Shown: positions 1 to 64,000 of the stretch, piece by piece
Position numbering within the stretch: the first letter of the stretch is position 1
Layout of the letters: every line of letters starts with the position of its first letter
DNA from: a virus
Taxonomy: Duplodnaviria; Caudoviricetes
DNA: 64,000 bases
IMG/VR virus record: IMGVR_UViG_3300032214_000855
Location: 7,354-71,353 of that record
Reading direction: 5' to 3' (one strand)
The notes under the pieces: model-generated
Seen by the model: only the letters and a program-made list of their open reading frames with translations
The model's database searches: none
What the model was told of the DNA's origin: nothing
Program-made: the position numbers and the translations under genes

Positions 1-898
1 CATAAACATCCAATCCCGCACTGCGCGTCTTGGGATGATCATAAACAAGTGATCTTAATTTTGATGGAGCAATTAAAGTATCAACAGATCCTAAAAATTC
101 ACATTCAAACTCAACTTTAAATTGTTGTTCCGAAGTGTTTGATATGGTTTGCTTTTTCCATTCCTCATCTCTTCCAGGAACTTCACTCCAATGAACGTCT
201 GTAAATATATACTCATTCTTACCTTTTTCTGCATCGTGCCACATTCGGTAGAAATGGTTCATACCATGTGGAGTTGATACTATAATTACTTTTGTATTTT
301 TACCCGAAGTAATCGTAGGATAAACTGAAGCAAAGAATGAATCTGCAATATGATTTGGGACGAACGCAAATTCATCCAAAAATAAAATGTTGAATGACAT
401 ACCACGAACTGCAGAAGCAGAAGTAGAAGCAGCCAAGATTTTACTTCCATTTTCAAGTTCCAAAGAACCCTTGTTCCAAGAGATAATTCCTTGTTGCATC
501 CACTTTGGTAAATTTTCATATGCTGTCTGCAATCTATCTAACAGTTCTCTAGCGGTCGCTGCTTTGTTTGCTAGTATGCCTATATTTACATTATCATTGA
601 ATACTGCATAGTGTAAGAGAAAAGATACTACTGTAGTTGATTTTCCCGTCTGACGAGGCATCTTACAGATATTAAATCTGTTCGCATGAAATTTATTTAC
701 AAGTTTTTCTTGAAATGGATACATTTTAAATGGTTGCAATCCATGATCAAGAGTTACAATTTTTACATAATTTTTTGCAAAATAAACAGGATCACTCATG
801 CATTTAGAAATTTCAAGAATTTGCTCTTCAGTAAATTCGTGAGTGGTATTCGCTTTTTTTAATAACGGATTGCCAAGATAAACATCATTATTTGTCAT
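1..898 (-). CDS. gp17: terminase large subunit (N-terminal part; runs off window)
   Basis: Not in ORF track. Manual translation from ATG at 898: MTNNDVYLGNPLLKK...CKMPRQTGKS (Walker A)...NILFLDEFAF (Walker B); follows gp16 in T4-like order. Confidence 0.95.
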   Translation of the reverse strand, partial: MTNNDVYLGNPLLKKANTTHEFTEEQILEISKCMSDPVYFAKNYVKIVTLDHGLQPFKMYPFQEKLVNKFHANRFNICKMPRQTGKSTTVVSFLLHYAVFNDNVNIGILANKAATARELLDRLQTAYENLPKWMQQGIISWNKGSLELENGSKILAASTSASAVRGMSFNILFLDEFAFVPNHIADSFFASVYPTITSGKNTKVIIVSTPHGMNHFYRMWHDAEKGKNEYIFTDVHWSEVPGRDEEWKKQTISNTSEQQFKVEFECEFLGSVDTLIAPSKLRSLVYDHPKTRSAGLDVY

Positions 899-914
899 AA
901 CGAACTCCTAAAAA

Positions 915-2864
915 TTAATTACAATTCCAACGTCTAAGTGCTTTATTAATTCTACTATCTGGATCTCTTGCTGTTTTTGTTGAAGTAAGTTTAGACTTCA
1001 TTCCGGACATACGACGGCAAAATGATTTACGACGATCCGATCTCTTACCTGTAGGATTTTTTTCAGTTACTGCAGTTTGAAGTTTTGAACCTGGATTTTC
1101 TCTACGATATGCCTTTACTGCAGCAGAACTCAAACCATCAGTTCTATCTTGACGATTTACTTTTTGCCAGTCTTCATCAACCTCAACTTCTTCTCCCATC
1201 ATTCCCATGGGTTTTACATAATTTTTACTTGGACCTAATTTAGCAGAACTTCCACCTTGAGGACTAAATGTTTGAATTAATGGTTTTCCTGGTTGAATTT
1301 CAGAAACTGAATGATAAACAACTATTGATCCAGGATAAACTTTTTGAAGTTCATCATTTATTTCTTTACGTGTTGGGAGTTTCACCTGAGGGAAAAACAT
1401 TTTAAGAGAATAATATTTTCCTCTCCAATTTAAAGTTACTCCAATTACATTCCCTGTTTGTGCCTGAAGTCTTGTCGCTTCATTTACTTGAGACTTAAAT
1501 CCTTTAATTGGTTCAGGTTTAATAATATCAATAACTTCCGCAAATGTATTTCCATTTGCATCTTCAATAGAAACATTTTCTGATTTTACACAAGAACCTT
1601 TTTCGAATTTAGAAGTTCCTTTTTTTCTTTTATAACCTTTCCAACATGGACCACTTTCTCCTAGTTCTGATAAAATTTTATCTACTATGGATGGTTCGTA
1701 TTCGGCATTTATGTTTCTAATATTAGTATCTCCAGGTCTCACCAAAGGCATTCTAGGTTCTTTTCTTTTTGATTGTGCCGCCTCTCTTTCTCCTTCAGTT
1801 GCACCTTGCTGAGAAAGATTTCTAATACTTGTAGAACGTTTAGATTTTCTAATATCTTTAGGATTTACTTCAAAACTTATTCCCTCTTCCATCTCTCCAC
1901 TTGAAATATAATCTGCTGCAGTATCAATATAATCTGCTGCTTTAGTGATTTTTGATTGAACCCATGCTTCTAGATCTCCTTCACCTTTACCGACTTTTGC
2001 TTTAAGTCTTTTTACCGCATCTTCAATGGTTTTAAGTTCTGACCTTGCCATTGAATATTCTTCATCTTTAATTGAGATTTTATCCCAAACTTTTTCTCCG
2101 TAAGAACATTCAGATCTTGTTTCTCTTTTATCACATAAAGGACAGTATCTTTCTTCTTCGTGCATAGTTTCCTCAGATTTAGTTCCCCAGTTTGCAGCAC
2201 CAACTTTACGGCATTTTACAAGTGCTCCGGACGCATATGCACTCGGCCAAACATCATATCTAGACTTTACTTTATTATAGCACGCATCTTTTTTTCCAGA
2301 CTTCTTTTTTTCTTGTAAATCCATTTCTTCAGTTCTTACGTTAGTTGGTTTTGATGCGTTCTTTTTTTCTGGTTGATTTGGATCGTTTCTATTCTTTCTT
2401 CTAAATGCTTTTTCTTCCTCTTCTGGAGAAAGATTTGCTGCCATTTTAGAACTTCCACATTTTGGTGTAGAAGTTTGACCTGGCTGGCGAGCACAAGGAG
2501 CACCAGCAAATGGACCTCCTAGTTGAACCCATCCTTTCACCTTTCTTCCTGTTTTTGGATCTGTTCCACTAGATTTTTTAAACCAATCACGGAGACTTTC
2601 ATCTCCCGATTTAGTTTCTTCTTTTACATCCTTAAATTTTTTATGATTCTTTTTAGCGGATGCTTCCATTTTTTTCAAACGAGTATAATAATCTGGAATC
2701 TCATCAAGATGTTGAAGAGCAATATCTCGTGCTAATTTATGATCTTTAGTGTGTTCGTGCTCAATAGGTTCTCCCATATCAAGTTGATTTTGTATAAAGG
2801 AAACATCAAGACGATGTTTTTTTGCAATTTGCTCAACTGTTTTATGAGATTTCAACTTAGGCAT
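915..2864 (-). CDS. modular Lys/Glu-rich putative virion protein (DUF5661-, DUF5872-, DUF6321-like modules)
   Basis: 649 aa; motifs EHEH..ARDIALQHLDEIPDYYTRL, WPSAYASGALVKC, SFCRRMSGM..ALRRWNC recalled from those families; own late promoter. Confidence 0.6.
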   Translation of the reverse strand: MPKLKSHKTVEQIAKKHRLDVSFIQNQLDMGEPIEHEHTKDHKLARDIALQHLDEIPDYYTRLKKMEASAKKNHKKFKDVKEETKSGDESLRDWFKKSSGTDPKTGRKVKGWVQLGGPFAGAPCARQPGQTSTPKCGSSKMAANLSPEEEEKAFRRKNRNDPNQPEKKNASKPTNVRTEEMDLQEKKKSGKKDACYNKVKSRYDVWPSAYASGALVKCRKVGAANWGTKSEETMHEEERYCPLCDKRETRSECSYGEKVWDKISIKDEEYSMARSELKTIEDAVKRLKAKVGKGEGDLEAWVQSKITKAADYIDTAADYISSGEMEEGISFEVNPKDIRKSKRSTSIRNLSQQGATEGEREAAQSKRKEPRMPLVRPGDTNIRNINAEYEPSIVDKILSELGESGPCWKGYKRKKGTSKFEKGSCVKSENVSIEDANGNTFAEVIDIIKPEPIKGFKSQVNEATRLQAQTGNVIGVTLNWRGKYYSLKMFFPQVKLPTRKEINDELQKVYPGSIVVYHSVSEIQPGKPLIQTFSPQGGSSAKLGPSKNYVKPMGMMGEEVEVDEDWQKVNRQDRTDGLSSAAVKAYRRENPGSKLQTAVTEKNPTGKRSDRRKSFCRRMSGMKSKLTSTKTARDPDSRINKALRRWNCN

Positions 2865-2888
2865 TGAACTATATTAAGTACCTTTTTA

Positions 2889-2895
2889 TATTTAT
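2889..2895 (-). promoter_or_regulatory. T4-type late promoter ATAAATA
   Basis: tatttat on + strand, about 25 bp upstream of the ORF start at 2864. Confidence 0.7.
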
Positions 2896-3323
2896 TATTC
2901 TATACTTTCTTGGGATTGTTGTTTTAAAAATTTTGCTAGTTCTGATGTAGATCCAACAAACAATGCATTATTGACTGTTGTTGGTCCTTTTATTTTATTT
3001 TCTTCTACATCTTTTAATTTTTTTTGAAGTTCCATTAATTTATCTGTGGCATCTGCAACACTTTTAATAAGTTGTCCAGCAACCTCATATGCTCTAGGCA
3101 TTTCACTTTCTTGTGCCAATTCAAGAATACCGTTAATAGCTTCTTGTCCCTTTTCTATTAATGAATATAAATTTCCCCTAGTATATTCATAATCTTTTTT
3201 AATATCATCTGAAATACTAGAAGTAGGTGTCTCTATATTTTCTATATTAGTATCTATTTTTTTAGATATAATCTCAGCACTTGTGTTAAAAGTCTGATTC
3301 AGGTTATCAAATTTTTTTGTCAT
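2895..3323 (-). CDS. gp16: terminase small subunit
   Basis: DYEYTRGNLYSLIEKGQEAINGILELAQESEMPRAYEVAGQLIK motif; lies between gp15 and gp17. Confidence 0.85.
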   Translation of the reverse strand: MTKKFDNLNQTFNTSAEIISKKIDTNIENIETPTSSISDDIKKDYEYTRGNLYSLIEKGQEAINGILELAQESEMPRAYEVAGQLIKSVADATDKLMELQKKLKDVEENKIKGPTTVNNALFVGSTSELAKFLKQQSQESIE

Positions 3324-3335
3324 TTTCTATAAAAG

Positions 3336-4337
3336 TTATAAATTTGAACCACTAAAACCAAAATCATCACCATCTTCTATTAACATATTGTCGGAAGTTG
3401 TTATAGACTTTACTTCTGCTCCAATTAAATGAGAGGTGATTGGTGTTCCATCTCTACCTCTTTCTACTGTAATAGTATTCCCGGAAACAAGTTTTACGTA
3501 TACTTCTTCCCCCTCAATATCAAGATATGTATTGGAAACTATAGATGACGAATCGCTAACATAAATTAGTATATCTTCTGTACTTGCATCTTTGGTTAAA
3601 GATGTTAAAACATTTCCCGTATAATTTTTGATTGCTCTTGGTTGAGCAGAATAAACAATTTCTCTTGCTGGAGAATTTGTGGTATCTCCAGCAACATAAC
3701 CAATTGTAGTTTTTTTGATAATATCTTTTGTTGCAGAAGAAACTGGTCCAAAAAGATAAGTTTTTGCAGTAAATCTTAATGTATATAATAATACTCTTCT
3801 CGATAAAAAGTTTCCTTCATAATCATCTTGCATCGCAATGCTTTCTAAGATTATAGGAATATCTCTTTTTTCATTAATTTCATTAATTAGTTCTACCGTC
3901 ATAGTATATGCGGGTTGAAAATATGGTAAAATTTGCTCTATGATTTGTAGTGCATCATCATTGAGCTTAGACATAATACTAAGTTCAAATTGCATATTAT
4001 AAGGAACTGGTAGATATGCTTTTTTTGTTTCAGCACCATTTGAAGAAGACTTCAAAGTAAATGTTTGAGTTGTTGTTGCCTTTCTTGATGGATCATAGGT
4101 CAATCCAGTAAATTCAAAAGACATTCTTGGGAGTGTAATTTGTACCGGTTTATTCAAATCTGGTGATTGTTCTAATCTAGCAAGAAATTTTTGAGTTGGT
4201 CCATACGCAAGAGGAACCTTAATTACACTTTTTACATTTTTATTACTATCAGTATGTTTAATACTTATATCATTAAATAGAGAACCAAATGCAACCACTG
4301 TGCTTCTTAAAACTTCGTGATAAAAATATTCAAACAT
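3336..4337 (-). CDS. gp15: tail terminator / sheath stabilizer
   Basis: MFEYFYHEVLRSTVVAFGSLFNDI..VPLAYGP.QKFL..PRMSFE, typical gp15 N-terminus; synteny. Confidence 0.9.
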   Translation of the reverse strand: MFEYFYHEVLRSTVVAFGSLFNDISIKHTDSNKNVKSVIKVPLAYGPTQKFLARLEQSPDLNKPVQITLPRMSFEFTGLTYDPSRKATTTQTFTLKSSSNGAETKKAYLPVPYNMQFELSIMSKLNDDALQIIEQILPYFQPAYTMTVELINEINEKRDIPIILESIAMQDDYEGNFLSRRVLLYTLRFTAKTYLFGPVSSATKDIIKKTTIGYVAGDTTNSPAREIVYSAQPRAIKNYTGNVLTSLTKDASTEDILIYVSDSSSIVSNTYLDIEGEEVYVKLVSGNTITVERGRDGTPITSHLIGAEVKSITTSDNMLIEDGDDFGFSGSNL

Positions 4338-4383
4338 ACTTTTACATTCCTTTAATATTATTTAATCATTGATTATTTTCTAT

Positions 4384-5790
4384 TTAGGGCATTCCAAAAG
4401 GATTTCTTTCAGTAAAATCTATTATTGTATCTGCTTCTTCTTCAATTTCATCATTATTAGTAAAACCATTCTTGATAGAAGCAGTTTCTACTTTTCTTAA
4501 ATGATGAGATGCACTCGATGCAGAACCTACTATGGTTTCTCCTGGTATAAATTGTCCATTTACATTAGAAACTTCTAATACATTCGTGACTGTATTCCAA
4601 GACCTAACTCTAGCAGTTACTCCACTTTGATTTCCGGTTACAATCTCATTAAATACAAAACTTCCACTTGAAGTGAGTGGAGGATTACCAATAGACATCA
4701 TTGGTGATTGGGTGTATCCAAGACCTGCGTTTGTAATTCTTATTGAAGTTATTGAACCTGCAGCAGAAACTACTGCAGTTGCTGCTGCAGAAATTGTTGA
4801 TTGTCCGACAAATGTTATTGCTGGAGGATTTACATAACCAGAACCAGAATTAGTAACAGTTATAATTCCAACTATACCGTTGCCTAATATTGCCTTTGCA
4901 GTTGCTCCACTACCTCCTCCTCCAATGAATCTAACCCCAGGAGTTATAGTATATCCATAACCGGGATTTACAATTTCAACACTTTGAACTGATTGTGCTG
5001 ATGGATTAGTGTTATCATTACATACCACTATTCCGCTTATCATTTTGGCAATTGCTGAAGCGGTTTGTCCATTTAATGGTGCTGAAGAAATTCCTACAGT
5101 TGGAGTATTTGTATATCCCCCTCCTCTATTTGTTATTGTTATTAATCTAATACCACCATTTACAACTCCTGTAACTGCGGATGCAGTTATGCCAATCCCT
5201 ATCATCTGAAGTTTTTGTATTGCACCAATTGGAGTAGTATCCTCCCCAATACTACCACTAATATTATCATCAATTTCTCCTATACCAGTATCAATCAATT
5301 CATCTTCATAACGGAATAATTCGCATTTTAATTGATATGTATAAAGTCCTTGAAGTTGATAAAATGGTTTCTCATGCTCTACATATTTTATTTCAAAAAT
5401 TCTGTCTCCAAGTGGAAAATATATCAAATCCCCTTCTTTTGGTCTTGTGGATAATTTAATATTTGGTATATTTTCTATCAATGGTGAAATGTAAGTTTTA
5501 AATCTTTCTCTAGAAATTATCAAATTAATTTCATTTAGTGCTTGTATTCCAAATTTAGATAATATAGTTGTATTATCGCCATATCCTTCAAAATTATCCA
5601 AATAAGCTTCTATTGGATATGCATTTGAGAATTCAGACTCAATAACTTCTCTAATTACTTTTTTTTCTGTGATATATTTTCTTGGAAGATAATAAACTTC
5701 AATACCATACATTCTCAATTGTTCATTGATCAAGTCCTGTATGAGACCTTGTTCTGATTTTGATCCCTGGAGAAAAAATGGATTTAACAT
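4384..5790 (-). CDS. gp14: neck protein gp14
   Basis: MLNPFFLQGSKSEQGLIQDLINEQLRMYGIEVYYLPR..RPKEGDLIYFP; C-terminal DFTERNPFG. Confidence 0.9.
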   Translation of the reverse strand: MLNPFFLQGSKSEQGLIQDLINEQLRMYGIEVYYLPRKYITEKKVIREVIESEFSNAYPIEAYLDNFEGYGDNTTILSKFGIQALNEINLIISRERFKTYISPLIENIPNIKLSTRPKEGDLIYFPLGDRIFEIKYVEHEKPFYQLQGLYTYQLKCELFRYEDELIDTGIGEIDDNISGSIGEDTTPIGAIQKLQMIGIGITASAVTGVVNGGIRLITITNRGGGYTNTPTVGISSAPLNGQTASAIAKMISGIVVCNDNTNPSAQSVQSVEIVNPGYGYTITPGVRFIGGGGSGATAKAILGNGIVGIITVTNSGSGYVNPPAITFVGQSTISAAATAVVSAAGSITSIRITNAGLGYTQSPMMSIGNPPLTSSGSFVFNEIVTGNQSGVTARVRSWNTVTNVLEVSNVNGQFIPGETIVGSASSASHHLRKVETASIKNGFTNNDEIEEEADTIIDFTERNPFGMP

Positions 5791-5793
5791 AAA

Positions 5794-6642
5794 TTAACCA
5801 ATCATGTCTAATGGTGGAAGTTCATAAGTGTTTGACATTTTTTCCATCAAAATATCAATTTCTTTTTGGGCATCATCATACATTTGTCTTCCATTTAACT
5901 CTACTCCCCCTGGAAGTTTAACTCCAGTAAATTTCATCATATTTTGTCCCCATTGTCTTTTAATAAGAGAAGTTAAATATGGTTTTATGAATGAATCATT
6001 CCAAACCCTTGAATAATCATTTGGATCTAAAGTTGAATAGCAATCTATAATAAAATAATGATTTTCTGTTACTGATCCCCAATCAATATCCAAATACAAC
6101 CTATCTTGTCTTTTATTAAATCTTATCTGTTTTTGTGTATTTAATAAGAAATCCAAATCTTCCAAATATGTTTTTACCATTGCATAACTTAAAAGTTCAG
6201 TAGTCCCCCAATAATAAACATCATTTAAAAATAATTGATATTTTACACTAAACATATTATGAGTGATTGTATTGGAACCATCAAAAGTAAAAATTTTATT
6301 TACTCCTATAACATTAGGGGGAACTTGTAAATAATTGCTATTTTCTTCATAAGAAAAAGTAGTAGCAGTTCCTACTATACTAGTTGTTACGCTAGTTGTC
6401 GCAATACCCACAGAGTTTTGATTTAAACCTCTTGCCCGTCCTCTAGCAATGTCTTGTGCTGTTACTTTATACTTATAGAATGTGGGATAAACTCCATCAA
6501 AATGCCGTTCTTGAAAAAATTGTATAGCGTCATCTACCAAATCCTCAATTTGTTCATCTGCAACATTTATTTCCAAAACTGGAGCACCAAGTTTTCTTTT
6601 GCAATAATCTATTAATTCTTGTCTGGTAGATGGTTGTGCCAT
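5794..6642 (-). CDS. gp13: neck protein gp13
   Basis: MAQPSTRQELIDYCKRKLGAPVLEINV..KRQWGQNMMKFTGVKLPGGVELNGRQMYDDA. Confidence 0.92.
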   Translation of the reverse strand: MAQPSTRQELIDYCKRKLGAPVLEINVADEQIEDLVDDAIQFFQERHFDGVYPTFYKYKVTAQDIARGRARGLNQNSVGIATTSVTTSIVGTATTFSYEENSNYLQVPPNVIGVNKIFTFDGSNTITHNMFSVKYQLFLNDVYYWGTTELLSYAMVKTYLEDLDFLLNTQKQIRFNKRQDRLYLDIDWGSVTENHYFIIDCYSTLDPNDYSRVWNDSFIKPYLTSLIKRQWGQNMMKFTGVKLPGGVELNGRQMYDDAQKEIDILMEKMSNTYELPPLDMIG

Positions 6643-6661
6643 TTTTATTACCTCTTAAAAA

Positions 6662-6668
6662 TATTTAT
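6662..6668 (-). promoter_or_regulatory. late promoter ATAAATA
   Basis: tatttat 20 bp upstream of gp13 start. Confidence 0.7.
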
Positions 6669-6847
6669 GTAAAATTAATAAATGAAAGATTTGATATAAC
6701 TTCTTGCTGTTTCAAATATAACTTGTAATAACATTTAGCAATATCTTTTAGTTTATCAACATTATCAATAGAATCTATTTCTGAGCAATATTTAAAATAC
6801 TCAAAACTTTTACTCAAATTATCCAACTTAATTTCGTCAGGATTCAT
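6665..6847 (-). CDS. hypothetical protein
   Basis: 60 aa ORF packed between neighbours, same strand. Confidence 0.6.
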   Translation of the reverse strand: MNPDEIKLDNLSKSFEYFKYCSEIDSIDNVDKLKDIAKCYYKLYLKQQEVISNLSFINFT

Positions 6848-7061
6848 TTATTAAACTCCTCAATAAAAATTTTATCTCATTAATATCATTTTTAATATTA
6901 TTTAAATCATTTTCAAATTCCTTCATTTTTTTATTTTCATTATCCTTATCCATTTTCATAGACAAGTATCTTTGATATTCGTTTATGTTTGTGTTGATAA
7001 TAGAATTTGTGGTAATATCTCTTACCAAATCACTATTATCCTTTACTTTAATATATTTCAT
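6837..7061 (-). CDS. hypothetical coiled-coil protein
   Basis: 74 aa ORF directly after the VrlC-like gene; KVKDNSDLVRD..IINTN. Confidence 0.7.
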   Translation of the reverse strand: MKYIKVKDNSDLVRDITTNSIINTNINEYQRYLSMKMDKDNENKKMKEFENDLNNIKNDINEIKFLLRSLINES

Positions 7062-7064
7062 AAT

Positions 7065-10000
7065 TTAGGCTAGGGCAAGAACTCTTAGATTTTTAATTCT
7101 AGGAACATGAACTTGATTGGTAGATGTTCCTATTAATTTTATTCTAAAATAACGGAATGAAGGTAGATTATTTGCTGTAAATGTATGTTCTCTAAAATCA
7201 ACATCATTAAATCCAAGCACTGTTGATGGTGCAATATAGTCATCAGGAAGTCCGTCACTATTTTCAAAATTTATAACTTCTTTATATTTGTTCAAATTCA
7301 AATATCCTGGGAAAGGTATGAATATTGGAGAAAAATTCGGATTATCACTAATTGCATAAAAAGCACGAACATTTGAATCTGGAGTCAAGTGTGCATCTAA
7401 TATAATTTTTATTGATGATGATGAAGTCTCCAGTTGAACCTCTTTAGAAACATATTTAAATGAAGTTGGGTCATCAATTGCACTATTTACTCTACTATCG
7501 GTAGAGTAATCGGTTATAATATTATTAACTCTATTTGTGACCAGAGTGATAGATGATGCTCTAGCATCGATTGTAGGACTCAGTAAACTATTATTTGATG
7601 ATAGATCAATTCTTAAATTGAAAGATTTCTCATTAAGTAAGTTCTCAACTTCATTTATATCAGAACAGATAAGTCTTGGTGAATTTAAATTGTTGTTTTC
7701 GTATATTGAGATAGGTTCAAAACCTACATCTAAGAATGAGGATTCATTTCCACTTATACTTGTTCCCTGTATTGTCTTAATAGATCCACTTATTGATGTT
7801 CCATTTACTGTAGTATTTGGAATAATTGGTTCAATTAATTCAAATTGTATATTATTAGATGCCGAAATATCTGACCCCCCAGTAGATTTAGTTTCATTGA
7901 TATAGAGTTTTGGTAAAGATGTTTCTACAGATCTATCAATTCCATCCGAAGACATATCAAGTTTAATGTGATATGAATCTAATGTTATTGGTTCATTGAT
8001 AATTGAGGTATCCACCGTGGATAATTCATGTTGCTTATTAATTCTTCTTAATGATACTCCTCCCAATTCATACTTATATACGGGTGTTCCAATATCATAA
8101 TCCTTTTCGGGTGCTGTCACTATTCCATTAATTTGTCCATTGGAAACTGATTCGTAAGGTATTATTTCATTTCCAATTAAAAGATACCCAGGATTTGTTG
8201 AAGCAACACCAACATTTTCAAAAGTTTGGAACACACTAGAACTGTCTACATATATGGAATCACCTGAAGATATAGAACTAGCAGTAATTTTTTGCGATAA
8301 TTTTGTTGGCACAATATCACTCTCAACTCCAGAGATAATTAAATGATTCTGTGATGAATGCATTCCATGATTTTTTTGATTAACCTTTATATGCAATCCA
8401 TCCGAAACTGTAATCAAATTGCTAACTGCTATATTTAAGTTTACAGTTGAACCAACATTATTTTTATACTGTAATGACGGTGATCCAGAAACAATGAAAT
8501 CACCTTGAACATTATCAAGTATTATTTCATTTATTCTTGATATACTAGAAATAGAAACTCTTGCTCCATATCCGACATTTAGAGATCCTATGGAGGAAAT
8601 TCCTAGCACATCTCCAATTTTATAACCAACTCCTCCATTTACAATTGTTGCTATACCAACTTCACCATTAACTATTGTTACATTAGCAGTTGCATTTCTT
8701 CCATCTCCAGAAATAGATTCTAAATTGACATTATTGAAAATAAATGATCCAGATGATGGAGTGTATCCTATTCCAGGATTAATTAAAGTTAATTGCCCAA
8801 AAGCAGATCCAGCACTGCCAACATAATTTCCAGTTCCTTTTGAATTTGACTGTAAAACAGTGTTTCCTATTACCAATCCAGAATTACTGGGCAATGAGGA
8901 TGCTAAACCAACTCTAACCTTTCTAGAATTGAGTATAACTGAATCTGGAGATAATTTTTTAGAATACTTTAGAGTTTGGTTTGTAAGTTTTGGATTATAG
9001 AAATTAACAAATCCAGATCTAACAAAATTTGCACACCAGAGTTGATACTTCAAATCTTCCCATTGGCTAGGTTCCCACGTAGTTCCATTTTGTGATTTGA
9101 AAAGTGATCCAAAATCTTCTTGATTTGATACAAAAGAATTTGTAATTAAATCATTTTCATTAACTCTTGAAATAAATACCGAATAATCTGGTGATTGTGA
9201 CAATAGGCAAACGGCATAGTCTTTGTTTCCTTCCAAATAAATTGGACGTTTGAATACAAATTCTGTACCTAAAGATCCATCACTTGAAATGGTTATTTCT
9301 GATGGTAATTTGGAAACTTGAGAACCATCTAAAATATAATCTGATGGGTTTGGTCCCCCAGACACTGTTCCATTTGTTATAGGTCTGATTTCCAGATCTA
9401 CAGTAAGACCATCAGTTGAAGGAACTGAATTGAAGTAAATAACACATTTGGTTAAAAATACTCCTTTTGCTCCAACTGAGAATGATTGTGCTAGTGGATC
9501 TCGCGCACAAATTTTTGCGCCTTCTTGTCTAAGTGCTCTTACTAATTGATTACCGGATTGTTCTGTTAAATTTCCACCGGCTGTCCTTTGAATATCAATT
9601 CCAAGTTGTCTTGCTGTTTCGGATATATTTCTAGGTAGTCCTACACTAGCCGCTGCATCACCTAACCTTTCTCTAGCAGCCTGAGCATAAACAGGGCCGT
9701 CATAATTAATCTGGACGGTTGGTGCAGGTGCAGCAGGTGTTGGTGGGGGTGGTGCAGGTGCAGCAGGTGCAGGTGTAGGTGCAGGTGTTGAGGGAGGCGA
9801 ATAAGTGTAAACTGGAGGTGGGGGTGGAGGTGGAGTGTTATCTACCCTAGTATTAGATACCGTTTCTTGAGTTACATCAGTACCCAATATTCTTTCTTGG
9901 GACGATCCAGTTTCTAATATTTCCTTTGATGCTAATTTATAAGATCTTGTTGAAATTGTAGTTGGTTGAACTGTTTCAACAAAACCACTAGCAGTAAAGT

Positions 10001-13000
10001 TTTCTTGAGCATCTGTAGATACTCTGTCAGTTAATTTAAATGTTTTTGTTCCTGTTGAAAATTTATTTAAAGAATTATTTGCAGGATATATAAAGAAACT
10101 TCCAAGAACATTAGAACTATAATCTACTTTCAATCTTGTTCGAAGAACTCTTGCCTTTGCTTTTGAAGTAACTCCTTCCAGAATCATATCAGGTAAAATA
10201 ATACCTCCATATCCAAGAGTCCCGACATCAGACAAGATGTAAGTGTCTATGTTCAAAATGCCTGAGGTTTCACTGTAGTCATTTGAAATTTCTTCCCCAG
10301 TATAAGGGTTAAATTTGAAATATGTTTTAAAATCATTTTGATTTATAACTCTATGAGGTCCAGATTTATGTCTTGGGTGACATACTCGAACTGTTGCACG
10401 GTGCTCCAAAGAACTTCCATTATTAAAACTAGCGATAACATCTTCACCAATAGTAAATTTACCAGTACCCGAAATCATTTGAATCTCAAGTAATTTTGGA
10501 AAACAACTATTTGTTACATCAATTCCATCAAAATATGCTGTTAATTCAGTTCCAGGAAGAAGACCTTTTCCTTCAAATTGAATATTTCTAGACCTTATAA
10601 ACTGAGAATTATCTCTTTTAACTACTCTTTCCCCAACAGAAATTGAATTTCCCGTAGTTGGTTCTAGTGTTATTTTAGTTCCTGTTCTAGAAGTAGAACC
10701 AGATTCATAGGTAGTAATTGTTGTTTGGTTATAGATTCTAGTATTTGTTACGTAACCGTTTCTAGTAACATCACTTAGATTGTATTTTGTATCTTCAGTT
10801 GTTCTATCTGCAACTCCTGACCAAGTAGTTTTCCAATCATTATATGTGATTAATTCCCCAGATTGATTGAGATTATATACCTTTTTATATAAATCTATAT
10901 CACCAACATCAACAATAAAATTTTCTGCCTCCAATTTTTTGGGGGTATCAAACCAAGTATCTGTTGATGGAGTAAGTTCAATAAAACCTTTCCAATAGTT
11001 TAAAATAAATGGGGTTACACTTTCCGTTCTAGTAGCTATGTTTTGACTTTTCCAAAGTGCGTCAGTATAACGCAAAGTAATTATACCATCATTAATAACT
11101 ACATTGTCCCCTTCTATGTAATTGTCATCATCTACGATATTTAATTTGTCATTATAAGGAAGTAGACTAATGTTTTGAACATCCACATTAGGTCTCAATT
11201 CTTGTGATTCTGGGTGGATGCAATTATTCTTTCCTAAAGAGAGATCTTGTATGGGGGCATTTTGATCGGAAAAATTATCTACAAAAAACCCAGATTTAAA
11301 TTTGTTTAATCCATTAGAATCTTGGATTAAAAGATTTGAAGTTTTTGTTTCTAATAGAGAAAGACTTGTATAATATTCAAGATTTCTTATTCTATCTTCA
11401 AGAACTTTAATATCTCGCATTCTATATCTCTTATGTTCTGTGAGTTTTATGAATGCGTCTGATGTATTATAAAGGTAAGGTGGTAAATTAATAGTAGATA
11501 TTTCTAGGGAATCATCTACTGGAACTGGTTTTTCAGGAGACTCTGAAGGAACTCCTGTTTTTATTTGTAATGAACCAGTTTTATTTAAATATATGGTATC
11601 AATTCTTCCAAGATAAAAAGAGTAATTAAGTACTATAGATTCATCAGATGCCAAAGAATTTTTGGCAGAATTTCCTGATAAAGTAAAAGATCTTCCATAA
11701 AACTCTAGAGGAGATCTTGTATCAACTGATGTAGTGTATGGAGAAACTCTTGGTCTAATGTCAATTATATCAGTCAACCTGTTACCATCAACTGATCCAA
11801 TTTCCTTTGAATAATCACATTCTAAATAAGAATTTCTGGTGGTTATATCACCTTCATCGGAAGAATCATAATAGACGTTTGAAAAATATATTTTTAATTG
11901 TCTAGTGGGAGAATTGAAATTTGACTTTCTTATTATTGTAGAATAGTCATAGAAAGTAGATTTTTGACCTGAACTAAACGAGTAGTGTGTAGTAACATCA
12001 CTACTCTCAAAGTCTGAAGATGCTAGAATACATTTAATGCCAGATTCTTCAAATAATAAAGTTTCTCCTATTTTAAACGAAACATTATTTTTTGGAGTAT
12101 ATCTAATCTCTGAATCTGATTTTCTTTCAACTAGGATGGCAACAGATCCACTAGATTCTCCTGTAATCTTTTCTCCCAGTATTAAATCGGAAGTCTTTCC
12201 ACTCTGACTTCCTATAGAAGAAAGTAGAAGAGATGGTGCATTAGCACTGGAAGTCCCTTTCGATTCATATATTCCATGAATTTCGATTACATCTGGATAA
12301 TTTAATGATATTAAGTTATCCTCAACTCTAGTGCCATATGGATAATTTCCATATGTTAATCCATTATCTAGAGTATCTTGCCCTGAACCAGACCCCTCTA
12401 ATATTGATTTATCGACTATAATATAATTTACTCTATTTTTCTTTTTAATTTTTTCTTTTGGTTTACTTTTTCTTATCGTAGAAACTAAAGTTGCATTAGA
12501 ATCATTTGTTAAATTACTAATTGTCAAAGTATTTCCAACAATAGAAAATTTATCGCTAGTTAATACTTGTGTATTTCCATTTGAATTTGTTAATAAATAC
12601 CTTTCCTCATCAAACGGTAAGAAAGTTTCATTTTGATCAGATAAAGAAACTATTAGCCTGTTTGAAGATATTACTTGATTATCAAAAGTTTTTCTAATTG
12701 TTAATGTAGAATTTGTCAAATCTAGATTTGAAATATTACTTTTTGGTAACTTGGAATATAGAGTATTATCTTGAGATGATACTAATGATGTTGTTAAAAT
12801 TTCTAAATCACTTACTGTTATATTCTGATCAGGAACAAATCCTATAATAAAGTTTGATACTGTAGAAACTTCAGATGCTACTACGGTAAATCCATTAATT
12901 TGACTAACTTTTGCATAATATGGTAGAGATGTATCTAAAGGATTTGTATATTTTACTATTTCTCCAACCTTTACATTTTTTCCTGGAAAAAGTGGATTTG

Positions 13001-14777
13001 AGCTAGTGATATTAATATTAGAACCATTTACTACAATACTAGATACTCCAACATTAAATTTGTTCGTTTGAATAATGTCTGCGAAGAAAGTTCTTGCAGT
13101 CCCCACGTTACCGTATACTGACCTAACATCAGATATTCCATATGAGGTAACAGTTCTACAAACTCTAGTTATTGATTCATTACCATCAAAAACTAGAGAT
13201 TCGAATGGTAAAAATTCGCCAGTTGTTTGATAAAGAATAATGTTAGGACTATTAGATACAGATTCTTTTAAGAATCCAGTGGCTCCACTATTTTCTCCAT
13301 TAACAAAAGTTGGAGTAGTTAGAGTTATTGGTTCATTCAAAGTTATCTCTGTTGTTGTTTGAATGTCATATAAAGATATATTCCATTCATTTAAATCTGG
13401 GTTAGAACTATCATAAGATCCAGATTCTAATGTAAAATCATATACTCTTGCAACTCCTATTTCTTTTCCTGTAGATGCCACCCCAACATTACCGACCCTA
13501 GAATCTCTAAGACTAAGAATATAATCACTTCCTGCACCAATTTTTGGGGCACCATAAACTCTATTAAGTCTGAATGTAGATCCAGTATTATATGTAATAG
13601 GCTGATTCTCTAATGTTTTTATTGTTCTTGGTTTAGGTACATCAATAAGAGAGCTGTTTATGACCTCAATTTCATAACCTCTAATATATGCTTTTCCCGG
13701 AGAAATTTGATATAAAGCAATATCGTCAGAAGGAACAGACCCACCATCAGTTAAATCGGTTAAATTAAATACTCCACCATTTCCCAATTTGTCATTCAGA
13801 GACTCCTTTAGAGCAACATCAAATGGAGTCACATAATAGTCTCCGGATTCATCATAGGTTCTTCTTGCAAATTCATCAGCTAAAATATTGTATTGAGTAT
13901 ACTTATCTGAAGAATAACTAATAACACCAGTTCTTACCCTTGCTAATTCTATAAAATTAGTATCATCAAAATCATTTAAATCCTTTTTAAACAAAGAAAC
14001 TGTTATTTTTATCCTATCAGCACCAGGGGAAGAATAATTACTAAATCCTTGAGAATTATCATTTAAATTTTCATCTAAATCTGATGTTATAATCTGCTCA
14101 TTGACAAAAAACCCAATTCTATAACTTGGAGCAAAAGAATATTGATCTAGTATTAATGTTTCTTTACTTACTCTTACAAAAGACCCTCTAATAAAATATA
14201 CGCCGTCATTAACTGAAAATGCAGATCCCCTTGAAGTGCAATTTCTAGAAATAGTAACAGCAAATGGTTCTCCTACAGGTATATTTGAAGTTCCAAGCAA
14301 CTGTGATATAACAATGTTATTTGATGACAGTTGTTCCCCATCAGCAAATTTGGTTTGAGAAGAACTATTTAAACTAGATGTTAAATAATTGATATATAAT
14401 GTTAAATTGCCTCTTTCTGAATTTTGAGGCAGTAAAACTTGATTTACAACTGCAGTTACTCCTGAGGATGCGCCAGTTATTGTAGATCCTATTAATTGAT
14501 CTGCGTAAGAAGATACTGGGATGCCTAAGTAAGCATTTTCAAGTTCTACGCAATCATAAAAATTATTATAAAAAGTGTTTCCTGGTATTACTTTTGCACC
14601 TTCTTTGAAGAAGTGTTGCCCAAATTTTGTAATTTGATTTTGTAAAATAGATTGAAGTGTTGTTAATTCTCTTGCCTGTACTGGATAACCAGGCTTAAAC
14701 AAAACTTTATAATAGTCATTATTTGCATCAAAATCATCAAAATATGGGGATACATTTAAATTTGTTTGCTGTGACAT
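7065..14777 (-). CDS. large virion structural protein, VrlC/DUF4815 type
   Basis: 2570 aa; MSQQTNLNVSPYFDDFD..YKVLFKPGYPVQARELTTLQSILQNQ, internal DPLAQSF, C-terminal PRIKNLRVLALA; follows gp8. Confidence 0.85.
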   Translation of the reverse strand: MSQQTNLNVSPYFDDFDANNDYYKVLFKPGYPVQARELTTLQSILQNQITKFGQHFFKEGAKVIPGNTFYNNFYDCVELENAYLGIPVSSYADQLIGSTITGASSGVTAVVNQVLLPQNSERGNLTLYINYLTSSLNSSSQTKFADGEQLSSNNIVISQLLGTSNIPVGEPFAVTISRNCTSRGSAFSVNDGVYFIRGSFVRVSKETLILDQYSFAPSYRIGFFVNEQIITSDLDENLNDNSQGFSNYSSPGADRIKITVSLFKKDLNDFDDTNFIELARVRTGVISYSSDKYTQYNILADEFARRTYDESGDYYVTPFDVALKESLNDKLGNGGVFNLTDLTDGGSVPSDDIALYQISPGKAYIRGYEIEVINSSLIDVPKPRTIKTLENQPITYNTGSTFRLNRVYGAPKIGAGSDYILSLRDSRVGNVGVASTGKEIGVARVYDFTLESGSYDSSNPDLNEWNISLYDIQTTTEITLNEPITLTTPTFVNGENSGATGFLKESVSNSPNIILYQTTGEFLPFESLVFDGNESITRVCRTVTSYGISDVRSVYGNVGTARTFFADIIQTNKFNVGVSSIVVNGSNINITSSNPLFPGKNVKVGEIVKYTNPLDTSLPYYAKVSQINGFTVVASEVSTVSNFIIGFVPDQNITVSDLEILTTSLVSSQDNTLYSKLPKSNISNLDLTNSTLTIRKTFDNQVISSNRLIVSLSDQNETFLPFDEERYLLTNSNGNTQVLTSDKFSIVGNTLTISNLTNDSNATLVSTIRKSKPKEKIKKKNRVNYIIVDKSILEGSGSGQDTLDNGLTYGNYPYGTRVEDNLISLNYPDVIEIHGIYESKGTSSANAPSLLLSSIGSQSGKTSDLILGEKITGESSGSVAILVERKSDSEIRYTPKNNVSFKIGETLLFEESGIKCILASSDFESSDVTTHYSFSSGQKSTFYDYSTIIRKSNFNSPTRQLKIYFSNVYYDSSDEGDITTRNSYLECDYSKEIGSVDGNRLTDIIDIRPRVSPYTTSVDTRSPLEFYGRSFTLSGNSAKNSLASDESIVLNYSFYLGRIDTIYLNKTGSLQIKTGVPSESPEKPVPVDDSLEISTINLPPYLYNTSDAFIKLTEHKRYRMRDIKVLEDRIRNLEYYTSLSLLETKTSNLLIQDSNGLNKFKSGFFVDNFSDQNAPIQDLSLGKNNCIHPESQELRPNVDVQNISLLPYNDKLNIVDDDNYIEGDNVVINDGIITLRYTDALWKSQNIATRTESVTPFILNYWKGFIELTPSTDTWFDTPKKLEAENFIVDVGDIDLYKKVYNLNQSGELITYNDWKTTWSGVADRTTEDTKYNLSDVTRNGYVTNTRIYNQTTITTYESGSTSRTGTKITLEPTTGNSISVGERVVKRDNSQFIRSRNIQFEGKGLLPGTELTAYFDGIDVTNSCFPKLLEIQMISGTGKFTIGEDVIASFNNGSSLEHRATVRVCHPRHKSGPHRVINQNDFKTYFKFNPYTGEEISNDYSETSGILNIDTYILSDVGTLGYGGIILPDMILEGVTSKAKARVLRTRLKVDYSSNVLGSFFIYPANNSLNKFSTGTKTFKLTDRVSTDAQENFTASGFVETVQPTTISTRSYKLASKEILETGSSQERILGTDVTQETVSNTRVDNTPPPPPPPVYTYSPPSTPAPTPAPAAPAPPPPTPAAPAPTVQINYDGPVYAQAARERLGDAAASVGLPRNISETARQLGIDIQRTAGGNLTEQSGNQLVRALRQEGAKICARDPLAQSFSVGAKGVFLTKCVIYFNSVPSTDGLTVDLEIRPITNGTVSGGPNPSDYILDGSQVSKLPSEITISSDGSLGTEFVFKRPIYLEGNKDYAVCLLSQSPDYSVFISRVNENDLITNSFVSNQEDFGSLFKSQNGTTWEPSQWEDLKYQLWCANFVRSGFVNFYNPKLTNQTLKYSKKLSPDSVILNSRKVRVGLASSLPSNSGLVIGNTVLQSNSKGTGNYVGSAGSAFGQLTLINPGIGYTPSSGSFIFNNVNLESISGDGRNATANVTIVNGEVGIATIVNGGVGYKIGDVLGISSIGSLNVGYGARVSISSISRINEIILDNVQGDFIVSGSPSLQYKNNVGSTVNLNIAVSNLITVSDGLHIKVNQKNHGMHSSQNHLIISGVESDIVPTKLSQKITASSISSGDSIYVDSSSVFQTFENVGVASTNPGYLLIGNEIIPYESVSNGQINGIVTAPEKDYDIGTPVYKYELGGVSLRRINKQHELSTVDTSIINEPITLDSYHIKLDMSSDGIDRSVETSLPKLYINETKSTGGSDISASNNIQFELIEPIIPNTTVNGTSISGSIKTIQGTSISGNESSFLDVGFEPISIYENNNLNSPRLICSDINEVENLLNEKSFNLRIDLSSNNSLLSPTIDARASSITLVTNRVNNIITDYSTDSRVNSAIDDPTSFKYVSKEVQLETSSSSIKIILDAHLTPDSNVRAFYAISDNPNFSPIFIPFPGYLNLNKYKEVINFENSDGLPDDYIAPSTVLGFNDVDFREHTFTANNLPSFRYFRIKLIGTSTNQVHVPRIKNLRVLALA

Positions 14778-14783
14778 AATTCG

Positions 14784-16337
14784 TTAAAACTGCAAAATGA
14801 CTTTGATATCTTCTTTTTGGTTTGATGACCTAGTAATAGATGGTCTATTATCTACATAAATTATATTTCCAGAATATTTTTGAACTTCTGGTTGGGAAAC
14901 ACCACTAACAAAATTTTGTCCTAGGTAGTATTTTTTATTATTTATTGTTGTTTCTATGCCAGTAAATCCAGAGTCAATAGTTAAAGTTCCTCCAGAATTT
15001 CCAGAAATTACTAAACTTCCTCCAGCCAATATTGAACTAGTAAATTCATTCAAATTGAAACCATAACTGGGATTTGTCTGTTGGGATCCATCAGTAGTTG
15101 CAAATCCAACAATAGATCTATCTTGCCAATATTTTAAAACCCCTGTGTTTTGATCATAACTAATAACTTTTCCTGCAGCAGTAATGCCAGTTCCTATAGT
15201 TTGAGTTATTAAAGAGTCAGGGGTGAAAACTGCTGAATTATATGAAGAACCAGTTAATTTTAGTGCATATAAAGCACTAGCTTTATCTGAAGATAAAATA
15301 GAACCATTAGATACTTTAGGATTATTAATTATACCAACCCTTGATATCTGGTTTCCTACGATAAAATCTGGGTTCTGAACATCATTTTCTAACCTAGAGT
15401 ATATTAATGCATTAAATGCTCCCAATTCTCTGTAAATATCAGCACCATGTCCGCCTTTAGGTGAGATGATAACATCAAAAATTGGTCTAGTATCAAAGGT
15501 GGTTATTCCGCCCGCAACTAAATCTACACTACCAAAAGTATATCCTGATCCTTGGTTTGTTATTATTATCGATTCTACTTTTTGCTCAGAATTGGTTATG
15601 ATAGTGCATTCAGCACCAGTACCATCACCTTTTATAGGAACATTCCTATAAATTTGATTTCCTGCACCTACCGATACTCCTCTATTTTTTATGATTACGG
15701 TCTTTATTGACCCATCCACAGCATTATTTCTAACGGCAGCATTTTCCAAACTGGTTTCCCAATCTGAAGGAACTGGTATATAATCGGTAGATTCAAATTT
15801 TACAATATCAGAAGGTTTTATTGTATATAAGTATTTCCAAATATATCCATCATTACTTGATCCTGCAGGTCTTGGTTCTAAATCTATAAATTTCGGTTCA
15901 TCTAATGATGGTTTTCCATTTTCATTTTCTGGATTAGTTCCGTTCTCTAAGCAAATATAAACTCGATAATCACTATTTAAAACATAAAAAAATGAAGTAT
16001 ATAATGTAGAAGAATCTGATACTTTGGGTCTATTTGAAATGCTATAGTCATTTCTATAATAGTCATAAACCCTTCCAGAAGACCAAGTTATTTTTGGTAT
16101 TATTAACCTAACATCATCACTATTAATTTTCTTGAGAGACATCATAGTTTCCCAACAAATATTTTCATCATTAAAACTATCCTTATGTGAAGGAGGATCG
16201 GCATCCCAATTAGATAAAACGCTAGATGGATTCGGCAACCCAACAAATGTATAATATGAATTTTGTGTAGATGAAACCGAACTCAAGAAATTTTTAGCAT
16301 TTAATATTCTAAATTGATCAGTTATAATTGCTGACAT
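14784..16337 (-). CDS. gp8: baseplate wedge subunit gp8
   Basis: MSAIITDQFRILNAKNF..DGYIWKYLYTI..YSGNIIYVDNRPSITRSSNQKEDIKVILQF. Confidence 0.9.
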   Translation of the reverse strand: MSAIITDQFRILNAKNFLSSVSSTQNSYYTFVGLPNPSSVLSNWDADPPSHKDSFNDENICWETMMSLKKINSDDVRLIIPKITWSSGRVYDYYRNDYSISNRPKVSDSSTLYTSFFYVLNSDYRVYICLENGTNPENENGKPSLDEPKFIDLEPRPAGSSNDGYIWKYLYTIKPSDIVKFESTDYIPVPSDWETSLENAAVRNNAVDGSIKTVIIKNRGVSVGAGNQIYRNVPIKGDGTGAECTIITNSEQKVESIIITNQGSGYTFGSVDLVAGGITTFDTRPIFDVIISPKGGHGADIYRELGAFNALIYSRLENDVQNPDFIVGNQISRVGIINNPKVSNGSILSSDKASALYALKLTGSSYNSAVFTPDSLITQTIGTGITAAGKVISYDQNTGVLKYWQDRSIVGFATTDGSQQTNPSYGFNLNEFTSSILAGGSLVISGNSGGTLTIDSGFTGIETTINNKKYYLGQNFVSGVSQPEVQKYSGNIIYVDNRPSITRSSNQKEDIKVILQF

Positions 16338-16351
16338 TTTTTATATCGTTT

Positions 16352-16358
16352 TATTTAT
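16352..16358 (-). promoter_or_regulatory. late promoter ATAAATA
   Basis: tatttat just upstream of gp8 start, overlapping the gp7 end region. Confidence 0.6.
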
Positions 16359-16361
16359 TTA

Positions 16362-19300
16362 TTATAAAACATAACCAAAATATCTTAATGGTTCAGATCT
16401 TATAACAACTCCACCTGTAGTTAAACCAGTAATTCCATTATTCCTATATGTATTGTATGTATTTGTTGATGTTGTTTTTGCTAGGGTTATTTTTCCCCAA
16501 CTATACTCACCATAAAAATTACTAAATCCCAATCCAGTCAAATTATTATAAGAAGATACACTGGATACAACTTTTACTACTGTCGATTGACCACCAGTTG
16601 GAACACTAGAAGATGCTATAGATACTGATCTTACTACATAGACATTATCCAATCCAGATGTTCCTATGCCAACTATTTGGTTTGACGCATTTAATGAAGT
16701 TACTCCATTTCCAACTTTAGAATTATAAACAACAAAGTAATCTCCTGGTTGAATTCCACTTATAGTCGTTGCAGTCCCTGATATAGAACTATCTCTTAAA
16801 TAAGAATTGTTTGGTATAAACAGATCAAAAACAAGACAGGTACTGGCAACTCCAACTATTGAAGTCGTTGCAATACCAGTAATAATTCCATGATCTCCAA
16901 AATAACCAGTTACTTCACAGGTTTCTTTTTTTATTGAAGGGGGTTCGATTAAAACTTCAGGTGGACTTGATTGAGAATAACCAGTTCCTCCAGAAATTAC
17001 TGCAATATTTGATATTTTTCCTCCATTTATGGATGAAGATGCAGTTGCCCTAAAAGTTGTTCCCAATCCCACTGGAGATTCTAAAATAATTGATGGAGAA
17101 GACGTATAACCGCTACCAGAATCTATAATATTGATGGATGTAACTGTTCCTGCAGAAGATACTGTAGAAGATGCATTGGCAAATTGTATTATGTCTTGAG
17201 ATAATAAAGTTACTTCATTTTGGAAATTTAAATTTCCAGAAGAAGACTCTTTAGATGAATTAAAAAATGGTCTTATATTATCAACATAAAGAACTGTAGT
17301 ATTTACCCCAACTGTGTTTATTATATAAGAACTTGGATATATTGAGGGTTCATAAATCTTTCTACTCTTAGATACAATTGAAGAGTCTATTAATTTATCT
17401 TCAGTTTGTTTTCTTACGAATGTTGGGCGATATAAAGATTGATCTTGAGAAATTCCGGCACCAAAATATAATTCTGTTTCTGCAGAGTTTATATACAATG
17501 ATGTTATAGTTCTTTTATCTTGATTTAAACTCTGTGGTTGTTGGGAAAAAATATCATATGAAAGTTGTAGTTCGTCTCCCTCTTTAATACTTTCCACAAT
17601 ATCAACTGTTTCGGTATCATAATCAATATTTCCCATATAAAATAGTATTTTGCACTTATCTCCAGAAACTACATTATCTGAAGATTTTCCTTTCGGAGCT
17701 TCATTAAATATTATCCTATCACCTCTCGTGAAGTTATAAGATTCTCCGGGAATTTGTAAAACGTCATTTATAAACACTAGTAAATTATTCTGAAGATTTA
17801 TTTTAGAACCTTTTTCTGATACTAGAGAAAACCTTTGATTATTAATCGTTAATGGAAATCTTTGCGTAATTCCGTTAAAAAGACCACTTATATCATCAAA
17901 TACTTTAAGTGCCCCAATAAACCATCCAGAGAATTTATCTGATTTAACTTCTTCTACAAGGATATTAAAATTATTCAACTGCTTTGTTGTATCTGTAGGA
18001 ATTCCTACTAACCCTCCAATAGGAATTGTTAAAATATCTCCCTTTTTGTAATTATAACCAAAATTTTTAAATTCAAAGTCTATTACACTAGACCCATTTC
18101 CAACAACAATATCAACTTTTGCTCCAGTTCCCACTCCAGAAGATGAAGATGAATATATGAGAGGTATGTTTGAGTATGGAAGTGGATCATCAATTACTAA
18201 AATTGGGGGATTTAATGATGAATAACCGATTCCTGGATTAGTTATGGATACTCCAACAACATTTCCTTGACTTATAGATGCAATTCCAATGTAAGTTGTC
18301 TTGTTATTGGAGGTTATAACACCAACTCTAACTGGATTTTGTGCTCCTGTTCTATAACCAGAACCACTATTTCCAATGGAAACCGAAGAAATTGTTCCTG
18401 ATATGGAAACAACAACAGTTCCTCCTGCAGAAACTAATGGTTGATAACCAAAACCACCACTAGATCCAACAGATACTATAACTCCATTTATTGGTAAACT
18501 TGTTGTATTAATATCATTTTGATTGGGAATATTATTAGAACCTACAAAAAATACTGTAGTTACTCCAGAACTTTCTGCCAAATAATAATTATTCAATAAA
18601 GATATTTCATTTGTATTTGGTGATGGAATTTGAGGAATATTATTAACTAATAAAATTATATTGTCTGTAGATATTCCCGATACATTAGTTTCATTATTCT
18701 TGAGAATAAATCCACTAGAAATTCCTGTAAAGGAATCTGATACATCGTCAAAAATGTAGTTATTGCTATATGTACTCTTATTCTGATCTGGATACCCAGA
18801 TTTTATAAAACACCTTCCATGGAATTTTGACTTTTGTAATATTGATGAATCTAAAGGATCTGATAATGTTAATGGTGGAGATGCAAAATTAATATCACTG
18901 TCAACTATATTATAGTTACCTATAACTTTAGAAACTGTTGCCCCCTGAGAATGTGATTCTGATTGTGTTCCGAATAAAGATCTATTTACATTAATTAAAT
19001 TTGTGGATCCAATACCAACAGAATTAATTTTCATAATCTCATTATCAATTTTTATGAAGTCTCCGTTAAAGAATGATGAAATTCCAGTAACATAAACTAA
19101 ATTCGTTGATATTGAGACTGTACTAGATAATGAAGTCTTGGTTTTAGTTAATGAAATTGGAGACTGAATAATTCCGTCTATTGAAATTACTACTCTAGAA
19201 TTTTGATCAAAGCAGGAAAAATAATGAGTTGTACCTACACCAGCATTAACTAAATCTAAAGTTACTGGACTTGAACTTAATGCATCTTCAGCACTTTTTG

Positions 19301-22300
19301 AAAGTTTTATCTTATTATCGCTTATTTTTACGACATATACCTCATTGGGCAATTTATTGGTTGTTCCTATTCCCACCCCAAAATAAGTAGTAACAATTCC
19401 AATAGAATTGCTACTTGAATTTGTTCCATTTGAATATGATATTTTTTCTCCAGTAACAAAGAAGTGATTTTCAATTTCTATCGTATTTACTTCAATATCT
19501 ACAATAGATGTATTAGATGCATTAAAAATTCTCTTAAATATTGGATAATTATTACTACTTAAAGAGAAATCTTTTTTAGATACCTCATCACTACTATCAA
19601 ATTGAGAACTTATGTCGTCAATAGGTAAAACCAAATTTCCGGAGGACAGTATATAATCCTTCACCGTTTTATTCTTAAATATGATTTCGTCAGAAACTAA
19701 TGTTGAATCTAACTGGAAACTAGTTTCTGATGAAAGATCAAAGTAATAATTATTAAAATCAGACTTACTGAAAATATCTAATGTTATTGAGAGGTCTGAC
19801 TGTTTTGTGGTGGATATGCCAACAAATTGACTAGATTCTAATTGATAATCGGAAAAAACTTTAAATCCTTTAGGGTGATTTAGTGTTAAGACAGAATCTT
19901 TCCACGTATCATAATCAATTTTTGATTTTATTGAGTATGAGAAATTCTGATAATAAAAACTATCTTGAAGTTTTTGTAACTTATCATTTAAAAATCCACT
20001 ATTTTGATTCCATCCTTTATTTACTTTTGTTTTTGAAGAAAGACTAGTTGTAGATTTAGTTTTATAAATTTTTAAAATTTTTGATTTTGAACCTGTAGAT
20101 TCTCCTTGAATAATTTCGCCAATTTCAAAGTCTCTAGTTGGATTTGAGATAGTTATAAGTCCGGAATATTCATCCCAATTTGATATATACCCTTCAGACT
20201 CGTTGGCGAATTCTGTCTTTATTCTTTCTCCTGTCAAATATTCCCCAACCTTTAATGAAATGTTGAATGATGGGAAGTATTTTTCTGGAATTACTCTTCC
20301 TAGGAGATTTGAAGAATCAAAAATACCGGGATTTTCCTCAGAATTTAAATAATCATTTAAACTATATGTTATTGTTCCTTCACCTAGACCGGGATTAGGT
20401 GTTGTACTTAATACAGAAAATAGTGAATATCTATAATTTTCGGAATTATACCCTTTATCTTCAATATCTAATACCTTCACATTTTCAATCAATACATTAT
20501 CACCTACTACAAATGGAAAATCTCCGTTGTATGTAAATGTAACAGTAACTATTTTAGTAATAGAATTAAATACTACATTGATTATTCTAAATCCATTATT
20601 ATTATTCGTTGGAATTATTTTTGGTGTCAGTCCACTTAAATTTGAAGTATTTTTCAGTATTTTTACATTAGTATCACTTAAAGAAAACTCTAAATCTAAG
20701 TCTGTTATTGGTTCTTTAGTTTTTTCATCAACTACTATTAATTTTGGTGGAGTAATATAATTTATTCCAAACGAAGAAACTGTTATCTTATCTATTGAAT
20801 ATAAAGATTCTAATTTTAAAACCAATATTGGATAATTACTAGGCAATAATGTGTAATCGGAAGAGAAATCAAATCCTATATTATTGATTTTAGTACTTTT
20901 TATTATTCCAATAGATTCACTAAAGCAATCCAATAAAGCATCTTTTCCAATATTAGAGTTTATTTTTGTTATTTTTGGTAGAGATAAGTAATTTCTCCCT
21001 GGACTTGTTATTTTTATTTCAGAAATTGGACCAAATGCATCTTCGGAACTTGTATTATAAATTAAGGATGAAATTGTTGACGAATAAGAAACAACTTCGG
21101 GAGTATTTGGTAAAATATATTCAAATGTTGAAGTAGAATTAACCCCAACAAAAATCGGGTAATCTCCGGAATATTCACTTTTTAATATTGATAATGTATT
21201 ATTTGAAGATACTAATACATTATCAATTATAAGTTCTTCCTTTACTTTTGGATAAGAAATCCCATCACTAAAGGTAGGAACTAGTCTATAATATAATTTT
21301 TCAGGAAAGTCTTCTTTTACACTTAAGGTAATCTTTGCATCACTACTAATACCAACAGATCCTTGTTGATTTATGATTAACTCTTCTTGGGAATTGACTA
21401 TATCAAAACTATTTTTAAAATATGGATCAGTATAGATTTCAAATTTAAATGCAGAATATGAGTTATTATTTGAAGTATATGATAAGGTAGAGTCTGACAA
21501 GTCAAATATAACTTCAGATTCTTTATATAGTCTTATTTCTGGATTAATTAATGAAATAGATCCATTAGATTGAGAAGTTATTTCTAATGTTTTAGGATTT
21601 GTTGAGATTGAATTGTAATAGGAATCTGATAATTTTATAGTATCTTTATCCACTGAAAAAACATAATAAATTTCATTATCTTTTAAAGTTTGTGTGGAGA
21701 GATCAGTATTGTATATTATTTTTTGTCCGGTTACAAAATTGTGATTACTAATTGAAATAGTTCCATTTATTGTATTGATTCCTGAAGATACAAAACTTTT
21801 TGGGTTTACAATTAATCTTCTTTTTTTGTCATTGTATTTTATAATTATAGTATTTGAATTTTTAGGATTAACATTTATTGAAACCAAATCCCCCGTTTTT
21901 AACCCATGAGTACTTCCAGTGGATACTGTAATTGTATTTTTTGATACTTGTCCATATATCTTACCATAATTTGTTTTAAAGCTATGATAAGTTGCTGTTC
22001 CTATTCCCGAAAGATATAAAGTTGTTGAATTTTTAGTTTGGCTAGTAATACCAGCAAAACCTCCAGTACTACCAATGCCCACCTTTACAGTTGCAATTCC
22101 TATGAGATCTTCCGAAATCTTTGCTACAAAAACTTTAGAATAATTTGACAACGAAACACTAGAGATTCCATTTATTGATACTTGTATAGAAGAACCTCCA
22201 TTGGGGGAATAAATTAATTCGTCTCCAGTATTTAATTTATGATTTGGTAAATAAATTGTTTTGGAAGGAATAAAAAGTGATGTTATTCCACTCCCTGGAT

Positions 22301-25300
22301 TTGAAAAACTTAAAGTATATCCAATACCAACTCCCAATCCCAATGATTCTTTGGGGTCAAAATAAAATTCTGTATTTGATTTATACCCAAACTTAGGGGA
22401 ATATGTATTTTCAAAGATTATTCTTCTTGAATATTCTTGAACTAAATCGAATTCCGAATGAGCAGAACCCACAGTTCCATGCACTGATCTTAAAACTCTA
22501 ATTCTAGAAGATAGACTATCGATATTTAATACTTTAACTTTTTCTGTTCCTATACCCAAAATATCATTTGGGGTAAAAATATCAATATTACCATATATTG
22601 AAAAATATGTTACTATTCCAGTTGAAGAAACATTACCAACATTTTCTTTTAATAATACAGAATTATTAGAGACATTGATCAGTTGTAAACCATCAAAAGT
22701 GTACGTAGAAGTGCTTAATCCCGATATTGATACTATTTCTTCATTTTTAAATTCATGAGGATTCTCACAAATTCCAACAAATGAATTGTATTTAAAATCT
22801 GGATAAAATTCAACATTACTAACACTAGTCGTAGATGCACTTACGTGTTGTATTTCTTTACCAGCAACTTTAGAAACTTTTGCTATAGCACCATAACCAG
22901 ATGTTCCGGTATTATCAAATGTGATATTATCTCCAACTTTATAATCTTCTCCAGGATTTACTATTTGTATATTTTCAATGTATCCTGGAGAAACTGACTT
23001 AACTTCAGATGATTCTATTCTATAATCTTCTGTATTTAAATAATTATAACTTATATTTTCATCAGTTAATCCGTATGAATTAGTATTTCTTAAACATTTC
23101 AATTCATTCAAGTTAATTTTTTCTTGATTTGAAGATGAAACAAAATTAAATCCGTTTGGTTTTGATCTATAAAAATTTCCTATAAAATATGGGAATAATG
23201 GTTTTTTATACCCATTAAAACTAATAGATGGTGTTAAATCTACTGTAGAAAAATAAGCATACACGCCAGAAGGAAACTCTGGAGTTACACAAAATCTTCC
23301 ATTATATTCGTCTAGATAAGTATCATTATTTTTATTTTTATATTCATAATCTTCTATAAAAAATCCTAATGAGAAATTAGGTCTATTTAATACTTGTGAA
23401 GTTTTTAATGAATAACCCGAATTTAACTGAACTATACCACCGCTTCCATCTCTATTTGCATATCCATATGGTCCATATATTGGATTCCCATCATACGCCC
23501 ATCCTATTAATGGAGAATGTGTGGTGTTAAGAGGATCCAAATTATCATTTAATATTTCTTTTAATTTTCTTGGATAATATAAATGCCCATATTGTAATTG
23601 ATCTTGATTTGAAATTGAGTTAAATAAAACCCCATCATCTAATTGATCAAAAGATTCTAAAAATCTTTCCACTAAATTAATAGTCCAAGTTTGAATATTT
23701 GGATATAAACTTACACCACTTCCATTAGAATTTACTATTAGTTGGGTTCTGTTTTGAATATATCCAATCCCACTTTCAATGACTTTAACTGAAGTTATAC
23801 TACCATTAACTGTAATTGGATTTAGTACTGCACCAATTCCATCTCCAATTATTGAAATCGTTGGAGTAGAATTATAATTTTGTCCCGAAGAAATAATAGA
23901 TACATCTACTATTCTTCCATCACTTACGACCGGACTTAATATAGCACCGGAACCAGAATCTAAAGAAATCTCTGGAATTCTATTAAAATTTAAAATATCA
24001 GAAGACCCATAATTAGTACCTTTATCATTCAAGTAAATAGAAGATACTCTTCCAGTAAATTTTGGATTAACTTTACACTTAAATATATCTTTGGATATTG
24101 TTCCCCCTACTCCCACATCACCAATAACTTCTACTTTTATCTCTGGGTAGTTAAAAATATGAGTACCAACACCAACAGAATTGAATTTAATATATTGTGC
24201 TGATTTATAGTAAAAATCTTTTTCGGTAATTCCAGCACCTATTTGGGAAAGAGTAAAACTATCATCGCTTAACTTAGTGACAAAATACTCTTCATTGTTT
24301 GATAGACCAGAGATTTCAGTGCCTTCAACTGAATATTTTAATATTTCTCCAGATTGATAACCATGATTGTCAATAGAAACCAAACCATATCCAAAATAAG
24401 TACTAATTCCTAATGATGTTGTAGTTCTTTTTTTATTTTGATATCCACTTCCAGGATCAACAATACTAATAGATCCTACTGTAATTTTTTTATTGAATGC
24501 TAATATTTTATGTTCTCCTACCCCAGTAGAAGTAAATGATATTGCGATTCCAGAGTTAAAATCATCGACATTGTAATGAAGTTGAATTTCTGTTGGTGAC
24601 TTTACCGAAACATAATACGAAGAATTTGTAGATATTCCTCCAATAGAAGTATATCCATTTGTCTTATAGATTACTTTTTCCCCATTTCTGAACTTATGAT
24701 AAGTAGAAAACCCTATTTTTGAAGAAATAGAATTCCCTGCAGTTACGTTATTCTGAGCATCAAATAAAATTTCATGATCTATTAGTTTAATATTTGCTAA
24801 TGCCTTTGCTCCTGTTCCATTTCCTCCAGTTATATTAATTAATGGAGTTTCTATATAATCAAAACCAGGATCAATAACTTCAATATTAGACAATTCTCCT
24901 TCTACTGAACAATACCCAGATGCTCCACTACCCAAAGAATCTGATATATTTAATGTTGGGGGGTTTATTAAATCATAACCACTTCCCGAAGATAATACTT
25001 CTATTGACTTTATTTCACCATAATATATTTTATCTGTGGATTTGCAGTTAAGTATTTCTGTTCCATTTATCAGTACTCCAATTGGTCCAGATAAAGATTC
25101 GTAGATATTACTATCATTGGTTATTGTGGGAATTACTCTAAGTAATTTTTGAGGTGATAGTTCTTTAGAATTGAAATTATAAAATTCTATTTTGCAACCA
25201 TCTGCATCATCAAATGTTGAGGTTTCATCTAAATTTAACTCTACAAATTCTGATTTATAAATTGATGATCTACTCTTACATAATTTAATTTCCGTATCAT

Positions 25301-27209
25301 TAATTTTTTTTATAAAATAAACACCTTCTTCAAGTAAATTTGGTGCTTTTTCATTATCTGCGGGAGTAAAATATACTATATCCCCACTTTCAAAATAATG
25401 TCCGCCACTTACACTAATCGTACTAATTCCAATGAAATTTCCAGTAACAGAAAAATCGTTTATAGTTAATGGTTGATCTTCATATCTTGGTAATGAATTT
25501 GTTGCAACTATTAATTGATTATCCTTTTCATAAACATTCTGAACATCCGATGAAATTTTTAATAGATTTGAATATTTTGGTGAATTTACATTCACCTTTG
25601 ATATTTTTCTTCTTATTGAATATAAGAGATCTTGAGATAAATCGATACCTTTAATTGAAAAAGATTTTTTATTGAAAACTTGATCTACTTTTATATTCGA
25701 TCCACTTATAGATTCAATCTCTATAAAATCACCTTTTTTTAAAATATTATTTGATTTTGTTGTTATAGTATATTTTCTCTCTTCTGCACTTGTCAATTCT
25801 ACAGAACAATTGTGATAAGTTGGAGAAATATTTAATAACCAGTTATTAAATTTAAAGTTATCATCCTCATTAAATCCCAAAGATTTTACAGTTATCTTTG
25901 TATTTGGAACATGGTAGAAATTATCAGAGTCTTCATCAAATTCAACTTGATTTAATGCTGAATTAATTTTAATTTTTATTATACTATCTTCATTTTCTGA
26001 GTTGGTTGATATTCCATAAGCAAATGTGTTAATTGATACTATGGATCCATCTGAAATAGAATTAATATTTCCACCATCTACGCTAAAACATCCATAAAAT
26101 TGATTTACTGACTTTGATGTATATGAAACTATACCAGAAGTTCCATCTGTATAGTTTACACTTAAATGACCATTTTCAGGAAATCCTAATGTAGATTCTA
26201 CAGTAATTACATCGGATAATTCTGTATGGTTATCAATTACTTTAGTTTTTGGATGAATTTTAAATTCCCCATAAACAGAACCATCTACACTAATGTCTCG
26301 TGAATATCCTGCATCTAAACTTAATTTATAATATTTTGTTCCAGATTTTGTGATGAGGGTTTCTACATTTGTTACTGGAGAATAAGACTTCGTATAACTA
26401 CCATATACATACTCATCCTGATATAGTGTAGAATTCACTAAATCTAATGGATTTCCTTCTATTGATTCAACTAAAAAGTCAAAGGTTATATTATACTGAG
26501 CATCTGATGGTTTAAATAGATAATCTTTTGGACGTATAATTTTTATACTCTCACCATAGAGACATTTAAATAGTATATTAAAGGATTCGTCAGTTCCTTT
26601 GGTGGAATAAAAATCCCTTGCTTGTTTAATAAAAAGTTTTTCGTTAATAGAATTATATAACTCTTTTGATTCAAATCCTGGCAAGAGTTGATACTTAGTT
26701 TTTCTTAAAAATTCTTTTAAGAATAATACGCTTAAATTTATTATTTTTGAACCAGATTCATGTTCATTTGATTGTGAAGTTTTAAATAATAATTGATCTG
26801 ATGCTCCATCAGATTCGTGAGAAACCACTCCACTAAATCCTCTTACACACCCAACAAAAGAATCTCCAGAAATTTCTCTATAAGTAATAATTTCGTCGTC
26901 AATTTGCAATAGACCGTATGATTTTGGAAATCCGTCAGTTCCTGTGGGACTTTTTTCTAAATCAATGGTGATTATTTCGTCAGAAAATGATATACTATCC
27001 TTTAATACTGCATCAGTTACAGTTTCTGCAGAATTATCTAACTTAATATACTTATCAATATTTTGAATCAAATCTACTGGAGATCCTTGATATTCATTGG
27101 AAATATAATATTGATTTAGAAATTCGGAGAATAATGGAAACTCCTCCCTTACATATTCTGGGAGTTGATTTTCTACGATATTATTGAATTTAATTCTGGT
27201 TTCTGACAT
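16362..27209 (-). CDS. gp7: giant baseplate wedge initiator gp7
   Basis: 3615 aa; starts RIKFNNIVENQLPEYVREEFPLF; HSPLIGWAYDGNPIYGPYGY, DSFYYQNFSYSIKS; between gp6 and gp8. Confidence 0.8.
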   Translation of the reverse strand: MSETRIKFNNIVENQLPEYVREEFPLFSEFLNQYYISNEYQGSPVDLIQNIDKYIKLDNSAETVTDAVLKDSISFSDEIITIDLEKSPTGTDGFPKSYGLLQIDDEIITYREISGDSFVGCVRGFSGVVSHESDGASDQLLFKTSQSNEHESGSKIINLSVLFLKEFLRKTKYQLLPGFESKELYNSINEKLFIKQARDFYSTKGTDESFNILFKCLYGESIKIIRPKDYLFKPSDAQYNITFDFLVESIEGNPLDLVNSTLYQDEYVYGSYTKSYSPVTNVETLITKSGTKYYKLSLDAGYSRDISVDGSVYGEFKIHPKTKVIDNHTELSDVITVESTLGFPENGHLSVNYTDGTSGIVSYTSKSVNQFYGCFSVDGGNINSISDGSIVSINTFAYGISTNSENEDSIIKIKINSALNQVEFDEDSDNFYHVPNTKITVKSLGFNEDDNFKFNNWLLNISPTYHNCSVELTSAEERKYTITTKSNNILKKGDFIEIESISGSNIKVDQVFNKKSFSIKGIDLSQDLLYSIRRKISKVNVNSPKYSNLLKISSDVQNVYEKDNQLIVATNSLPRYEDQPLTINDFSVTGNFIGISTISVSGGHYFESGDIVYFTPADNEKAPNLLEEGVYFIKKINDTEIKLCKSRSSIYKSEFVELNLDETSTFDDADGCKIEFYNFNSKELSPQKLLRVIPTITNDSNIYESLSGPIGVLINGTEILNCKSTDKIYYGEIKSIEVLSSGSGYDLINPPTLNISDSLGSGASGYCSVEGELSNIEVIDPGFDYIETPLINITGGNGTGAKALANIKLIDHEILFDAQNNVTAGNSISSKIGFSTYHKFRNGEKVIYKTNGYTSIGGISTNSSYYVSVKSPTEIQLHYNVDDFNSGIAISFTSTGVGEHKILAFNKKITVGSISIVDPGSGYQNKKRTTTSLGISTYFGYGLVSIDNHGYQSGEILKYSVEGTEISGLSNNEEYFVTKLSDDSFTLSQIGAGITEKDFYYKSAQYIKFNSVGVGTHIFNYPEIKVEVIGDVGVGGTISKDIFKCKVNPKFTGRVSSIYLNDKGTNYGSSDILNFNRIPEISLDSGSGAILSPVVSDGRIVDVSIISSGQNYNSTPTISIIGDGIGAVLNPITVNGSITSVKVIESGIGYIQNRTQLIVNSNGSGVSLYPNIQTWTINLVERFLESFDQLDDGVLFNSISNQDQLQYGHLYYPRKLKEILNDNLDPLNTTHSPLIGWAYDGNPIYGPYGYANRDGSGGIVQLNSGYSLKTSQVLNRPNFSLGFFIEDYEYKNKNNDTYLDEYNGRFCVTPEFPSGVYAYFSTVDLTPSISFNGYKKPLFPYFIGNFYRSKPNGFNFVSSSNQEKINLNELKCLRNTNSYGLTDENISYNYLNTEDYRIESSEVKSVSPGYIENIQIVNPGEDYKVGDNITFDNTGTSGYGAIAKVSKVAGKEIQHVSASTTSVSNVEFYPDFKYNSFVGICENPHEFKNEEIVSISGLSTSTYTFDGLQLINVSNNSVLLKENVGNVSSTGIVTYFSIYGNIDIFTPNDILGIGTEKVKVLNIDSLSSRIRVLRSVHGTVGSAHSEFDLVQEYSRRIIFENTYSPKFGYKSNTEFYFDPKESLGLGVGIGYTLSFSNPGSGITSLFIPSKTIYLPNHKLNTGDELIYSPNGGSSIQVSINGISSVSLSNYSKVFVAKISEDLIGIATVKVGIGSTGGFAGITSQTKNSTTLYLSGIGTATYHSFKTNYGKIYGQVSKNTITVSTGSTHGLKTGDLVSINVNPKNSNTIIIKYNDKKRRLIVNPKSFVSSGINTINGTISISNHNFVTGQKIIYNTDLSTQTLKDNEIYYVFSVDKDTIKLSDSYYNSISTNPKTLEITSQSNGSISLINPEIRLYKESEVIFDLSDSTLSYTSNNNSYSAFKFEIYTDPYFKNSFDIVNSQEELIINQQGSVGISSDAKITLSVKEDFPEKLYYRLVPTFSDGISYPKVKEELIIDNVLVSSNNTLSILKSEYSGDYPIFVGVNSTSTFEYILPNTPEVVSYSSTISSLIYNTSSEDAFGPISEIKITSPGRNYLSLPKITKINSNIGKDALLDCFSESIGIIKSTKINNIGFDFSSDYTLLPSNYPILVLKLESLYSIDKITVSSFGINYITPPKLIVVDEKTKEPITDLDLEFSLSDTNVKILKNTSNLSGLTPKIIPTNNNNGFRIINVVFNSITKIVTVTFTYNGDFPFVVGDNVLIENVKVLDIEDKGYNSENYRYSLFSVLSTTPNPGLGEGTITYSLNDYLNSEENPGIFDSSNLLGRVIPEKYFPSFNISLKVGEYLTGERIKTEFANESEGYISNWDEYSGLITISNPTRDFEIGEIIQGESTGSKSKILKIYKTKSTTSLSSKTKVNKGWNQNSGFLNDKLQKLQDSFYYQNFSYSIKSKIDYDTWKDSVLTLNHPKGFKVFSDYQLESSQFVGISTTKQSDLSITLDIFSKSDFNNYYFDLSSETSFQLDSTLVSDEIIFKNKTVKDYILSSGNLVLPIDDISSQFDSSDEVSKKDFSLSSNNYPIFKRIFNASNTSIVDIEVNTIEIENHFFVTGEKISYSNGTNSSSNSIGIVTTYFGVGIGTTNKLPNEVYVVKISDNKIKLSKSAEDALSSSPVTLDLVNAGVGTTHYFSCFDQNSRVVISIDGIIQSPISLTKTKTSLSSTVSISTNLVYVTGISSFFNGDFIKIDNEIMKINSVGIGSTNLINVNRSLFGTQSESHSQGATVSKVIGNYNIVDSDINFASPPLTLSDPLDSSILQKSKFHGRCFIKSGYPDQNKSTYSNNYIFDDVSDSFTGISSGFILKNNETNVSGISTDNIILLVNNIPQIPSPNTNEISLLNNYYLAESSGVTTVFFVGSNNIPNQNDINTTSLPINGVIVSVGSSGGFGYQPLVSAGGTVVVSISGTISSVSIGNSGSGYRTGAQNPVRVGVITSNNKTTYIGIASISQGNVVGVSITNPGIGYSSLNPPILVIDDPLPYSNIPLIYSSSSSGVGTGAKVDIVVGNGSSVIDFEFKNFGYNYKKGDILTIPIGGLVGIPTDTTKQLNNFNILVEEVKSDKFSGWFIGALKVFDDISGLFNGITQRFPLTINNQRFSLVSEKGSKINLQNNLLVFINDVLQIPGESYNFTRGDRIIFNEAPKGKSSDNVVSGDKCKILFYMGNIDYDTETVDIVESIKEGDELQLSYDIFSQQPQSLNQDKRTITSLYINSAETELYFGAGISQDQSLYRPTFVRKQTEDKLIDSSIVSKSRKIYEPSIYPSSYIINTVGVNTTVLYVDNIRPFFNSSKESSSGNLNFQNEVTLLSQDIIQFANASSTVSSAGTVTSINIIDSGSGYTSSPSIILESPVGLGTTFRATASSSINGGKISNIAVISGGTGYSQSSPPEVLIEPPSIKKETCEVTGYFGDHGIITGIATTSIVGVASTCLVFDLFIPNNSYLRDSSISGTATTISGIQPGDYFVVYNSKVGNGVTSLNASNQIVGIGTSGLDNVYVVRSVSIASSSVPTGGQSTVVKVVSSVSSYNNLTGLGFSNFYGEYSWGKITLAKTTSTNTYNTYRNNGITGLTTGGVVIRSEPLRYFGYVL

Positions 27210-27215
27210 ATTCTT

Positions 27216-29126
27216 TTAGGATCTTACTAAGTTTCCATTAGTGTAACTTGAGGACACAATATAATTTGATGCGGAAGGATCTGCTCCTGAGGAAATCTCA
27301 TCAACAACCATTTCAAATAAACTGCTATTAATATCTAGTTGTAAATATAAATCCTGTAATCCAATTACATCATTTGATTTTGGAGAAGTCGATATTTGAA
27401 TTGTGGGTTGTCCATTTATTATTTTTTCTGCTGAAATTATATTTAATGGATTTAAATTAATAATTCCTTTTTTATAATCTACAGTTCCTGCATTTCTTAT
27501 TACAATATTAAAATCAGTTGAATTTTTATTTGGCAAACTAAAGAAAAATATAATTCCAGTCTCTCTATCAGTGTTTGGTATATCTGATAAGTAAAGATCT
27601 TGCTGTATTCCAGACATTCTAAATGAAGATGATTTAATGTTAAATCCATTCAAGTCTGAAATATGAAATTGATTACCAAATCCAATAGAATAAGTTGCAA
27701 AGGAATTTAATACAACTCTTAAATCTCTACGTATTGAAATTTTTGTAATATTTGAAGTAACTGCAGCATGACTATCATCTACAACTTTCAAAAATTTACT
27801 GTATTTAAATCTTGCTCCATATTTATTTAATTCTGTAGACTTTGCATATTTATTTACATTATAGTTGATACTTGTTAACACCTGATCCGGGCCAGATGAT
27901 AAATTTGGATTATAATAAATTTTAGAATCAGTTTCTATATACAGATATTTTAAATCTAGAATTTCGGGAACTATTCCCGCCACTGCATATTGCTTTAGTT
28001 TTGTTTTTATATTTTCTTTAATTAAATTTGGTAAAAATTCACCAGTTCTAGGTTTAATGCTGATAAAGACCTTTCCATACTGAGGTGGAATCAATTCTTC
28101 CCCACCAAAAACAGAAATAGATTCTGTTTCTGGATATATTACATTCTTGACTAAAGATTCATAATCATTTGATGTTACTGCTCTGTTCTGTGAAGCATAT
28201 ATTCTTCCGGAGTATTTTTTAACAGATTCGATTGATTCAATGTCTTCTCCTCCAGATGAAATTAAACCAGTTGTTAATAAAGAAATTCCTGAAGTAATGT
28301 TTTCATTATTGGAAGATTTTAATAACCCAGAAAAAGAAAATTGAGAGATTCCATTTCCAGATTCGCCATTGGACACAATATATGAAACCTCTATCTCATC
28401 ATTATTCTGCAAAGATTCTCCAAAAATACCATCTCCAAAAATTATTTCATATCTTTCATCATCTACTTCTTGTATAAAAAATACTTTAGAGTTTTTATCT
28501 ATTTCTAAAATATTTTTATGAAGGATATAGTTTGATTTAACTCCAGATCTCTCTACAGATACTGAAAGTAATTCAGTATCAATACCGGAGTTTGGTAAAA
28601 TAAATCTCTGGTTTAAGTTATTTGTACTATATGTAAATTTATTGGTGACTAAAGAACCTTCATAGATTTTTATATCATCAAAAGATGCTACTCCATTTAG
28701 AACTGGTTTTGTAATGTTCTCTAATATGGAAAATACAAATGATTGATTTGAAAAACTTTTTGAACTGGTAGATATTATTCCCTTATTCAGAGTCACAAAA
28801 GAACTTTGTGTATCTGAATTTGAAAAATCTACAAAAAAACTTACGGTCGCTCTTGCAGATTTTCTAGATCTAGGAATATACCCTATATTTCTAGCAAGAG
28901 AAACAACATTTTCTCTTAGTGTGGCACTATCAATAAAAACCTCATTTGCGACCATATTCGCATTATATGAGGTAATATAGGTATTATATGCTAATACGTC
29001 TAAAATTGTGGAAAGATTAGAACCTTCAAAATTATAATCAGTAAAATTTGAGTTTGACCTCAAATAATCTTTTAGTGTTGTTTTGATTTGATCAAAATCT
29101 AAATTTGAAAAATTTGTTAATGTCAT
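27216..29126 (-). CDS. gp6: baseplate wedge subunit gp6
   Basis: NLDFDQIKTTLKDYLRSNSNFTDYNFEGSNLSTILDVLAYNTY..ASQNRAVTSNDYE. Confidence 0.93.
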   Translation of the reverse strand: MTLTNFSNLDFDQIKTTLKDYLRSNSNFTDYNFEGSNLSTILDVLAYNTYITSYNANMVANEVFIDSATLRENVVSLARNIGYIPRSRKSARATVSFFVDFSNSDTQSSFVTLNKGIISTSSKSFSNQSFVFSILENITKPVLNGVASFDDIKIYEGSLVTNKFTYSTNNLNQRFILPNSGIDTELLSVSVERSGVKSNYILHKNILEIDKNSKVFFIQEVDDERYEIIFGDGIFGESLQNNDEIEVSYIVSNGESGNGISQFSFSGLLKSSNNENITSGISLLTTGLISSGGEDIESIESVKKYSGRIYASQNRAVTSNDYESLVKNVIYPETESISVFGGEELIPPQYGKVFISIKPRTGEFLPNLIKENIKTKLKQYAVAGIVPEILDLKYLYIETDSKIYYNPNLSSGPDQVLTSINYNVNKYAKSTELNKYGARFKYSKFLKVVDDSHAAVTSNITKISIRRDLRVVLNSFATYSIGFGNQFHISDLNGFNIKSSSFRMSGIQQDLYLSDIPNTDRETGIIFFFSLPNKNSTDFNIVIRNAGTVDYKKGIINLNPLNIISAEKIINGQPTIQISTSPKSNDVIGLQDLYLQLDINSSLFEMVVDEISSGADPSASNYIVSSSYTNGNLVRS

Positions 29127-29528
29127 TTATCTAGAAGGAAGTAATACAAATTCTAACTGTTGGGGTTGTACATCTGCACCAATAATTCTATAGATTATTG
29201 TGACATTAAATGAATTATTGTCATACTCTGGAACAACACTAACATCAATTAATTCAACTCTTGGTTCATAATTTTCAATAGAATTTTCTATTTCATCCTT
29301 AATTGTGGTAGATGTAAGATCATCAAGGTTTTCAAATAGTGATTTTTTTACTTGAGAACCAAAAGAAGGATTAAAAAATTTTTCTCCTGGTTGAGTAAGT
29401 ACAATATTTCTTATAGAACGAGCAATCGCAGTTTCATTTTTAATTCCAATAAGATCATTATTCAGAGGATTAGTCTGAAATGACATACTTATATCTTTAA
29501 AACCACTACTTACTCGTTCTAAAGGCAT
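29127..29528 (-). CDS. gp25: baseplate wedge subunit gp25
   Basis: FKDISMSF..IARSIRNIVLTQPGEKFFNPSFGS..IENYEPRV. Confidence 0.92.
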   Translation of the reverse strand: MPLERVSSGFKDISMSFQTNPLNNDLIGIKNETAIARSIRNIVLTQPGEKFFNPSFGSQVKKSLFENLDDLTSTTIKDEIENSIENYEPRVELIDVSVVPEYDNNSFNVTIIYRIIGADVQPQQLEFVLLPSR

Positions 29529-29549
29529 ATTAAATTTAAAATTTAATAT

Positions 29550-29556
29550 TATTTAT
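29550..29556 (-). promoter_or_regulatory. late promoter ATAAATA
   Basis: tatttat about 22 bp upstream of gp25. Confidence 0.7.
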
Positions 29557-29810
29557 CATAGATTTTTTGATTCGTAAATGGGTTCCGTGCCATATTCCCA
29601 ATCATCATAATCATTATCATTTCTAATTTTTGAATGAATGTCGTTTTGATGATAAAAATCGTGTTTTTTCGGTGTCAAATCATCATTTGCAATCTCACGA
29701 AGCATTTTTTGCTTCTCAACTTTAGATTCCCAACCATATTCAGATGACAAATACCGAGTTCCCCACTCATTTTTCATAAAATTTTGATCTTTATCGACTT
29801 GTTTAGTCAT
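29556..29810 (-). CDS. hypothetical protein
   Basis: 84 aa ORF, same strand, fits gene packing. Confidence 0.7.
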   Translation of the reverse strand: MTKQVDKDQNFMKNEWGTRYLSSEYGWESKVEKQKMLREIANDDLTPKKHDFYHQNDIHSKIRNDNDYDDWEYGTEPIYESKNL

Positions 29811-29867
29811 TTTTTGCTCCTGATACTTTAGATCAGAACTTTTTACGGGGTTTCTATCCCGTTATGT

Positions 29868-30470
29868 TCAAAAATCGATATAAAAACCCTTTCTAAGATA
29901 ATCTTGATCCTCTATAAAAGTTAAATTTTCTATTTTCTTAAAATTTTCTTCTTTCCAAACTGGAATTGCAATTGAATTTCCATATCTAAAATCAGGATTT
30001 CTCCTGAAATGAACTTCAATTAGTTTATTATCTATGAATTCACAGTTTATCCAGTCATAGTTTCCTTTAATTTTGTTTAAAACCGCAGGAAACTCTATAT
30101 TTTTTTCTATCTTATACCATTTATTCCACTTGTAAAGAGGATCTTCTGTATTTTTTTCACCAACAACTACTAATGAAGATTTTTTCTGATAGAAATCCAC
30201 ACTTAAATGTGTTCCCTCAAATATTTCGCACCAAAATTCTGCCGGATGTAGATGATCCGTTTCTTTTTCCAACCATTCTATACGAGAAAAACGTCCCATA
30301 CCAAGCAAATTAATACTAGGTCGGACTATATAATACCCAGAAAAAGGAACAGGCACCCCTGCAGGTCCGCAGAGATGCCCTAGAATATGATTTAAAAAGA
30401 GTTTGTTATATACCCAAAGATCTTCATTATGAATATGTTTCCATTCTTCGTAACAATCTAGTGGATACAT
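29868..30470 (-). CDS. hypothetical protein, possibly ATP-grasp-like
   Basis: 200 aa; IVRPSINLLGMGR and NCEFIDNKLIEVHFRRNP loosely resemble ATP-grasp motifs. Confidence 0.55.
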   Translation of the reverse strand: MYPLDCYEEWKHIHNEDLWVYNKLFLNHILGHLCGPAGVPVPFSGYYIVRPSINLLGMGRFSRIEWLEKETDHLHPAEFWCEIFEGTHLSVDFYQKKSSLVVVGEKNTEDPLYKWNKWYKIEKNIEFPAVLNKIKGNYDWINCEFIDNKLIEVHFRRNPDFRYGNSIAIPVWKEENFKKIENLTFIEDQDYLRKGFYIDF

Positions 30471-30485
30471 AGTCTTTTTAACTAT

Positions 30486-30620
30486 TTAACCTTTACCCTG
30501 ACCCCTATATTTTTTCTTACGTCCATTACGAGAAGTTGCACTGAGTAATGTGCGAGCAGAACGACCTTGACGTGTTTTCTTAGGCGCTCCAGATTCAAAT
30601 TCCTTTTTATTCATTGCCAT
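30486..30620 (-). CDS. small basic protein (44 aa)
   Basis: Manual translation MAMNKKEFESGAPKKTRQGRSARTLLSATSRNGRKKKYRGQGKG. Confidence 0.65.
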   Translation of the reverse strand: MAMNKKEFESGAPKKTRQGRSARTLLSATSRNGRKKKYRGQGKG

Positions 30621-30621
30621 T

Positions 30622-30774
30622 TTAGATTTCCTCCAATTCTATAAGTTCTGGATCAATTAGTTCTCCTGAGAAAAAAGATTCTGAGAAGTCTTGTAGAATC
30701 TCACTACATTCTTCTGCAGTAAGATCTTTATAAATTTTACGCCCTTTATAAAGGACATTGTAAAGTTTATTCAT
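30622..30774 (-). CDS. small acidic hypothetical protein (50 aa)
   Basis: Manual translation MNKLYNVLYKGRKIYKDLTAEECSEILQDFSE..; TAATG overlap with upstream gene. Confidence 0.65.
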   Translation of the reverse strand: MNKLYNVLYKGRKIYKDLTAEECSEILQDFSESFFSGELIDPELIELEEI

Positions 30775-31541
30775 TAGATAATACGAGTTTTCTCATGACC
30801 AACTCTAATACGAGGATCGCACCAGATTTTGTATCCCTTATCAATAGCATCAAGACAGAAAGAAACATCTTCTCCACACATATCTTGAACTGCGCCTGAC
30901 TCAAAGACTTGCATCTTTGGAGCAAACCAAGGATACTCAAGATTCTCAAAAACTCCTTTCTTAATCAGTACCCAACCAAATCCAGTATAATCAACTGTAA
31001 ATGGTTTCTTACGCTTTGAGATAGACTCTACAGTTTCGTGATTCATGACTCCACCATTCTTGCGGAAATCATCTTCTTCCAACCAGTGTGCGACAGAAGT
31101 TGTGTGTCCATCTTCAGTTGCATACCAACCAGCAACTACTTCACGATCTTCTCCTTCTTCATTCAAAGCAAGATCACAGAGTTGCCAGAATTTGTTAGAA
31201 TCAAAGACAATATCCGAGTCAATCCAAAGTTGATAATCATATTCAAGTTTTCCGTCCCAAGGAACTTGTTTTGGTCCCCTTAGAACATTTGCTCCAAGAC
31301 ATTTGCATCGCGCAAAATTAACCATTGACGAATAATCTTGGGAGATCTGAATGCTCATTCCATTCTGTACAATATCAAAACAAAGTTGTACAAATGCTTT
31401 CAAAAAGATAAAAGAGCATCCTCGACCGGGCAAACAAAAAACAATCGATTTTCCTCGCATCCTTTCTTTAATAGCATTATAATCCCACTCTTGAGATGCG
31501 GGTTTTGGTGCTGCCGCTTTAACAGTAAATCCTTTTGCCAT
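30774..31541 (-). CDS. glycosyltransferase-like protein (GT-A fold)
   Basis: 255 aa; SIVFCLPGRG, YQLWIDSDIVF (DxD), GFGWVLIKKGVFE, GEDVSFC, RVGHEK. Confidence 0.7.
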   Translation of the reverse strand: MAKGFTVKAAAPKPASQEWDYNAIKERMRGKSIVFCLPGRGCSFIFLKAFVQLCFDIVQNGMSIQISQDYSSMVNFARCKCLGANVLRGPKQVPWDGKLEYDYQLWIDSDIVFDSNKFWQLCDLALNEEGEDREVVAGWYATEDGHTTSVAHWLEEDDFRKNGGVMNHETVESISKRKKPFTVDYTGFGWVLIKKGVFENLEYPWFAPKMQVFESGAVQDMCGEDVSFCLDAIDKGYKIWCDPRIRVGHEKTRII

Positions 31542-31563
31542 AAAAAATAAAACCTTCAGTTCA

Positions 31564-31593
31564 ATTTTAACAGTCTATATATGCAGTTGTCAA
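31564..31593 (-). promoter_or_regulatory. sigma70-type promoter TTGACA-N18-TAAAAT
   Basis: tgtcaa at 31588-93 and atttta at 31564-69 on + strand, upstream of the GT-like gene. Confidence 0.5.
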
Positions 31594-31787
31594 TGTGAAG
31601 AGTTTAAACTCATTTCTTTCTGAAAAATTAATTCCTCATAGGATAAGTCTTCTATAACATAGTCAGTTTTCATAATTCCTACCATATTATTAATGGTGCT
31701 CCAAGTTGTTTCGAATTCATCCTCTTTGATAGAATGAAATAAACACTTATCTTTTGCGTAGATGTGATATATTTTTTCTGTTTGCAT
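31590..31787 (-). CDS. hypothetical protein
   Basis: 65 aa ORF. Confidence 0.65.
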   Translation of the reverse strand: MQTEKIYHIYAKDKCLFHSIKEDEFETTWSTINNMVGIMKTDYVIEDLSYEELIFQKEMSLNSSH

Positions 31788-31821
31788 AAAAAATTTTTTA
31801 CGAAATTTTTTTATGGTAAAA

Positions 31822-31965
31822 TTATTTTACCAGTGCATTATATATCAGACTAATCAAAATACCAAGAGATGTTAATGCAATTCTACTCATTTGCTTTGGA
31901 TATCTGATTATCCATCCTGCAAGTATCACTCTCCAAAAATTCCAATATGGCGCTGATTTTTTCAT
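31822..31965 (-). CDS. small membrane-associated hypothetical protein (47 aa)
   Basis: Restarted at MKKSAPYWNFW (ATGA overlap with upstream gene); hydrophobic C-terminus. Confidence 0.55.
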   Translation of the reverse strand: MKKSAPYWNFWRVILAGWIIRYPKQMSRIALTSLGILISLIYNALVK

Positions 31966-32099
31966 CTCTTCTTTCTTTTTGAGGATGCTCTTTTTTGAGC
32001 AGGAGTTCTGAAGATACCAGTTGCGCAATTTTTCTTTTTCTTGTGCTTGCCTCCGAAGATTCCCCATCCGTGGCAATTTGCTTTTCTTTTTGGAGACAT
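31962..32099 (-). CDS. small basic peptide (45 aa)
   Basis: Manual translation MSPKRKANCHGWGIFGGKHKKKKNCATGIFRTPAQKRASSKRKKR. Confidence 0.5.
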   Translation of the reverse strand: MSPKRKANCHGWGIFGGKHKKKKNCATGIFRTPAQKRASSKRKKR

Positions 32100-32176
32100 T
32101 TTTTTATGGAAAATTTTTTTTTTTATGAGAGTGATAGATAGCTCGAAAAAGACATACAGTGTAGGTTAGGGTAGTG

Positions 32177-32570
32177 GGGCGTTTTTATATACGGGGCAAC
32201 GCCCGATATAAACAATAACAAATAACATAAAATAACTGGTATAACGAATAAACAACTGATAACGAATAACTAATACTTATTCGTGTTGTTTATACTAACT
32301 GCCCCCAAATTACTGTGTTATTAGAATAAAACAACGCAGTTCTTATTACTTAAGCACGACAAAAACACTACTTATTTAATAAGAACTGCCTATTCTTTAT
32401 ACGAACTGCCGCCAATTAACGACGAATAGTAATAAGTATAAAGAATTAAGTTGTCCAGAAAGATAAAAACAATCAGACAAAGTAATAATAATAAACGAAA
32501 CATCTATCAGACGATGTTTCTTACCCCACGAAAGTATAATACAACGAAGGAATCTTACATTGTATTCTTA
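32177..32570. other. non-coding structured element with several long inverted repeats
   Basis: 13-bp perfect IR 32336-48/32377-89, 11-bp perfect IR 32392-402/32436-46, 7-bp IR 32538-44/32560-66; no convincing ORF. Confidence 0.55.
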
Positions 32571-32571
32571 A

Positions 32572-32739
32572 TCACCAGGGCGTGTTGAGATCTTCTACAT
32601 AACTCTTCACTGATTCTTTACTGTCTAACCCGAACAGTTTCTTCCAGTTAATCTGATGAGGATCAAAATCCTCATTCACGTTTAATTCAAGAGTGATACG
32701 ATACTTATTCTTTTGTGCCTTGAGAGAAGAAATTGCCAT
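32572..32739 (-). CDS. small hypothetical protein (55 aa)
   Basis: Manual translation MAISSLKAQKNKYRITLELNVNEDFDPHQINWKKLFGL..; own promoter. Confidence 0.7.
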   Translation of the reverse strand: MAISSLKAQKNKYRITLELNVNEDFDPHQINWKKLFGLDSKESVKSYVEDLNTPW

Positions 32740-32779
32740 AAGATAAAGAACCGAAAGAACGAATAAACTCTACTGGTTA

Positions 32780-32808
32780 ATTCTATCAGACCTTGCAGTA
32801 CCCGTCAA
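32780..32808 (-). promoter_or_regulatory. sigma70-type promoter TTGACG-N17-TAGAAT
   Basis: cgtcaa 32803-08 and attcta 32780-85, 17-bp spacer, 40 bp upstream of the 55-aa ORF. Confidence 0.7.
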
Positions 32809-32888
32809 GTATTGCCCCCACAACGAACTTGAATTATAAACGAATCTTTTTTCTTATGATTGCTTTGATATTCTGATAAGATCGAATC

Positions 32889-33131
32889 TCTATACGAATC
32901 TTATCTAATCACGAATGACTTTGTGTTTATAATCTCACAGTGGTGTCGCAGTATTATCTTTCTATACGAATCTTATCTAATCACGAATGAACTTTTGTGT
33001 TCTTTATTATCAGTGCTTCTTAAGAATAAGTTTCTATACGAATCTTATCTAATCACGAATGACTTTTTAATTCATTCTTCTCATCAGTGCTTGTATCTTT
33101 ATTGCTGATACGCATCTTACCTAATCACGAA
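32889..33131. repeat. repeat-spacer array: 30-bp repeat at 72-bp period (3 identical + 1 degenerate)
   Basis: TCTATACGAATCTTATCTAATCACGAATGA at 32889, 32961, 33033; degenerate copy near 33105; 42-bp non-identical spacers. Confidence 0.9.
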
Positions 33132-33415
33132 ACAATTATAAGTTGATACTATAAAACCTTCCTGGCATCTTTAGAAGTTCGCATAGAAATCTAAAGCAGG
33201 AATTCTGTGTTTTTATTGGGTTTCGGTGAGTATTCAGTTTTGATAATCTCTCTCATGATTCATTCGGCACATCGAGAAACCTATAGTTAAACTCTGTTCG
33301 CCTGATAATATGAGTGTTCAAAAGTGGGTTTTTATTAACTCTTCGCTTCTGTAGAATTTGACTTTTGACCCCGTAGGAAAGTTCAAATTCGCAATATGAA
33401 TCGAATTGTTATGTT

Positions 33416-33423
33416 TATTTATA
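33416..33423 (-). promoter_or_regulatory. perfect late promoter TATAAATA with no downstream ORF
   Basis: tatttata on + strand; points toward the 72-bp array. Confidence 0.55.
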
Positions 33424-33584
33424 CAAGTTCTTGCTGTTTTTTGTGATTCTATCCTGTGCTGATTTAATAGCAAAAAACAGGCACTTCAGTACTCTGACCC
33501 CTAAGTGAGTTTATAAGTGCCTTGGAGGGGCATACAGAAGTGTCTGGTGGCGTTTTATTCTAATGTCTGGGAGTGCTTATACCT

Positions 33585-33643
33585 TGTGCCGGTTTTTGAA
33601 GTGTCCTGGGGGTATTGACAAAACAGTGCTGATGTGTTATAAT
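33585..33643 (+). promoter_or_regulatory. consensus sigma70 promoter TTGACA-N17-TATAAT with upstream palindrome box
   Basis: TTGACA 33615-20, TGT-TATAAT 33638-43, TGTGCCGG-TTTTTGAA-GTGTCCTG at 33585-33608. Confidence 0.85.
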
Positions 33644-33657
33644 ACGCGGGCCAAGAT

Positions 33658-33760
33658 CACAAGGTCTAGAGGCATTTATAAGGTATTAAAAACACAAGAC
33701 TTGAGCACATTTAATTGACTATAAAACACAAGGTCTAGATGCATTTATAAGGATTTAATG
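33658..33760 (+). repeat. three imperfect 34-35 bp tandem repeats (CACAAG..CATTTA..)
   Basis: Units start at 33658, 33693, 33727; units 1 and 3 share CACAAGGTCTAGA.GCATTTATAAGG. Confidence 0.8.
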
Positions 33761-33838
33761 AGTGATAAAAATCAAACAAATATAAGCAAATACAAACAAT
33801 TCATTATGATTTTTTAATACATTTTTTAATGCATCATT

Positions 33839-33973
33839 TTATACAAACTCCATCATATAATAATCAACAGTAATCTCCAACTCTGCTGCTTTCCTTTCAA
33901 TCTCCATTGCATATTCATCAGCATACATTTCATCTTCGTGCTGACAGAAAAGATCAAGTGTAGAATCGTTCAT
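33839..33973 (-). CDS. small acidic protein (44 aa)
   Basis: Manual translation MNDSTLDLFCQHEDEMYADEYAMEIERKAAELEITVDYYMMEFV. Confidence 0.65.
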   Translation of the reverse strand: MNDSTLDLFCQHEDEMYADEYAMEIERKAAELEITVDYYMMEFV

Positions 33974-33978
33974 AAAAG

Positions 33979-34173
33979 TCATTTGTTCAGATTGATGAGT
34001 TCTTTTTGAATAGTCAGTACATCATAGATATCATCTACATCAGCAAGATCAACTGGTGCAAATTCAGAAAGATTTACAGTATTATCTTTATAAATGGGAG
34101 CATAATACAATTCATTCTCATCAGGATCAAGAGCATAAACACAACCGTGATCTTGTTTTTGAAGAATAATCAT
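33979..34173 (-). CDS. hypothetical protein
   Basis: 64 aa ORF in early-gene run. Confidence 0.65.
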   Translation of the reverse strand: MIILQKQDHGCVYALDPDENELYYAPIYKDNTVNLSEFAPVDLADVDDIYDVLTIQKELINLNK

Positions 34174-34379
34174 TTCAGTGAGTTTAGGATAATCAGGAGT
34201 TCTTTACCGTTAATTGCTTTTGACAGCAAATTGATTTTAGTTTTACGTTTCATTCTCTTCAATCTCATTCAGAAGTTCAGTATATGCTTTAATAGATGCT
34301 TCAGTACAATCATTATCTTTGAGATCTTGAATATAATACTCAAGTGCTTCAATTAACATTTGAGTGCGATTGGGTTTCA

Positions 34380-34583
34380 TCATTTTAATGTAAGAGAATC
34401 AAAAGTGATAAAAGTAAGTTCAGTTAAAACATCATCATCAACTGGACCAAGTTTATCATGAATTGCATCTGAAATCAATTCATACATTGTCGAAACATAA
34501 CGATCATTATATCGAATATAATCAAGCACTTCTGATTTAAGTGCATCAGACAAGTTGTGAAGTGTTTGAGTTGAAAGTGTCAT
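34380..34583 (-). CDS. hypothetical protein
   Basis: 67 aa ORF, ATGA overlaps. Confidence 0.65.
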   Translation of the reverse strand: MTLSTQTLHNLSDALKSEVLDYIRYNDRYVSTMYELISDAIHDKLGPVDDDVLTELTFITFDSLTLK

Positions 34584-34774
34584 TGGTAAAAATTAGGCAC
34601 CCAGAGAAGTTCTACTGATTCATTATGTTGTTGAAATACCTCTTGCCATTCCATAAAAATAGCACTTGCATTTGACCTATTCTTTTTCTTCTTGCTCTTC
34701 GTCAATTTAATCATTCGCTTTTCCATCTGCAGAAGAGTGTTTTCTGCTTGAAGATTCAGTTGTTCTTTGTTCAA
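34580..34774 (-). CDS. hypothetical protein
   Basis: 64 aa ORF, TTG start uncertain. Confidence 0.5.
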   Translation of the reverse strand: MNKEQLNLQAENTLLQMEKRMIKLTKSKKKKNRSNASAIFMEWQEVFQQHNESVELLWVPNFYQ

Positions 34775-34817
34775 TGATTGTAAGGCGTTTGGTATCTTAA
34801 AGAAGCGAAGTCATAAT

Positions 34818-34979
34818 TTAGCGATTGATAAGAGTTTTAACTTCATCAAAAGACTTACATTGTCCTGCTTTGATTGCATTGATGATGCTAGTTGTAATCA
34901 TACCACACTGATGATTTGCATTACAAATCGCATAGACAGGAGTGCGATCTTGAATGTCGAAAGTGGTTTTGATCAGCAT
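34818..34979 (-). CDS. hypothetical protein (53 aa)
   Basis: Manual translation MLIKTTFDIQDRTPVYAICNANHQCGMITTSIINAIKAG.. Confidence 0.5.
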   Translation of the reverse strand: MLIKTTFDIQDRTPVYAICNANHQCGMITTSIINAIKAGQCKSFDEVKTLINR

Positions 34980-35019
34980 TGTTTGTTTTTATGTGGGACA
35001 GATGAAAGAGAAGAAAGAC

Positions 35020-35259
35020 CTATTGATAGAAGCGATTATGAATTTCATCGCGCAGACTTTTCAGTTTGCGAACATCAGAAATATATGCTACATCAGGATG
35101 ATAATGATCTTCGAAACTTGCATAACCAAGAACATCAACAATGTCCTGAACAGTCAAATCACCGTGCTCTTGCAACTCACATTCATCAAACTGATTAAAG
35201 TAGCGAGTCAGAAAGAACAGAGCATCAGAGTAGATAGTTTCAGTGAGAGTTTGAGTCAT
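35020..35259 (-). CDS. hypothetical protein
   Basis: Restarted at MTQTLTETIYSD. Confidence 0.6.
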   Translation of the reverse strand: MTQTLTETIYSDALFFLTRYFNQFDECELQEHGDLTVQDIVDVLGYASFEDHYHPDVAYISDVRKLKSLRDEIHNRFYQ

Positions 35260-35302
35260 TGTTGTTAAGAAAGAAAAAGGAAGGAAGGAAAGAAAGAAAG
35301 AA

Positions 35303-35476
35303 CTACACAAGAGAAAGTGCATCTTTTTTTTGCTTGGGATTGGAAACTTGCTTTACCCAAGCAGACTTGCGATTCTTAACAACTTGAGAGGGAAGTTTAG
35401 TCTTACCCTGAACCTCATTGATCAGAGAAATGAATTGAAGAAAGAATTGCTTTTCCATTCGTTGAGCAGCAGTCAT
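35303..35476 (-). CDS. hypothetical protein (57 aa)
   Basis: Manual translation MTAAQRMEKQFFLQFISLINEVQGKTKLPSQ..; first ORF after promoter at 35539. Confidence 0.6.
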   Translation of the reverse strand: MTAAQRMEKQFFLQFISLINEVQGKTKLPSQVVKNRKSAWVKQVSNPKQKKDALSLV

Positions 35477-35538
35477 CTTAATTCAAATAAACAATGGGTC
35501 TTGGGTGGGACAGGCACCCCTGCTCCCTCCACCCTCTT

Positions 35539-35596
35539 AATATAGCACCTTTTGGGCGCTGTGCTCTTTTAGTGTGCCACCAGTACAAGTGGCACA
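35539..35596 (-). promoter_or_regulatory. palindrome-box promoter
   Basis: TGC-TATATT -10 plus TGTGCCAC-N8-GTGGCACA at 35573-96. Confidence 0.8.
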
Positions 35597-35620
35597 AGGG
35601 GTCTGCGACTCACCTTGAGA

Positions 35621-35851
35621 CTATGATTCTTTATCCCAATGATGCTTCCAATCATAATCCTCATAATATCCACTCTTTACAATGTCATCATAAACAGTGG
35701 GAAGATTATGAATCTTTGCCTTATCCCTATTCCGAAGTTCTACCTCATTATCGTGGAGTAAAGTTTCAAGTTGCTTGATTTCATTAAATGTCTTTGGTCG
35801 GCGGTATGGGTAATAATCAGAATAATTACCTTTGCGTTGTGTTTTAGACAT
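35621..35851 (-). CDS. hypothetical protein
   Basis: 76 aa ORF. Confidence 0.6.
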   Translation of the reverse strand: MSKTQRKGNYSDYYPYRRPKTFNEIKQLETLLHDNEVELRNRDKAKIHNLPTVYDDIVKSGYYEDYDWKHHWDKES

Positions 35852-35876
35852 TGGTTTTTCCTTTTGTTAATTTAGG

Positions 35877-36131
35877 TCAGAGTTGAGATAGTACCCACAT
35901 CATTGAAGATACTTCCTGTTTAGTATTCCAAGGACAAACATCATCAGTCATATTTCCATTCGGTCGGAAGATTGCAACTTCATAAGTTTCATCTTCAACA
36001 TTTCCATATAATCCACAACCACCAGGACCAGCAACTACACTAATCTCCCAACCATTCTCAAACTTATGTCTTGCTTGAATAGCATTTACAATTCTGCTCG
36101 GATGCGGGACAAATGTAAGAAGGTCAAACAT
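35877..36131 (-). CDS. hypothetical protein
   Basis: Restarted at MFDLLTF; FENGWEISVV..GLYG..YEVAI. Confidence 0.65.
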   Translation of the reverse strand: MFDLLTFVPHPSRIVNAIQARHKFENGWEISVVAGPGGCGLYGNVEDETYEVAIFRPNGNMTDDVCPWNTKQEVSSMMWVLSQL

Positions 36132-36330
36132 TGTGAGTGATTTGATAAGAACTGAAAAGTGTAATCGCGTCAAGAATCTTTAGATGTTCTTGCGTTGGTT
36201 CATAATCCTCATCATCATCAAATGGAGAAAAAATAGTCTCCATTTGATTGCAAATAAGTTGATGAAGAATCTTATAATTCTCCTTACTCAATGTAATTTG
36301 CATTAAATCTTCAGTCATCATCAATTTCAA
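36124..36330 (-). CDS. hypothetical protein
   Basis: 68 aa ORF; start uncertain. Confidence 0.55.
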   Translation of the reverse strand: MKLMMTEDLMQITLSKENYKILHQLICNQMETIFSPFDDDEDYEPTQEHLKILDAITLFSSYQITHNV

Positions 36331-36656
36331 ACAGTCTGATGCGACAATGCAAACTTCACAATCTCTGTGCGATTGTTCTTATATTGCAAAATCAAATCAA
36401 TGATTGCATCAATATCATCAGGTGTTGGTTCATCTTCACATTCTGCTTTTGCAATTTGCGTGAAGATAGATGCAATCTCAAAGTCTGATTCAAACAGCAG
36501 ATTTCGGTGATTATCAATCTCCATATAATCTTCCACTGCATCAGCAGACAGTTGCAATGGAATATCAGGTCCAATCATACCCAAAGTTGCAAGACGTTCG
36601 AGGGCACCAACAACCCACATTACTTTGCATTCATCAATCGAAAGTTGTGCGTTCAT
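36327..36656 (-). CDS. acidic hypothetical protein
   Basis: Restarted at MNAQLSIDE. Confidence 0.65.
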   Translation of the reverse strand: MNAQLSIDECKVMWVVGALERLATLGMIGPDIPLQLSADAVEDYMEIDNHRNLLFESDFEIASIFTQIAKAECEDEPTPDDIDAIIDLILQYKNNRTEIVKFALSHQTV

Positions 36657-36693
36657 TGTATTAAGAATAAAGGAAAAGAAAGGGGTGATTAAC

Positions 36694-37368
36694 TCACACC
36701 CCACAGAGTTGTTTGGTCACAGAACCAGATGCTTGACGGTTCAAAGAAACACCAGCACCTACGTTTGCACCAGAATAAGCACCAGCACCGTTTGCACCAT
36801 TCATCTTCTTAGCGCGTCCAAATCGCATTGTGGAGAGTTTATTACTCACTGCCTCGGCATCATCATGAACTCGGTTCTCTGCGAGTTTCATTTCCTTCAG
36901 ACGTTCTGCAACTTTATCTGCAAATGCCTTGCGGAAATTAAGTTTGAAAGAACGGGAAACAGAATCACCGCGCAGAGAGCAAAGGATTTTCTCTGCTTTA
37001 TGTGCAACTTCTGCCTCTTTCTCCATCACCTGAACAAGGTAATCATAATAGAGTCGCACTTGGATTTGTTGTGCTTCACTACCAATGATTTGAAGAGACT
37101 TTGTATCTCCATTCTTCAGATATGCTTTTGCATCATAGAACGTTGCAATCGCATTGGCAAGAGTAGAAAGAGCAACATTGATTCTCTTGAAAGAAACAAA
37201 CTCTTCATCAAGAACTTGAGTTTCAGTTGCTTCAGAGATGGTTACACCATATTGCTTGCACAGTTTATCAATCATTCGGGCAGCAGCAGATGCTTCACCC
37301 TCAAAGTCAGTACCATTCTGCAGTTTCAGAATAGATTGAATCTTTGCGATAACTTGCGAACGATCCAT
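36694..37368 (-). CDS. DUF2786-domain protein
   Basis: N-terminal MDRSQVIAKIQSILKL..FEGEASAAARMIDKLCKQYGV; C-terminal SFKLNFRKAFADKVAERL. Confidence 0.7.
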   Translation of the reverse strand: MDRSQVIAKIQSILKLQNGTDFEGEASAAARMIDKLCKQYGVTISEATETQVLDEEFVSFKRINVALSTLANAIATFYDAKAYLKNGDTKSLQIIGSEAQQIQVRLYYDYLVQVMEKEAEVAHKAEKILCSLRGDSVSRSFKLNFRKAFADKVAERLKEMKLAENRVHDDAEAVSNKLSTMRFGRAKKMNGANGAGAYSGANVGAGVSLNRQASGSVTKQLCGV

Positions 37369-37420
37369 AACAAGAAGTAAAGAATTGGACTCGGGTGGGA
37401 CTGACCCCTTCCACCCTCTT

Positions 37421-37478
37421 AATCTACCAGAAAAAAGTTCCAGTGCCCGTTTAGTGTGCCACCCCTACAAGTGGCACA
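37421..37478 (-). promoter_or_regulatory. palindrome-box promoter
   Basis: TAGATT -10 plus TGTGCCAC-N8-GTGGCACA at 37455-78. Confidence 0.8.
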
Positions 37479-37481
37479 TCA

Positions 37482-37802
37482 TCAATAAGAATAAGCAGAA
37501 CTTACATAATCATCATATGCTGCCTCTGCGTATCCTTCATTGATTCCATCAAGAATTTCATCGTTAGAAGGGAGTTCTTTATCGACTTGATTCCAATAAT
37601 AAAGAATAGTCTCCAATGCAATTTTACTATCAAGTTCCCACTCATAATCATAAGTAGGATAAAGTGGATCTACTGGATTATTTGAATGCTCTGCTTTGAC
37701 AATTTTTGCCTCATCCAAAACATCAAGATAATCAAGAAAATCTTGAGAAAGATTATTCCATTCTTCTTGAGTTTCAGGGTAGTTGATGATTTGACGATTC
37801 AT
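37482..37802 (-). CDS. acidic hypothetical protein
   Basis: 106 aa, D/E-rich. Confidence 0.65.
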   Translation of the reverse strand: MNRQIINYPETQEEWNNLSQDFLDYLDVLDEAKIVKAEHSNNPVDPLYPTYDYEWELDSKIALETILYYWNQVDKELPSNDEILDGINEGYAEAAYDDYVSSAYSY

Positions 37803-37827
37803 AATTTGCAGTGTCTCGCTTGCTCTT

Positions 37828-38037
37828 TCAGTTTTCAGGTGAAGTTGTGTAATCTATTTTATAGATGCACCAACCAATTTCATCGCTAATCATATCTACA
37901 ATTTCCTCTTCATCATCAACAATCCACTCACTATCAAGAACAGATTGAATCAGTCCTTTTTGATAATTCATATCAGGGGGACAATCACAAACATCATCAG
38001 TGAAATCAATTTCGATTGAATTAACTTTGACTTTCAT
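37828..38037 (-). CDS. acidic hypothetical protein
   Basis: 69 aa, D/E-rich. Confidence 0.65.
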   Translation of the reverse strand: MKVKVNSIEIDFTDDVCDCPPDMNYQKGLIQSVLDSEWIVDDEEEIVDMISDEIGWCIYKIDYTTSPEN

Positions 38038-38064
38038 TTGAGTTTAGTTAGTGAGTGAGTGAAA

Positions 38065-38259
38065 TTACGCAGAAATTGTAGAAAGTGGTTTGAAATCATA
38101 ACCATAATTTCCTTCGATTGCTTCATAAACAATCACATCCTCACCAGAGAGTTCTACACTCCAATTAAGTGCAGATTCTGTTGCTTCAAAAACATCATCA
38201 AACCATTCTGCATCTTCAAGAATGAATGTAACAGGACAAGCAATGAACATTGAAGTCAA
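38065..38259 (-). CDS. acidic hypothetical protein
   Basis: 64 aa ORF directly downstream of tRNA-Met. Confidence 0.6.
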   Translation of the reverse strand: MTSMFIACPVTFILEDAEWFDDVFEATESALNWSVELSGEDVIVYEAIEGNYGYDFKPLSTISA

Positions 38260-38275
38260 GAATAAAGGAATAGAG

Positions 38276-38347
38276 TAGCAATGGGTGGAATCGAACCACC
38301 GACATAGAGGGTATGAATCTCTTGTTCTACCACTGAACTACATTGCC
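38276..38347 (-). tRNA. trnM-CAT: tRNA-Met (CAT), elongator-like
   Basis: GGCAATGTAGTTCAGTGGTAGAAC..TT-CAT-AC..GGTGGTTCGATTCCACC-CATTGCTA cloverleaf; no encoded CCA. Confidence 0.85.
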
Positions 38348-38386
38348 CCACAGAGGGGAGAAATAATCTCCCCCCAAAATTAAAAC

Positions 38387-38587
38387 TCAGACTGCAGCAA
38401 GGTATGCTTCAATCTCATCATCATTCTCGGGACAGTCAGCAATACCCAGTTGGTCGCAAACATACTCACGAGTCATCTCAACAACATCTTGAGGAACAAT
38501 CACATCAAGAATGTCCAGAATCTGATTACCAGTAGCACCCTTGCGGAGCATACCGAGCATCACATCTTTAGAGAAATCAACAGTCAT
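38387..38587 (-). CDS. hypothetical protein
   Basis: Restarted at MTVDFSKDVMLGMLRKG; the longer call overlaps a promoter. Confidence 0.65.
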   Translation of the reverse strand: MTVDFSKDVMLGMLRKGATGNQILDILDVIVPQDVVEMTREYVCDQLGIADCPENDDEIEAYLAAV

Positions 38588-38650
38588 TTTAGTTTGATTT
38601 AGTTTGACGTTTGTGGAGTGGGTTGGTTGCCCTTCCCTCACCACCCCCAT

Positions 38651-38708
38651 ACAATACCACGGAACCGACCCAGCAGGGGGTTTAGTGGTCAGTCCCCCAA
38701 CTGGCACA
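38651..38708 (-). promoter_or_regulatory. palindrome-box promoter
   Basis: TATTGT -10 plus GTGGTCAG-N8-CTGGCACA at 38685-38708. Confidence 0.65.
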
Positions 38709-38711
38709 GTG

Positions 38712-38843
38712 CTAGGGTTTGGGCAGAAGGCACCAGGGGCACCTAGACTCATTTGAGTCCCAAACGAGAACCCTTGCGGCGCAAGGGGTTTGGGAAGCAT
38801 CAAAAACCCAAAAACCTGCAATTTGGCGTCACAGGTGCCCTAG
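38712..38843. other. GC-rich intergenic multi-stem element
   Basis: IRs GGGCACCT/AGGTGCCC, GACTCA/TGAGTC, CCCAAAC..CCCTTGCG-G-CGCAAGGG..GTTTGGG. Confidence 0.5.
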
Positions 38844-38890
38844 GTCATCCGCCGCAGTCTCATCGACGGTCCATCTGAAACTGTTGAGAA

Positions 38891-39085
38891 TCAGTCCTCA
38901 ATGCCCAGAAGTTCAGGATAATAATCTGTAACTTCAGCAATCAATTCTTCATCAGTGTAAGCAGAAAGATTCTCTTCCAGTTGGTCTCCAACAATTCGCA
39001 TCAAATCCTTGGTGCTCATATTATCAAGAACACGGTCAATGTATTCTTGAACAAGTTGGTCGCGGTTAATTTCAGACATAATCAT
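38891..39085 (-). CDS. acidic hypothetical protein
   Basis: 64 aa. Confidence 0.65.
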   Translation of the reverse strand: MIMSEINRDQLVQEYIDRVLDNMSTKDLMRIVGDQLEENLSAYTDEELIAEVTDYYPELLGIED

Positions 39086-39495
39086 CTAAAAAGAGGAGCA
39101 GAAGGAATTTCAACAATTTTGGGTAGTTTAGAATCATCAAACTGATTCATACTATAACATACCCATTCACCATTTCGGAAGAGATAGGAGTACTCTTCAC
39201 TATCCTCTGGAAGTAGATACTCACAGAGGTCAGCATCAAGACGTGGAGGACAATTATCTCCACGTTGAGAATAGTATTGTGGTCCATAAGAACCATCAGC
39301 ACTATCATCCCAACGTGAATCAGTCCAGCAAGAACTCATATCACCACCATCAATCAGTTCTGCAACTTTCTCTCTGGTGCTGTAGTGAGTCTTTAGAATA
39401 CGACCCAACCATTCAGGATAACCATCCCAATGATGATAGACAGAAAGAATACTTTTATTCTTCAGTTCAAGACCAATTCTAGAGCGAGTACTCAT
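39082..39495 (-). CDS. phage hypothetical protein
   Basis: MSTRSRIGLEL..SVYHHWDGYPEWLGRIL..IDGGDMSSC. Confidence 0.75.
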   Translation of the reverse strand: MSTRSRIGLELKNKSILSVYHHWDGYPEWLGRILKTHYSTREKVAELIDGGDMSSCWTDSRWDDSADGSYGPQYYSQRGDNCPPRLDADLCEYLLPEDSEEYSYLFRNGEWVCYSMNQFDDSKLPKIVEIPSAPLFR

Positions 39496-39737
39496 TCAAA
39501 AGGATTAGCAAGTTGTGGAATAGTATTGAACTTAACAACATCATAGGGAATAGGAATGTTGTTAAGGTATTCTTCAATCTCAAGATTCATCTCAATTCGA
39601 TTGAGAAACTTCTTGGATTGACTTTCACCCATAAAAGTAAGAGTTTTCAAATACCACTCTTTAGATACATCACCCATTGGAGTTTTGATGGGGTAGAAAT
39701 CTACCACCATATTTCCATCTTTAGATTGAAGTCGCAT
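39492..39737 (-). CDS. hypothetical protein
   Basis: 81 aa, coupled overlaps. Confidence 0.65.
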   Translation of the reverse strand: MRLQSKDGNMVVDFYPIKTPMGDVSKEWYLKTLTFMGESQSKKFLNRIEMNLEIEEYLNNIPIPYDVVKFNTIPQLANPFE

Positions 39738-40132
39738 CAGAACTGATTATTAAAAACAAAACCATCAACATAGGTGCATTCAAGATTATCGAAAGTTGCC
39801 TCCCAATCAATCTCAATGAAACTAGGATGGTCAATGGAATAACAATCCGTCACATAGTTTTCTGCATATTGTCCTTTGGACTCCCATACACCGCGATAAG
39901 CATCTTCAAAGGATTGGAAATTATCAATACCAAACTCTTCAATGAAGGCATCTACTGCTCCATAAGAGTGAGATTCACCAAATTGAACATAGTTTTCATA
40001 ATGCTCAACAAAGTTGCTCTCACCATATTCCGCAATGAACTCATAGATGTCATCTACAGCATAGGAATCCTCAACAAGTTCAGAAATCAGTTCTTGAGTT
40101 TCAGTCTTCAGTTCCACTTGAGTAGCAGTCAT
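39737..40132 (-). CDS. ArdA-like antirestriction protein (acidic DNA mimic)
   Basis: Very acidic 131 aa; FEDAYRGVWES..YAE..IEIDWEATFDNL..DGFVF matches the ArdA C-terminal pattern. Confidence 0.6.
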   Translation of the reverse strand: MTATQVELKTETQELISELVEDSYAVDDIYEFIAEYGESNFVEHYENYVQFGESHSYGAVDAFIEEFGIDNFQSFEDAYRGVWESKGQYAENYVTDCYSIDHPSFIEIDWEATFDNLECTYVDGFVFNNQF

Positions 40133-40155
40133 TGCTTAACCTTGATTACTTCGTA

Positions 40156-40215
40156 ATTGTAGCACCACCAGAGGCGGTTTGGGGAGTGTAGTGTGCCACT
40201 AGAACAAGTGGCACA
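40156..40215 (-). promoter_or_regulatory. palindrome-box promoter
   Basis: TGC-TACAAT -10 plus TGTGCCAC-N8-GTGGCACA at 40192-40215. Confidence 0.8.
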
Positions 40216-40227
40216 TAGGATAAAGAT

Positions 40228-40602
40228 TTAGTCCCAAGATACGTTCTGAACAAGAAAACCTGGCATCACATAAGTCCAAGTACCAAGACCATCATTACCC
40301 CCAACTTTATAGTCCCACTTATATTCAAATTTATTGTGACTATCCCAAGTCATATAACCTTTCTGATTATCAAACCTTCCTTTAATTGTAAGACTATGTT
40401 TATTCGAGTAAATGTTTCTTGTGCGTAGTGCTCCACCCCTCTCACGGGTTTCAATTACTACACAAATATCATCATACACCTGATTTCCGACCTCTAGAGA
40501 ACAAGCAGTTTCATATCGGAATGGTTGATATGCTTTTTCTGGTGTAGCAAATGAAGGGAGACTAAACAATGCAGTGGAAACAATAGCAATCAGTTTCTTC
40601 AT
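40228..40602 (-). CDS. hypothetical exported protein
   Basis: Signal-peptide-like N-terminus MKKLIAIVSTALFSLPSFA. Confidence 0.65.
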   Translation of the reverse strand: MKKLIAIVSTALFSLPSFATPEKAYQPFRYETACSLEVGNQVYDDICVVIETRERGGALRTRNIYSNKHSLTIKGRFDNQKGYMTWDSHNKFEYKWDYKVGGNDGLGTWTYVMPGFLVQNVSWD

Positions 40603-40717
40603 TAAAAAATCTTTATGGTTGGACAGTTGTTAATTTATTTCAGAACTGTTGTTCAATCAGTTCTGAAAGTTCATTAAAGGTATATCCAGAATCATTTGCT
40701 TAATTTCAGGATTCATT

Positions 40718-40903
40718 TTAGACTTCAGAGTTGCCATTGACATCATCAAACCAAGTGTCTAGTGAATTAAAGATTTCAGTTACAATAGTATCAGTTATCG
40801 AATCAATGTGAGGTTCTGGATTATGCTTAAATGCACGGTTGTATCCATACCTCACACCTTTCTCGATTGCCATTTCTAGTACGGCACGGAACTTGGGTTT
40901 CAT
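40718..40903 (-). CDS. hypothetical protein
   Basis: 61 aa. Confidence 0.6.
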   Translation of the reverse strand: MKPKFRAVLEMAIEKGVRYGYNRAFKHNPEPHIDSITDTIVTEIFNSLDTWFDDVNGNSEV

Positions 40904-41069
40904 TCTTTAACAACAGAAGACTCAGAGACTGTAGAAGTATGTTGTGGTGTTTTGTTTGGAGACACACTAGCATAAACTAGAGCACCAACACATACCCCAA
41001 GAAGAGTGTAGAAAATGTAATTACAGGTTTTTTTCATTAGATTTCCTTGATAATTTTCTAATTTTTTAT

Positions 41070-41279
41070 TTAGTTCATTGCAAGAACAAGATTAGCAACT
41101 CTATCCTCCCCAGGCAATTCTTGCAACTTTTGATAAATGCGTTGAAATTGATTTTGCATACTCAAGTAATAAGAAGCAAGAGGTGCATCTTCCTGATTGA
41201 AATAAGCATCATCTTCATAATACTCAAGTGCTTTGATAATATCAAGCAACTCACCAGAAGTGAAAGAAATAGAAGTCAT
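41070..41279 (-). CDS. hypothetical protein
   Basis: 69 aa. Confidence 0.6.
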   Translation of the reverse strand: MTSISFTSGELLDIIKALEYYEDDAYFNQEDAPLASYYLSMQNQFQRIYQKLQELPGEDRVANLVLAMN

Positions 41280-41506
41280 AATGCAGAACAGGGAACACAG
41301 TTGTCATCATCAAAGACCGTTGTTTCAATGATAACATCAAAATCATCAGTCATTTTTACATAATTCCACTCCTTATCAGTCTCATCCTCCACATTTTCCT
41401 GATAACAGTGAATGAAACCTTCCGAGTCCTGTTTTACATAACAACCATCATAGTCCTCGTCATCAAAGACATAACCAGATGCAATGAGTGCTTCAATGAA
41501 GGTCAT
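41276..41506 (-). CDS. acidic hypothetical protein
   Basis: 76 aa, D/E-rich. Confidence 0.65.
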   Translation of the reverse strand: MTFIEALIASGYVFDDEDYDGCYVKQDSEGFIHCYQENVEDETDKEWNYVKMTDDFDVIIETTVFDDDNCVPCSAL

Positions 41507-41730
41507 TTGATGTCGAAGATGTCGAACAGTTCTCGTTGAGTTTTAGTGAAAAGAGTATCCTCTTGAGGATAATTGTAGAGTTCCAGTTGAAACTCTTTGT
41601 AGAAGTAAATAATGTCCCGCAGAGAAAGCAGTTGCTTTTCAGTCAGGATTTCTTCCATCGTCAGAACAGTGTCAATCATAGTTTCAGTAGTCAGTTCCAT
41701 CATTTTCACAAAGTTGAATCCAATAAGCAA
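41503..41730 (-). CDS. hypothetical protein
   Basis: 75 aa; start uncertain. Confidence 0.55.
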   Translation of the reverse strand: MLIGFNFVKMMELTTETMIDTVLTMEEILTEKQLLSLRDIIYFYKEFQLELYNYPQEDTLFTKTQRELFDIFDIK

Positions 41731-41856
41731 AACAGGGAAAGTTCAATGGATGTTCTTTCTGTCTGTTATACCAATTAAATGCAAGATTCAATCGGTTTTC
41801 GGGAACCTTCAGATAAGGAAGGTTCGATTGAATTGGAGTGTAAGTCATTGTTGTCA

Positions 41857-42057
41857 TCAAGCAACATAAAGTGCCTTGGAGTAGGCATCATTCAACTTAT
41901 CGGCAAGCAGTTCGGATTTCTCTGCACGCTCCAACCAATAATCACGGTTCTGCTCACTATCTTGTGCAAGGTAGCGATACCAAGCAGCAGAGTTATAAGC
42001 ACAAGTAATCAACTCACTGCACTCACCCATTGTGAAACCAGAAATCAGATTAAACAT
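41857..42057 (-). CDS. hypothetical protein
   Basis: 66 aa, first ORF after promoter at 42082. Confidence 0.65.
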   Translation of the reverse strand: MFNLISGFTMGECSELITCAYNSAAWYRYLAQDSEQNRDYWLERAEKSELLADKLNDAYSKALYVA

Positions 42058-42081
42058 TGCTCCTCAACCGATTACTTTGTA

Positions 42082-42140
42082 ATGATAGCACCCCAGAGGG
42101 GTCTGTGCTCATTTACTGTGCCACCCCTACAAGTGGCACA
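42082..42140 (-). promoter_or_regulatory. palindrome-box promoter
   Basis: TGC-TATCAT -10 plus TGTGCCAC-N8-GTGGCACA at 42117-40. Confidence 0.8.
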
Positions 42141-42154
42141 CAGACACATTGGTC

Positions 42155-42319
42155 TCAACTGAGATTGTTAATGTACTTTCTGAGAAGATGTGTTCCCTTT
42201 TCTGGTTCAAATCTATTCTCAAAGAGTTCCATTAGTTCTAACACAAGGTCAGCATAAACGACTGGAACTCGAATGTGTTTAGTTTCACCTGATTTAGGAA
42301 ACTTTTTAGTGAAGGGCAT
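42155..42319 (-). CDS. small protein, possible ribbon-helix-helix DNA binder (54 aa)
   Basis: Manual translation MPFTKKFPKSGETKHIRVPVVYADLVLELMELFENRF..; TKxIRVP strand followed by helices. Confidence 0.5.
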   Translation of the reverse strand: MPFTKKFPKSGETKHIRVPVVYADLVLELMELFENRFEPEKGTHLLRKYINNLS

Positions 42320-42346
42320 TGTATTTTGTGCGGGACATATAAAGAT

Positions 42347-43579
42347 TTATCCAGCAAGCACTTCACCTTTCACAAAGATAGTATCAACAACACTCTGAAG
42401 TTGTCGTGCAATCTTATCACCGTAGTTGTTATTCACAGGAACAGTGATTGTACCACAGGGTTTGCGATAAAATGCAAACTCACCTGCTTTCATCTTACCT
42501 TCTTGAATTGCCTTTCGGTCATCTTTATGAACTCGAATCACCCGACCAATAGTTTGTGCCATCTCAATCAGAGGAAGATTGCGAAGCATAATGCAATGAG
42601 TCAGACCGTGAATACTAATTCCCTCACTCATAATCGAGTAATGAAATACAATGAACTTCTTGTCTGGGTCAGAACCAAACTCATTCATTCTCTGAAAGAA
42701 AACCTCACGGGATACTTTCTGTTTATCAATATATGCACCGTGCTTTGAAGTGATGTGCATAATGGTATAACCCATCTCATTGAGTTGTTGCAGCAAATCA
42801 CTTTCAGAGAACATTGCCCAAATTACTTTGGTGCTAGGAGCAGCAACAAGAACTTTGGGTGATTCACAATCAGAAATCTCTGACAGAATACCTACAATGT
42901 TTTCTGCATCTACAAAAGGTGCATTCTCTTTAGTGCGAATCGTTTGTGCTTCATAAGGCACAACTTTGGGAGGAATGATGCTACCCACTTCAATGAGTTC
43001 TCTTGCAGGAATACTGATGATATTATTACCATACACATCAGTATTGTTCATCGACTCCTTGCTGTTATTGAACTTCGGAGTTGCAGTGAAGAAATAGGCA
43101 TTCTCTGCAACTGCTGAAGTATGAGCAATACCCACAAAGTTAGATGGTTTCACACAGTGGTGTGCTTCATCAAAATACACAACATCAACATTGATGTCTG
43201 CATCATTCACCCGACTAATCGAATTGTAAGTGGTGAAGATGAATTGATGCTTACCGCTTCCGATTGCAGTGTCATTGTATTCTGCAATGACTGCTGAACG
43301 TGTAGAGGATTGATGATGAGTTTCACCACTGTGAACGTGCATATAAGCAACATTCTGGTCTTTGAGATACTCTTCGAACTCTGAACAGAGTTGATTTGCA
43401 AGCAGAATACGAGGTGCAACAATAACAAATGTCATTGGTTCTAGTGCATTTAGAATCCTCTGACGTGCATCTTCCATCATTACAACAGTCTTACCTGCAC
43501 CAGTTGGAAGATAACAAGTTCCCCTAATTGCTACCTTCAGCGCATTAAGAGTTCTTTGTTGGTAAGGATAGAATTGCAT
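42347..43579 (-). CDS. superfamily 2 (DEAD/DEAH-like) helicase
   Basis: 410 aa; PTGAGKT (Walker A), YFDEAHH (DExH), FTATP, SEGISI, QTIGRVIR. Confidence 0.9.
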   Translation of the reverse strand: MQFYPYQQRTLNALKVAIRGTCYLPTGAGKTVVMMEDARQRILNALEPMTFVIVAPRILLANQLCSEFEEYLKDQNVAYMHVHSGETHHQSSTRSAVIAEYNDTAIGSGKHQFIFTTYNSISRVNDADINVDVVYFDEAHHCVKPSNFVGIAHTSAVAENAYFFTATPKFNNSKESMNNTDVYGNNIISIPARELIEVGSIIPPKVVPYEAQTIRTKENAPFVDAENIVGILSEISDCESPKVLVAAPSTKVIWAMFSESDLLQQLNEMGYTIMHITSKHGAYIDKQKVSREVFFQRMNEFGSDPDKKFIVFHYSIMSEGISIHGLTHCIMLRNLPLIEMAQTIGRVIRVHKDDRKAIQEGKMKAGEFAFYRKPCGTITVPVNNNYGDKIARQLQSVVDTIFVKGEVLAG

Positions 43580-43600
43580 TGGTTTGACTTGTATTCATAC

Positions 43601-43659
43601 AGTATAGCACCCCACCCGGACCTGCGGGAGAGGTGCTGGACAGTTCAAAAAGTGTCCCT
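43601..43659 (-). promoter_or_regulatory. palindrome-box promoter
   Basis: TGC-TATACT -10 plus CTGGACAG-N8-GTGTCCCT at 43636-59. Confidence 0.7.
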
Positions 43660-43961
43660 CAGAATAGGATAGGGTCTAGAGTTGGTTCCTTAAGAGACTT
43701 AAAATTATCTACACTATTCTTATCATCCTGGACAAAGGTATCATACTCATTATCTGATGTCTCGTCAAGTACATTAAAGATGATGAGATTGATACAAGCA
43801 TCCTTTGCATCTTTAAGAGTCTTTGTGACCTCTTGTGGAGTATCTACAACATCAGCAACCATCCACTTACCAGCATTGACTTTACGAATGAATCCAACTG
43901 TGTTAGAATCCTTCTGTACTTCGTAGATACCAGCAGACAGACGAGGGAAGGTGAAAGACAT
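43659..43961 (-). CDS. hypothetical protein
   Basis: 100 aa. Confidence 0.65.
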   Translation of the reverse strand: MSFTFPRLSAGIYEVQKDSNTVGFIRKVNAGKWMVADVVDTPQEVTKTLKDAKDACINLIIFNVLDETSDNEYDTFVQDDKNSVDNFKSLKEPTLDPILF

Positions 43962-44118
43962 AATCAGGAAAGAAGTTGGGAGAAGTTATCAACAACAATT
44001 TGGCAAGCAAGGTCTTGAACCTCATTGAGGTAGTCAATCTCACTAGATCGAGATTCAAGAAGAGAAATCAAATCCTCTTGAATCTGCTCTCTAACAGAAA
44101 GAAGGTCAGTTTCAGTCA

Positions 44119-44364
44119 TCAGTAGCAGTATTGAGGAAGAATACAGAAAGAACCACAGAACTTACTAACCCAGTTCAGGGTATCCGCATAACAACGTGGT
44201 TCAGACATTACCATAGTTGCATCCTTGCGAGGATTGTAAGCAACAGCAACATAACTGTAGTAATCTTCCGATTGCTCAATCTCTTGAATCCACATTTGAT
44301 TCACATTACCTTCGTGCCAATCCCAACGAGAAGTAGTGTAGTGGAAAACATCAAGAACCGTCAT
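44119..44364 (-). CDS. hypothetical protein
   Basis: Restarted at MTVLDVFHY downstream of promoter at 44389. Confidence 0.6.
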   Translation of the reverse strand: MTVLDVFHYTTSRWDWHEGNVNQMWIQEIEQSEDYYSYVAVAYNPRKDATMVMSEPRCYADTLNWVSKFCGSFCILPQYCY

Positions 44365-44542
44365 GGTCTCCTTTGCTTGTGTTCCCGTATTGTAGGGCAT
44401 CAGGGGGGTCTGTGGGGGTCTCAGGGGACGGTTCCCCAAGTGTCCCCCCACTATCCTCTTCTTGGCGTTTTAGTAGTGCTTCATTTGCCGCTTCTCGTTG
44501 AGCAGCAATTTCCAACATTTCATCTAATGTTAGGTCTTTCAT
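44351..44542 (-). CDS. hypothetical protein
   Basis: 63 aa; 3' half overlaps the promoter. Confidence 0.5.
   Translation of the reverse strand: MKDLTLDEMLEIAAQREAANEALLKRQEEDSGGTLGEPSPETPTDPPDALQYGNTSKGDHDGS
44389..44447 (-). promoter_or_regulatory. palindrome-box promoter
   Basis: TACAAT -10 plus GGGGACGG-N8-GTGTCCCC at 44424-47. Confidence 0.7.
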
Positions 44543-44550
44543 TGTTTTAG

Positions 44551-44805
44551 TCAGTAATCACTACTATCTATTAAAATCCAGTCCAAATTGAGATTTTCAA
44601 GAAACTGAATAAGTTTATCTTCATCGTCTGGAAGAATCTCATCTTCACTTAATTCAAATGATGCTTCACAAATAGCAGGACCATATTCAGCAGGGTCATA
44701 AAGAGTTTGAGAATACATCAAAATAGAATCCTCAATTACTGCTGAAACTTTTACAACTCCAGATTCAGAGAAAATGCTTTCGATTTGTTTGATTGTCATA
44801 ATCAC
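44551..44805 (-). CDS. acidic hypothetical protein
   Basis: 84 aa. Confidence 0.65.
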   Translation of the reverse strand: MIMTIKQIESIFSESGVVKVSAVIEDSILMYSQTLYDPAEYGPAICEASFELSEDEILPDDEDKLIQFLENLNLDWILIDSSDY

Positions 44806-45572
44806 AGTTGAATTTCAAAGTTTGGATTAAAACCAGTATCTTGTCCTGGATAACCACCAGGGTTACAAATCACTCTACAGTGTTCGATACCATAATCAAA
44901 GTGGTTGTGAGTGTGTCCGTGTGCCCAGTATTTGATTTGTGGATGATTGATAATCAAATCATCTAGATTACTACTATATGCACCATTTGCATGATTTTTG
45001 TATTGCTGTGGAATCGACTGATAACTCGGTGCGTGATGACTGATTACAAATACATTGTCGTTCAATGTTTGTAGTTGCTTAAGAAGATATTTCTTACTAT
45101 CTTTGTGGAAGTTAAGAGTATCATTTGGGTTCATCTTCCGATACTTCGGAGTGATACGAATAACTTTATAGTCATTCATACACTGTGCTGCTTCCATCAT
45201 CTCTAGAGCATTTTCATTACGAAAGTCAGTCCAGAGTGTGAAACCAATAAAGTTCCAGTTGTTGATAGTGATTGTATCATTATCAAGAAGATGGAAATTG
45301 TGAGGAAGATACTCCTTTAGTTTCTTTTTTGTTCCCTCATAATTGTATCCATAGAACTCGTGATTTCCCATCACATACAGAACTTTATTATAGTTCTTGC
45401 TGCAATCATTCAAGAACCTATCATAGACTGCGTGGATATATCCGTCAGTCTTGAAATGCTTTGCACAAAGAATGTCTCCCGCAAGAATGAGGACATCACC
45501 CTCACCGACAAGAAAGACTTGATTTGCACTGAAATGCTCCAGGTGTAAATCACTAAGAACTTTGAGTTTCAT
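44802..45572 (-). CDS. calcineurin-like metallophosphoesterase
   Basis: SDLH, AGD, GNHE, SHH, HGHTH motifs in order. Confidence 0.9.
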   Translation of the reverse strand: MKLKVLSDLHLEHFSANQVFLVGEGDVLILAGDILCAKHFKTDGYIHAVYDRFLNDCSKNYNKVLYVMGNHEFYGYNYEGTKKKLKEYLPHNFHLLDNDTITINNWNFIGFTLWTDFRNENALEMMEAAQCMNDYKVIRITPKYRKMNPNDTLNFHKDSKKYLLKQLQTLNDNVFVISHHAPSYQSIPQQYKNHANGAYSSNLDDLIINHPQIKYWAHGHTHNHFDYGIEHCRVICNPGGYPGQDTGFNPNFEIQL

Positions 45573-45586
45573 AATAATAAGAATAA

Positions 45587-45660
45587 CGTTTCAGGAGGGA
45601 CTCGAACCCCCGACCAACTGCTTAGAAGGCAGATGCTCTATCCAACTGAGCTACTGAAAC
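45587..45660 (-). tRNA. trnR-TCT: tRNA-Arg (TCT)
   Basis: GTTTCAGTAGCTCAGTTGGATAGAGC..CT-TCT-AA..GGGGGTTCGAGTCCCTC-CTGAAACG. Confidence 0.9.
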
Positions 45661-45744
45661 ATAGACCCTCTGGTTTGTGCATTGTAAAGAGGCATAGAGG
45701 GTGTGGGACTTACTTAAAGTTTGGACCTTTAATGCCCGTAGAAA

Positions 45745-45996
45745 TTAACCGTTAAGGACTTGGGATTGCGAATCCTCTGGGTCAATCTTATTTAGCACAT
45801 ACTGAATCGGTTTCATTTCTTCCTTGAGGTCATTCTCAAGTTCTTTGAATGTTTCAACCAGTGCCTCAAAGAGTTCAGAACCAGTCAAATCTTCGTAATC
45901 ATAATCATCAAAGACGTTTTCGCGGAAATACTCTGTGAGTTGCTCTTTCAGAGATTCAACCATTTGTCGGGAAGCAGATTTGTTACGACGTGCCAT
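45745..45996 (-). CDS. acidic hypothetical protein
   Basis: 83 aa. Confidence 0.65.
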   Translation of the reverse strand: MARRNKSASRQMVESLKEQLTEYFRENVFDDYDYEDLTGSELFEALVETFKELENDLKEEMKPIQYVLNKIDPEDSQSQVLNG

Positions 45997-46032
45997 AATA
46001 AAGTTAAAGTAAATGAATCAGAACAAGAATAA

Positions 46033-46257
46033 TCAGAGAGTGCTTACAACACCTTCAGAATCAGTAAGAGACACATAACCGTCATCTTCAGAATCCACAG
46101 GTTCAGTATGACTCTCAAGAACAGCGGAGTCATAATTATCCAGTGCTTCGATAATATCAGCACCAGTTTCTGCATTAGTCAGATTCACAATCAGTTGAGC
46201 ACCAGCAGGGTTGGTATCAACGATTTCAGCAGCAAGAGCAATCAGTTTGTCAGACAT
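46033..46257 (-). CDS. acidic hypothetical protein
   Basis: Restarted at MSDKLIALAAE; the longer call runs into tRNA-Ala. Confidence 0.65.
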   Translation of the reverse strand: MSDKLIALAAEIVDTNPAGAQLIVNLTNAETGADIIEALDNYDSAVLESHTEPVDSEDDGYVSLTDSEGVVSTL

Positions 46258-46298
46258 ATACAAATAGTAATGGACTATTTGGGAATTAGTATTCCCAA

Positions 46299-46369
46299 TG
46301 GAGAATAGCAGAATCGAACTGCTAATAAGTGCTTGCAAAGCACCCGTTATACCGTTTAACTAATTCCCC
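46299..46369 (-). tRNA. trnA-TGC: tRNA-Ala (TGC)
   Basis: GGGGAAT..GGTGC-TT-TGC-AA-GCACT..AGCAGTTCGATTCTGCT-ATTCTCCA; G3:U70 Ala identity pair present. Confidence 0.85.
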
Positions 46370-46581
46370 GAACAGTTTATATTTAGAGACCGAACTGTAG
46401 CGGTCTATAAGTCAAGCAGACAGGGAGTATTCTAGTTCCTCATCTTGAACTTCATAGTCCCCAATGAATTCAACATAATCTTCAAGGTCAATACCAAGAT
46501 ATTTAAGAGCAAAGTCTTCGTAATCATCTATTGGGTTTTGATTTTTGAACACCATTGGAACCTCCTTGACTTGATGAATAC

Positions 46582-46640
46582 ATCATAGCACGATGCCCGT
46601 GCCTTGTAAAGTGTTATGTGCCACTAGAAGAAGTGGCACA
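46582..46640 (-). promoter_or_regulatory. palindrome-box promoter (also TTTACA -35)
   Basis: TGC-TATGAT -10, TTTACA 17 bp upstream, TGTGCCAC-N8-GTGGCACA at 46617-40. Confidence 0.85.
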
Positions 46641-46658
46641 GTGATATTAGTTATACAC

Positions 46659-46943
46659 TCACCATTGCCCTCTTTGAACAAGAATTTTGCGAATTTCGGT
46701 GTAAATAAACTGTTTCAGTTTAGAATCATTAGTTGCATCAAATGCTTTGTATAGACGAGTGAGATACTCATCTTGAGTAGCACATTTAACTACTTTAACA
46801 TTGGTATTGCCAAGTTCTTTAAGAGAAGAACCTGATTTTACCTTTGCTTTTCCAAAATTGCCAGAAACAACTCCCTGAGTGCGAAGTTTGGGGCGAATCT
46901 TAGAAAGATTTGAATTAGCGAAGTCAGTAGTCATTGAACTCAT
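46659..46943 (-). CDS. hypothetical protein
   Basis: 94 aa. Confidence 0.65.
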   Translation of the reverse strand: MSSMTTDFANSNLSKIRPKLRTQGVVSGNFGKAKVKSGSSLKELGNTNVKVVKCATQDEYLTRLYKAFDATNDSKLKQFIYTEIRKILVQRGQW

Positions 46944-47083
46944 TTGAAAGAAACATTAACACCAACTACTTTTGCAGTCGGATTTCTTGCTTGGGCAGTT
47001 TCCCGTGCATCTTTTGGAGAATTAGCATAAACTTCTTCCTTAAAGACCTTACCACCAACGTAAAGTTCAACCAAATACTTCAT
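46940..47083 (-). CDS. hypothetical protein (47 aa)
   Basis: Restarted at MKYLVELYVGGKVFKEEV. Confidence 0.6.
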   Translation of the reverse strand: MKYLVELYVGGKVFKEEVYANSPKDARETAQARNPTAKVVGVNVSFK

Positions 47084-47108
47084 AAAGATGGGTTTGTTTT
47101 GTGTGAGG

Positions 47109-47294
47109 TTATTGAAAACGGGAAGCAAACTTAATTGCGTCTTGTTCTTTCTTGTATTCTTTGAATACTATATTTTGCCAATAAGAATCACCTCTCAAGG
47201 TGTTTTCTTTGAATTCATCAACCTGAACAATAAAAGTTCCGTCTGAACTGTTTCTAATTCGAACTTTAATGTCACCAATTTTTGGGAGTTCCAT
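47109..47294 (-). CDS. hypothetical protein
   Basis: 61 aa, first ORF after promoter at 47317. Confidence 0.65.
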   Translation of the reverse strand: MELPKIGDIKVRIRNSSDGTFIVQVDEFKENTLRGDSYWQNIVFKEYKKEQDAIKFASRFQ

Positions 47295-47316
47295 CGGTTT
47301 GGTTGCTTATGAGAGT

Positions 47317-47376
47317 ATCATACCAGGACACCCAAGCGATCTCAAGTGCCCGTGTGCCAGTCCGTCAAGTGTCCGC
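47317..47376 (-). promoter_or_regulatory. palindrome-box promoter
   Basis: TATGAT -10, TTGAGA -35, TGTGCCAG-N8-GTGTCCGC at 47353-76. Confidence 0.75.
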
Positions 47377-47553
47377 TTTAGCGCGACCCTTTGAGACCAA
47401 ACCATTTGCATAAAAGTATTTTACCCTTTCGCGTCTTGCTTGAAGCAGCATTTCATACTCTTCTTTCTGTGCTTCGGTCATACTAAAATTTTGTCGCCTC
47501 CAAGTTTGTTGAAGTTCTTGAAGATGCGGGAGAACATTAACAGTATCAGTCAT
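47365..47553 (-). CDS. hypothetical protein
   Basis: 62 aa. Confidence 0.65.
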   Translation of the reverse strand: MTDTVNVLPHLQELQQTWRRQNFSMTEAQKEEYEMLLQARRERVKYFYANGLVSKGRAKADT

Positions 47554-47917
47554 TGATTTCAGAAGTTTCAGTGTTTGCTTGAGTCTTTACACGAACATTG
47601 TAAGGGCTATTGAAGAACCTGCGGAAAGCAGTGCTAACAATAATAAACGCCGAAATAACACCAACAAAACCAAGGAGGGTTGTAGCATCACCTGTAAAAT
47701 TGTACGTGTCGGGAGTCATAAATTAAAAATGAAAATTGGAATAAAACTAAAAATCAGTACTCGTAATTACTTTTTAGAAAGGAGTTGAAAATCCTATCGT
47801 CATCATCCTCTTCAAAGAAATTATCGAAAGATGCTTCTGTAAAATCAAATCCAGAGATTTCTTCAATCTGAAAATCATCGAAGTCGTCCATTTGACCTTT
47901 TCCAACCGAACTTAAGT

Positions 47918-47976
47918 ATCATACCCCAGATTGGGCGGCGCGGCAAGGGGAGTGTGCCAGTTCCTCAACCGTCCAT
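47918..47976 (-). promoter_or_regulatory. palindrome-box promoter
   Basis: TATGAT -10, TTGCCG -35, TGTGCCAG-N8-CCGTCCAT at 47953-76. Confidence 0.7.
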
Positions 47977-48168
47977 CAGTTCTCTTTTAAGTTCTTGTTT
48001 AAGTTGTTCTCTCTCTTGTTTTTTTCTCATTTGAGATTGACGTGCTTGTGCTTGTGCCTTTGCTCTTTCTTTGAAACGCTGCATCTGGTCTAATTGTCTT
48101 TGTCGCAGTTGTTTTTTTCTTTGCTCCAGTCTATTTACATCTTCATTAAATTGAGTAAAGGTTTTCAT
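47965..48168 (-). CDS. putative internal head protein, CTS-like N-terminus, coiled-coil
   Basis: MKTFTQFNED..; late promoter ATAAATA at 48187-93. Confidence 0.6.
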   Translation of the reverse strand: MKTFTQFNEDVNRLEQRKKQLRQRQLDQMQRFKERAKAQAQARQSQMRKKQEREQLKQELKRELMDG

Positions 48169-48213
48169 TGTTAAACACTTTTTGATTATTTATTTTGTAA
48201 AAGTGTTTTGCAT

Positions 48214-48239
48214 AAAAAAAGGTGCCTCGGGAGCACCTT
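48214..48239 (-). terminator. rho-independent terminator
   Basis: Minus strand AAGGTGC-TCCCGAG-GCACC followed by T7, after ORF 48260-48937. Confidence 0.75.
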
Positions 48240-48259
48240 GGGACAGTTTGGGAAGTGGT

Positions 48260-48937
48260 TTAAGAAGGTCTTAAATGTTCTCCAGTTCCGTGCCCAACTG
48301 CATCTTTACCATAATATTGTATTCTCAATCTTCTATCTTTTCTTTCTTTTGCTTTTTGTTTTGTTTTCTCAACATTCTTTGGAGATTTTTTCATATTCTC
48401 TTCAACAATACTCTCTCTCCACTCTTCACTCATATTTGATGCAATGACTTCTGCACCTTTAAGATTATTTGTATATCCTTCATTTACAAGATGATAGAGA
48501 ATGAAATCAAACTCTTCTTTATTGAGTGCTGCTGCTCTTTTTCTTGCTTTATTACCTCTACCTTGTTCGGGAGCACTTCCTGCAGTATGTGTAGCACCAT
48601 ACTTACTATAACCAGCTTTCAAATAGCGATTATGTGCTTCTCTTGATTTATCAGCAACTTTTTTGGTATATATGGAACCACCATATTTCTCTTCATCTCT
48701 TTCTGCTCTTGCACGACTACGATTGAGAATTTGTCTCTTTGCAGAAGTATCAGATTTTTCTGGTCCAACATTATATCTTTGACGTAGAACTTCACCTCTA
48801 CTCATTGGTTTTGGTGCTTCTGCTTCTTTCTTTTTTCTACCAAGAAATCTCTTCAATGAAGAACGGATACCTTCATCAATAGTATGAACTTCTTGGTACG
48901 ATTGAATGTCTCTAGAATCCATTTGTTTTTTAAGCAC
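48260..48937 (-). CDS. basic late protein with LVNEGY..MSEEW module
   Basis: Perfect TATAAATA at 48946-53; K/R-rich; FILYHLVNEGYTNNLKGAEVIASNMSEEWRESIVEE; likely start MDSRDIQ at 48922. Confidence 0.65.
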   Translation of the reverse strand: MLKKQMDSRDIQSYQEVHTIDEGIRSSLKRFLGRKKKEAEAPKPMSRGEVLRQRYNVGPEKSDTSAKRQILNRSRARAERDEEKYGGSIYTKKVADKSREAHNRYLKAGYSKYGATHTAGSAPEQGRGNKARKRAAALNKEEFDFILYHLVNEGYTNNLKGAEVIASNMSEEWRESIVEENMKKSPKNVEKTKQKAKERKDRRLRIQYYGKDAVGHGTGEHLRPS

Positions 48938-48954
48938 TATGAGAATATTTATAT

Positions 48955-49197
48955 TTACTCATATTCAAATGGTTTATTCATATGCCTTGGATATTCAATA
49001 CTGCACTTAATATCTTTAGTTTCTGCTGGGATTATATGAGTTCTTACTGCATTAAAGACAATAAAACAGTTAGTGATGAAGATAGAAAGAAACATAAGAG
49101 TGCGGATAATTGCTACTTTATCCGCCTCTTTGTTGCATTCACTTGCCTTTTCCCCTAAAGAAAGTGCCCAGAGTTTCCAGAGATTACTCCTCTTCAT
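48955..49197 (-). CDS. hypothetical membrane protein
   Basis: WALSLGEKA..DKVAIIRTLMFLSIFITNCFIV. Confidence 0.65.
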   Translation of the reverse strand: MKRSNLWKLWALSLGEKASECNKEADKVAIIRTLMFLSIFITNCFIVFNAVRTHIIPAETKDIKCSIEYPRHMNKPFEYE

Positions 49198-49429
49198 AGA
49201 TTGATTTGCGAGACTTAACGTAGTTTAATTCACCCCATTGATTTTGATAACAAATTACAAGTAATCTGTTATTTGCGTGAAATGGAGCATCTAAAAGATT
49301 TATATTATCTTTAGGTTTAACTCTAGTCTCAATAGTAAGATATTCAGTATCTTTATAGTAAATCCACCCTTTGATATGGGGTTTCCAAATCACATAGTCG
49401 TTGATTTCTGGATTGTATTGATAATTCAT
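49184..49429 (-). CDS. hypothetical protein
   Basis: 81 aa. Confidence 0.65.
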   Translation of the reverse strand: MNYQYNPEINDYVIWKPHIKGWIYYKDTEYLTIETRVKPKDNINLLDAPFHANNRLLVICYQNQWGELNYVKSRKSIYEEE

Positions 49430-49436
49430 TATTGGT

Positions 49437-50243
49437 TTAATGTGGTTTTATTCTACCAAGAACCCAGTTATTACCTGGACATTCTACGCTTCTTTTGTTT
49501 ATTTGTCCATCATTCCACCATTTTGTATTTTTATGTAGAGGAGGCAAGTGTCCCTTTTCTTTTAATGATTTACTAATTCTTTTTTTATGTTCTATATTAA
49601 GAATTTTTCCTTTGCGTGATGGTGGTTTGTGCCCTATATCCTTAAGTGCTTTACTTACCTTTTTCTTATGGTCTTCACTGCATTTTTTACCCTTATTATG
49701 GGCAGGTTTCCCTTTCATTGCTCTACTAATGTTTATTTTATGTTCTTCTTTTAATTTTATTCCAAGTTTTTTTTCGCTCATTTTTCTTTTGGCGTCTTCA
49801 CTCATTATTTTTCCTTTTTTTGCCTTTCGCATTTTTAGTATAGTTTCCTCACCATGCACTCTACCTTTTAGTGAAGATCCAATTTTTCTTTTTGTTTCTT
49901 TGCTAAGTTTTTTGCCTCTATGCGATTCACTTAATTTTCTTTTAGTTTCCAAACTTTTGATAGAACCACTAGACCCCTCACCACCATCAGTCCTATTTCT
50001 TAATATACCAGTTCCTAAATCTTTTCTACCAAATACCGAAATCATATAAATTTCATGTTTAAATGATTCCTCTTCGGTAAGATTTCGTTTTAGAAAGATT
50101 ATTCTGGATTTGTTTTTTGGAGGTTTTACTTCTCCTTTACCTTTTTTACACGCTCTATTTCCTTCCCCTTTACCTATGTAATAGGGTGTTTTATCCTCAC
50201 GCAAATATGCATAGGTATAAAATCTATATGGACTTTTAACCAT
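49437..50243 (-). mobile_element. free-standing GIY-YIG homing endonuclease with NUMOD3-like repeats
   Basis: FYTYAYLREDKTPYYIGKG, LRNRTDGGEG, repeated SxETKRKLSESHRG/HNKGKKCSEDHK units, terminal KWWNDG..GNNWVLGRI. Confidence 0.85.
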
Positions 50244-50253
50244 AGTTCTGCTC

Positions 50254-50348
50254 TTAAATTGACTAGCAATAATATTTATATTACAAAAGAGAGGATTTCT
50301 CCTCTCCCACCCTTAAAGATGCTAGTCAATTAAGGCATCATTATTTAT
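50254..50348 (-). promoter_or_regulatory. dual late-promoter / inverted-repeat leader of the endonuclease
   Basis: Late promoters at 50342-48 and 50273-80; complementary elements 50320-33 and 50254-68; hairpin plus T4 at 50285-50306. Confidence 0.65.
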
Positions 50349-50517
50349 CATACTTCATATTCCTTTTCAACACACAAAAGAGAAATTAGTGTTTTGAGTT
50401 TTGCAATTTCTTCTTCTTGGTCTTTGATTTTATCTTGAAGACGACTGATTTGTGCTTGATATTGAGTTTTCAAATCAAAGATCATTTTGTTTGTGTGTGC
50501 AACGTGATGTGTCATAA

Positions 50518-50757
50518 TCAGGTGGTAAAGGATTCAACAACAGTGGATTCTACATCTTCGGCAAGAGCATAAGTTCTTGCATTAACTACTTTTTCCCGAA
50601 GATTTACATAAAACTCTTCATTGAATCCCTCATCATAATCTTTAATCAAATCAAAACATTCATCGTCATCTTCTGCAATCACGTTCCAAACTCCTCCATA
50701 TTCTGAACGTGGAAAAGTTACGAAGTGATCTACGATATAAAGAAATTTTTGTGTCAT
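50518..50757 (-). CDS. hypothetical protein
   Basis: 79 aa; FPRSEYGGVWNVIAEDDDECFDLI. Confidence 0.7.
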   Translation of the reverse strand: MTQKFLYIVDHFVTFPRSEYGGVWNVIAEDDDECFDLIKDYDEGFNEEFYVNLREKVVNARTYALAEDVESTVVESFTT

Positions 50758-50781
50758 TAACCTCGTTTGCTTAACAAAAAT

Positions 50782-50810
50782 AGTATAAAGTTTCTCTGAT
50801 AAAAAGTCAA
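50782..50810 (-). promoter_or_regulatory. sigma70-type promoter TTGACT-N17-TATACT
   Basis: agtcaa 50805-10 and agtata 50782-87 on + strand. Confidence 0.7.
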
Positions 50811-50967
50811 TTGATTTTATCAGAGGGTTTTTTCTTTAGATTCTCTACTGATGTAGAATGATAATAAGAATCATAAAGTTGTTCATCTCGTTGAATTAGA
50901 AAGACATTCCACCCAAGAATAAATGCAAATACAGTCAATCCAGAGATGACATACTTACGATTTCGGT

Positions 50968-51375
50968 TCATTTGTTCATCTGAAGTGTAGGAACAGGCAT
51001 ACCACCCTCAGTGGGAACATAAATGGTCACATTACCATTCTTGCTACCATCTTCAATGCCAGTGATATACAGATACTGAAGATACTCACGATTATCTTTC
51101 AGTGAATTACCAATGATTTGGTTTGCTTTGGCAACACCTTGAGCACGGATGATTTCAGCATCAGCAAGTTGTTGTGCAGAATCTTTCTTTGCTTGTGCTT
51201 CCAGAACTGCTACCTGACGAGTATATTCTGCTTTCTGCAGTTCTGCTTTACCAGCAAGAGATTGTTGCCATACGTTGTATTGGGGACCACCAATAAAGAT
51301 GAGACCACCAACTACAGTAATGGCAATGGCAAACAGAGCAACACCAGGGTCAATAAATCCGTTTTGATTTTTCAT
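50968..51375 (-). CDS. membrane protein with SPFH/band-7-like coiled-coil tail
   Basis: N-terminal TM, then AELQKAE..EAQAKKDSA..AEIIRAQGVAKANQIIGNSL..YLQYLYI..IYVPTEGGMP. Confidence 0.6.
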   Translation of the reverse strand: MKNQNGFIDPGVALFAIAITVVGGLIFIGGPQYNVWQQSLAGKAELQKAEYTRQVAVLEAQAKKDSAQQLADAEIIRAQGVAKANQIIGNSLKDNREYLQYLYITGIEDGSKNGNVTIYVPTEGGMPVPTLQMNK

Positions 51376-51563
51376 TTAGAAGATACTCCAGTATTTTTGA
51401 AAATAAGATTAGCAAGAAAGATCATAGCAAAAGTTTGCCAGATCGTAAGATTAACACCAAACCAAGATAGGATCAAACCAAGCAACCACGCTTCAAAAAG
51501 AAGTCCAGCAACAACGAGGACAATTACACCAAAAGTAACACCAATAGCAGTAGTAGTTTTCAT
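51372..51563 (-). CDS. small two-TM membrane protein
   Basis: 63 aa, almost entirely hydrophobic. Confidence 0.7.
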   Translation of the reverse strand: MKTTTAIGVTFGVIVLVVAGLLFEAWLLGLILSWFGVNLTIWQTFAMIFLANLIFKNTGVSSK

Positions 51564-51875
51564 AATTAATTTTCAAAGTTGTGATAGAGTTTTTCTTCAA
51601 GTTTTTTCAACCGATTTTCATATTCTTTATTCGGTTGATGTAAAGCATAGTTAAACAGGAGAGCAGTTACCAATCCTCCAAGATACCATAAAATAAACGT
51701 CATACGGGAAGTTCTGCAAGAGACTTTCCCCTCTTATGATCGTTTATATATTTTTTTGCAGATGCTTCAGTTCTGCATAATTTTTCAAGTTGTTGTCCAT
51801 TATGGATAATAATATATCCCTTTGTACCAAAAGGGACGGCAGCATAAGAACCATCCCCCACAATAAATCCTTCCA

Positions 51876-52094
51876 TTAAATACTCTGCAATGTTCCTTCC
51901 TTTTTCATTTGAGAAATAAACTTACCCACACTCTCAACAGTTTTGATGTGAAGACGAACATAGTCTAGGTCTTCGCAACCAAAAATATAAAAGTGATCTG
52001 GTTTATAAGTATATGCTACACCAACTTGACTTTGCTCATCATCAAACTGAATCTTTGCAATAGCAGAAGAATCAGTGAACTCAAGGACTTCCAT
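51876..52094 (-). CDS. KTSC-like domain protein
   Basis: DSSAIAKIQFDDEQSQVGVAY..YIF..ESVGKFI. Confidence 0.55.
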   Translation of the reverse strand: MEVLEFTDSSAIAKIQFDDEQSQVGVAYTYKPDHFYIFGCEDLDYVRLHIKTVESVGKFISQMKKEGTLQSI

Positions 52095-52117
52095 TGTTCT
52101 CTTTCGATTACCTAGTA

Positions 52118-52176
52118 ATCATAGCACGGGATCGGTGCCCTGGGTGAGGTCAGTGGTCAGTTCGCCAACTGGTTCT
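52118..52176 (-). promoter_or_regulatory. palindrome-box promoter
   Basis: TGC-TATGAT -10 plus GTGGTCAG-N8-CTGGTTCT at 52153-76. Confidence 0.65.
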
Positions 52177-52332
52177 TCAGTGTATTTAAGTGGTCTTCAC
52201 TGCATATTTTTGCAGTAAATCCTGGATAAAACTTATTTACAAGAGTGCTAATACCCATAGCAGTAATAGCACTCTCGCATCTTAACCAAATTTCTTTTTC
52301 TTGTACTTTTACTATATGATCAAAAGGAAATT

Positions 52333-52491
52333 TCATTCTTTAACTATAAATTTGTACCAAGTTTCACTCATTCCTTCAATAATCTTATCTGCAGATTCTT
52401 TATCCTCTGCATAACCTTCTGAAATTAAATCCTCTACAACACTCTCGTAGATTTTATAAGTTTCCTGCAATTCTCTTGGTGTTGGTTTCAT
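52333..52491 (-). CDS. small protein with LISEGY..MSETW module (52 aa)
   Basis: Manual translation MKPTPRELQETYKIYESVVEDLISEGYAEDKESADKIIEGMSETWYKFIVKE; late promoter at 52510-16. Confidence 0.6.
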   Translation of the reverse strand: MKPTPRELQETYKIYESVVEDLISEGYAEDKESADKIIEGMSETWYKFIVKE

Positions 52492-52511
52492 TTGACTACT
52501 TTTTCTTTTAT

Positions 52512-52712
52512 TTATTTATTTTTTCTATCTCTAGCATACCATTTACACCAACCATCGGGAGAAATTTTACCTTTCACAGAGGTGCAAGCATTTGGTTCTC
52601 TCCACATATTGCAGTTAGAACACTTTTCACTTCCTTTTGGTTCATTTTGATATTTTGCAACTGCTTTAGATGCTTTCTCTTCTTCAAAGAGAAACTCTTG
52701 AAAGGTTTTCAC
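52512..52712 (-). CDS. HiPIP-type [4Fe-4S] protein with CTS-like N-terminus
   Basis: MKTFQEFLFEEE + KASKAVAKYQNEPKGSEKCSNCNMW..ACTSVKGKISPDGWCKWY (C31-x2-C34-x8-C43-x12-C56). Confidence 0.75.
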   Translation of the reverse strand: MKTFQEFLFEEEKASKAVAKYQNEPKGSEKCSNCNMWREPNACTSVKGKISPDGWCKWYARDRKNK

Positions 52713-52715
52713 TTA

Positions 52716-53333
52716 TCAATCCTCGTCGTCTTCGTCGTTATGTACTGGATGAAATTTCTTTCCAATTTTTGTCGAATACTGCTTACCCCAACTATCTACT
52801 TTTCCAAACCCAGACTTCTTATAAATTGATGCTCTTGTATTTTTATCGGGGTTTCTTCTATTATCACTTGAGTTCTCTTCTGGTTCATTAGATACCAGAT
52901 GCCCACTAGGAATTCTATGTTGGACGTGCTTATCCCAAACCCTCTTTGCGTTCCTTGCAGTTCTTAACTTTTCACCTGGACTCATCTTATCTTGGTCATT
53001 AGACTTACTATGTTCCCACCTAACATTATGTTCGGGTTTGTGTCCGTGTGCGGTTCTTGCTTTCCCACCTAATTTGGCATCATACATATGTTCGTATTCA
53101 TCATCAGAACTATGCCTTTTAGAATGACCAACAGTATAAGTAACTCCAGAAGGTTTATGATGAATAGTCGTAGATCCTCTTCTGTCAGTATTTTGGTCTT
53201 TTCCTCTTGGTCGGTCATACTTAACTTCTAGGTCAGGATGCTTTGACCTATCAAATCCGTGCGAGTCATCATACTGCTTTTTCTTTTCTAGAAGAAAATA
53301 TGCTTCTTCTAGAAATTTTTGAAAAGATTTCAT
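52716..53333 (-). CDS. putative internal head protein (CTS-like), weak GNAT-like C-terminus
   Basis: MKSFQKFLEEAYFLLE..; C-terminal NTRASIYKKSGFG. Confidence 0.6.
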   Translation of the reverse strand: MKSFQKFLEEAYFLLEKKKQYDDSHGFDRSKHPDLEVKYDRPRGKDQNTDRRGSTTIHHKPSGVTYTVGHSKRHSSDDEYEHMYDAKLGGKARTAHGHKPEHNVRWEHSKSNDQDKMSPGEKLRTARNAKRVWDKHVQHRIPSGHLVSNEPEENSSDNRRNPDKNTRASIYKKSGFGKVDSWGKQYSTKIGKKFHPVHNDEDDED

Positions 53334-53791
53334 CTTTGTCCGCCACCAGTTGAACGTGCTTTTTGTGCTCTTCTCAATGCAACCCTTTGTGCTGGTGATG
53401 GACCGGCACTAAATGGTCTTACTCTTTCTCCTTCTGGAGTTTTCTCCATTTTTTGCTTTTCTAGTTTTCCAACACCTCTCAATCTTCCAGGTGCTGCTGC
53501 TCCAGAACCTCCACCACCTTGTGCGTGTCTAGCAGCACCGGGCATTCTAGTAGCATATGGTTGTGTTTCTCTATCAATCATCCCCTGCTTCATTCTACCA
53601 GTTGATGCTCTAAGTGATAGAGATTTTCTTGTTGATTTCTTAACTTCCGAACGACCAGTTTCAGGGTTCTTCACAACTCTACCTGAAGTTGTGGTTACGT
53701 GGAGAGGAGTTTTCGTTTCTCCTTTAACTTTATCCTCTTTACGCATCTCAACGAGGTATGCTTCTTCTAGGAACTCTCTAAAGGTTTTCAT
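53330..53791 (-). CDS. putative internal head protein (CTS-like), R/K/G-rich
   Basis: MKTFREFLEEAYLVE..; late promoter at 53812-18. Confidence 0.6.
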   Translation of the reverse strand: MKTFREFLEEAYLVEMRKEDKVKGETKTPLHVTTTSGRVVKNPETGRSEVKKSTRKSLSLRASTGRMKQGMIDRETQPYATRMPGAARHAQGGGGSGAAAPGRLRGVGKLEKQKMEKTPEGERVRPFSAGPSPAQRVALRRAQKARSTGGGQR

Positions 53792-53810
53792 TTACTTACA
53801 GGGTTTTCTT

Positions 53811-54929
53811 TTATTTATTTATTCCCTTTTCTTTTCTCAATCTTCTCCTCTGTGCCGCAGCAAGTAAATCTTTGTGAGAAATTGAACCGGAATATAACTC
53901 CTTTGTTTTTCCTTCTAGTTCGTGTGCTCCACCTGCTCTATGTCTAATTCCTCTCTTACTGTGCTTTTCTGGTGTTTTATCAGTTGTTGCACCCATTAGA
54001 TTTTTTGGATGGTGTCCGTGATAGATTCCACTCGCAGCATCTTTTTTCTTTTTTGCTTCCCATTCAGCATCACTCATAGATGACTTAATCTTTGCAGAAT
54101 AATGTGTTGGAGTAATATGATGTGCGTCAAGACCTGCCTTATGAAGTTTTCTCTTCTTGGCGTCTGCTGCTGACCTTTCTGAATGAGAACTTAAACTTGC
54201 AATTCTTTCTGCTCTTGCTTTTTTCTCTTGAGCACCACCAGACTTTGGTTTTAGTCTCCATTTTGGATTTTCTGTGCTACCAGCATTGTTTGCATACATT
54301 CCTGCTGGAATTCCTTTGTGGTGCTTTTCTAATTCAGCACGACTTGAAAATGTTGGTTGTTTTGCTTCAATTAAATGTGCTTCTTCTAAGAACTTTTTGA
54401 AAGTCTTCATTTTTGAAGACTGAATATCTTCTTTATTGAAGATTTTACTTACTGCTCTAACTGGTCTTTCAAATGCTTGACGAACTGCTGGAGTTGGTCC
54501 AGTTTTTATCATTCTGGGACTAAATGCTTTATGTGGTCTCCATCCCTTTACACCAGTTTCACCCTTCTTAAAAGATGTGTCAGTCCTAGTAAGTTGCTTT
54601 CTATCATCATCCATCAATTCTTTCCAGGATGCTTTGTTCTCATTAGGAACTCTTTCATTTCTTCCTTTGTTCCACCATTTTTTTAGACGTTTGGATTCGG
54701 AAAAATTTTTCTTTTTACGATTACGTGCTGGTTCTGATACTCTTGCACTATCTAAATTTCTATTTGCTTCCTTTCTCTTTCTCATCAGTTCTCCCATTAA
54801 AGGGAGACTTGGTGCTGCAGTTTTACCCGAAGTTACTAATGACTCCGGAGATTGTGTAGCATTAGCAGCAAATGAAAGTGCCAAAACTGCATTTGCTGCT
54901 GCGTCTCTTTTTCTACCTTCAGAAAGCAT
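53811..54929 (-). CDS. basic late protein with internal CTS-like motif and HNH-like C-terminus
   Basis: Late promoter 54953-59; internal MKTFKKFLEEAHLIE at 54410; DAHHITP..HGHHPKNLM..RH..AH. Confidence 0.6.
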   Translation of the reverse strand: MLSEGRKRDAAANAVLALSFAANATQSPESLVTSGKTAAPSLPLMGELMRKRKEANRNLDSARVSEPARNRKKKNFSESKRLKKWWNKGRNERVPNENKASWKELMDDDRKQLTRTDTSFKKGETGVKGWRPHKAFSPRMIKTGPTPAVRQAFERPVRAVSKIFNKEDIQSSKMKTFKKFLEEAHLIEAKQPTFSSRAELEKHHKGIPAGMYANNAGSTENPKWRLKPKSGGAQEKKARAERIASLSSHSERSAADAKKRKLHKAGLDAHHITPTHYSAKIKSSMSDAEWEAKKKKDAASGIYHGHHPKNLMGATTDKTPEKHSKRGIRHRAGGAHELEGKTKELYSGSISHKDLLAAAQRRRLRKEKGINK

Positions 54930-55214
54930 TTATCTACAAAAATACCTTCTGTTATTTATCACCCTCCCCTTTCTCTCAGACTGCGGACAAGATATTCAGT
55001 AAATGCTTCCATTTTTTCTGGGGATACTGATTGTGGAAGTTGATTGATTGCATTTTTAAGCGCAGTCATTTCATTAAACTCATCTTCAGTAAGAGTTTGA
55101 TTTTTAGATGGAAGGGTCATACTATTTTGCTCCCGTGTTTATGTTCAAATCCTAACATTATTTAAGGTAGTTGGGAGATTCCTTAATATTGTCTTTAGAG
55201 TATAGTTACAAAAC

Positions 55215-55466
55215 TTAACTAAAGAACGTTCCGAAGGATCCTTTGTCATCACCAAAACCTTTCATCCTACTTTCCAACTTATCCAAAAGTTGGTCAGTCT
55301 TAATCAAACTATCAATCCGACAAATCATCTCGGAGATCTCACGACTTACAAAAGGTTTTTCCTGTCTTGCAGAATACGCAAGAGCATTGCGCAGACTTGC
55401 TTCTGCTTCTTTCAAACTAGATTCAACTGATTCACTCAATGCCATTTCAACATTCCTCCATTCCAA
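55215..55466 (-). CDS. hypothetical protein
   Basis: 83 aa; probable start MALSESVE. Confidence 0.7.
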   Translation of the reverse strand: MEWRNVEMALSESVESSLKEAEASLRNALAYSARQEKPFVSREISEMICRIDSLIKTDQLLDKLESRMKGFGDDKGSFGTFFS

Positions 55467-56097
55467 CAGGTTTAATTACTTTTTTAATTTCAAAACTACC
55501 ATCACCCCGGTCAATCCAGTATAACTGGTCTCCGTTTTTCCAATTTACTTGTTCCAACAAATCGTCAGGAAGTTGAATGAAATAATCATCAACACCCTCT
55601 TCAATTATCTGTTGAACAGGAAGAATCCATTTAGTTACTTTGTCTTTCTCTGATGCTGCTTTATCACACATCGCATTCAGTTCTTCTTCAGAATAGCGAA
55701 GTGCTTCCATATCACTATGTCCCCAAGGAGGCATAACATCCTCTACTTTTTTAGTGTGTTTGGAATGTTCTTCAGGATAATAATTTTCTTCCCAGAAATC
55801 GTTCCACGCTTTTTGACACTTGGGAGACTTATCATCTTTATCGCATACAAGATTTTCCTTTTTCTCAACATACTCATCGTATGCTGGAATATGCCCCTTT
55901 CCATTACCATTCAGAAGTGCCAGAAGTTCATAACATCTTTCCGTATGATTTTTATAAATGTGATAGTTCTCATTCACCACACGTTTAATTACATCATAAA
56001 TCTCCTGCGGTGTTGCTTCACTGCAGGAGAGTGCATCGTGCATCCAGTTCTCTAGATTTTCAAGAGAATACTTTTTGTAGTCCATAATTAAAACCAA
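55447..56097 (-). CDS. multi-module protein with C-terminal AbrB/MazE-like domain
   Basis: C-terminal WILPVQQ..DYFIQLPDDLLEQVNWKNGDQLYWIDRGDGSFEIKKV. Confidence 0.6.
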   Translation of the reverse strand: MVLIMDYKKYSLENLENWMHDALSCSEATPQEIYDVIKRVVNENYHIYKNHTERCYELLALLNGNGKGHIPAYDEYVEKKENLVCDKDDKSPKCQKAWNDFWEENYYPEEHSKHTKKVEDVMPPWGHSDMEALRYSEEELNAMCDKAASEKDKVTKWILPVQQIIEEGVDDYFIQLPDDLLEQVNWKNGDQLYWIDRGDGSFEIKKVIKPVGMEEC

Positions 56098-56339
56098 GAA
56101 CCTTTAAGTGATTTGTGAGATTGTTTCATTGCTTTATAAAGTTTTTTAATTTCTTTATAAGCATCTTCAGCAGTCATCTTACCTCCGATTGCCATATTCG
56201 TCAAGTAAGAAACGTGGTGAGAAAAGTTATTGAGATTATTAACTGATGCAATATCCAAAAAACTTACATCAGCATCTGGATTGATTGGGGGAGTTGGACA
56301 CAAAAACTCTTCTTTAGTTTGTCTTTTTGGAGTTGTCAT
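56088..56339 (-). CDS. homolog of a small cyanobacterial protein (DUF7219-like)
   Basis: NLNNFSHHVSYLTNMAIGGKMTAEDAYKEIKKLYKAMKQS. Confidence 0.55.
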   Translation of the reverse strand: MTTPKRQTKEEFLCPTPPINPDADVSFLDIASVNNLNNFSHHVSYLTNMAIGGKMTAEDAYKEIKKLYKAMKQSHKSLKGSWF

Positions 56340-56554
56340 TTTGTAAAATTTTCAATGGTAATAATGTCTATTCTAGTATCAACTGCCTCAATTTGATTTG
56401 ATAGTTCATAAAGACAGTTTGATGTCTCAATGTTTTCTTCTTCAAGTTTAGAAATACGTTTTTCCATTTCTATAACTTTAGCATATAATCCGCCATCTTC
56501 ATCAATATGTTTTTGTGAAGGTGTAATAAACCACTTGATAAACTTACGAATCAT
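56336..56554 (-). CDS. hypothetical coiled-coil protein
   Basis: 72 aa. Confidence 0.65.
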   Translation of the reverse strand: MIRKFIKWFITPSQKHIDEDGGLYAKVIEMEKRISKLEEENIETSNCLYELSNQIEAVDTRIDIITIENFTK

Positions 56555-56830
56555 TATATCAATCCAACAGATTTTAAGTACCTACGATATGCTAAAAATC
56601 TTCCTAGAGAAGGTTCTCCAGGAAGATTAAGTTGATGATGAATCTCACAATAACAAATCCAATCGTGCCAAGGAGTAGATTCATCAAGAACGTGATAGTT
56701 CATACTTTTGTTGGTTTGAATTCAATTTCAGATTTATTTTGTTTATGCAATTTTTCTACTGCTTTTCGCAGTTCTTCTGTTTCTTCCCATTCCCAGGAAT
56801 TTCCATTCTTATCAATAAAAGTGCGTAGTG

Positions 56831-57064
56831 TCATAGTTTTCCTCCAACTTCTCCAGTATAAGTCTTTTGCTCTGCCTTGTCAAACTCACCTTCTTGTTTT
56901 GCCTTCAAGTACCAACGTGTTGCCTTTATACACTCTTCTTCAGATAGTGAGGTGATAATACCTTTACCGTCAGGATAATGAGATTGCCAAGTACCCCAAC
57001 GTTTTTGTTCAACATAAAAGGCATTGTCATCATACCATTTCTTTTCCATAATGTCAAGATTCAC
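56831..57064 (-). CDS. hypothetical protein
   Basis: 77 aa; ends YTGEVGGKL. Confidence 0.65.
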   Translation of the reverse strand: MNLDIMEKKWYDDNAFYVEQKRWGTWQSHYPDGKGIITSLSEEECIKATRWYLKAKQEGEFDKAEQKTYTGEVGGKL

Positions 57065-57378
57065 TTCTTTTGGTTTGAATTGCGAGTAGGGTGTGAAGTG
57101 GAATCCAACTTTCTGGTTCGTTTTGAAACTGTACCAGAACTTCCGTCACTTTTTGGTTTAGGTTTTTGCTCCACGTCTCTCTTGTGTTTTTTACTGCGTA
57201 CAACGGGTTCTCCATCACGATAATCAATCTTAATGTCCTTCTTATCTAGTTTATATCGTTCTAGGTGTTTTTGCAAGTGTTCATCACATTGAAAAAAACA
57301 AACTGTAGTATTTTTCCCTTCTTTAACTTGAAGTTTGATTGGGAAAGTTTCATATGGAAATTGTTCAGGATTTGTCAT
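57061..57378 (-). CDS. hypothetical protein
   Basis: 105 aa. Confidence 0.65.
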   Translation of the reverse strand: MTNPEQFPYETFPIKLQVKEGKNTTVCFFQCDEHLQKHLERYKLDKKDIKIDYRDGEPVVRSKKHKRDVEQKPKPKSDGSSGTVSKRTRKLDSTSHPTRNSNQKK

Positions 57379-57770
57379 CGTCCAGTAACATCCTCATAAT
57401 CCATTAACTTGCCATACTTAAAGTGTATTCTACACCGTGGCCAATCTTCCCATTTTCCTTTCCAATGTTCCGGATAAATCTCAATATATTTTGTAATACA
57501 ATGAACCCTAACTTTTCCACGAGTTCCATTCGGAATCCATCTAAAGTTAAGTAATGCCATATTATCATTATATCCATCATCACCTTCTTTGAGTTCTACA
57601 AAGTCAGCAGTATGGGCATAATCAATAAGATACAAATACCCATCAGGAGAAATCCAATATTGGGTCATTGTTCCACCAATACCATCCTCAATGTCTTTTG
57701 TGTGACATTGGGTTTCTGTAAAATGTTCTCCTAGATTATAAGAAGAACGAACATAATCCATCATTCCCAT
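57375..57770 (-). CDS. phage hypothetical protein
   Basis: MGMMDYVRSSY..HTKDIEDGIGGTMTQYWISPDGYL. Confidence 0.7.
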   Translation of the reverse strand: MGMMDYVRSSYNLGEHFTETQCHTKDIEDGIGGTMTQYWISPDGYLYLIDYAHTADFVELKEGDDGYNDNMALLNFRWIPNGTRGKVRVHCITKYIEIYPEHWKGKWEDWPRCRIHFKYGKLMDYEDVTGR

Positions 57771-57948
57771 TTTACTTTTTCCTCATAAGTATCGTGGTTT
57801 TTCTGTGTCAAACTTGTAGAACTCAACATCCTTCATTTCAAGACACATACGTATAGTTTCGTGCTCTCTGTGTTCTCTTGGTGTTCCTTTATATAGTGCT
57901 CTTCTTTGGTATGCACACTTCCAGATGTCATAGAAGATTTTAGATTTT

Positions 57949-58164
57949 TCATTCATCATCCCAAGGTGCTTTTTTATACATAATCTCCTTTAATCTTTCC
58001 ACTACTTTTGGGTCTGGTGGTTCGTTAATTCTTCTTACTAATTCATCATATGCTTCTTTAGAAACATACATCTTTTGTGGTTTCATACCAAGATGTTTGA
58101 GGCATTTTCTTTCGTATTGCCAGTCCTTATACTTATACCATAAAGACCATAAAAGATTTCTCAT
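57949..58164 (-). CDS. hypothetical protein
   Basis: 71 aa; ends LKEIMYKKAPWD. Confidence 0.65.
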   Translation of the reverse strand: MRNLLWSLWYKYKDWQYERKCLKHLGMKPQKMYVSKEAYDELVRRINEPPDPKVVERLKEIMYKKAPWDDE

Positions 58165-58460
58165 TTCTTTGTCCAGGAATAAACATACATTTGCATATAA
58201 CCATCATTTAGTTCTGCCCACATTGCATATGGAAGTTTATAAGAATACTTCATATCTCTCATCCAATAAGTGTATGCTTCCCAGGCATATCCTATACTCT
58301 GCAATCCCCAAATAAAGTTTCTCCACTTCTCAAGGTCATAAACCCAGTCATTATTTGTATCAAAAGGATTCCACTTAAAGTTAGGTTGAAAGTCATACTC
58401 ATAATAGTATTTGTTATACTGCTTACGAGTCCAGTTCTTGTATCGTTGAAGAAGATTCAT
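58161..58460 (-). CDS. Trp/Tyr-rich hypothetical protein
   Basis: 99 aa, first ORF after promoter at 58484. Confidence 0.6.
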   Translation of the reverse strand: MNLLQRYKNWTRKQYNKYYYEYDFQPNFKWNPFDTNNDWVYDLEKWRNFIWGLQSIGYAWEAYTYWMRDMKYSYKLPYAMWAELNDGYMQMYVYSWTKK

Positions 58461-58483
58461 AAGATGGTTGAATTCATAAGAGT

Positions 58484-58542
58484 ATTATAGCAGGTTTTTA
58501 GGGGTTCTGGTGGGGTCTTGTGCCAGTTTGAGAAGTGGTTAG
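58484..58542 (-). promoter_or_regulatory. palindrome-box promoter
   Basis: TGC-TATAAT -10 plus TGTGCCAG-N8-GTGGTTAG at 58519-42. Confidence 0.75.
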
Positions 58543-59858
58543 ATGCCGAACCTTCCACGATTTGCGTTGAAGTTTTGTTGTATTTCTGCTGCTGTGAGTG
58601 CTCTGTTGTATTGAAATACACCAGCAATTTGTCCATTGACCCAGTGATTTTGATTTACACATCCTATAGAAAATTCATTTGTTGCAGTATTACCTACTCC
58701 CGATGCAAGTGTGCTAACCAAATTACCATTTAAATATGCCCTCACATATCCATCTGATGATAATGTTAAACCTTGACAATACCAAACATTTGGACTTAAG
58801 ATGGTTCCATTTACTTGTTCTCCATTAGTTCCCATATAATAGTAGAAATAACCTCCATTACTTATTCCCAAATAATTATAAGCATTTCCTTCTTGTGTTC
58901 CTGTTAAACTATATCCATTAGGCAAAGAATTTACTGTATTATATTTAATCCACACAAAATAACTTCTATATCCAGAAGGTTTAAAGTTTGTAGATATCCT
59001 ATCATTGGTTCCATCAAACACCAAAGTACCACCATTAGCACTACTATAAGTAGGAGTATTTGCAAATGTTCCGATGATACTATCATTATTATAATTTGCC
59101 AACCTACTCGCAGTGAATCCAGATAATAGTGTTGCTATAGAAGGTTCTGTTCCATCAATCGCATCAATTCTTGGGTCAAAAAGTTGTAATCTTGTCGTGC
59201 TATCACCACAATAATAATGATAGCATCTATGAACTGCTGATGTTACATCACTTCCTGCCCATTTAACATCTGCTCCAATATTACACGCATTGATTGATGC
59301 TACTTTTGTAGTTCCACCAGAAACCGTATATATTCCACTTTCAGGATGCTGTCCAGTATATGAAGTATTATAAGGATAACAATGACCTACTACCAAATAC
59401 CAAACATCTTTTTCAAATCCACCAGTTCCTCTACAATCCCAATATGGATTTCCTTCTACAGCATTATTATCTGTTCTTCTAATACCACTTGCATTTCCAT
59501 ACAATCCAAGATAAAAAGTTCCACCGCTTGTTGTGGAAGTTCTTTTTACCCAAACAGAAAATCTATAAAGTTTTGTATTATCAATACCGAAATAGTCACT
59601 ATTCCAACCACCATCAGCATTACCATCTCCAGATGGTCTTGTTTCCCAAACAATTGAAGATTTGCCAAATGGGTCTGTTCCTAAAACTCTTTCATTCTCA
59701 TTTGTATTTCCATTTTGAGAATAATAAGTTGCTCCACCCGAACCTAAATTCCAAGAAAGTGAATTGATTACAGAATTTGCAAAACATTTTCTATTTCCAG
59801 CATCAAATGATAATACAAGACCAGATTCACTTACATCTGGACCACTATAAACTCCCAC
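58539..59858 (-). CDS. LamG/concanavalin-A-like lectin domain protein (putative tail/adhesin)
   Basis: Restarted at GTG 59858 (MGVYSGPD); SGLVLSFDAGN..; C-terminal YNRALTAAEIQQNFNANRGRFGI. Confidence 0.8.
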   Translation of the reverse strand: MGVYSGPDVSESGLVLSFDAGNRKCFANSVINSLSWNLGSGGATYYSQNGNTNENERVLGTDPFGKSSIVWETRPSGDGNADGGWNSDYFGIDNTKLYRFSVWVKRTSTTSGGTFYLGLYGNASGIRRTDNNAVEGNPYWDCRGTGGFEKDVWYLVVGHCYPYNTSYTGQHPESGIYTVSGGTTKVASINACNIGADVKWAGSDVTSAVHRCYHYYCGDSTTRLQLFDPRIDAIDGTEPSIATLLSGFTASRLANYNNDSIIGTFANTPTYSSANGGTLVFDGTNDRISTNFKPSGYRSYFVWIKYNTVNSLPNGYSLTGTQEGNAYNYLGISNGGYFYYYMGTNGEQVNGTILSPNVWYCQGLTLSSDGYVRAYLNGNLVSTLASGVGNTATNEFSIGCVNQNHWVNGQIAGVFQYNRALTAAEIQQNFNANRGRFGI

Positions 59859-59859
59859 T

Positions 59860-60186
59860 TCACTCTTCTCCCATAGGCATAGGTGCTGACCACTCTGGAC
59901 CATTCAGGATTTCTAAAATCTCTTCATAAGAATAAATCTCTTCAAGTGTTGTGAGTTCTTCAATAAAACTTGGTTGAGGACTTGGTGTTATAGTTTCAAT
60001 CTCATTGGTTTCTGTATTTGTGATTTCATAAGGTTCTAAACTTTCTGGAGAATCCCATTTCACAAAAGTCTTCGTGCCATCTACACTGCGTCGTAGGGTA
60101 TTTTCATTACTCTCACATACTGATGAGAAATCAATTTTATCAATTTCAGTTGTTGAGAATATTGCGAAGTTTCTTGATTCGTACAT
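59860..60186 (-). CDS. hypothetical protein associated with LamG genes
   Basis: IFSTTEIDKIDFSSVCESNENTLRRSVDGTKTFVKW. Confidence 0.7.
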   Translation of the reverse strand: MYESRNFAIFSTTEIDKIDFSSVCESNENTLRRSVDGTKTFVKWDSPESLEPYEITNTETNEIETITPSPQPSFIEELTTLEEIYSYEEILEILNGPEWSAPMPMGEE

Positions 60187-60200
60187 AGTTTTTGAAGTAT

Positions 60201-61421
60201 TTAGATACCAAAACGACCACGGAGTGCTTGGAAGTTTTGTTGGATTTCTGCTGCAGAAAGTATACGATTATAAATATCAAATTTTGATATTTTTCCATTC
60301 CAATTCCTACTACCTCCCCATTGCCATCTTCCCAATGCTAAACTTTGATTTACATAGTTAATAGTTCTTCCATTTGCCAGGTTTCCTTGACTATGAAACT
60401 GCCCATTAACATATGCAATGACTCTTGAAGATGGGGAAAATGTAAATGCAACATGATACCAAGTATTAGCATTTAATACAATTGTTCCAGATGCACTAAT
60501 AGTACCAGAACCATCAATTACTCCAAAGACATATTGATTTAAATTATTTTCATTTTGTTGGAATACAAAATTCTGTGTTCCTGTATGATTATTATCAAAT
60601 ATATCAGCGTATGTTGTTTGTGTTGACCCACAATTTACCCATAAAGAAATGGTAAATGTTTGATAAGTAAAGAATGATCCACACTCAACATACATATTAG
60701 TTCCATCAAACTCCAAATAGTTACCAGTATCACCGTAAATCGGTAGACCAAAGTTCAAGTGGGCAACTTGGTCTGGGTTTGTTGAATAATTTTGGAATAC
60801 CCACCCATATGCATTTCCTGCACCTAACCCAGGTTTACCGACTAAAATCCATTCTGGAGAAGAGAATCCAATAATTGAATCCACATTACTTGGAGCACCT
60901 AAATCTCTAAGAATTGCATATTGTGCTGATGTATGATATGAGTCTCTATGAGAACCTGAAACAATATGAACGGCATCTGGATAAGTTGCTACAGCAGTTG
61001 CATATTCAGAAACAAAAGTATCAACTGCAGCAGTGCCCAAATATGAATCATATACTGTAGTTTTTACCCAAGATTGTGTTGGGTTATTATAAACTGCATA
61101 ATTTAATGCCCTACTAAAATCAAAGATTTTAGTACCCGAAGTTACATTATAACCAGGAGTAATACCATCTCTATTGGCAGCAGAACCACCAAAAGAACCC
61201 TCTGGATAATCAATTGCAAAAATTGTGTAATATGAAAGATTTCCCAACTTTACGCCATTATAAGAATTAATTACATCTGATTGAGATGTTAAATTCTTAA
61301 CAAGTTGGGGTGCATTATTAAATCCAGTACAACCTAGTGGTGAAATACACTTACGGTTTGCAACATCTATAGCAAATACTAATCCACTTGATACTATACC
61401 TGGATTATAAGCAATTCCCAT
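60201..61421 (-). CDS. LamG/concanavalin-A-like lectin domain protein
   Basis: SGLVFAIDVAN..; FTISLWV..WYHVAFT..YNRILSAAEIQQNFQALRGRFGI. Confidence 0.8.
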   Translation of the reverse strand: MGIAYNPGIVSSGLVFAIDVANRKCISPLGCTGFNNAPQLVKNLTSQSDVINSYNGVKLGNLSYYTIFAIDYPEGSFGGSAANRDGITPGYNVTSGTKIFDFSRALNYAVYNNPTQSWVKTTVYDSYLGTAAVDTFVSEYATAVATYPDAVHIVSGSHRDSYHTSAQYAILRDLGAPSNVDSIIGFSSPEWILVGKPGLGAGNAYGWVFQNYSTNPDQVAHLNFGLPIYGDTGNYLEFDGTNMYVECGSFFTYQTFTISLWVNCGSTQTTYADIFDNNHTGTQNFVFQQNENNLNQYVFGVIDGSGTISASGTIVLNANTWYHVAFTFSPSSRVIAYVNGQFHSQGNLANGRTINYVNQSLALGRWQWGGSRNWNGKISKFDIYNRILSAAEIQQNFQALRGRFGI

Positions 61422-61450
61422 TCTCTCTCAATACCTCTTCGTTTTTGTAT

Positions 61451-62143
61451 TTAGGTTAGACCAAAGCGTCCTTTGAGTGCATTGTAGTTTTGTCGGATTT
61501 CTTGTGATGTGAGTACACGATTATAAAATTTAATAGATGCAATTTTTCCCCTAAAAAAATACATAGAGTCATTATTATCTCTGCCTATGTATGCATCATT
61601 AGTGGGCCATTGTGTAGTTCCACTCCAACTATCTAATAATGTGTTGATTAAATCTCCATTTATATAAAGATATCTTGTCGTTGAATTTGCTTGAATTGCA
61701 ACATAATGCCATGAAGAATTATAAAAATTGTATGACGAAGGTGAAGTAATAGATGTAACAGAACTGCCATTATCCAAAGAATAACTTAAACTATTACTAT
61801 AAACAAATAATCTAATCCCATAAGTAAGTCCCAATAATCCTGGTAGTGTTCCAGTCGTAGGAGTTGTTCCATCAGAACTAAACCATAGTTCTATAGTAAA
61901 ATTAGGTAATGGGAAAAATGTATTACCAGTTCCAAGACTTATAACATCATTCACCCCATCAAAACTCAAAGAACCTAAATTATTGCCAGAATACCCAACT
62001 CCATTCACAAGAGTTCCATTTTTCCCATTACCACTCAAATCAGTCCAAGTGGTTCCAGAACCAGGATAAGACTTTGTATTTCCTGCATCTAAGCAAAGGA
62101 CTAATCCTGATGTAACTATGGAGGGACTGTGAAATAATGCCAC
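61451..62143 (-). CDS. LamG/concanavalin-A-like lectin domain protein
   Basis: SGLVLCLDAGNTKSYPGSGTTWTDLSGNG..FDGVND..YNRVLTSQEIRQNYNALKGRFG; late promoter at 62169-75. Confidence 0.85.
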   Translation of the reverse strand: MALFHSPSIVTSGLVLCLDAGNTKSYPGSGTTWTDLSGNGKNGTLVNGVGYSGNNLGSLSFDGVNDVISLGTGNTFFPLPNFTIELWFSSDGTTPTTGTLPGLLGLTYGIRLFVYSNSLSYSLDNGSSVTSITSPSSYNFYNSSWHYVAIQANSTTRYLYINGDLINTLLDSWSGTTQWPTNDAYIGRDNNDSMYFFRGKIASIKFYNRVLTSQEIRQNYNALKGRFGLT

Positions 62144-62171
62144 TTTATATCTGTCTTATTCGTAAAAGTAT

Positions 62172-62357
62172 TTATTCTACACTTTCATCACTATAATTAA
62201 CATAAAGGTTATCACCACCAATGTTTAAGTGAAATATTTGACCGTTGTTAAGATAGATTCCCAACCACACAGCACGACCTTCTTCCATTGTCTCATAATG
62301 TACCATCTTCACATCCTCCAGAACAATCTCATCTGGATTTTTAATAAATCTACTCAT
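62172..62357 (-). CDS. hypothetical protein
   Basis: 61 aa. Confidence 0.65.
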   Translation of the reverse strand: MSRFIKNPDEIVLEDVKMVHYETMEEGRAVWLGIYLNNGQIFHLNIGGDNLYVNYSDESVE

Positions 62358-62578
62358 TTCTTTTCCTCAAAAAATCTACCGTCAGGACCACAAGAATAAT
62401 CAAGTTCTTTCCATCTATTTGACCTCAACATATCACAAAATCGTTGCTTATGACCAGTTACAAGGTCATCAGTGGTATTTGGAGAAGCACACATATCATA
62501 TCTGCTAGTTCTAAAAAAGATATGTTCTATCCAAGATTTCCTGTACCACTTGCAATTACAGCAGAGTTTTTTAGTCAT
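62354..62578 (-). CDS. small Cys-rich protein (possible Zn finger)
   Basis: CCNCKWY..C..FCDMLR..CGPDGRFFE. Confidence 0.6.
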   Translation of the reverse strand: MTKKLCCNCKWYRKSWIEHIFFRTSRYDMCASPNTTDDLVTGHKQRFCDMLRSNRWKELDYSCGPDGRFFEEKK

Positions 62579-62841
62579 TGATATGGGTTCTTAAGGTTAT
62601 CAAGAATAGCAGAAAAGAATGCGATACGGTCTTTGTCGTATTCCACATCAACACCATGTTGTTTACAATAGTCCATGATAGATTTTTCTGTTGCAGTTGG
62701 TGAATAACAATCACGGAACCTTGCATAAGTGATGTGTTCTTTGAACTCTCTTCGCATAATCTCAAATAACTGAAATAATTCTTGTTGTGTGAGTTCTACT
62801 TCCCTTTCAGTTGCTTGATGTCCTTTGAATTTGATGTTCAT
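62575..62841 (-). CDS. hypothetical protein
   Basis: 88 aa. Confidence 0.65.
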   Translation of the reverse strand: MNIKFKGHQATEREVELTQQELFQLFEIMRREFKEHITYARFRDCYSPTATEKSIMDYCKQHGVDVEYDKDRIAFFSAILDNLKNPYQ

Positions 62842-62842
62842 T

Positions 62843-63103
62843 TCAGTTTACTCCATAAAGTTCAAGAATACGACGAGCAACAACAATCGCAAGGTCTTTG
62901 TTTGCGATAGACATATATTCAGTGATGCCTCTGTGCTCACTATCGTGCTGTTTTCCTGTGGATTCTAGATAAACTCCACCATTATCTGCTTGAAGTTTTA
63001 CGGTATGAGTCATACCTTCTGCTTCATCAAAAAGTTCATAAACATCAGTGGTACTGTGAATAATTTCAGTTCCAGGAACAATTTTGTAAGGTTGAAAAGT
63101 CAT
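62843..63103 (-). CDS. hypothetical protein
   Basis: 86 aa, first ORF after promoter at 63127. Confidence 0.65.
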   Translation of the reverse strand: MTFQPYKIVPGTEIIHSTTDVYELFDEAEGMTHTVKLQADNGGVYLESTGKQHDSEHRGITEYMSIANKDLAIVVARRILELYGVN

Positions 63104-63126
63104 TGTAATTGGGTGTTTATGGGTGT

Positions 63127-63185
63127 ATTATAGGGCATCCAAGTCCTTTCTGCGGTGTACAGTGGACGGTTTATCAAGTGTCTCC
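63127..63185 (-). promoter_or_regulatory. palindrome-box promoter
   Basis: TATAAT -10 plus GTGGACGG-N8-GTGTCTCC at 63162-85. Confidence 0.7.
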
Positions 63186-63415
63186 AAGGCATCCGCAAGT
63201 TCATAAAGTTCTCGTGCCGAAACTACCATATCTTCACCATCACCAAAATGATAGTATTGAAGTTCATTAACTGCCTCACGAATCACAGCAGCAAACTCAT
63301 AATAAGTCTTAGCAACCATAGGGTCTCTACCTTCACGGATAAGTTTTCCAAGTGTAGGAGAACCTTCAGCAACATTCCGCGCAGCATCTACACACTTTTG
63401 TGCTATCTTATTCAT
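63128..63415 (-). CDS. hypothetical protein
   Basis: 95 aa. Confidence 0.6.
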   Translation of the reverse strand: MNKIAQKCVDAARNVAEGSPTLGKLIREGRDPMVAKTYYEFAAVIREAVNELQYYHFGDGEDMVVSARELYELADALETLDKPSTVHRRKDLDAL

Positions 63416-63936
63416 TATGCTAGTCCATCAGCACTATCTTTTAACTCTTGCACTCGTTTCAAAAACTCATTACTCTGGCGATACAATCCTTCAATCAAAT
63501 CCTTGATGTCATCAACAGCAATCACATCATACTCCACATTCATATTCTCACAACGGAGAGCATCAATCATACATTCAAGTGTCATTGCCTGCATATGTTC
63601 TGGTGTGATTGGTGTGCCGTGAGGCATCCCAGAACATTCATCATTATAGAAAGCATTATATCGTGCTAATACAGTATCAGCACGTTCTCTACGTTCCCAC
63701 TCATCTTTCTCAATCTCTGCAAGTTTCAGCATAGCATCACCGTGCTTTTCATAAAGTTCATCAAGAGCAGCAAGTGCTTTCTTTTCTGCTTCACTATTGA
63801 CTTGGTTTCCCATAAGTTCTTTCAACCTCTGTTTGCCGTATTCAGTGAGTTCGTGTTTTTTGTTGCGGAGTTCTTCTACTTCCTCTTGTGTGAGATTAAC
63901 CCACGGCATATCATTGTTCATTTTGCTCCATAGCAT
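63415..63936 (-). CDS. hypothetical multi-module protein
   Basis: 173 aa. Confidence 0.6.
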   Translation of the reverse strand: MLWSKMNNDMPWVNLTQEEVEELRNKKHELTEYGKQRLKELMGNQVNSEAEKKALAALDELYEKHGDAMLKLAEIEKDEWERRERADTVLARYNAFYNDECSGMPHGTPITPEHMQAMTLECMIDALRCENMNVEYDVIAVDDIKDLIEGLYRQSNEFLKRVQELKDSADGLA

Positions 63937-64000
63937 ACTCTTCCTGCTTTTCTAACTTCCTTTCAAGTTTCTCAATCCTCCTATGAAGTTCGGTGATGAT

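Follow-up and report, generated by a model that had tools for sequence, protein, structure and literature searches.

A probable T4-like capsid-targeting decapeptide on unrelated proteins of marine cyanophages

The decapeptide MK[TS]FxxF[LIM]xE would appear to be the cyanophage counterpart of the capsid-targeting sequence (CTS) of T4; for this reading, including the packaging mechanism proposed below, we estimate a probability of about three in four. Since the same tag heads at least 63 unrelated protein families of marine T4-like phages, it probably marks proteins which are loaded into the virion and reach the host cell along with the DNA. A sequence-only reading of the window (the whole stretch of 64,000 nucleotides analysed here, part of an IMG/VR virus record) had listed five reading frames beginning or restarting with the tag. 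The observation was confirmed and extends further than first noted. All five frames were found in place on the minus strand, except that the HiPIP frame starts with GTG and not with ATG, and a sixth copy is present elsewhere on the contig, beyond the window (G000 1551-1231, 106 aa, MKSFKQFLSE). The consensus of the contig copies is MK[TS]FxxF[LN]x[ED]. No further copies with a start codon were found by a six-frame scan of the 71 kb contig with a very loose motif. The features of the window which are of concern here are the following:

47965..48168, minus strand: 67-aa tagged ORF (MKTFTQFNED), whose cargo is highly charged and resembles a coiled coil; N8 and D10 deviate from the processing consensus
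48187..48193, minus strand: ATAAATA late-promoter-like motif, 19 nt upstream of the 67-aa ORF
48219..48239, minus strand: terminator-like hairpin followed by a T run, which sets the 67-aa unit apart from the gene upstream
52509..52519, minus strand: ATAAATAAATA motif that overlaps the stop codon of the HiPIP gene and marks the downstream limit of the exchangeable cassette
52512..52712, minus strand: 66-aa tagged HiPIP, GTG start, KTFQEFLFE; complete [4Fe-4S] HiPIP domain, cargo residues 12-60
52716..53333, minus strand: 205-aa tagged ORF (MKSFQKFLEE) with His-rich, basic cargo lacking a family match
53330..53791, minus strand: 153-aa tagged ORF (MKTFREFLEE) with basic, Gly/Arg-rich cargo
53812..53822, minus strand: ATAAATAAATA late-promoter-like motif upstream of the string of 153-aa, 205-aa and HiPIP genes
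53811..54410, minus strand: C-terminal 199 aa of the 372-aa ORF, i.e., internal tag MKTFKKFLEE followed by possibly HNH-like cargo
54411..54929, minus strand: N-terminal 173 aa of the 372-aa ORF, untagged; first 78 aa conserved, with a signal-peptide-like hydrophobic stretch at the start
54953..54959, minus strand: ATAAATA late-promoter-like motif upstream of the 372-aa ORF

Phenylalanine was present at positions 4 and 7 in 6/6 contig copies, and an aliphatic residue 8 together with Glu 10 in 5/6, the misfit being the 67-aa ORF; because of its N8 and D10, T4 rules would allow targeting of this protein and block its cleavage. Genetic analysis of the T4 CTS assigned residues 4 and 7 to targeting and residues 8 and 10 to processing (PMC9026906), and these are the positions which are conserved in the cyanophage tag. 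The resemblance to the CTS of T4 IPI, IPII and IPIII is close: a ten-residue N-terminal peptide with aromatic residues 4 and 7, aliphatic residue 8 and Glu 10 (IPI, MKTFKEFIKE; window, MKTFKKFLEE and MKTFREFLEE), carried by unrelated small cargo, whose genes lie at a variable locus of the T4-like myovirus and are preceded by late-promoter motifs. The internal proteins of T-even phages are likewise a diverse set with only the CTS in common (PMC3012670). Differences concern the phage family (Kyanoviridae) and its hosts, the preference of the cyanophage consensus for F4, L8 and E9, and the cargo, which comprises whole enzymes in the wider tag set and a cofactor protein (HiPIP) in the window, whereas T4 packages small basic inhibitors. 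Cyanophage tags are also found inside fused reading frames, and targeting and cleavage are predicted here.

One IUPAC pattern, run on T4, the window and IMG/VR records, retrieved T4 IPI, IPII and IPIII (MKTYQEFIAE in the latter two) as well as the window tags. Five large IMG/VR records gave 3-5 tags each with it, and controls with reversed patterns gave none; a 247-kb relative (G001) carries MKTYQEFISE. A tabulation of the cargo, which the sequence-only reading had proposed, gave at least 41 and at least 63 unrelated cargo clusters in two IMG/VR samples, including adenylate kinase, a Zeta-toxin-like kinase, SAM lyase, ADP-ribosyltransferase and DUF6321. In an unbiased test only MKTFKEF was fixed and positions 8-10 were left free; among the matches listed, which formed 63 clusters, [LIVM]xE with Glu at positions 10-13 was present in 36 clusters, whereas shifted windows averaged 3.7. 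This is an enrichment of about tenfold, and the next residue was A or S in 20 of these 36 clusters. In the SAM-lyase family the length of the propeptide varies, with [LI]xE always immediately before a conserved SSLSR. F4 and F7 were also retained in families which had been gathered by their cargo without use of the tag (SAM lyases, HiPIPs). Bacterial genomes contained the strict pattern at 81 places, 25 of them in Exiguobacterium, where they perhaps represent one conserved gene.

Tagged contigs derive from genomes of roughly 170-250 kb; 12 tested fragments (41-86 kb) were 22-42% complete according to CheckV. A prohead protease of the gp21 type (Peptidase_S77) was encoded in 8/15 tested tagged IMG/VR records and in 3/3 complete genomes. 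The contig of the window encodes gp6, gp8, gp13, gp14, gp15, gp17, gp18 and gp20 and stops two genes past the portal, so that gp21 and gp22 fall off the contig. The tag pattern had no match in S-PM2, Syn9 and P-SSM4. These phages possess gp21, judging from annotation, and thus the system is not universal in Kyanoviridae.

The sequence-only reading had assigned an ATAAATA late promoter to each unit. The motifs at 48187-93, 53812-18 and 54953-59 are real, but the 205-aa and HiPIP genes have none of their own; they trail the 153-aa gene and share its upstream motif, which consists of two overlapping copies of ATAAATA (53812-18 and 53816-22). In the window the motif is strand-biased (19 minus, 3 plus). 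A tabulation of upstream motifs, also proposed in the sequence-only reading, revealed enrichment: ATAAATA was found within 60 nt upstream of 61/219 tagged ORFs versus 204/2243 control ORFs (odds ratio 3.9), although only 28% of the tagged ORFs have it nearby and the motif is short and A+T-rich. Homologs of the 153-aa protein in IMG/VR loci showed 44-96% identity (56-74% for full-length matches), and those with the start present (L013, L003, L037, L044, L056) all begin with the tag and all follow an ATAAATA motif.

Tag-bearing non-structural proteins are present in purified virions of two isolates. According to the available text of the report on S-CREM2, 52 of its 219 ORFs were detected as virion proteins in the proteome of CsCl-purified particles (PMC10665884). 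A loose tag motif matches six annotated starts of this phage, and five of the six proteins are in that proteome: ORF6 (SAM hydrolase), ORF13, ORF14 (kinase), ORF136 and ORF154 (cytidylyltransferase). Similarly, ORF91 of S-SCSM1, an NMNAT starting with MKSFLQFLKE, is given as a virion protein, whereas the homolog of the sixth tagged gene carries no virion-protein flag in the available text (PMC9602691). [quoted passage not shown] Neither a shared N-terminus nor a packaging mechanism is mentioned for these enzymes in the available text of the two reports (PMC10665884, PMC9602691). The suggestion of T4-type targeting made in the sequence-only reading is therefore supported by the match to the T4 CTS, the enrichment of [LIVM]xE, the S77 protease, the late-promoter-like motifs and the virions of S-CREM2 and S-SCSM1.

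The proposed pathway would begin with late transcription of the tagged genes from ATAAATA-type promoters. The N-terminal tag would then bind the scaffolding core of the assembling prohead via aromatic residues 4 and 7, and the cargo would therefore become enclosed. A prohead protease of the gp21 type would cut after the Glu of [LI]xE (positions 8-10), in most cases with Ala or Ser as the next residue, and thereby free the mature cargo inside the head; at infection the cargo would leave with the DNA. Core binding, cleavage and ejection are steps we infer, and for the proteins of the window packaging as well. The prohead protease of T4 cleaves after Glu (PMC5694885).

Other head-internal proteins offer partial parallels. 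The T4 enzyme Alt travels inside the phage head, is matured by gp21 and enters the host together with the DNA, and a tagged ADPrib_exo_Tox protein was present in a complete T4-like IMG/VR genome (L066 in G003); the window, in contrast, contains no ADP-ribosyltransferase. The propeptide of Alt differs from the tag. Processing of Alt takes place at both ends (PMC9026906). In the giant phages phiKZ and SPN3US, N-terminal propeptides target head-internal proteins, and a related prohead protease cuts after Glu, but these propeptides span 79 to about 130 residues, in most cases over 100, and their cleavage sites are AxE or SxE (PMC5694885); they have no decapeptide in common with the cyanophage tag.

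Regarding the cargo, the HiPIP identity of the 66-aa ORF, which had been predicted from the letters alone, was confirmed at the sequence level by a match to Pfam PF01355 (E 4.1e-5, 24.2 bits at a cut-off of 22), by a match of the family profile to PioC (6xyv, E 1e-13), and by the invariance of the cysteines C30, C33, C42 and C55 in the alignment of homologs. Residues 12-60 align to residues 3-51 of the 54 residues of PioC, so that the cargo corresponds to the whole of PioC including all four cluster cysteines. The tag was retained in 13/13 retrieved homologs in the alignment, with one cut copy retaining its FLSEEEK part. In bacteria, a Tat signal directs HiPIPs to the periplasm. The sequence of the 66-aa ORF contains neither a twin-arginine motif nor a hydrophobic region, and the tag stands where the Tat signal would be. 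In T4, packaged GFP seemed to require refolding after delivery (PMC9026906). Should cargo be unfolded when it leaves the head, the HiPIP would lose its [4Fe-4S] cluster, and a role after ejection would be difficult to imagine.

The 205-aa ORF had no family match in Pfam, PHROGs, tblastn or a protein atlas, and the same searches did not bear out the GNAT-like cargo suggested for the window. The HNH-like cargo of the 372-aa ORF (54929-53811), whose internal tag begins at residue 174 (54410), fared somewhat differently. An HH...N...H...H arrangement is invariant in 10 homologs (alignment A2), and with the AF2 model of the C-terminal part (pLDDT 76) the best VIA-align match was the GVE2 HNH endonuclease (Z 4.8, rmsd 6.7, 79 aligned), followed by T5 SciA (Z 3.9); but neither a Foldseek match nor a Pfam or PHROG family was found for this part. 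The model and the conserved residues thus weakly suggest an HNH-like protein. The same fusion is present in six relatives (L151, L056, L003, L096, L025, L044), and in L141 a different N-terminal part is joined ahead of the tag. In all of these fused relatives except L025 the Met of the internal tag is replaced by Lys or Leu; in L061 the HNH-like cargo stands alone behind an N-terminal tag. To our knowledge the internal tag of the 372-aa ORF is without precedent, the T4 CTS having been tested at the N-terminus only.

Cassettes differ between close relatives. In L047, which is 96-97% identical, the HiPIP cassette is replaced by 1.6 kb of other tagged cargo, and one exchange junction lies inside a tag: the 205-aa gene is fused at '...HNDED|LEEAKAPK' to a further cargo of 126 aa with a Q/RxxGxG-like stretch, which had no match in Pfam at an E-value of 0.001 or below. 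Instead of the 67-aa ORF, L047 has a 165-aa version (MKNFTQFNED).

Could the tag have a different function? It might be a shared N-terminal amphipathic helix with another job, such as docking to a chaperone, a host factor or a membrane, or a stability signal, and the presence of some tag bearers in virions would then have a separate cause. Several tagged proteins are indeed encoded among replication and metabolism genes (e.g., PSSM2_194 and ORF6, 13 and 14 of S-CREM2), the 372-aa ORF begins with a signal-peptide-like stretch, and the authors of the S-SCSM1 study, in its available text, allow that the NMNAT may be carry-over from the lysate (PMC9602691). We consider this explanation unlikely, as it would leave to coincidence the near-identity to the T4 CTS, the tenfold enrichment of [LI]xE at the exact T4 processing position, the confinement of the contigs tested to large T4-like genomes that encode an S77 protease, and the five of six tag-like starts among the S-CREM2 virion proteins.

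Two further explanations place the function in the nucleic acid. The repeated 30 bases could be mainly a recombination joint, comparable to the promoter-stem-loop cassettes of T4-type phages, at which microhomology swaps or fuses cassettes, with the peptide as a by-product. The exchange in L047 with its junction within the tag and the recurrence of fusions with tags at the joints are in line with this, and T4-like phages reportedly undergo modular shuffling via conserved short cassettes. The DNA of the tags is, however, divergent: codon pairs for the same residue differ in 35/83 cases, identity between tags falls to 0.55 at third positions versus 0.85 at second positions, and every synonymous codon is used across IMG/VR, while specific residues are conserved, extending to a propeptide of variable length which ends with [LI]xE. 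A recombination joint as the main function appears very improbable; recombination at tags may be a side effect of the tag and is unlikely to account for its existence. Still more remote is the idea that an A/U-rich coding start (AUGAAAACNUUUAAAGAAUUU) is kept to boost translation initiation of late messages which lack a strong ribosome-binding site. Several tagged genes do lack an obvious Shine-Dalgarno sequence, but internal copies without a start codon keep the peptide, conservation is highest at second codon positions, synonymous codons containing G or C are common, and the conserved Glu and the spacing of [LI]xE would find no explanation at the RNA level. Conservation of the tag is at the level of the protein and not of the DNA; since synonymous codons vary freely and internal tags outlast the loss of Met, selection acts on the protein.

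With the capsid-targeting reading, the cluster at 52512-54929 may be regarded as a hyperplastic island, in which close relatives would exchange tagged cassettes; in fused cassettes, an internal tag or an LxE remnant would allow the protease to separate the parts. On the whole, the results support a packaging system of the CTS type in Kyanoviridae, together with such an island of predicted virion-delivered proteins.

The virus contig comprises 71,353 bases, and the window is one part of it. Genes of T4 type (gp6, gp8, gp13, gp14, gp15) lie inside the window, those for the large terminase, tail sheath, tail tube and portal just beyond it; the contig ends before gp21, the prohead protease, and gp22, the scaffolding core. 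Myoviruses of Synechococcus and Prochlorococcus accounted for all DNA and protein matches. The five frames in which the sequence-only reading had noticed a shared decapeptide, MK[TS]FxxF[LN]x[ED], are present, all on the minus strand, and a sixth tagged gene was found outside the window.

Tagged frames of the contig (window positions, except for the last)
48168-47965, minus: 67-aa frame, MKTFTQFNED, cargo a charged helix
52712-52512, minus: 66-aa HiPIP frame, GTG start, KTFQEFLFE
53333-52716, minus: 205-aa frame, MKSFQKFLEE
53791-53330, minus: 153-aa frame, MKTFREFLEE, cargo basic and Gly/Arg-rich
54929-53811, minus: 372-aa frame, internal MKTFKKFLEE at residue 174
1551-1231 of the contig (G000, locus L353), minus: 106-aa gene of phrog_1742, MKSFKQFLSE

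A six-frame scan of the contig with a very loose motif placed the tag at no other start codon. The sixth gene is flanked by the portal gene and a virion structural gene, and its tagged homologs were found by tblastn in the head/neck gene region of 135 cyanophage isolates, starting with MKTFKQFMSE in S-SCSM1 and MKSYKQFMSE in S-RIM2. Among 50,697 isolate phage records, tblastn matched neither the 153-aa nor the 205-aa protein; only metagenomes have supplied relatives of the two.

The decapeptide is best read as a tag for targeting and processing of the T4 type, with a probability of roughly three in four, and packaging of the window proteins is predicted; this reading fits every line of evidence weighed. 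One IUPAC pattern matched three places in T4, in IPI (MKTFKEFIKE) and IPII/IPIII (MKTYQEFIAE), and two in P-SSM2. S-PM2, Syn9 and P-SSM4 gave no match, and this lack of the tag in some cyanomyoviruses counts against the reading. In the T4 capsid-targeting sequence, residues 4 and 7 chiefly govern targeting and residues 8 and 10 processing, and Asp at position 10 stops cleavage but leaves targeting (PMC9026906); the prohead protease cleaves after Glu and takes off propeptides of 10-20 residues (PMC5694885). The window tags carry F4, F7, L8 and E10, except that the 67-aa gene has N8 and D10; going by the T4 rules, its product would be packed yet untrimmed. That T-even internal proteins form a diverse set, with the capsid-targeting sequence as sole common feature, is already known (PMC3012670). 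Unusual here is the breadth of cargo, and the fusion architecture may be a variant; T4 offers no precedent for an internal tag, whereas the 372-aa frame has one.

The 372-aa frame is genuinely fused. A split into two genes, with an overlooked stop codon between them, was ruled out, because the frame is open and tag fusions recur in seven relatives. Six share the N-terminal part and continue with K-KTFKEFVEE, in which another residue stands for the Met of the tag (except in locus L025); in the seventh, L141, a different N-terminal part is fused before the tag, and locus L061 has the same cargo alone with the tag N-terminal. Cleavage after the Glu of the tag would separate the fused parts inside the head. 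An HNH-like nature of the C-terminal cargo is plausible, judging from the invariant HH...N...H...H and a weak best structural match to a phage HNH endonuclease (Z 4.8), although Foldseek gave no match. The conserved N-terminus of this ORF (GRKRDAAANAVLALSFAANA followed by TQSP; 54850-54929, minus strand, first ~27 residues) resembles a signal peptide or membrane helix, which is odd for a protein proposed as head-packed.

The HiPIP is solid: the score of the 66-aa protein exceeds the Pfam cut-off, a 14-member family profile matches the solved HiPIP PioC over its whole length (E 1e-13), four cysteines are invariant, and the tag is retained in the retrieved homologs. A point against the tag reading is that an iron-sulfur protein would have to act after tail passage. 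The Gly/Arg-rich character of the basic 153-aa cargo was borne out. The 205-aa cargo showed no detectable family, a protein atlas search gave no lead, and the suggested GNAT-like domain is not supported.

ATAAATA late-promoter-like motifs in the tagged region
48187-93, minus: before the 67-aa gene
52509-19, minus: overlapping the HiPIP stop codon
53812-22, minus: two overlapping copies, before the string of 153-aa, 205-aa and HiPIP genes
54953-59, minus: before the 372-aa frame

In the window the motif occurs 19 times on the minus and 3 times on the plus strand. The 67-aa gene makes up a self-contained unit together with a hairpin and ATAAATA, whereas the 153-aa, 205-aa and HiPIP genes are strung together and share one motif; the view that each unit has its own late promoter is therefore only partly right.

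The region is best seen as a hyperplastic island with fusions, its cassettes probably exchanged between close relatives. In locus L047, flanks with 96-97% DNA identity to the window on both sides enclose three differences. The HiPIP cassette (52517-52727) is missing and replaced by 1.6 kb of other sequence. This contains an extra cargo joined to the 205-aa gene between ...HNDED and LEEAKAPK, together with two genes of 261 aa (first residues MKTFQEFIYE) and 135 aa. The homing endonuclease is absent as well, and the counterpart of the 67-aa gene is a 165-aa version. Between the same flanks the 247-kb genome G001 has a further, different set. Several neighbouring features were also noted.

Neighbouring features in the window
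49403-50347 (ORF 49437-50243), minus: homing endonuclease (PHROGs) with four NUMOD3 repeats (Pfam), not in L047; apparently inserted recently as a mobile element
48260-48937 and 52333-52491, minus: ~40-aa motif L..EGY......A..I...MSE.W, shared by a 225-aa ORF (phrog_3708) and a 52-aa ORF; matched by tblastn in many tag-bearing loci of other phages
50968-51375, minus: 135-aa gene of phrog_11227 'protease' (E 2.7e-52); within 47900-55000 the only part with close isolate DNA matches (S-SZBM1 84%, S-PM2 79%)

The repeat could also be regarded as a recombination joint, a role that it probably plays as a by-product of the tag. As the cause of conservation this role is opposed by the codon data: 35 of 83 same-residue codon pairs among the tags use different codons, and identity is 0.85 at second but 0.55 at third positions. 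The repeat is therefore conserved at the protein level, and conservation of DNA as its cause was ruled out.

The tag is widespread. A scan of IMG/VR with the strict pattern gave at least 119 loci with at least 123 tagged frames; nearly all tags listed opened a reading frame, and these frames fell into at least 41 unrelated cargo clusters. A second scan, fixing MKTFKEF and leaving positions 8-10 free, gave at least 112 frames in at least 63 clusters. Among the matches listed there, [LIVM]xE with its Glu at positions 10-13 occurred in 36 of 63 clusters, as against a mean of 3.7 clusters for shifted windows of the same proteins, and was followed by Ala or Ser in 20 of those 36. In the S-adenosylmethionine lyase family the length of the propeptide varies among phages, and its end is always [LI]xE abutting a conserved SSLSR; further recognisable cargo included adenylate kinase, a Zeta-toxin-like kinase, ADP-ribosyltransferase and DUF6321. 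Among the matches listed in the two samples, 28% of tagged frames, versus 9% of other same-strand frames, had ATAAATA no more than 60 nt upstream. Bacterial and archaeal genomes, meant as negative control, contained the strict pattern at 81 places in 596 billion bases, a comparison that is only semi-quantitative, since the viral figure is a lower bound and the collections differ in size; 25 were in Exiguobacterium and several on short metagenome-bin contigs. The 25 Exiguobacterium genomes (L154-L228) have one exact match apiece, which presumably opens a single conserved gene.

Fifteen tagged IMG/VR records, 12 fragments (41-86 kb) and 3 complete genomes, were checked for genome type. CheckV completeness of the fragments was 22-42%, therefore the genomes should measure roughly 170-250 kb. 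Peptidase_S77 (gp21) was present in 8 of the 15 records, including all 3 complete genomes. Large tagged records had 3-5 tags each (in G001 one is MKTYQEFISE), with 0 for a reversed-pattern control.

Published virion proteomes are consistent with packaging. For the T4-like cyanophage S-CREM2, Table 3 of the source (PMC10665884) gives a mass-spectrometric proteome of CsCl-purified virions. Six annotated starts in its genome fit a loose tag motif; five are in that virion list, which holds 52 of 219 ORFs (binomial chance of at least 5/6 ~0.004, a simple estimate).

S-CREM2 proteins with tag-like starts in the virion list of Table 3
ORF6: SAM hydrolase, MKDFDSFLEE
ORF13: MKDLHSFLTE
ORF14: kinase, (V)KRFDAFLTE
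ORF136: MQTFSMFFSE
ORF154: cytidylyltransferase, MKNFSSFLTE

Homologous cytidylyltransferases of P-SSM2 and S-RIM2 have the tag at the start too, and the NMNAT-like ORF91 of S-SCSM1, a virion protein according to PMC9602691, starts with MKSFLQFLKE. The authors of that paper state that such enzymes recur in cyanophage virions, unexplained; in cyanophage studies (PMC9602691, PMC10665884), NMNAT/cytidylyltransferase, SAM hydrolase and kinases are repeatedly found in purified virions, their entry route unexplained. Large multi-domain proteins ending in DUF6321 occur in S-RIM2 (SWTG_00073), S-BM3 (185) and S-SCSM1 (S-SCSM1_29, annotated as virion protein; L235, L238, L354), with tag-like remnants between domains, e.g., KKSFKDFTEG and EQFLQVSEG; their make-up suggests several cargo modules fused in series.

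A wider reading is put forward tentatively, at somewhat under even odds: the tag may be a sequence-readable label for all proteins which marine T4-like phages pack and inject, covering dozens of enzyme families (SAM lyase, ADP-ribosyltransferase, nucleotide kinases, NMNAT, HiPIP); internal tags may be protease-cut joints, one N-terminal tag loading a string of modules, and the same tags joints of cassette exchange among close relatives. In the searchable literature, subscription papers being outside its scope, no paper joined the capsid-targeting sequence or HiPIP to cyanophages, none tied a diverse protein set sharing this sequence to virion-associated enzymes of cyanophages (prior mention is possible), and literal tag strings gave unrelated matches only.

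If true, a shared T4-type tag would supply the packaging mechanism for non-structural enzymes of the virion, and a classic T4 mechanism would be carried to a distant family. Natural tag variants would be a ready list for packaging studies. The proteins delivered at infection by uncultured marine T4-like phages, the viruses controlling Synechococcus and Prochlorococcus, would be predictable from sequence alone. Tests would become possible on a large and rapidly changing set of proteins that probably serve counter-defence and host takeover in the first minute of infection.

Follow-up and report, generated by a model that had tools for sequence, protein, structure and literature searches.

The gene under study lies at 52512–52712 on the minus strand of the window, by which we mean the whole 64,000-nt stretch analysed here (positions 7,354 to 71,353 of the 71-kb IMG/VR contig IMGVR_UViG_3300032214_000855). 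It comprises 66 codons and a stop, is read from a GTG, and was delimited on the basis of its open reading frame, a Pfam match, a match to the protein PioC and a predicted fold. Two stops in tandem, TGA TAA, close the upstream gene directly before the ORF, and a Shine-Dalgarno sequence, GAGGA (52720–52724, minus strand; assigned from the sequence), is situated 7 nt before the GTG. The equivalent start was an ATG in 48 of 49 distinct relatives, as compared with the GTG of the window gene. Open frames were also present on the opposite strand, and two of these (52476–52829 and 52492–52650) were considered as genes and dropped because conservation tracks the minus-strand frame, to which both the family matches and the pN/pS of 0.12 (at a pS of 0.63, from 49 distinct gene sequences) belong.

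A T4-like cyanomyovirus is the source of the window, a genome fragment with genes for gp6, gp8, gp15 and a neck protein; its gp15 is 62–66% identical to those of marine Synechococcus myoviruses. The 71-kb contig is estimated to be 33% complete, and neither an S77 protease gene nor the head genes are in this fragment. Relatives that carry the gene described above do encode S77, gp22 and gp23, and the S77 (gp21-type) prohead protease was identified in Synechococcus phage S-SRM01 and in the genomes that we refer to as G408 and G404. Elsewhere in the window there are three tRNA genes on the minus (coding) strand, Met-CAT (38275–38347), Arg-TCT (45586–45661) and Ala-TGC (46299–46369), and three consecutive minus-strand ORFs at 58539–62143 have Laminin_G_3 (concanavalin-like lectin) domains and are probably fibre or receptor-binding proteins.

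The product of ORF 52512–52712 is almost certainly a HiPIP of the PioC type. The earlier note, made from the sequence alone, had read it as a small high-potential iron-sulfur protein and had named an HMM search and a structure prediction as checks; the HMM, the solved homologue and the predicted fold were all found to agree on this identity. Each residue on which that reading had rested is present in the ORF translation, namely Cys31, Cys34, Cys43 and Cys56 (ligand codons at 52620–52622, 52611–52613, 52584–52586 and 52545–52547, minus strand), Tyr21-Gln22 and Gly54-Trp55-Cys56. The Pfam HIPIP model (PF01355) matched the protein with 24.2 bits (E 4e-5), a small margin of about 2 bits over the gathering cut-off of 22, and scored 23.2 bits in a six-frame search. 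A PHROGs search with the protein produced no match. The best solved-structure match, by phmmer against the PDB, was PioC of Rhodopseudomonas palustris TIE-1 (6xyv; E 3.7e-11), with residues 12–60 of the phage protein aligning gap-free with residues 3–51 of mature PioC. An AlphaFold2 model, for which a 130-sequence family alignment was the input, had a pLDDT of 85.9 and the HiPIP fold. PioC also led the Foldseek comparison of this model with the PDB (TM 0.79, rmsd 1.4 Å, 43% identity over 49 residues), and the best 17 PDB fold matches were HiPIPs, every one.

The family alignment of 130 sequences had invariant columns at Y21, C31, C34, C43 and C56 and near-invariant columns at P25, P40, V46, G48, G54 and W55. 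The ligands of PioC are Cys22, Cys25, Cys34 and Cys47, with W46 preceding the last Cys, and its cluster is shielded by this Trp together with an aromatic residue 2–3 positions beyond; the working range of HiPIPs is +50 to +500 mV (PMC7462912). The phage protein has W55 before its fourth Cys and W58/Y59 at PioC’s second shielding position, and we infer that it binds a [4Fe-4S] cluster.

An exhaustive search of cluster representatives returned 1229 HiPIP relatives at E <= 1e-3, and a single 90% cluster contains 338 member sequences. At least 88 IMG/VR loci encode full-length relatives, 80 of which (73–88% identical) were kept for analysis. Among 50,697 deposited phage records the only carrier was S-SRM01 (freshwater, Singapore), and a megablast of the HiPIP region against phages gave no match. 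The S-SRM01 protein, QPX48026.1, is hypothetical in GenBank and has an automatic HiPIP-profile name in UniProt, these being the only two kinds of label found on database copies of the phage HiPIP. The gene is unmentioned in the S-SRM01 paper, which contains neither mass spectrometry nor a virion proteome, and our literature searches turned up no paper on phage HiPIPs. Directly upstream of the HiPIP gene in 77 of the 80 IMG/VR loci is an ORF of about 105 aa (MLSTQYRL...; QPX48025.1 in S-SRM01, L001:5678-6001) whose end reaches or overlaps the start codon of the HiPIP gene. This conserved neighbour was dropped as a clue to function, as it had no family match and is absent from the 71-kb contig, where tagged genes (described below) stand in its place.

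The pN/pS values by part, from the 49 distinct sequences, were 0.145 for the N-terminal tag and 0.114 for the HiPIP domain. Between the window phage and the other carriers the HiPIP is 74–82% identical, as against 50–58% for gp15. The earlier note had also held that HiPIPs are not standard photosynthetic carriers of cyanobacteria, and this was upheld in a sample of 401 cyanobacterial genomes across the phylum, obtained through a psbA scan, in none of which the Pfam model or the profile of the family found a match. On this basis a host-derived HiPIP was rejected, and the phage gene does not appear to have been copied from a host. The 48-residue domain gave a weakly resolved tree, in which a branch (support 82/69) separated all tagged and leaderless sequences from all those with a Tat leader. 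The HiPIP core charge was +4.4 in the phage proteins versus +2.4 in the Tat-bearing ones, a modest gap that is not decisive.

Codons 1–10 of the gene (52683–52712, minus strand) encode MKTFQEFLFE, which resembles a T4-type capsid targeting sequence (CTS) with a predicted protease site at L8-x-E10. Residues 1–30 contain neither a twin-arginine motif nor a hydrophobic leader, consistent with the earlier note, which had seen no Tat leader here. By our reading of the T4 genome, the internal proteins IPII and IPIII both start MKTYQEFIAE and IPI starts MKTFKEF; the phage decapeptide is identical to the IPII/IPIII sequence at seven of ten positions, with Phe for Tyr at position 4 and Leu for Ile at position 8. 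The first ten residues of IPIII are enough for packaging, and within the T4 tag positions 4 and 7 weigh most in targeting and positions 8 and 10 in cleavage by gp21 (PMC9026906, a review of Black’s work). All four of these positions (F4, F7, L8 and E10) are conserved in kind in the phage HiPIP. Only about 12 residues stand ahead of the domain in the phage protein, whereas cellular relatives mostly have a twin-arginine leader of about 40 residues (a Tat leader was present in 59 of the 130 aligned relatives). The predicted cut after Glu10 would make residue 11 the first of a mature protein of residues 11–66 (52515–52682, minus strand; 6.4 kDa, pI 9.4), and because residue 11 aligns with residue 2 of mature PioC, the tag would substitute for the leader at the domain boundary. 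The tag was kept in 79 of the 80 IMG/VR relatives, and in five of these 79 loci it reads MKSYQEFIAE, which is identical to the start of T4 IPII and IPIII at nine of ten positions. The description of this stretch in the earlier note as a capsid-targeting-like tag was therefore well founded, given the T4 comparison, its retention in the relatives, the gp21-type proteases of the complete relatives and five further tagged ORFs in the contig.

Six tagged ORFs, including the HiPIP gene, were found in the 71-kb contig, and the other five have unrelated bodies. Three of the five stand directly upstream of the HiPIP gene on the same strand. The nearest (52716–53333, 205 aa, starting MKSFQKFLEEAY) is basic (pI 9.4) and had no family match; the second (53330–53791, 153 aa, starting MKTFREFLEEAY) is very basic (pI 11.4), with a weak phrog_3966 match and no match by tblastn. 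The third is a tagged frame of 199 aa (53811–54410, starting MKTFKKFLEEAH) that is in frame within a 372-aa ORF at 53811–54929. This longer ORF has its own ATAAATA (54953–54959) ahead of the ATG at 54929, and the in-frame tag start at 54410 has no strong preceding ribosome site. The ORF may encode a single protein that carries the tag internally, or it may have two starts. A degenerate DNA pattern for the tag matched at these three starts (53333, 53791 and 54410), compared with 0.00 matches expected in shuffled sequence. The fourth tagged ORF (47965–48168, minus strand, 67 aa, pI 11.2) starts MKTFTQFNED and has an ATAAATA at 48187–48193, and another, at contig position 1551, is homologous to a 106-aa tagged ORF of G408. 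The pI of the tagged neighbours ranges from 9.4 to 11.4, as compared with 9.4 for the predicted mature HiPIP and 9.6 for T4 IPII and IPIII, and their bodies had no confident family match in Pfam or PHROGs.

Similar sets of tagged genes were present in other phages. At L007, the closest relative locus, five ORFs carry the tag, with cargo that differs in part from that of the window. A tagged ORF of 79 aa (L007:6201-6440, MKTYKEFISEHCGC...) is directly downstream of the HiPIP gene and its cargo is absent from the window. The complete relative G408 (246.5 kb, with terminal repeats) has four tagged ORFs, versus none in a reversed-sequence control. Its 106-aa tagged ORF is directly upstream of a putative portal gene, which is followed in order by a short ORF, the S77 protease, a gp22-type scaffold and gp23. 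Just before this head-assembly module, on the opposite strand, are two adjacent genes for B12-binding radical SAM proteins (L269:6988-10619). P-SSM2 is a marine Prochlorococcus phage, and its ORF 115 (PSSM2_115, L178:770-1030, 86 aa) starts MKSFKQFLEEAY and has a neighbour annotated as a virion structural protein. A strict DNA pattern for the tag had no match in S-PM2, Syn9 or P-SSM4.

The timing of transcription was considered from promoter motifs. A T4-type late-promoter-like motif, AATAAATAAATA, is present at 53812–53822 (minus strand), 20–30 nt upstream of the start at 53791; in the roughly 1.1 kb that precedes the HiPIP gene itself, no such motif was found. The AATAAATAAATA motif probably drives the string of genes from 53791 to 52512, with the HiPIP gene transcribed along with them. 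In the window 19 of 22 copies of ATAAATA are on the coding strand, many of them just before structural genes, although the motif has no overall enrichment in this AT-rich DNA. The strict TATAAATA was absent upstream of the HiPIP unit in the relatives, where 18 of 52 distinct loci had the relaxed ATAAATA ahead of the two-gene unit. As the strict form is missing and the relaxed one is found in about a third of relatives, late transcription of the HiPIP gene is something that we infer and consider plausible.

HiPIP modules were also identified within other phage proteins. A second leaderless viral group (L100-L117, P0025-P0050) has N-termini such as MKIEDLFEEK, again containing L-x-E. Beyond the domain these proteins have the motif GGAYGKRGK and variable extensions, GH19/LysM among them, that reach 978 aa; the phages that encode them have genomes of at most 330 kb and an S77 protease as well. 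The Pfam domains fused to HiPIP included GH19 with LysM, phage tail lysozyme with InPase, and NUDIX with DUF2213, and in BFVD there are HiPIP folds in proteins of uncultured phages that bear the names Zeta toxin, XkdF, SppA, prohead protease and ParB. These fusions to virion-type domains support a role for the HiPIP as virion cargo, with the exception of the GH19 case, since this GH19 matches phage genes annotated as endolysins and endolysins need not be packaged. Phage polyvalent proteins that bear InPase have been predicted to be packaged and injected (PMC5512222, Iyer et al. 2017).

Based on these comparisons, we lean with moderate confidence towards a model in which a PioC-type HiPIP, with a T4-type tag replacing the Tat leader, is packaged into the head and injected. 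In this model the HiPIP gene would be transcribed late together with the other tagged genes, as the promoter motif suggests, and the protein would be made in the host cytoplasm, where the Fe-S assembly machinery of the host would supply its cluster. Cellular HiPIPs likewise receive their cluster before Tat export. Residues 1–10 would then dock the protein in the scaffolding core of the prohead, and a gp21-type S77 protease would cut after Glu10 (L-F-E|E) to give a 56-residue basic holoprotein that would remain amid the packed DNA. HiPIP clusters are buried and oxygen-tolerant, and a shielded, oxygen-stable cluster of this kind could last in the extracellular particle. The protein would be ejected with the genome into the next host, like T4 IPI–IPIII. 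It is thus probable that the phage packs an Fe-S protein apparently absent from its cyanobacterial hosts and injects it. Our best guess for what follows, and the least certain step, is one-electron redox chemistry or redox sensing at the onset of infection. We know of no obvious partner in the cyanobacterial cytoplasm for a carrier of +50 to +500 mV, and for this reason a sensing, structural or anti-defence role is a live alternative. A T4 head holds approximately 1000 molecules of internal protein (PMC3012670), so that even at partial occupancy there could be tens to hundreds of clusters per virion. In its widest form, the proposal would be that T4-like cyanophages and wider aquatic phages load an oxygen-stable [4Fe-4S] HiPIP in the capsid and inject it with their DNA, which we regard as possible, if somewhat short of probable.

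The phage HiPIP might instead be a cytoplasmic Fe-S protein that is never packaged, acting during infection as a redox buffer or a soluble carrier of electrons, as petF and other redox genes of cyanophages do, with its N-terminal motif a translation or stability signal common to the gene family. S-SRM01 does encode a ferredoxin, a peroxiredoxin and hli, the phage HiPIPs sit in a wider leaderless clade of which many members have no recognisable tag, and most relatives have no evident late promoter. The motif is, moreover, found on T4 gp61.1, a hypothetical protein of 54 aa from the primase (replication) gene region (L177:467-631) that starts MKTFKEFIKE; because this protein bears a CTS-like motif and is annotated only as hypothetical, such a motif alone may not ensure packaging. 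However, we think it unlikely that the HiPIP stays behind in the cell, as the motif fits an experimentally defined ten-residue packaging signal at the positions that were functionally mapped, starts several unrelated basic proteins in tandem as well as an ORF in the head-assembly module of G408, and ends within one residue of the start of the mature HiPIP domain.

A different possibility accepts packaging and questions the redox function, with the HiPIP fold serving as a small, metal-stabilised basic scaffold whose cluster is structural and does not transfer electrons. Such a protein might be a DNA counter-ion or an anti-defence binder like T4 IPI*, and it would accord with T4 internal proteins being diverse defence-countering cargo with only the CTS in common (PMC3012670), with the tagged cargo next to the HiPIP gene differing among phages, and with the mature HiPIP being basic and its R/K-rich C-terminal tail conserved. 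We nevertheless consider this quite unlikely, since the phage protein has strictly kept all the cluster-shielding aromatics and the Tyr typical of redox-active HiPIPs, and the recurrence of the domain in many unrelated phage proteins suggests that it has an activity of its own. That the gene is a degenerate, non-functional remnant, or encodes a Cys4 zinc protein merely resembling a HiPIP, would fit the marginal Pfam score but is highly improbable in view of the strong purifying selection over at least 49 distinct sequences, the strength of the PioC match, the confident HiPIP fold and the size of the 90% cluster.

What is new in the packaged and injected HiPIP that we favour, and is supported by the sequence comparisons, is a HiPIP with a capsid targeting tag in the place of a Tat leader, that is, a candidate T4-type internal protein with Fe-S cargo. 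The T4 internal proteins are so far known mainly as orphan, defence-countering cargo. If our reading is true, a capsid targeting system conserved from coliphages to cyanophages would deliver cofactor-bearing proteins, and Fe-S redox proteins would be a class of virion cargo. At the levels of T4 internal proteins, the virion would contain protein-bound iron amounting to tens to hundreds of copies, each with four Fe, which would provide a testable case of iron inside virions and bear on the debate over phage-bound iron in aquatic environments (the Ferrojan Horse idea). Cyanobacteria appear to lack such a redox protein, which would reach the host at time zero and raise the question of the role of a high-potential one-electron centre in a newly infected phototroph. 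The recurrence of HiPIP modules with virion-type domains suggests that the phenomenon may be general and overlooked.

Among characterized HiPIPs, the phage protein is most readily compared with PioC, a protein of 54 residues from the pioABC photoferrotrophy operon. The two share the Cys spacing C-x2-C-x8-C-x12-C, a mature domain of minimal size, a Trp just ahead of the fourth Cys, and an aromatic residue 2–3 positions beyond that Cys. PioC has a Tat leader, whereas the phage HiPIP is leaderless and has a T4-type tag and a basic C-terminal tail. PioC is periplasmic and acts between PioA and the reaction centre (PMC7462912). No pioA- or pioB-like partner was seen near the phage gene, which also differs in being virus-encoded, with a host phylum in which no HiPIP was found in 401 genomes.

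Phage polyvalent proteins offer a second comparison, the likeness being the presence of HiPIP domains or folds inside large phage proteins, although neither HiPIP nor iron-sulfur domains occur anywhere in the account of polyvalent proteins (PMC5512222). The window HiPIP differs from such proteins in standing alone, with 66 residues and its own tag.

Of the systems considered, T4 IPI, IPII and IPIII provide the model for the proposed packaging. The decapeptide agrees at seven of ten positions, and at up to nine of ten in relatives, with L/I-x-E at positions 8–10. Both systems consist of small basic cargo encoded by clustered tagged genes whose bodies are unrelated and vary among phages, and both belong to T4-like phages, with the S77 protease present in the relatives. 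They differ in that Glu follows the predicted cut in the phage HiPIP, where T4 and the neighbouring tagged genes have Ala, and in that the cyanophage tags are known from sequence. They differ also in their cargo, which in T4 consists of orphan basic proteins and in the window phage includes a recognisable metalloprotein.
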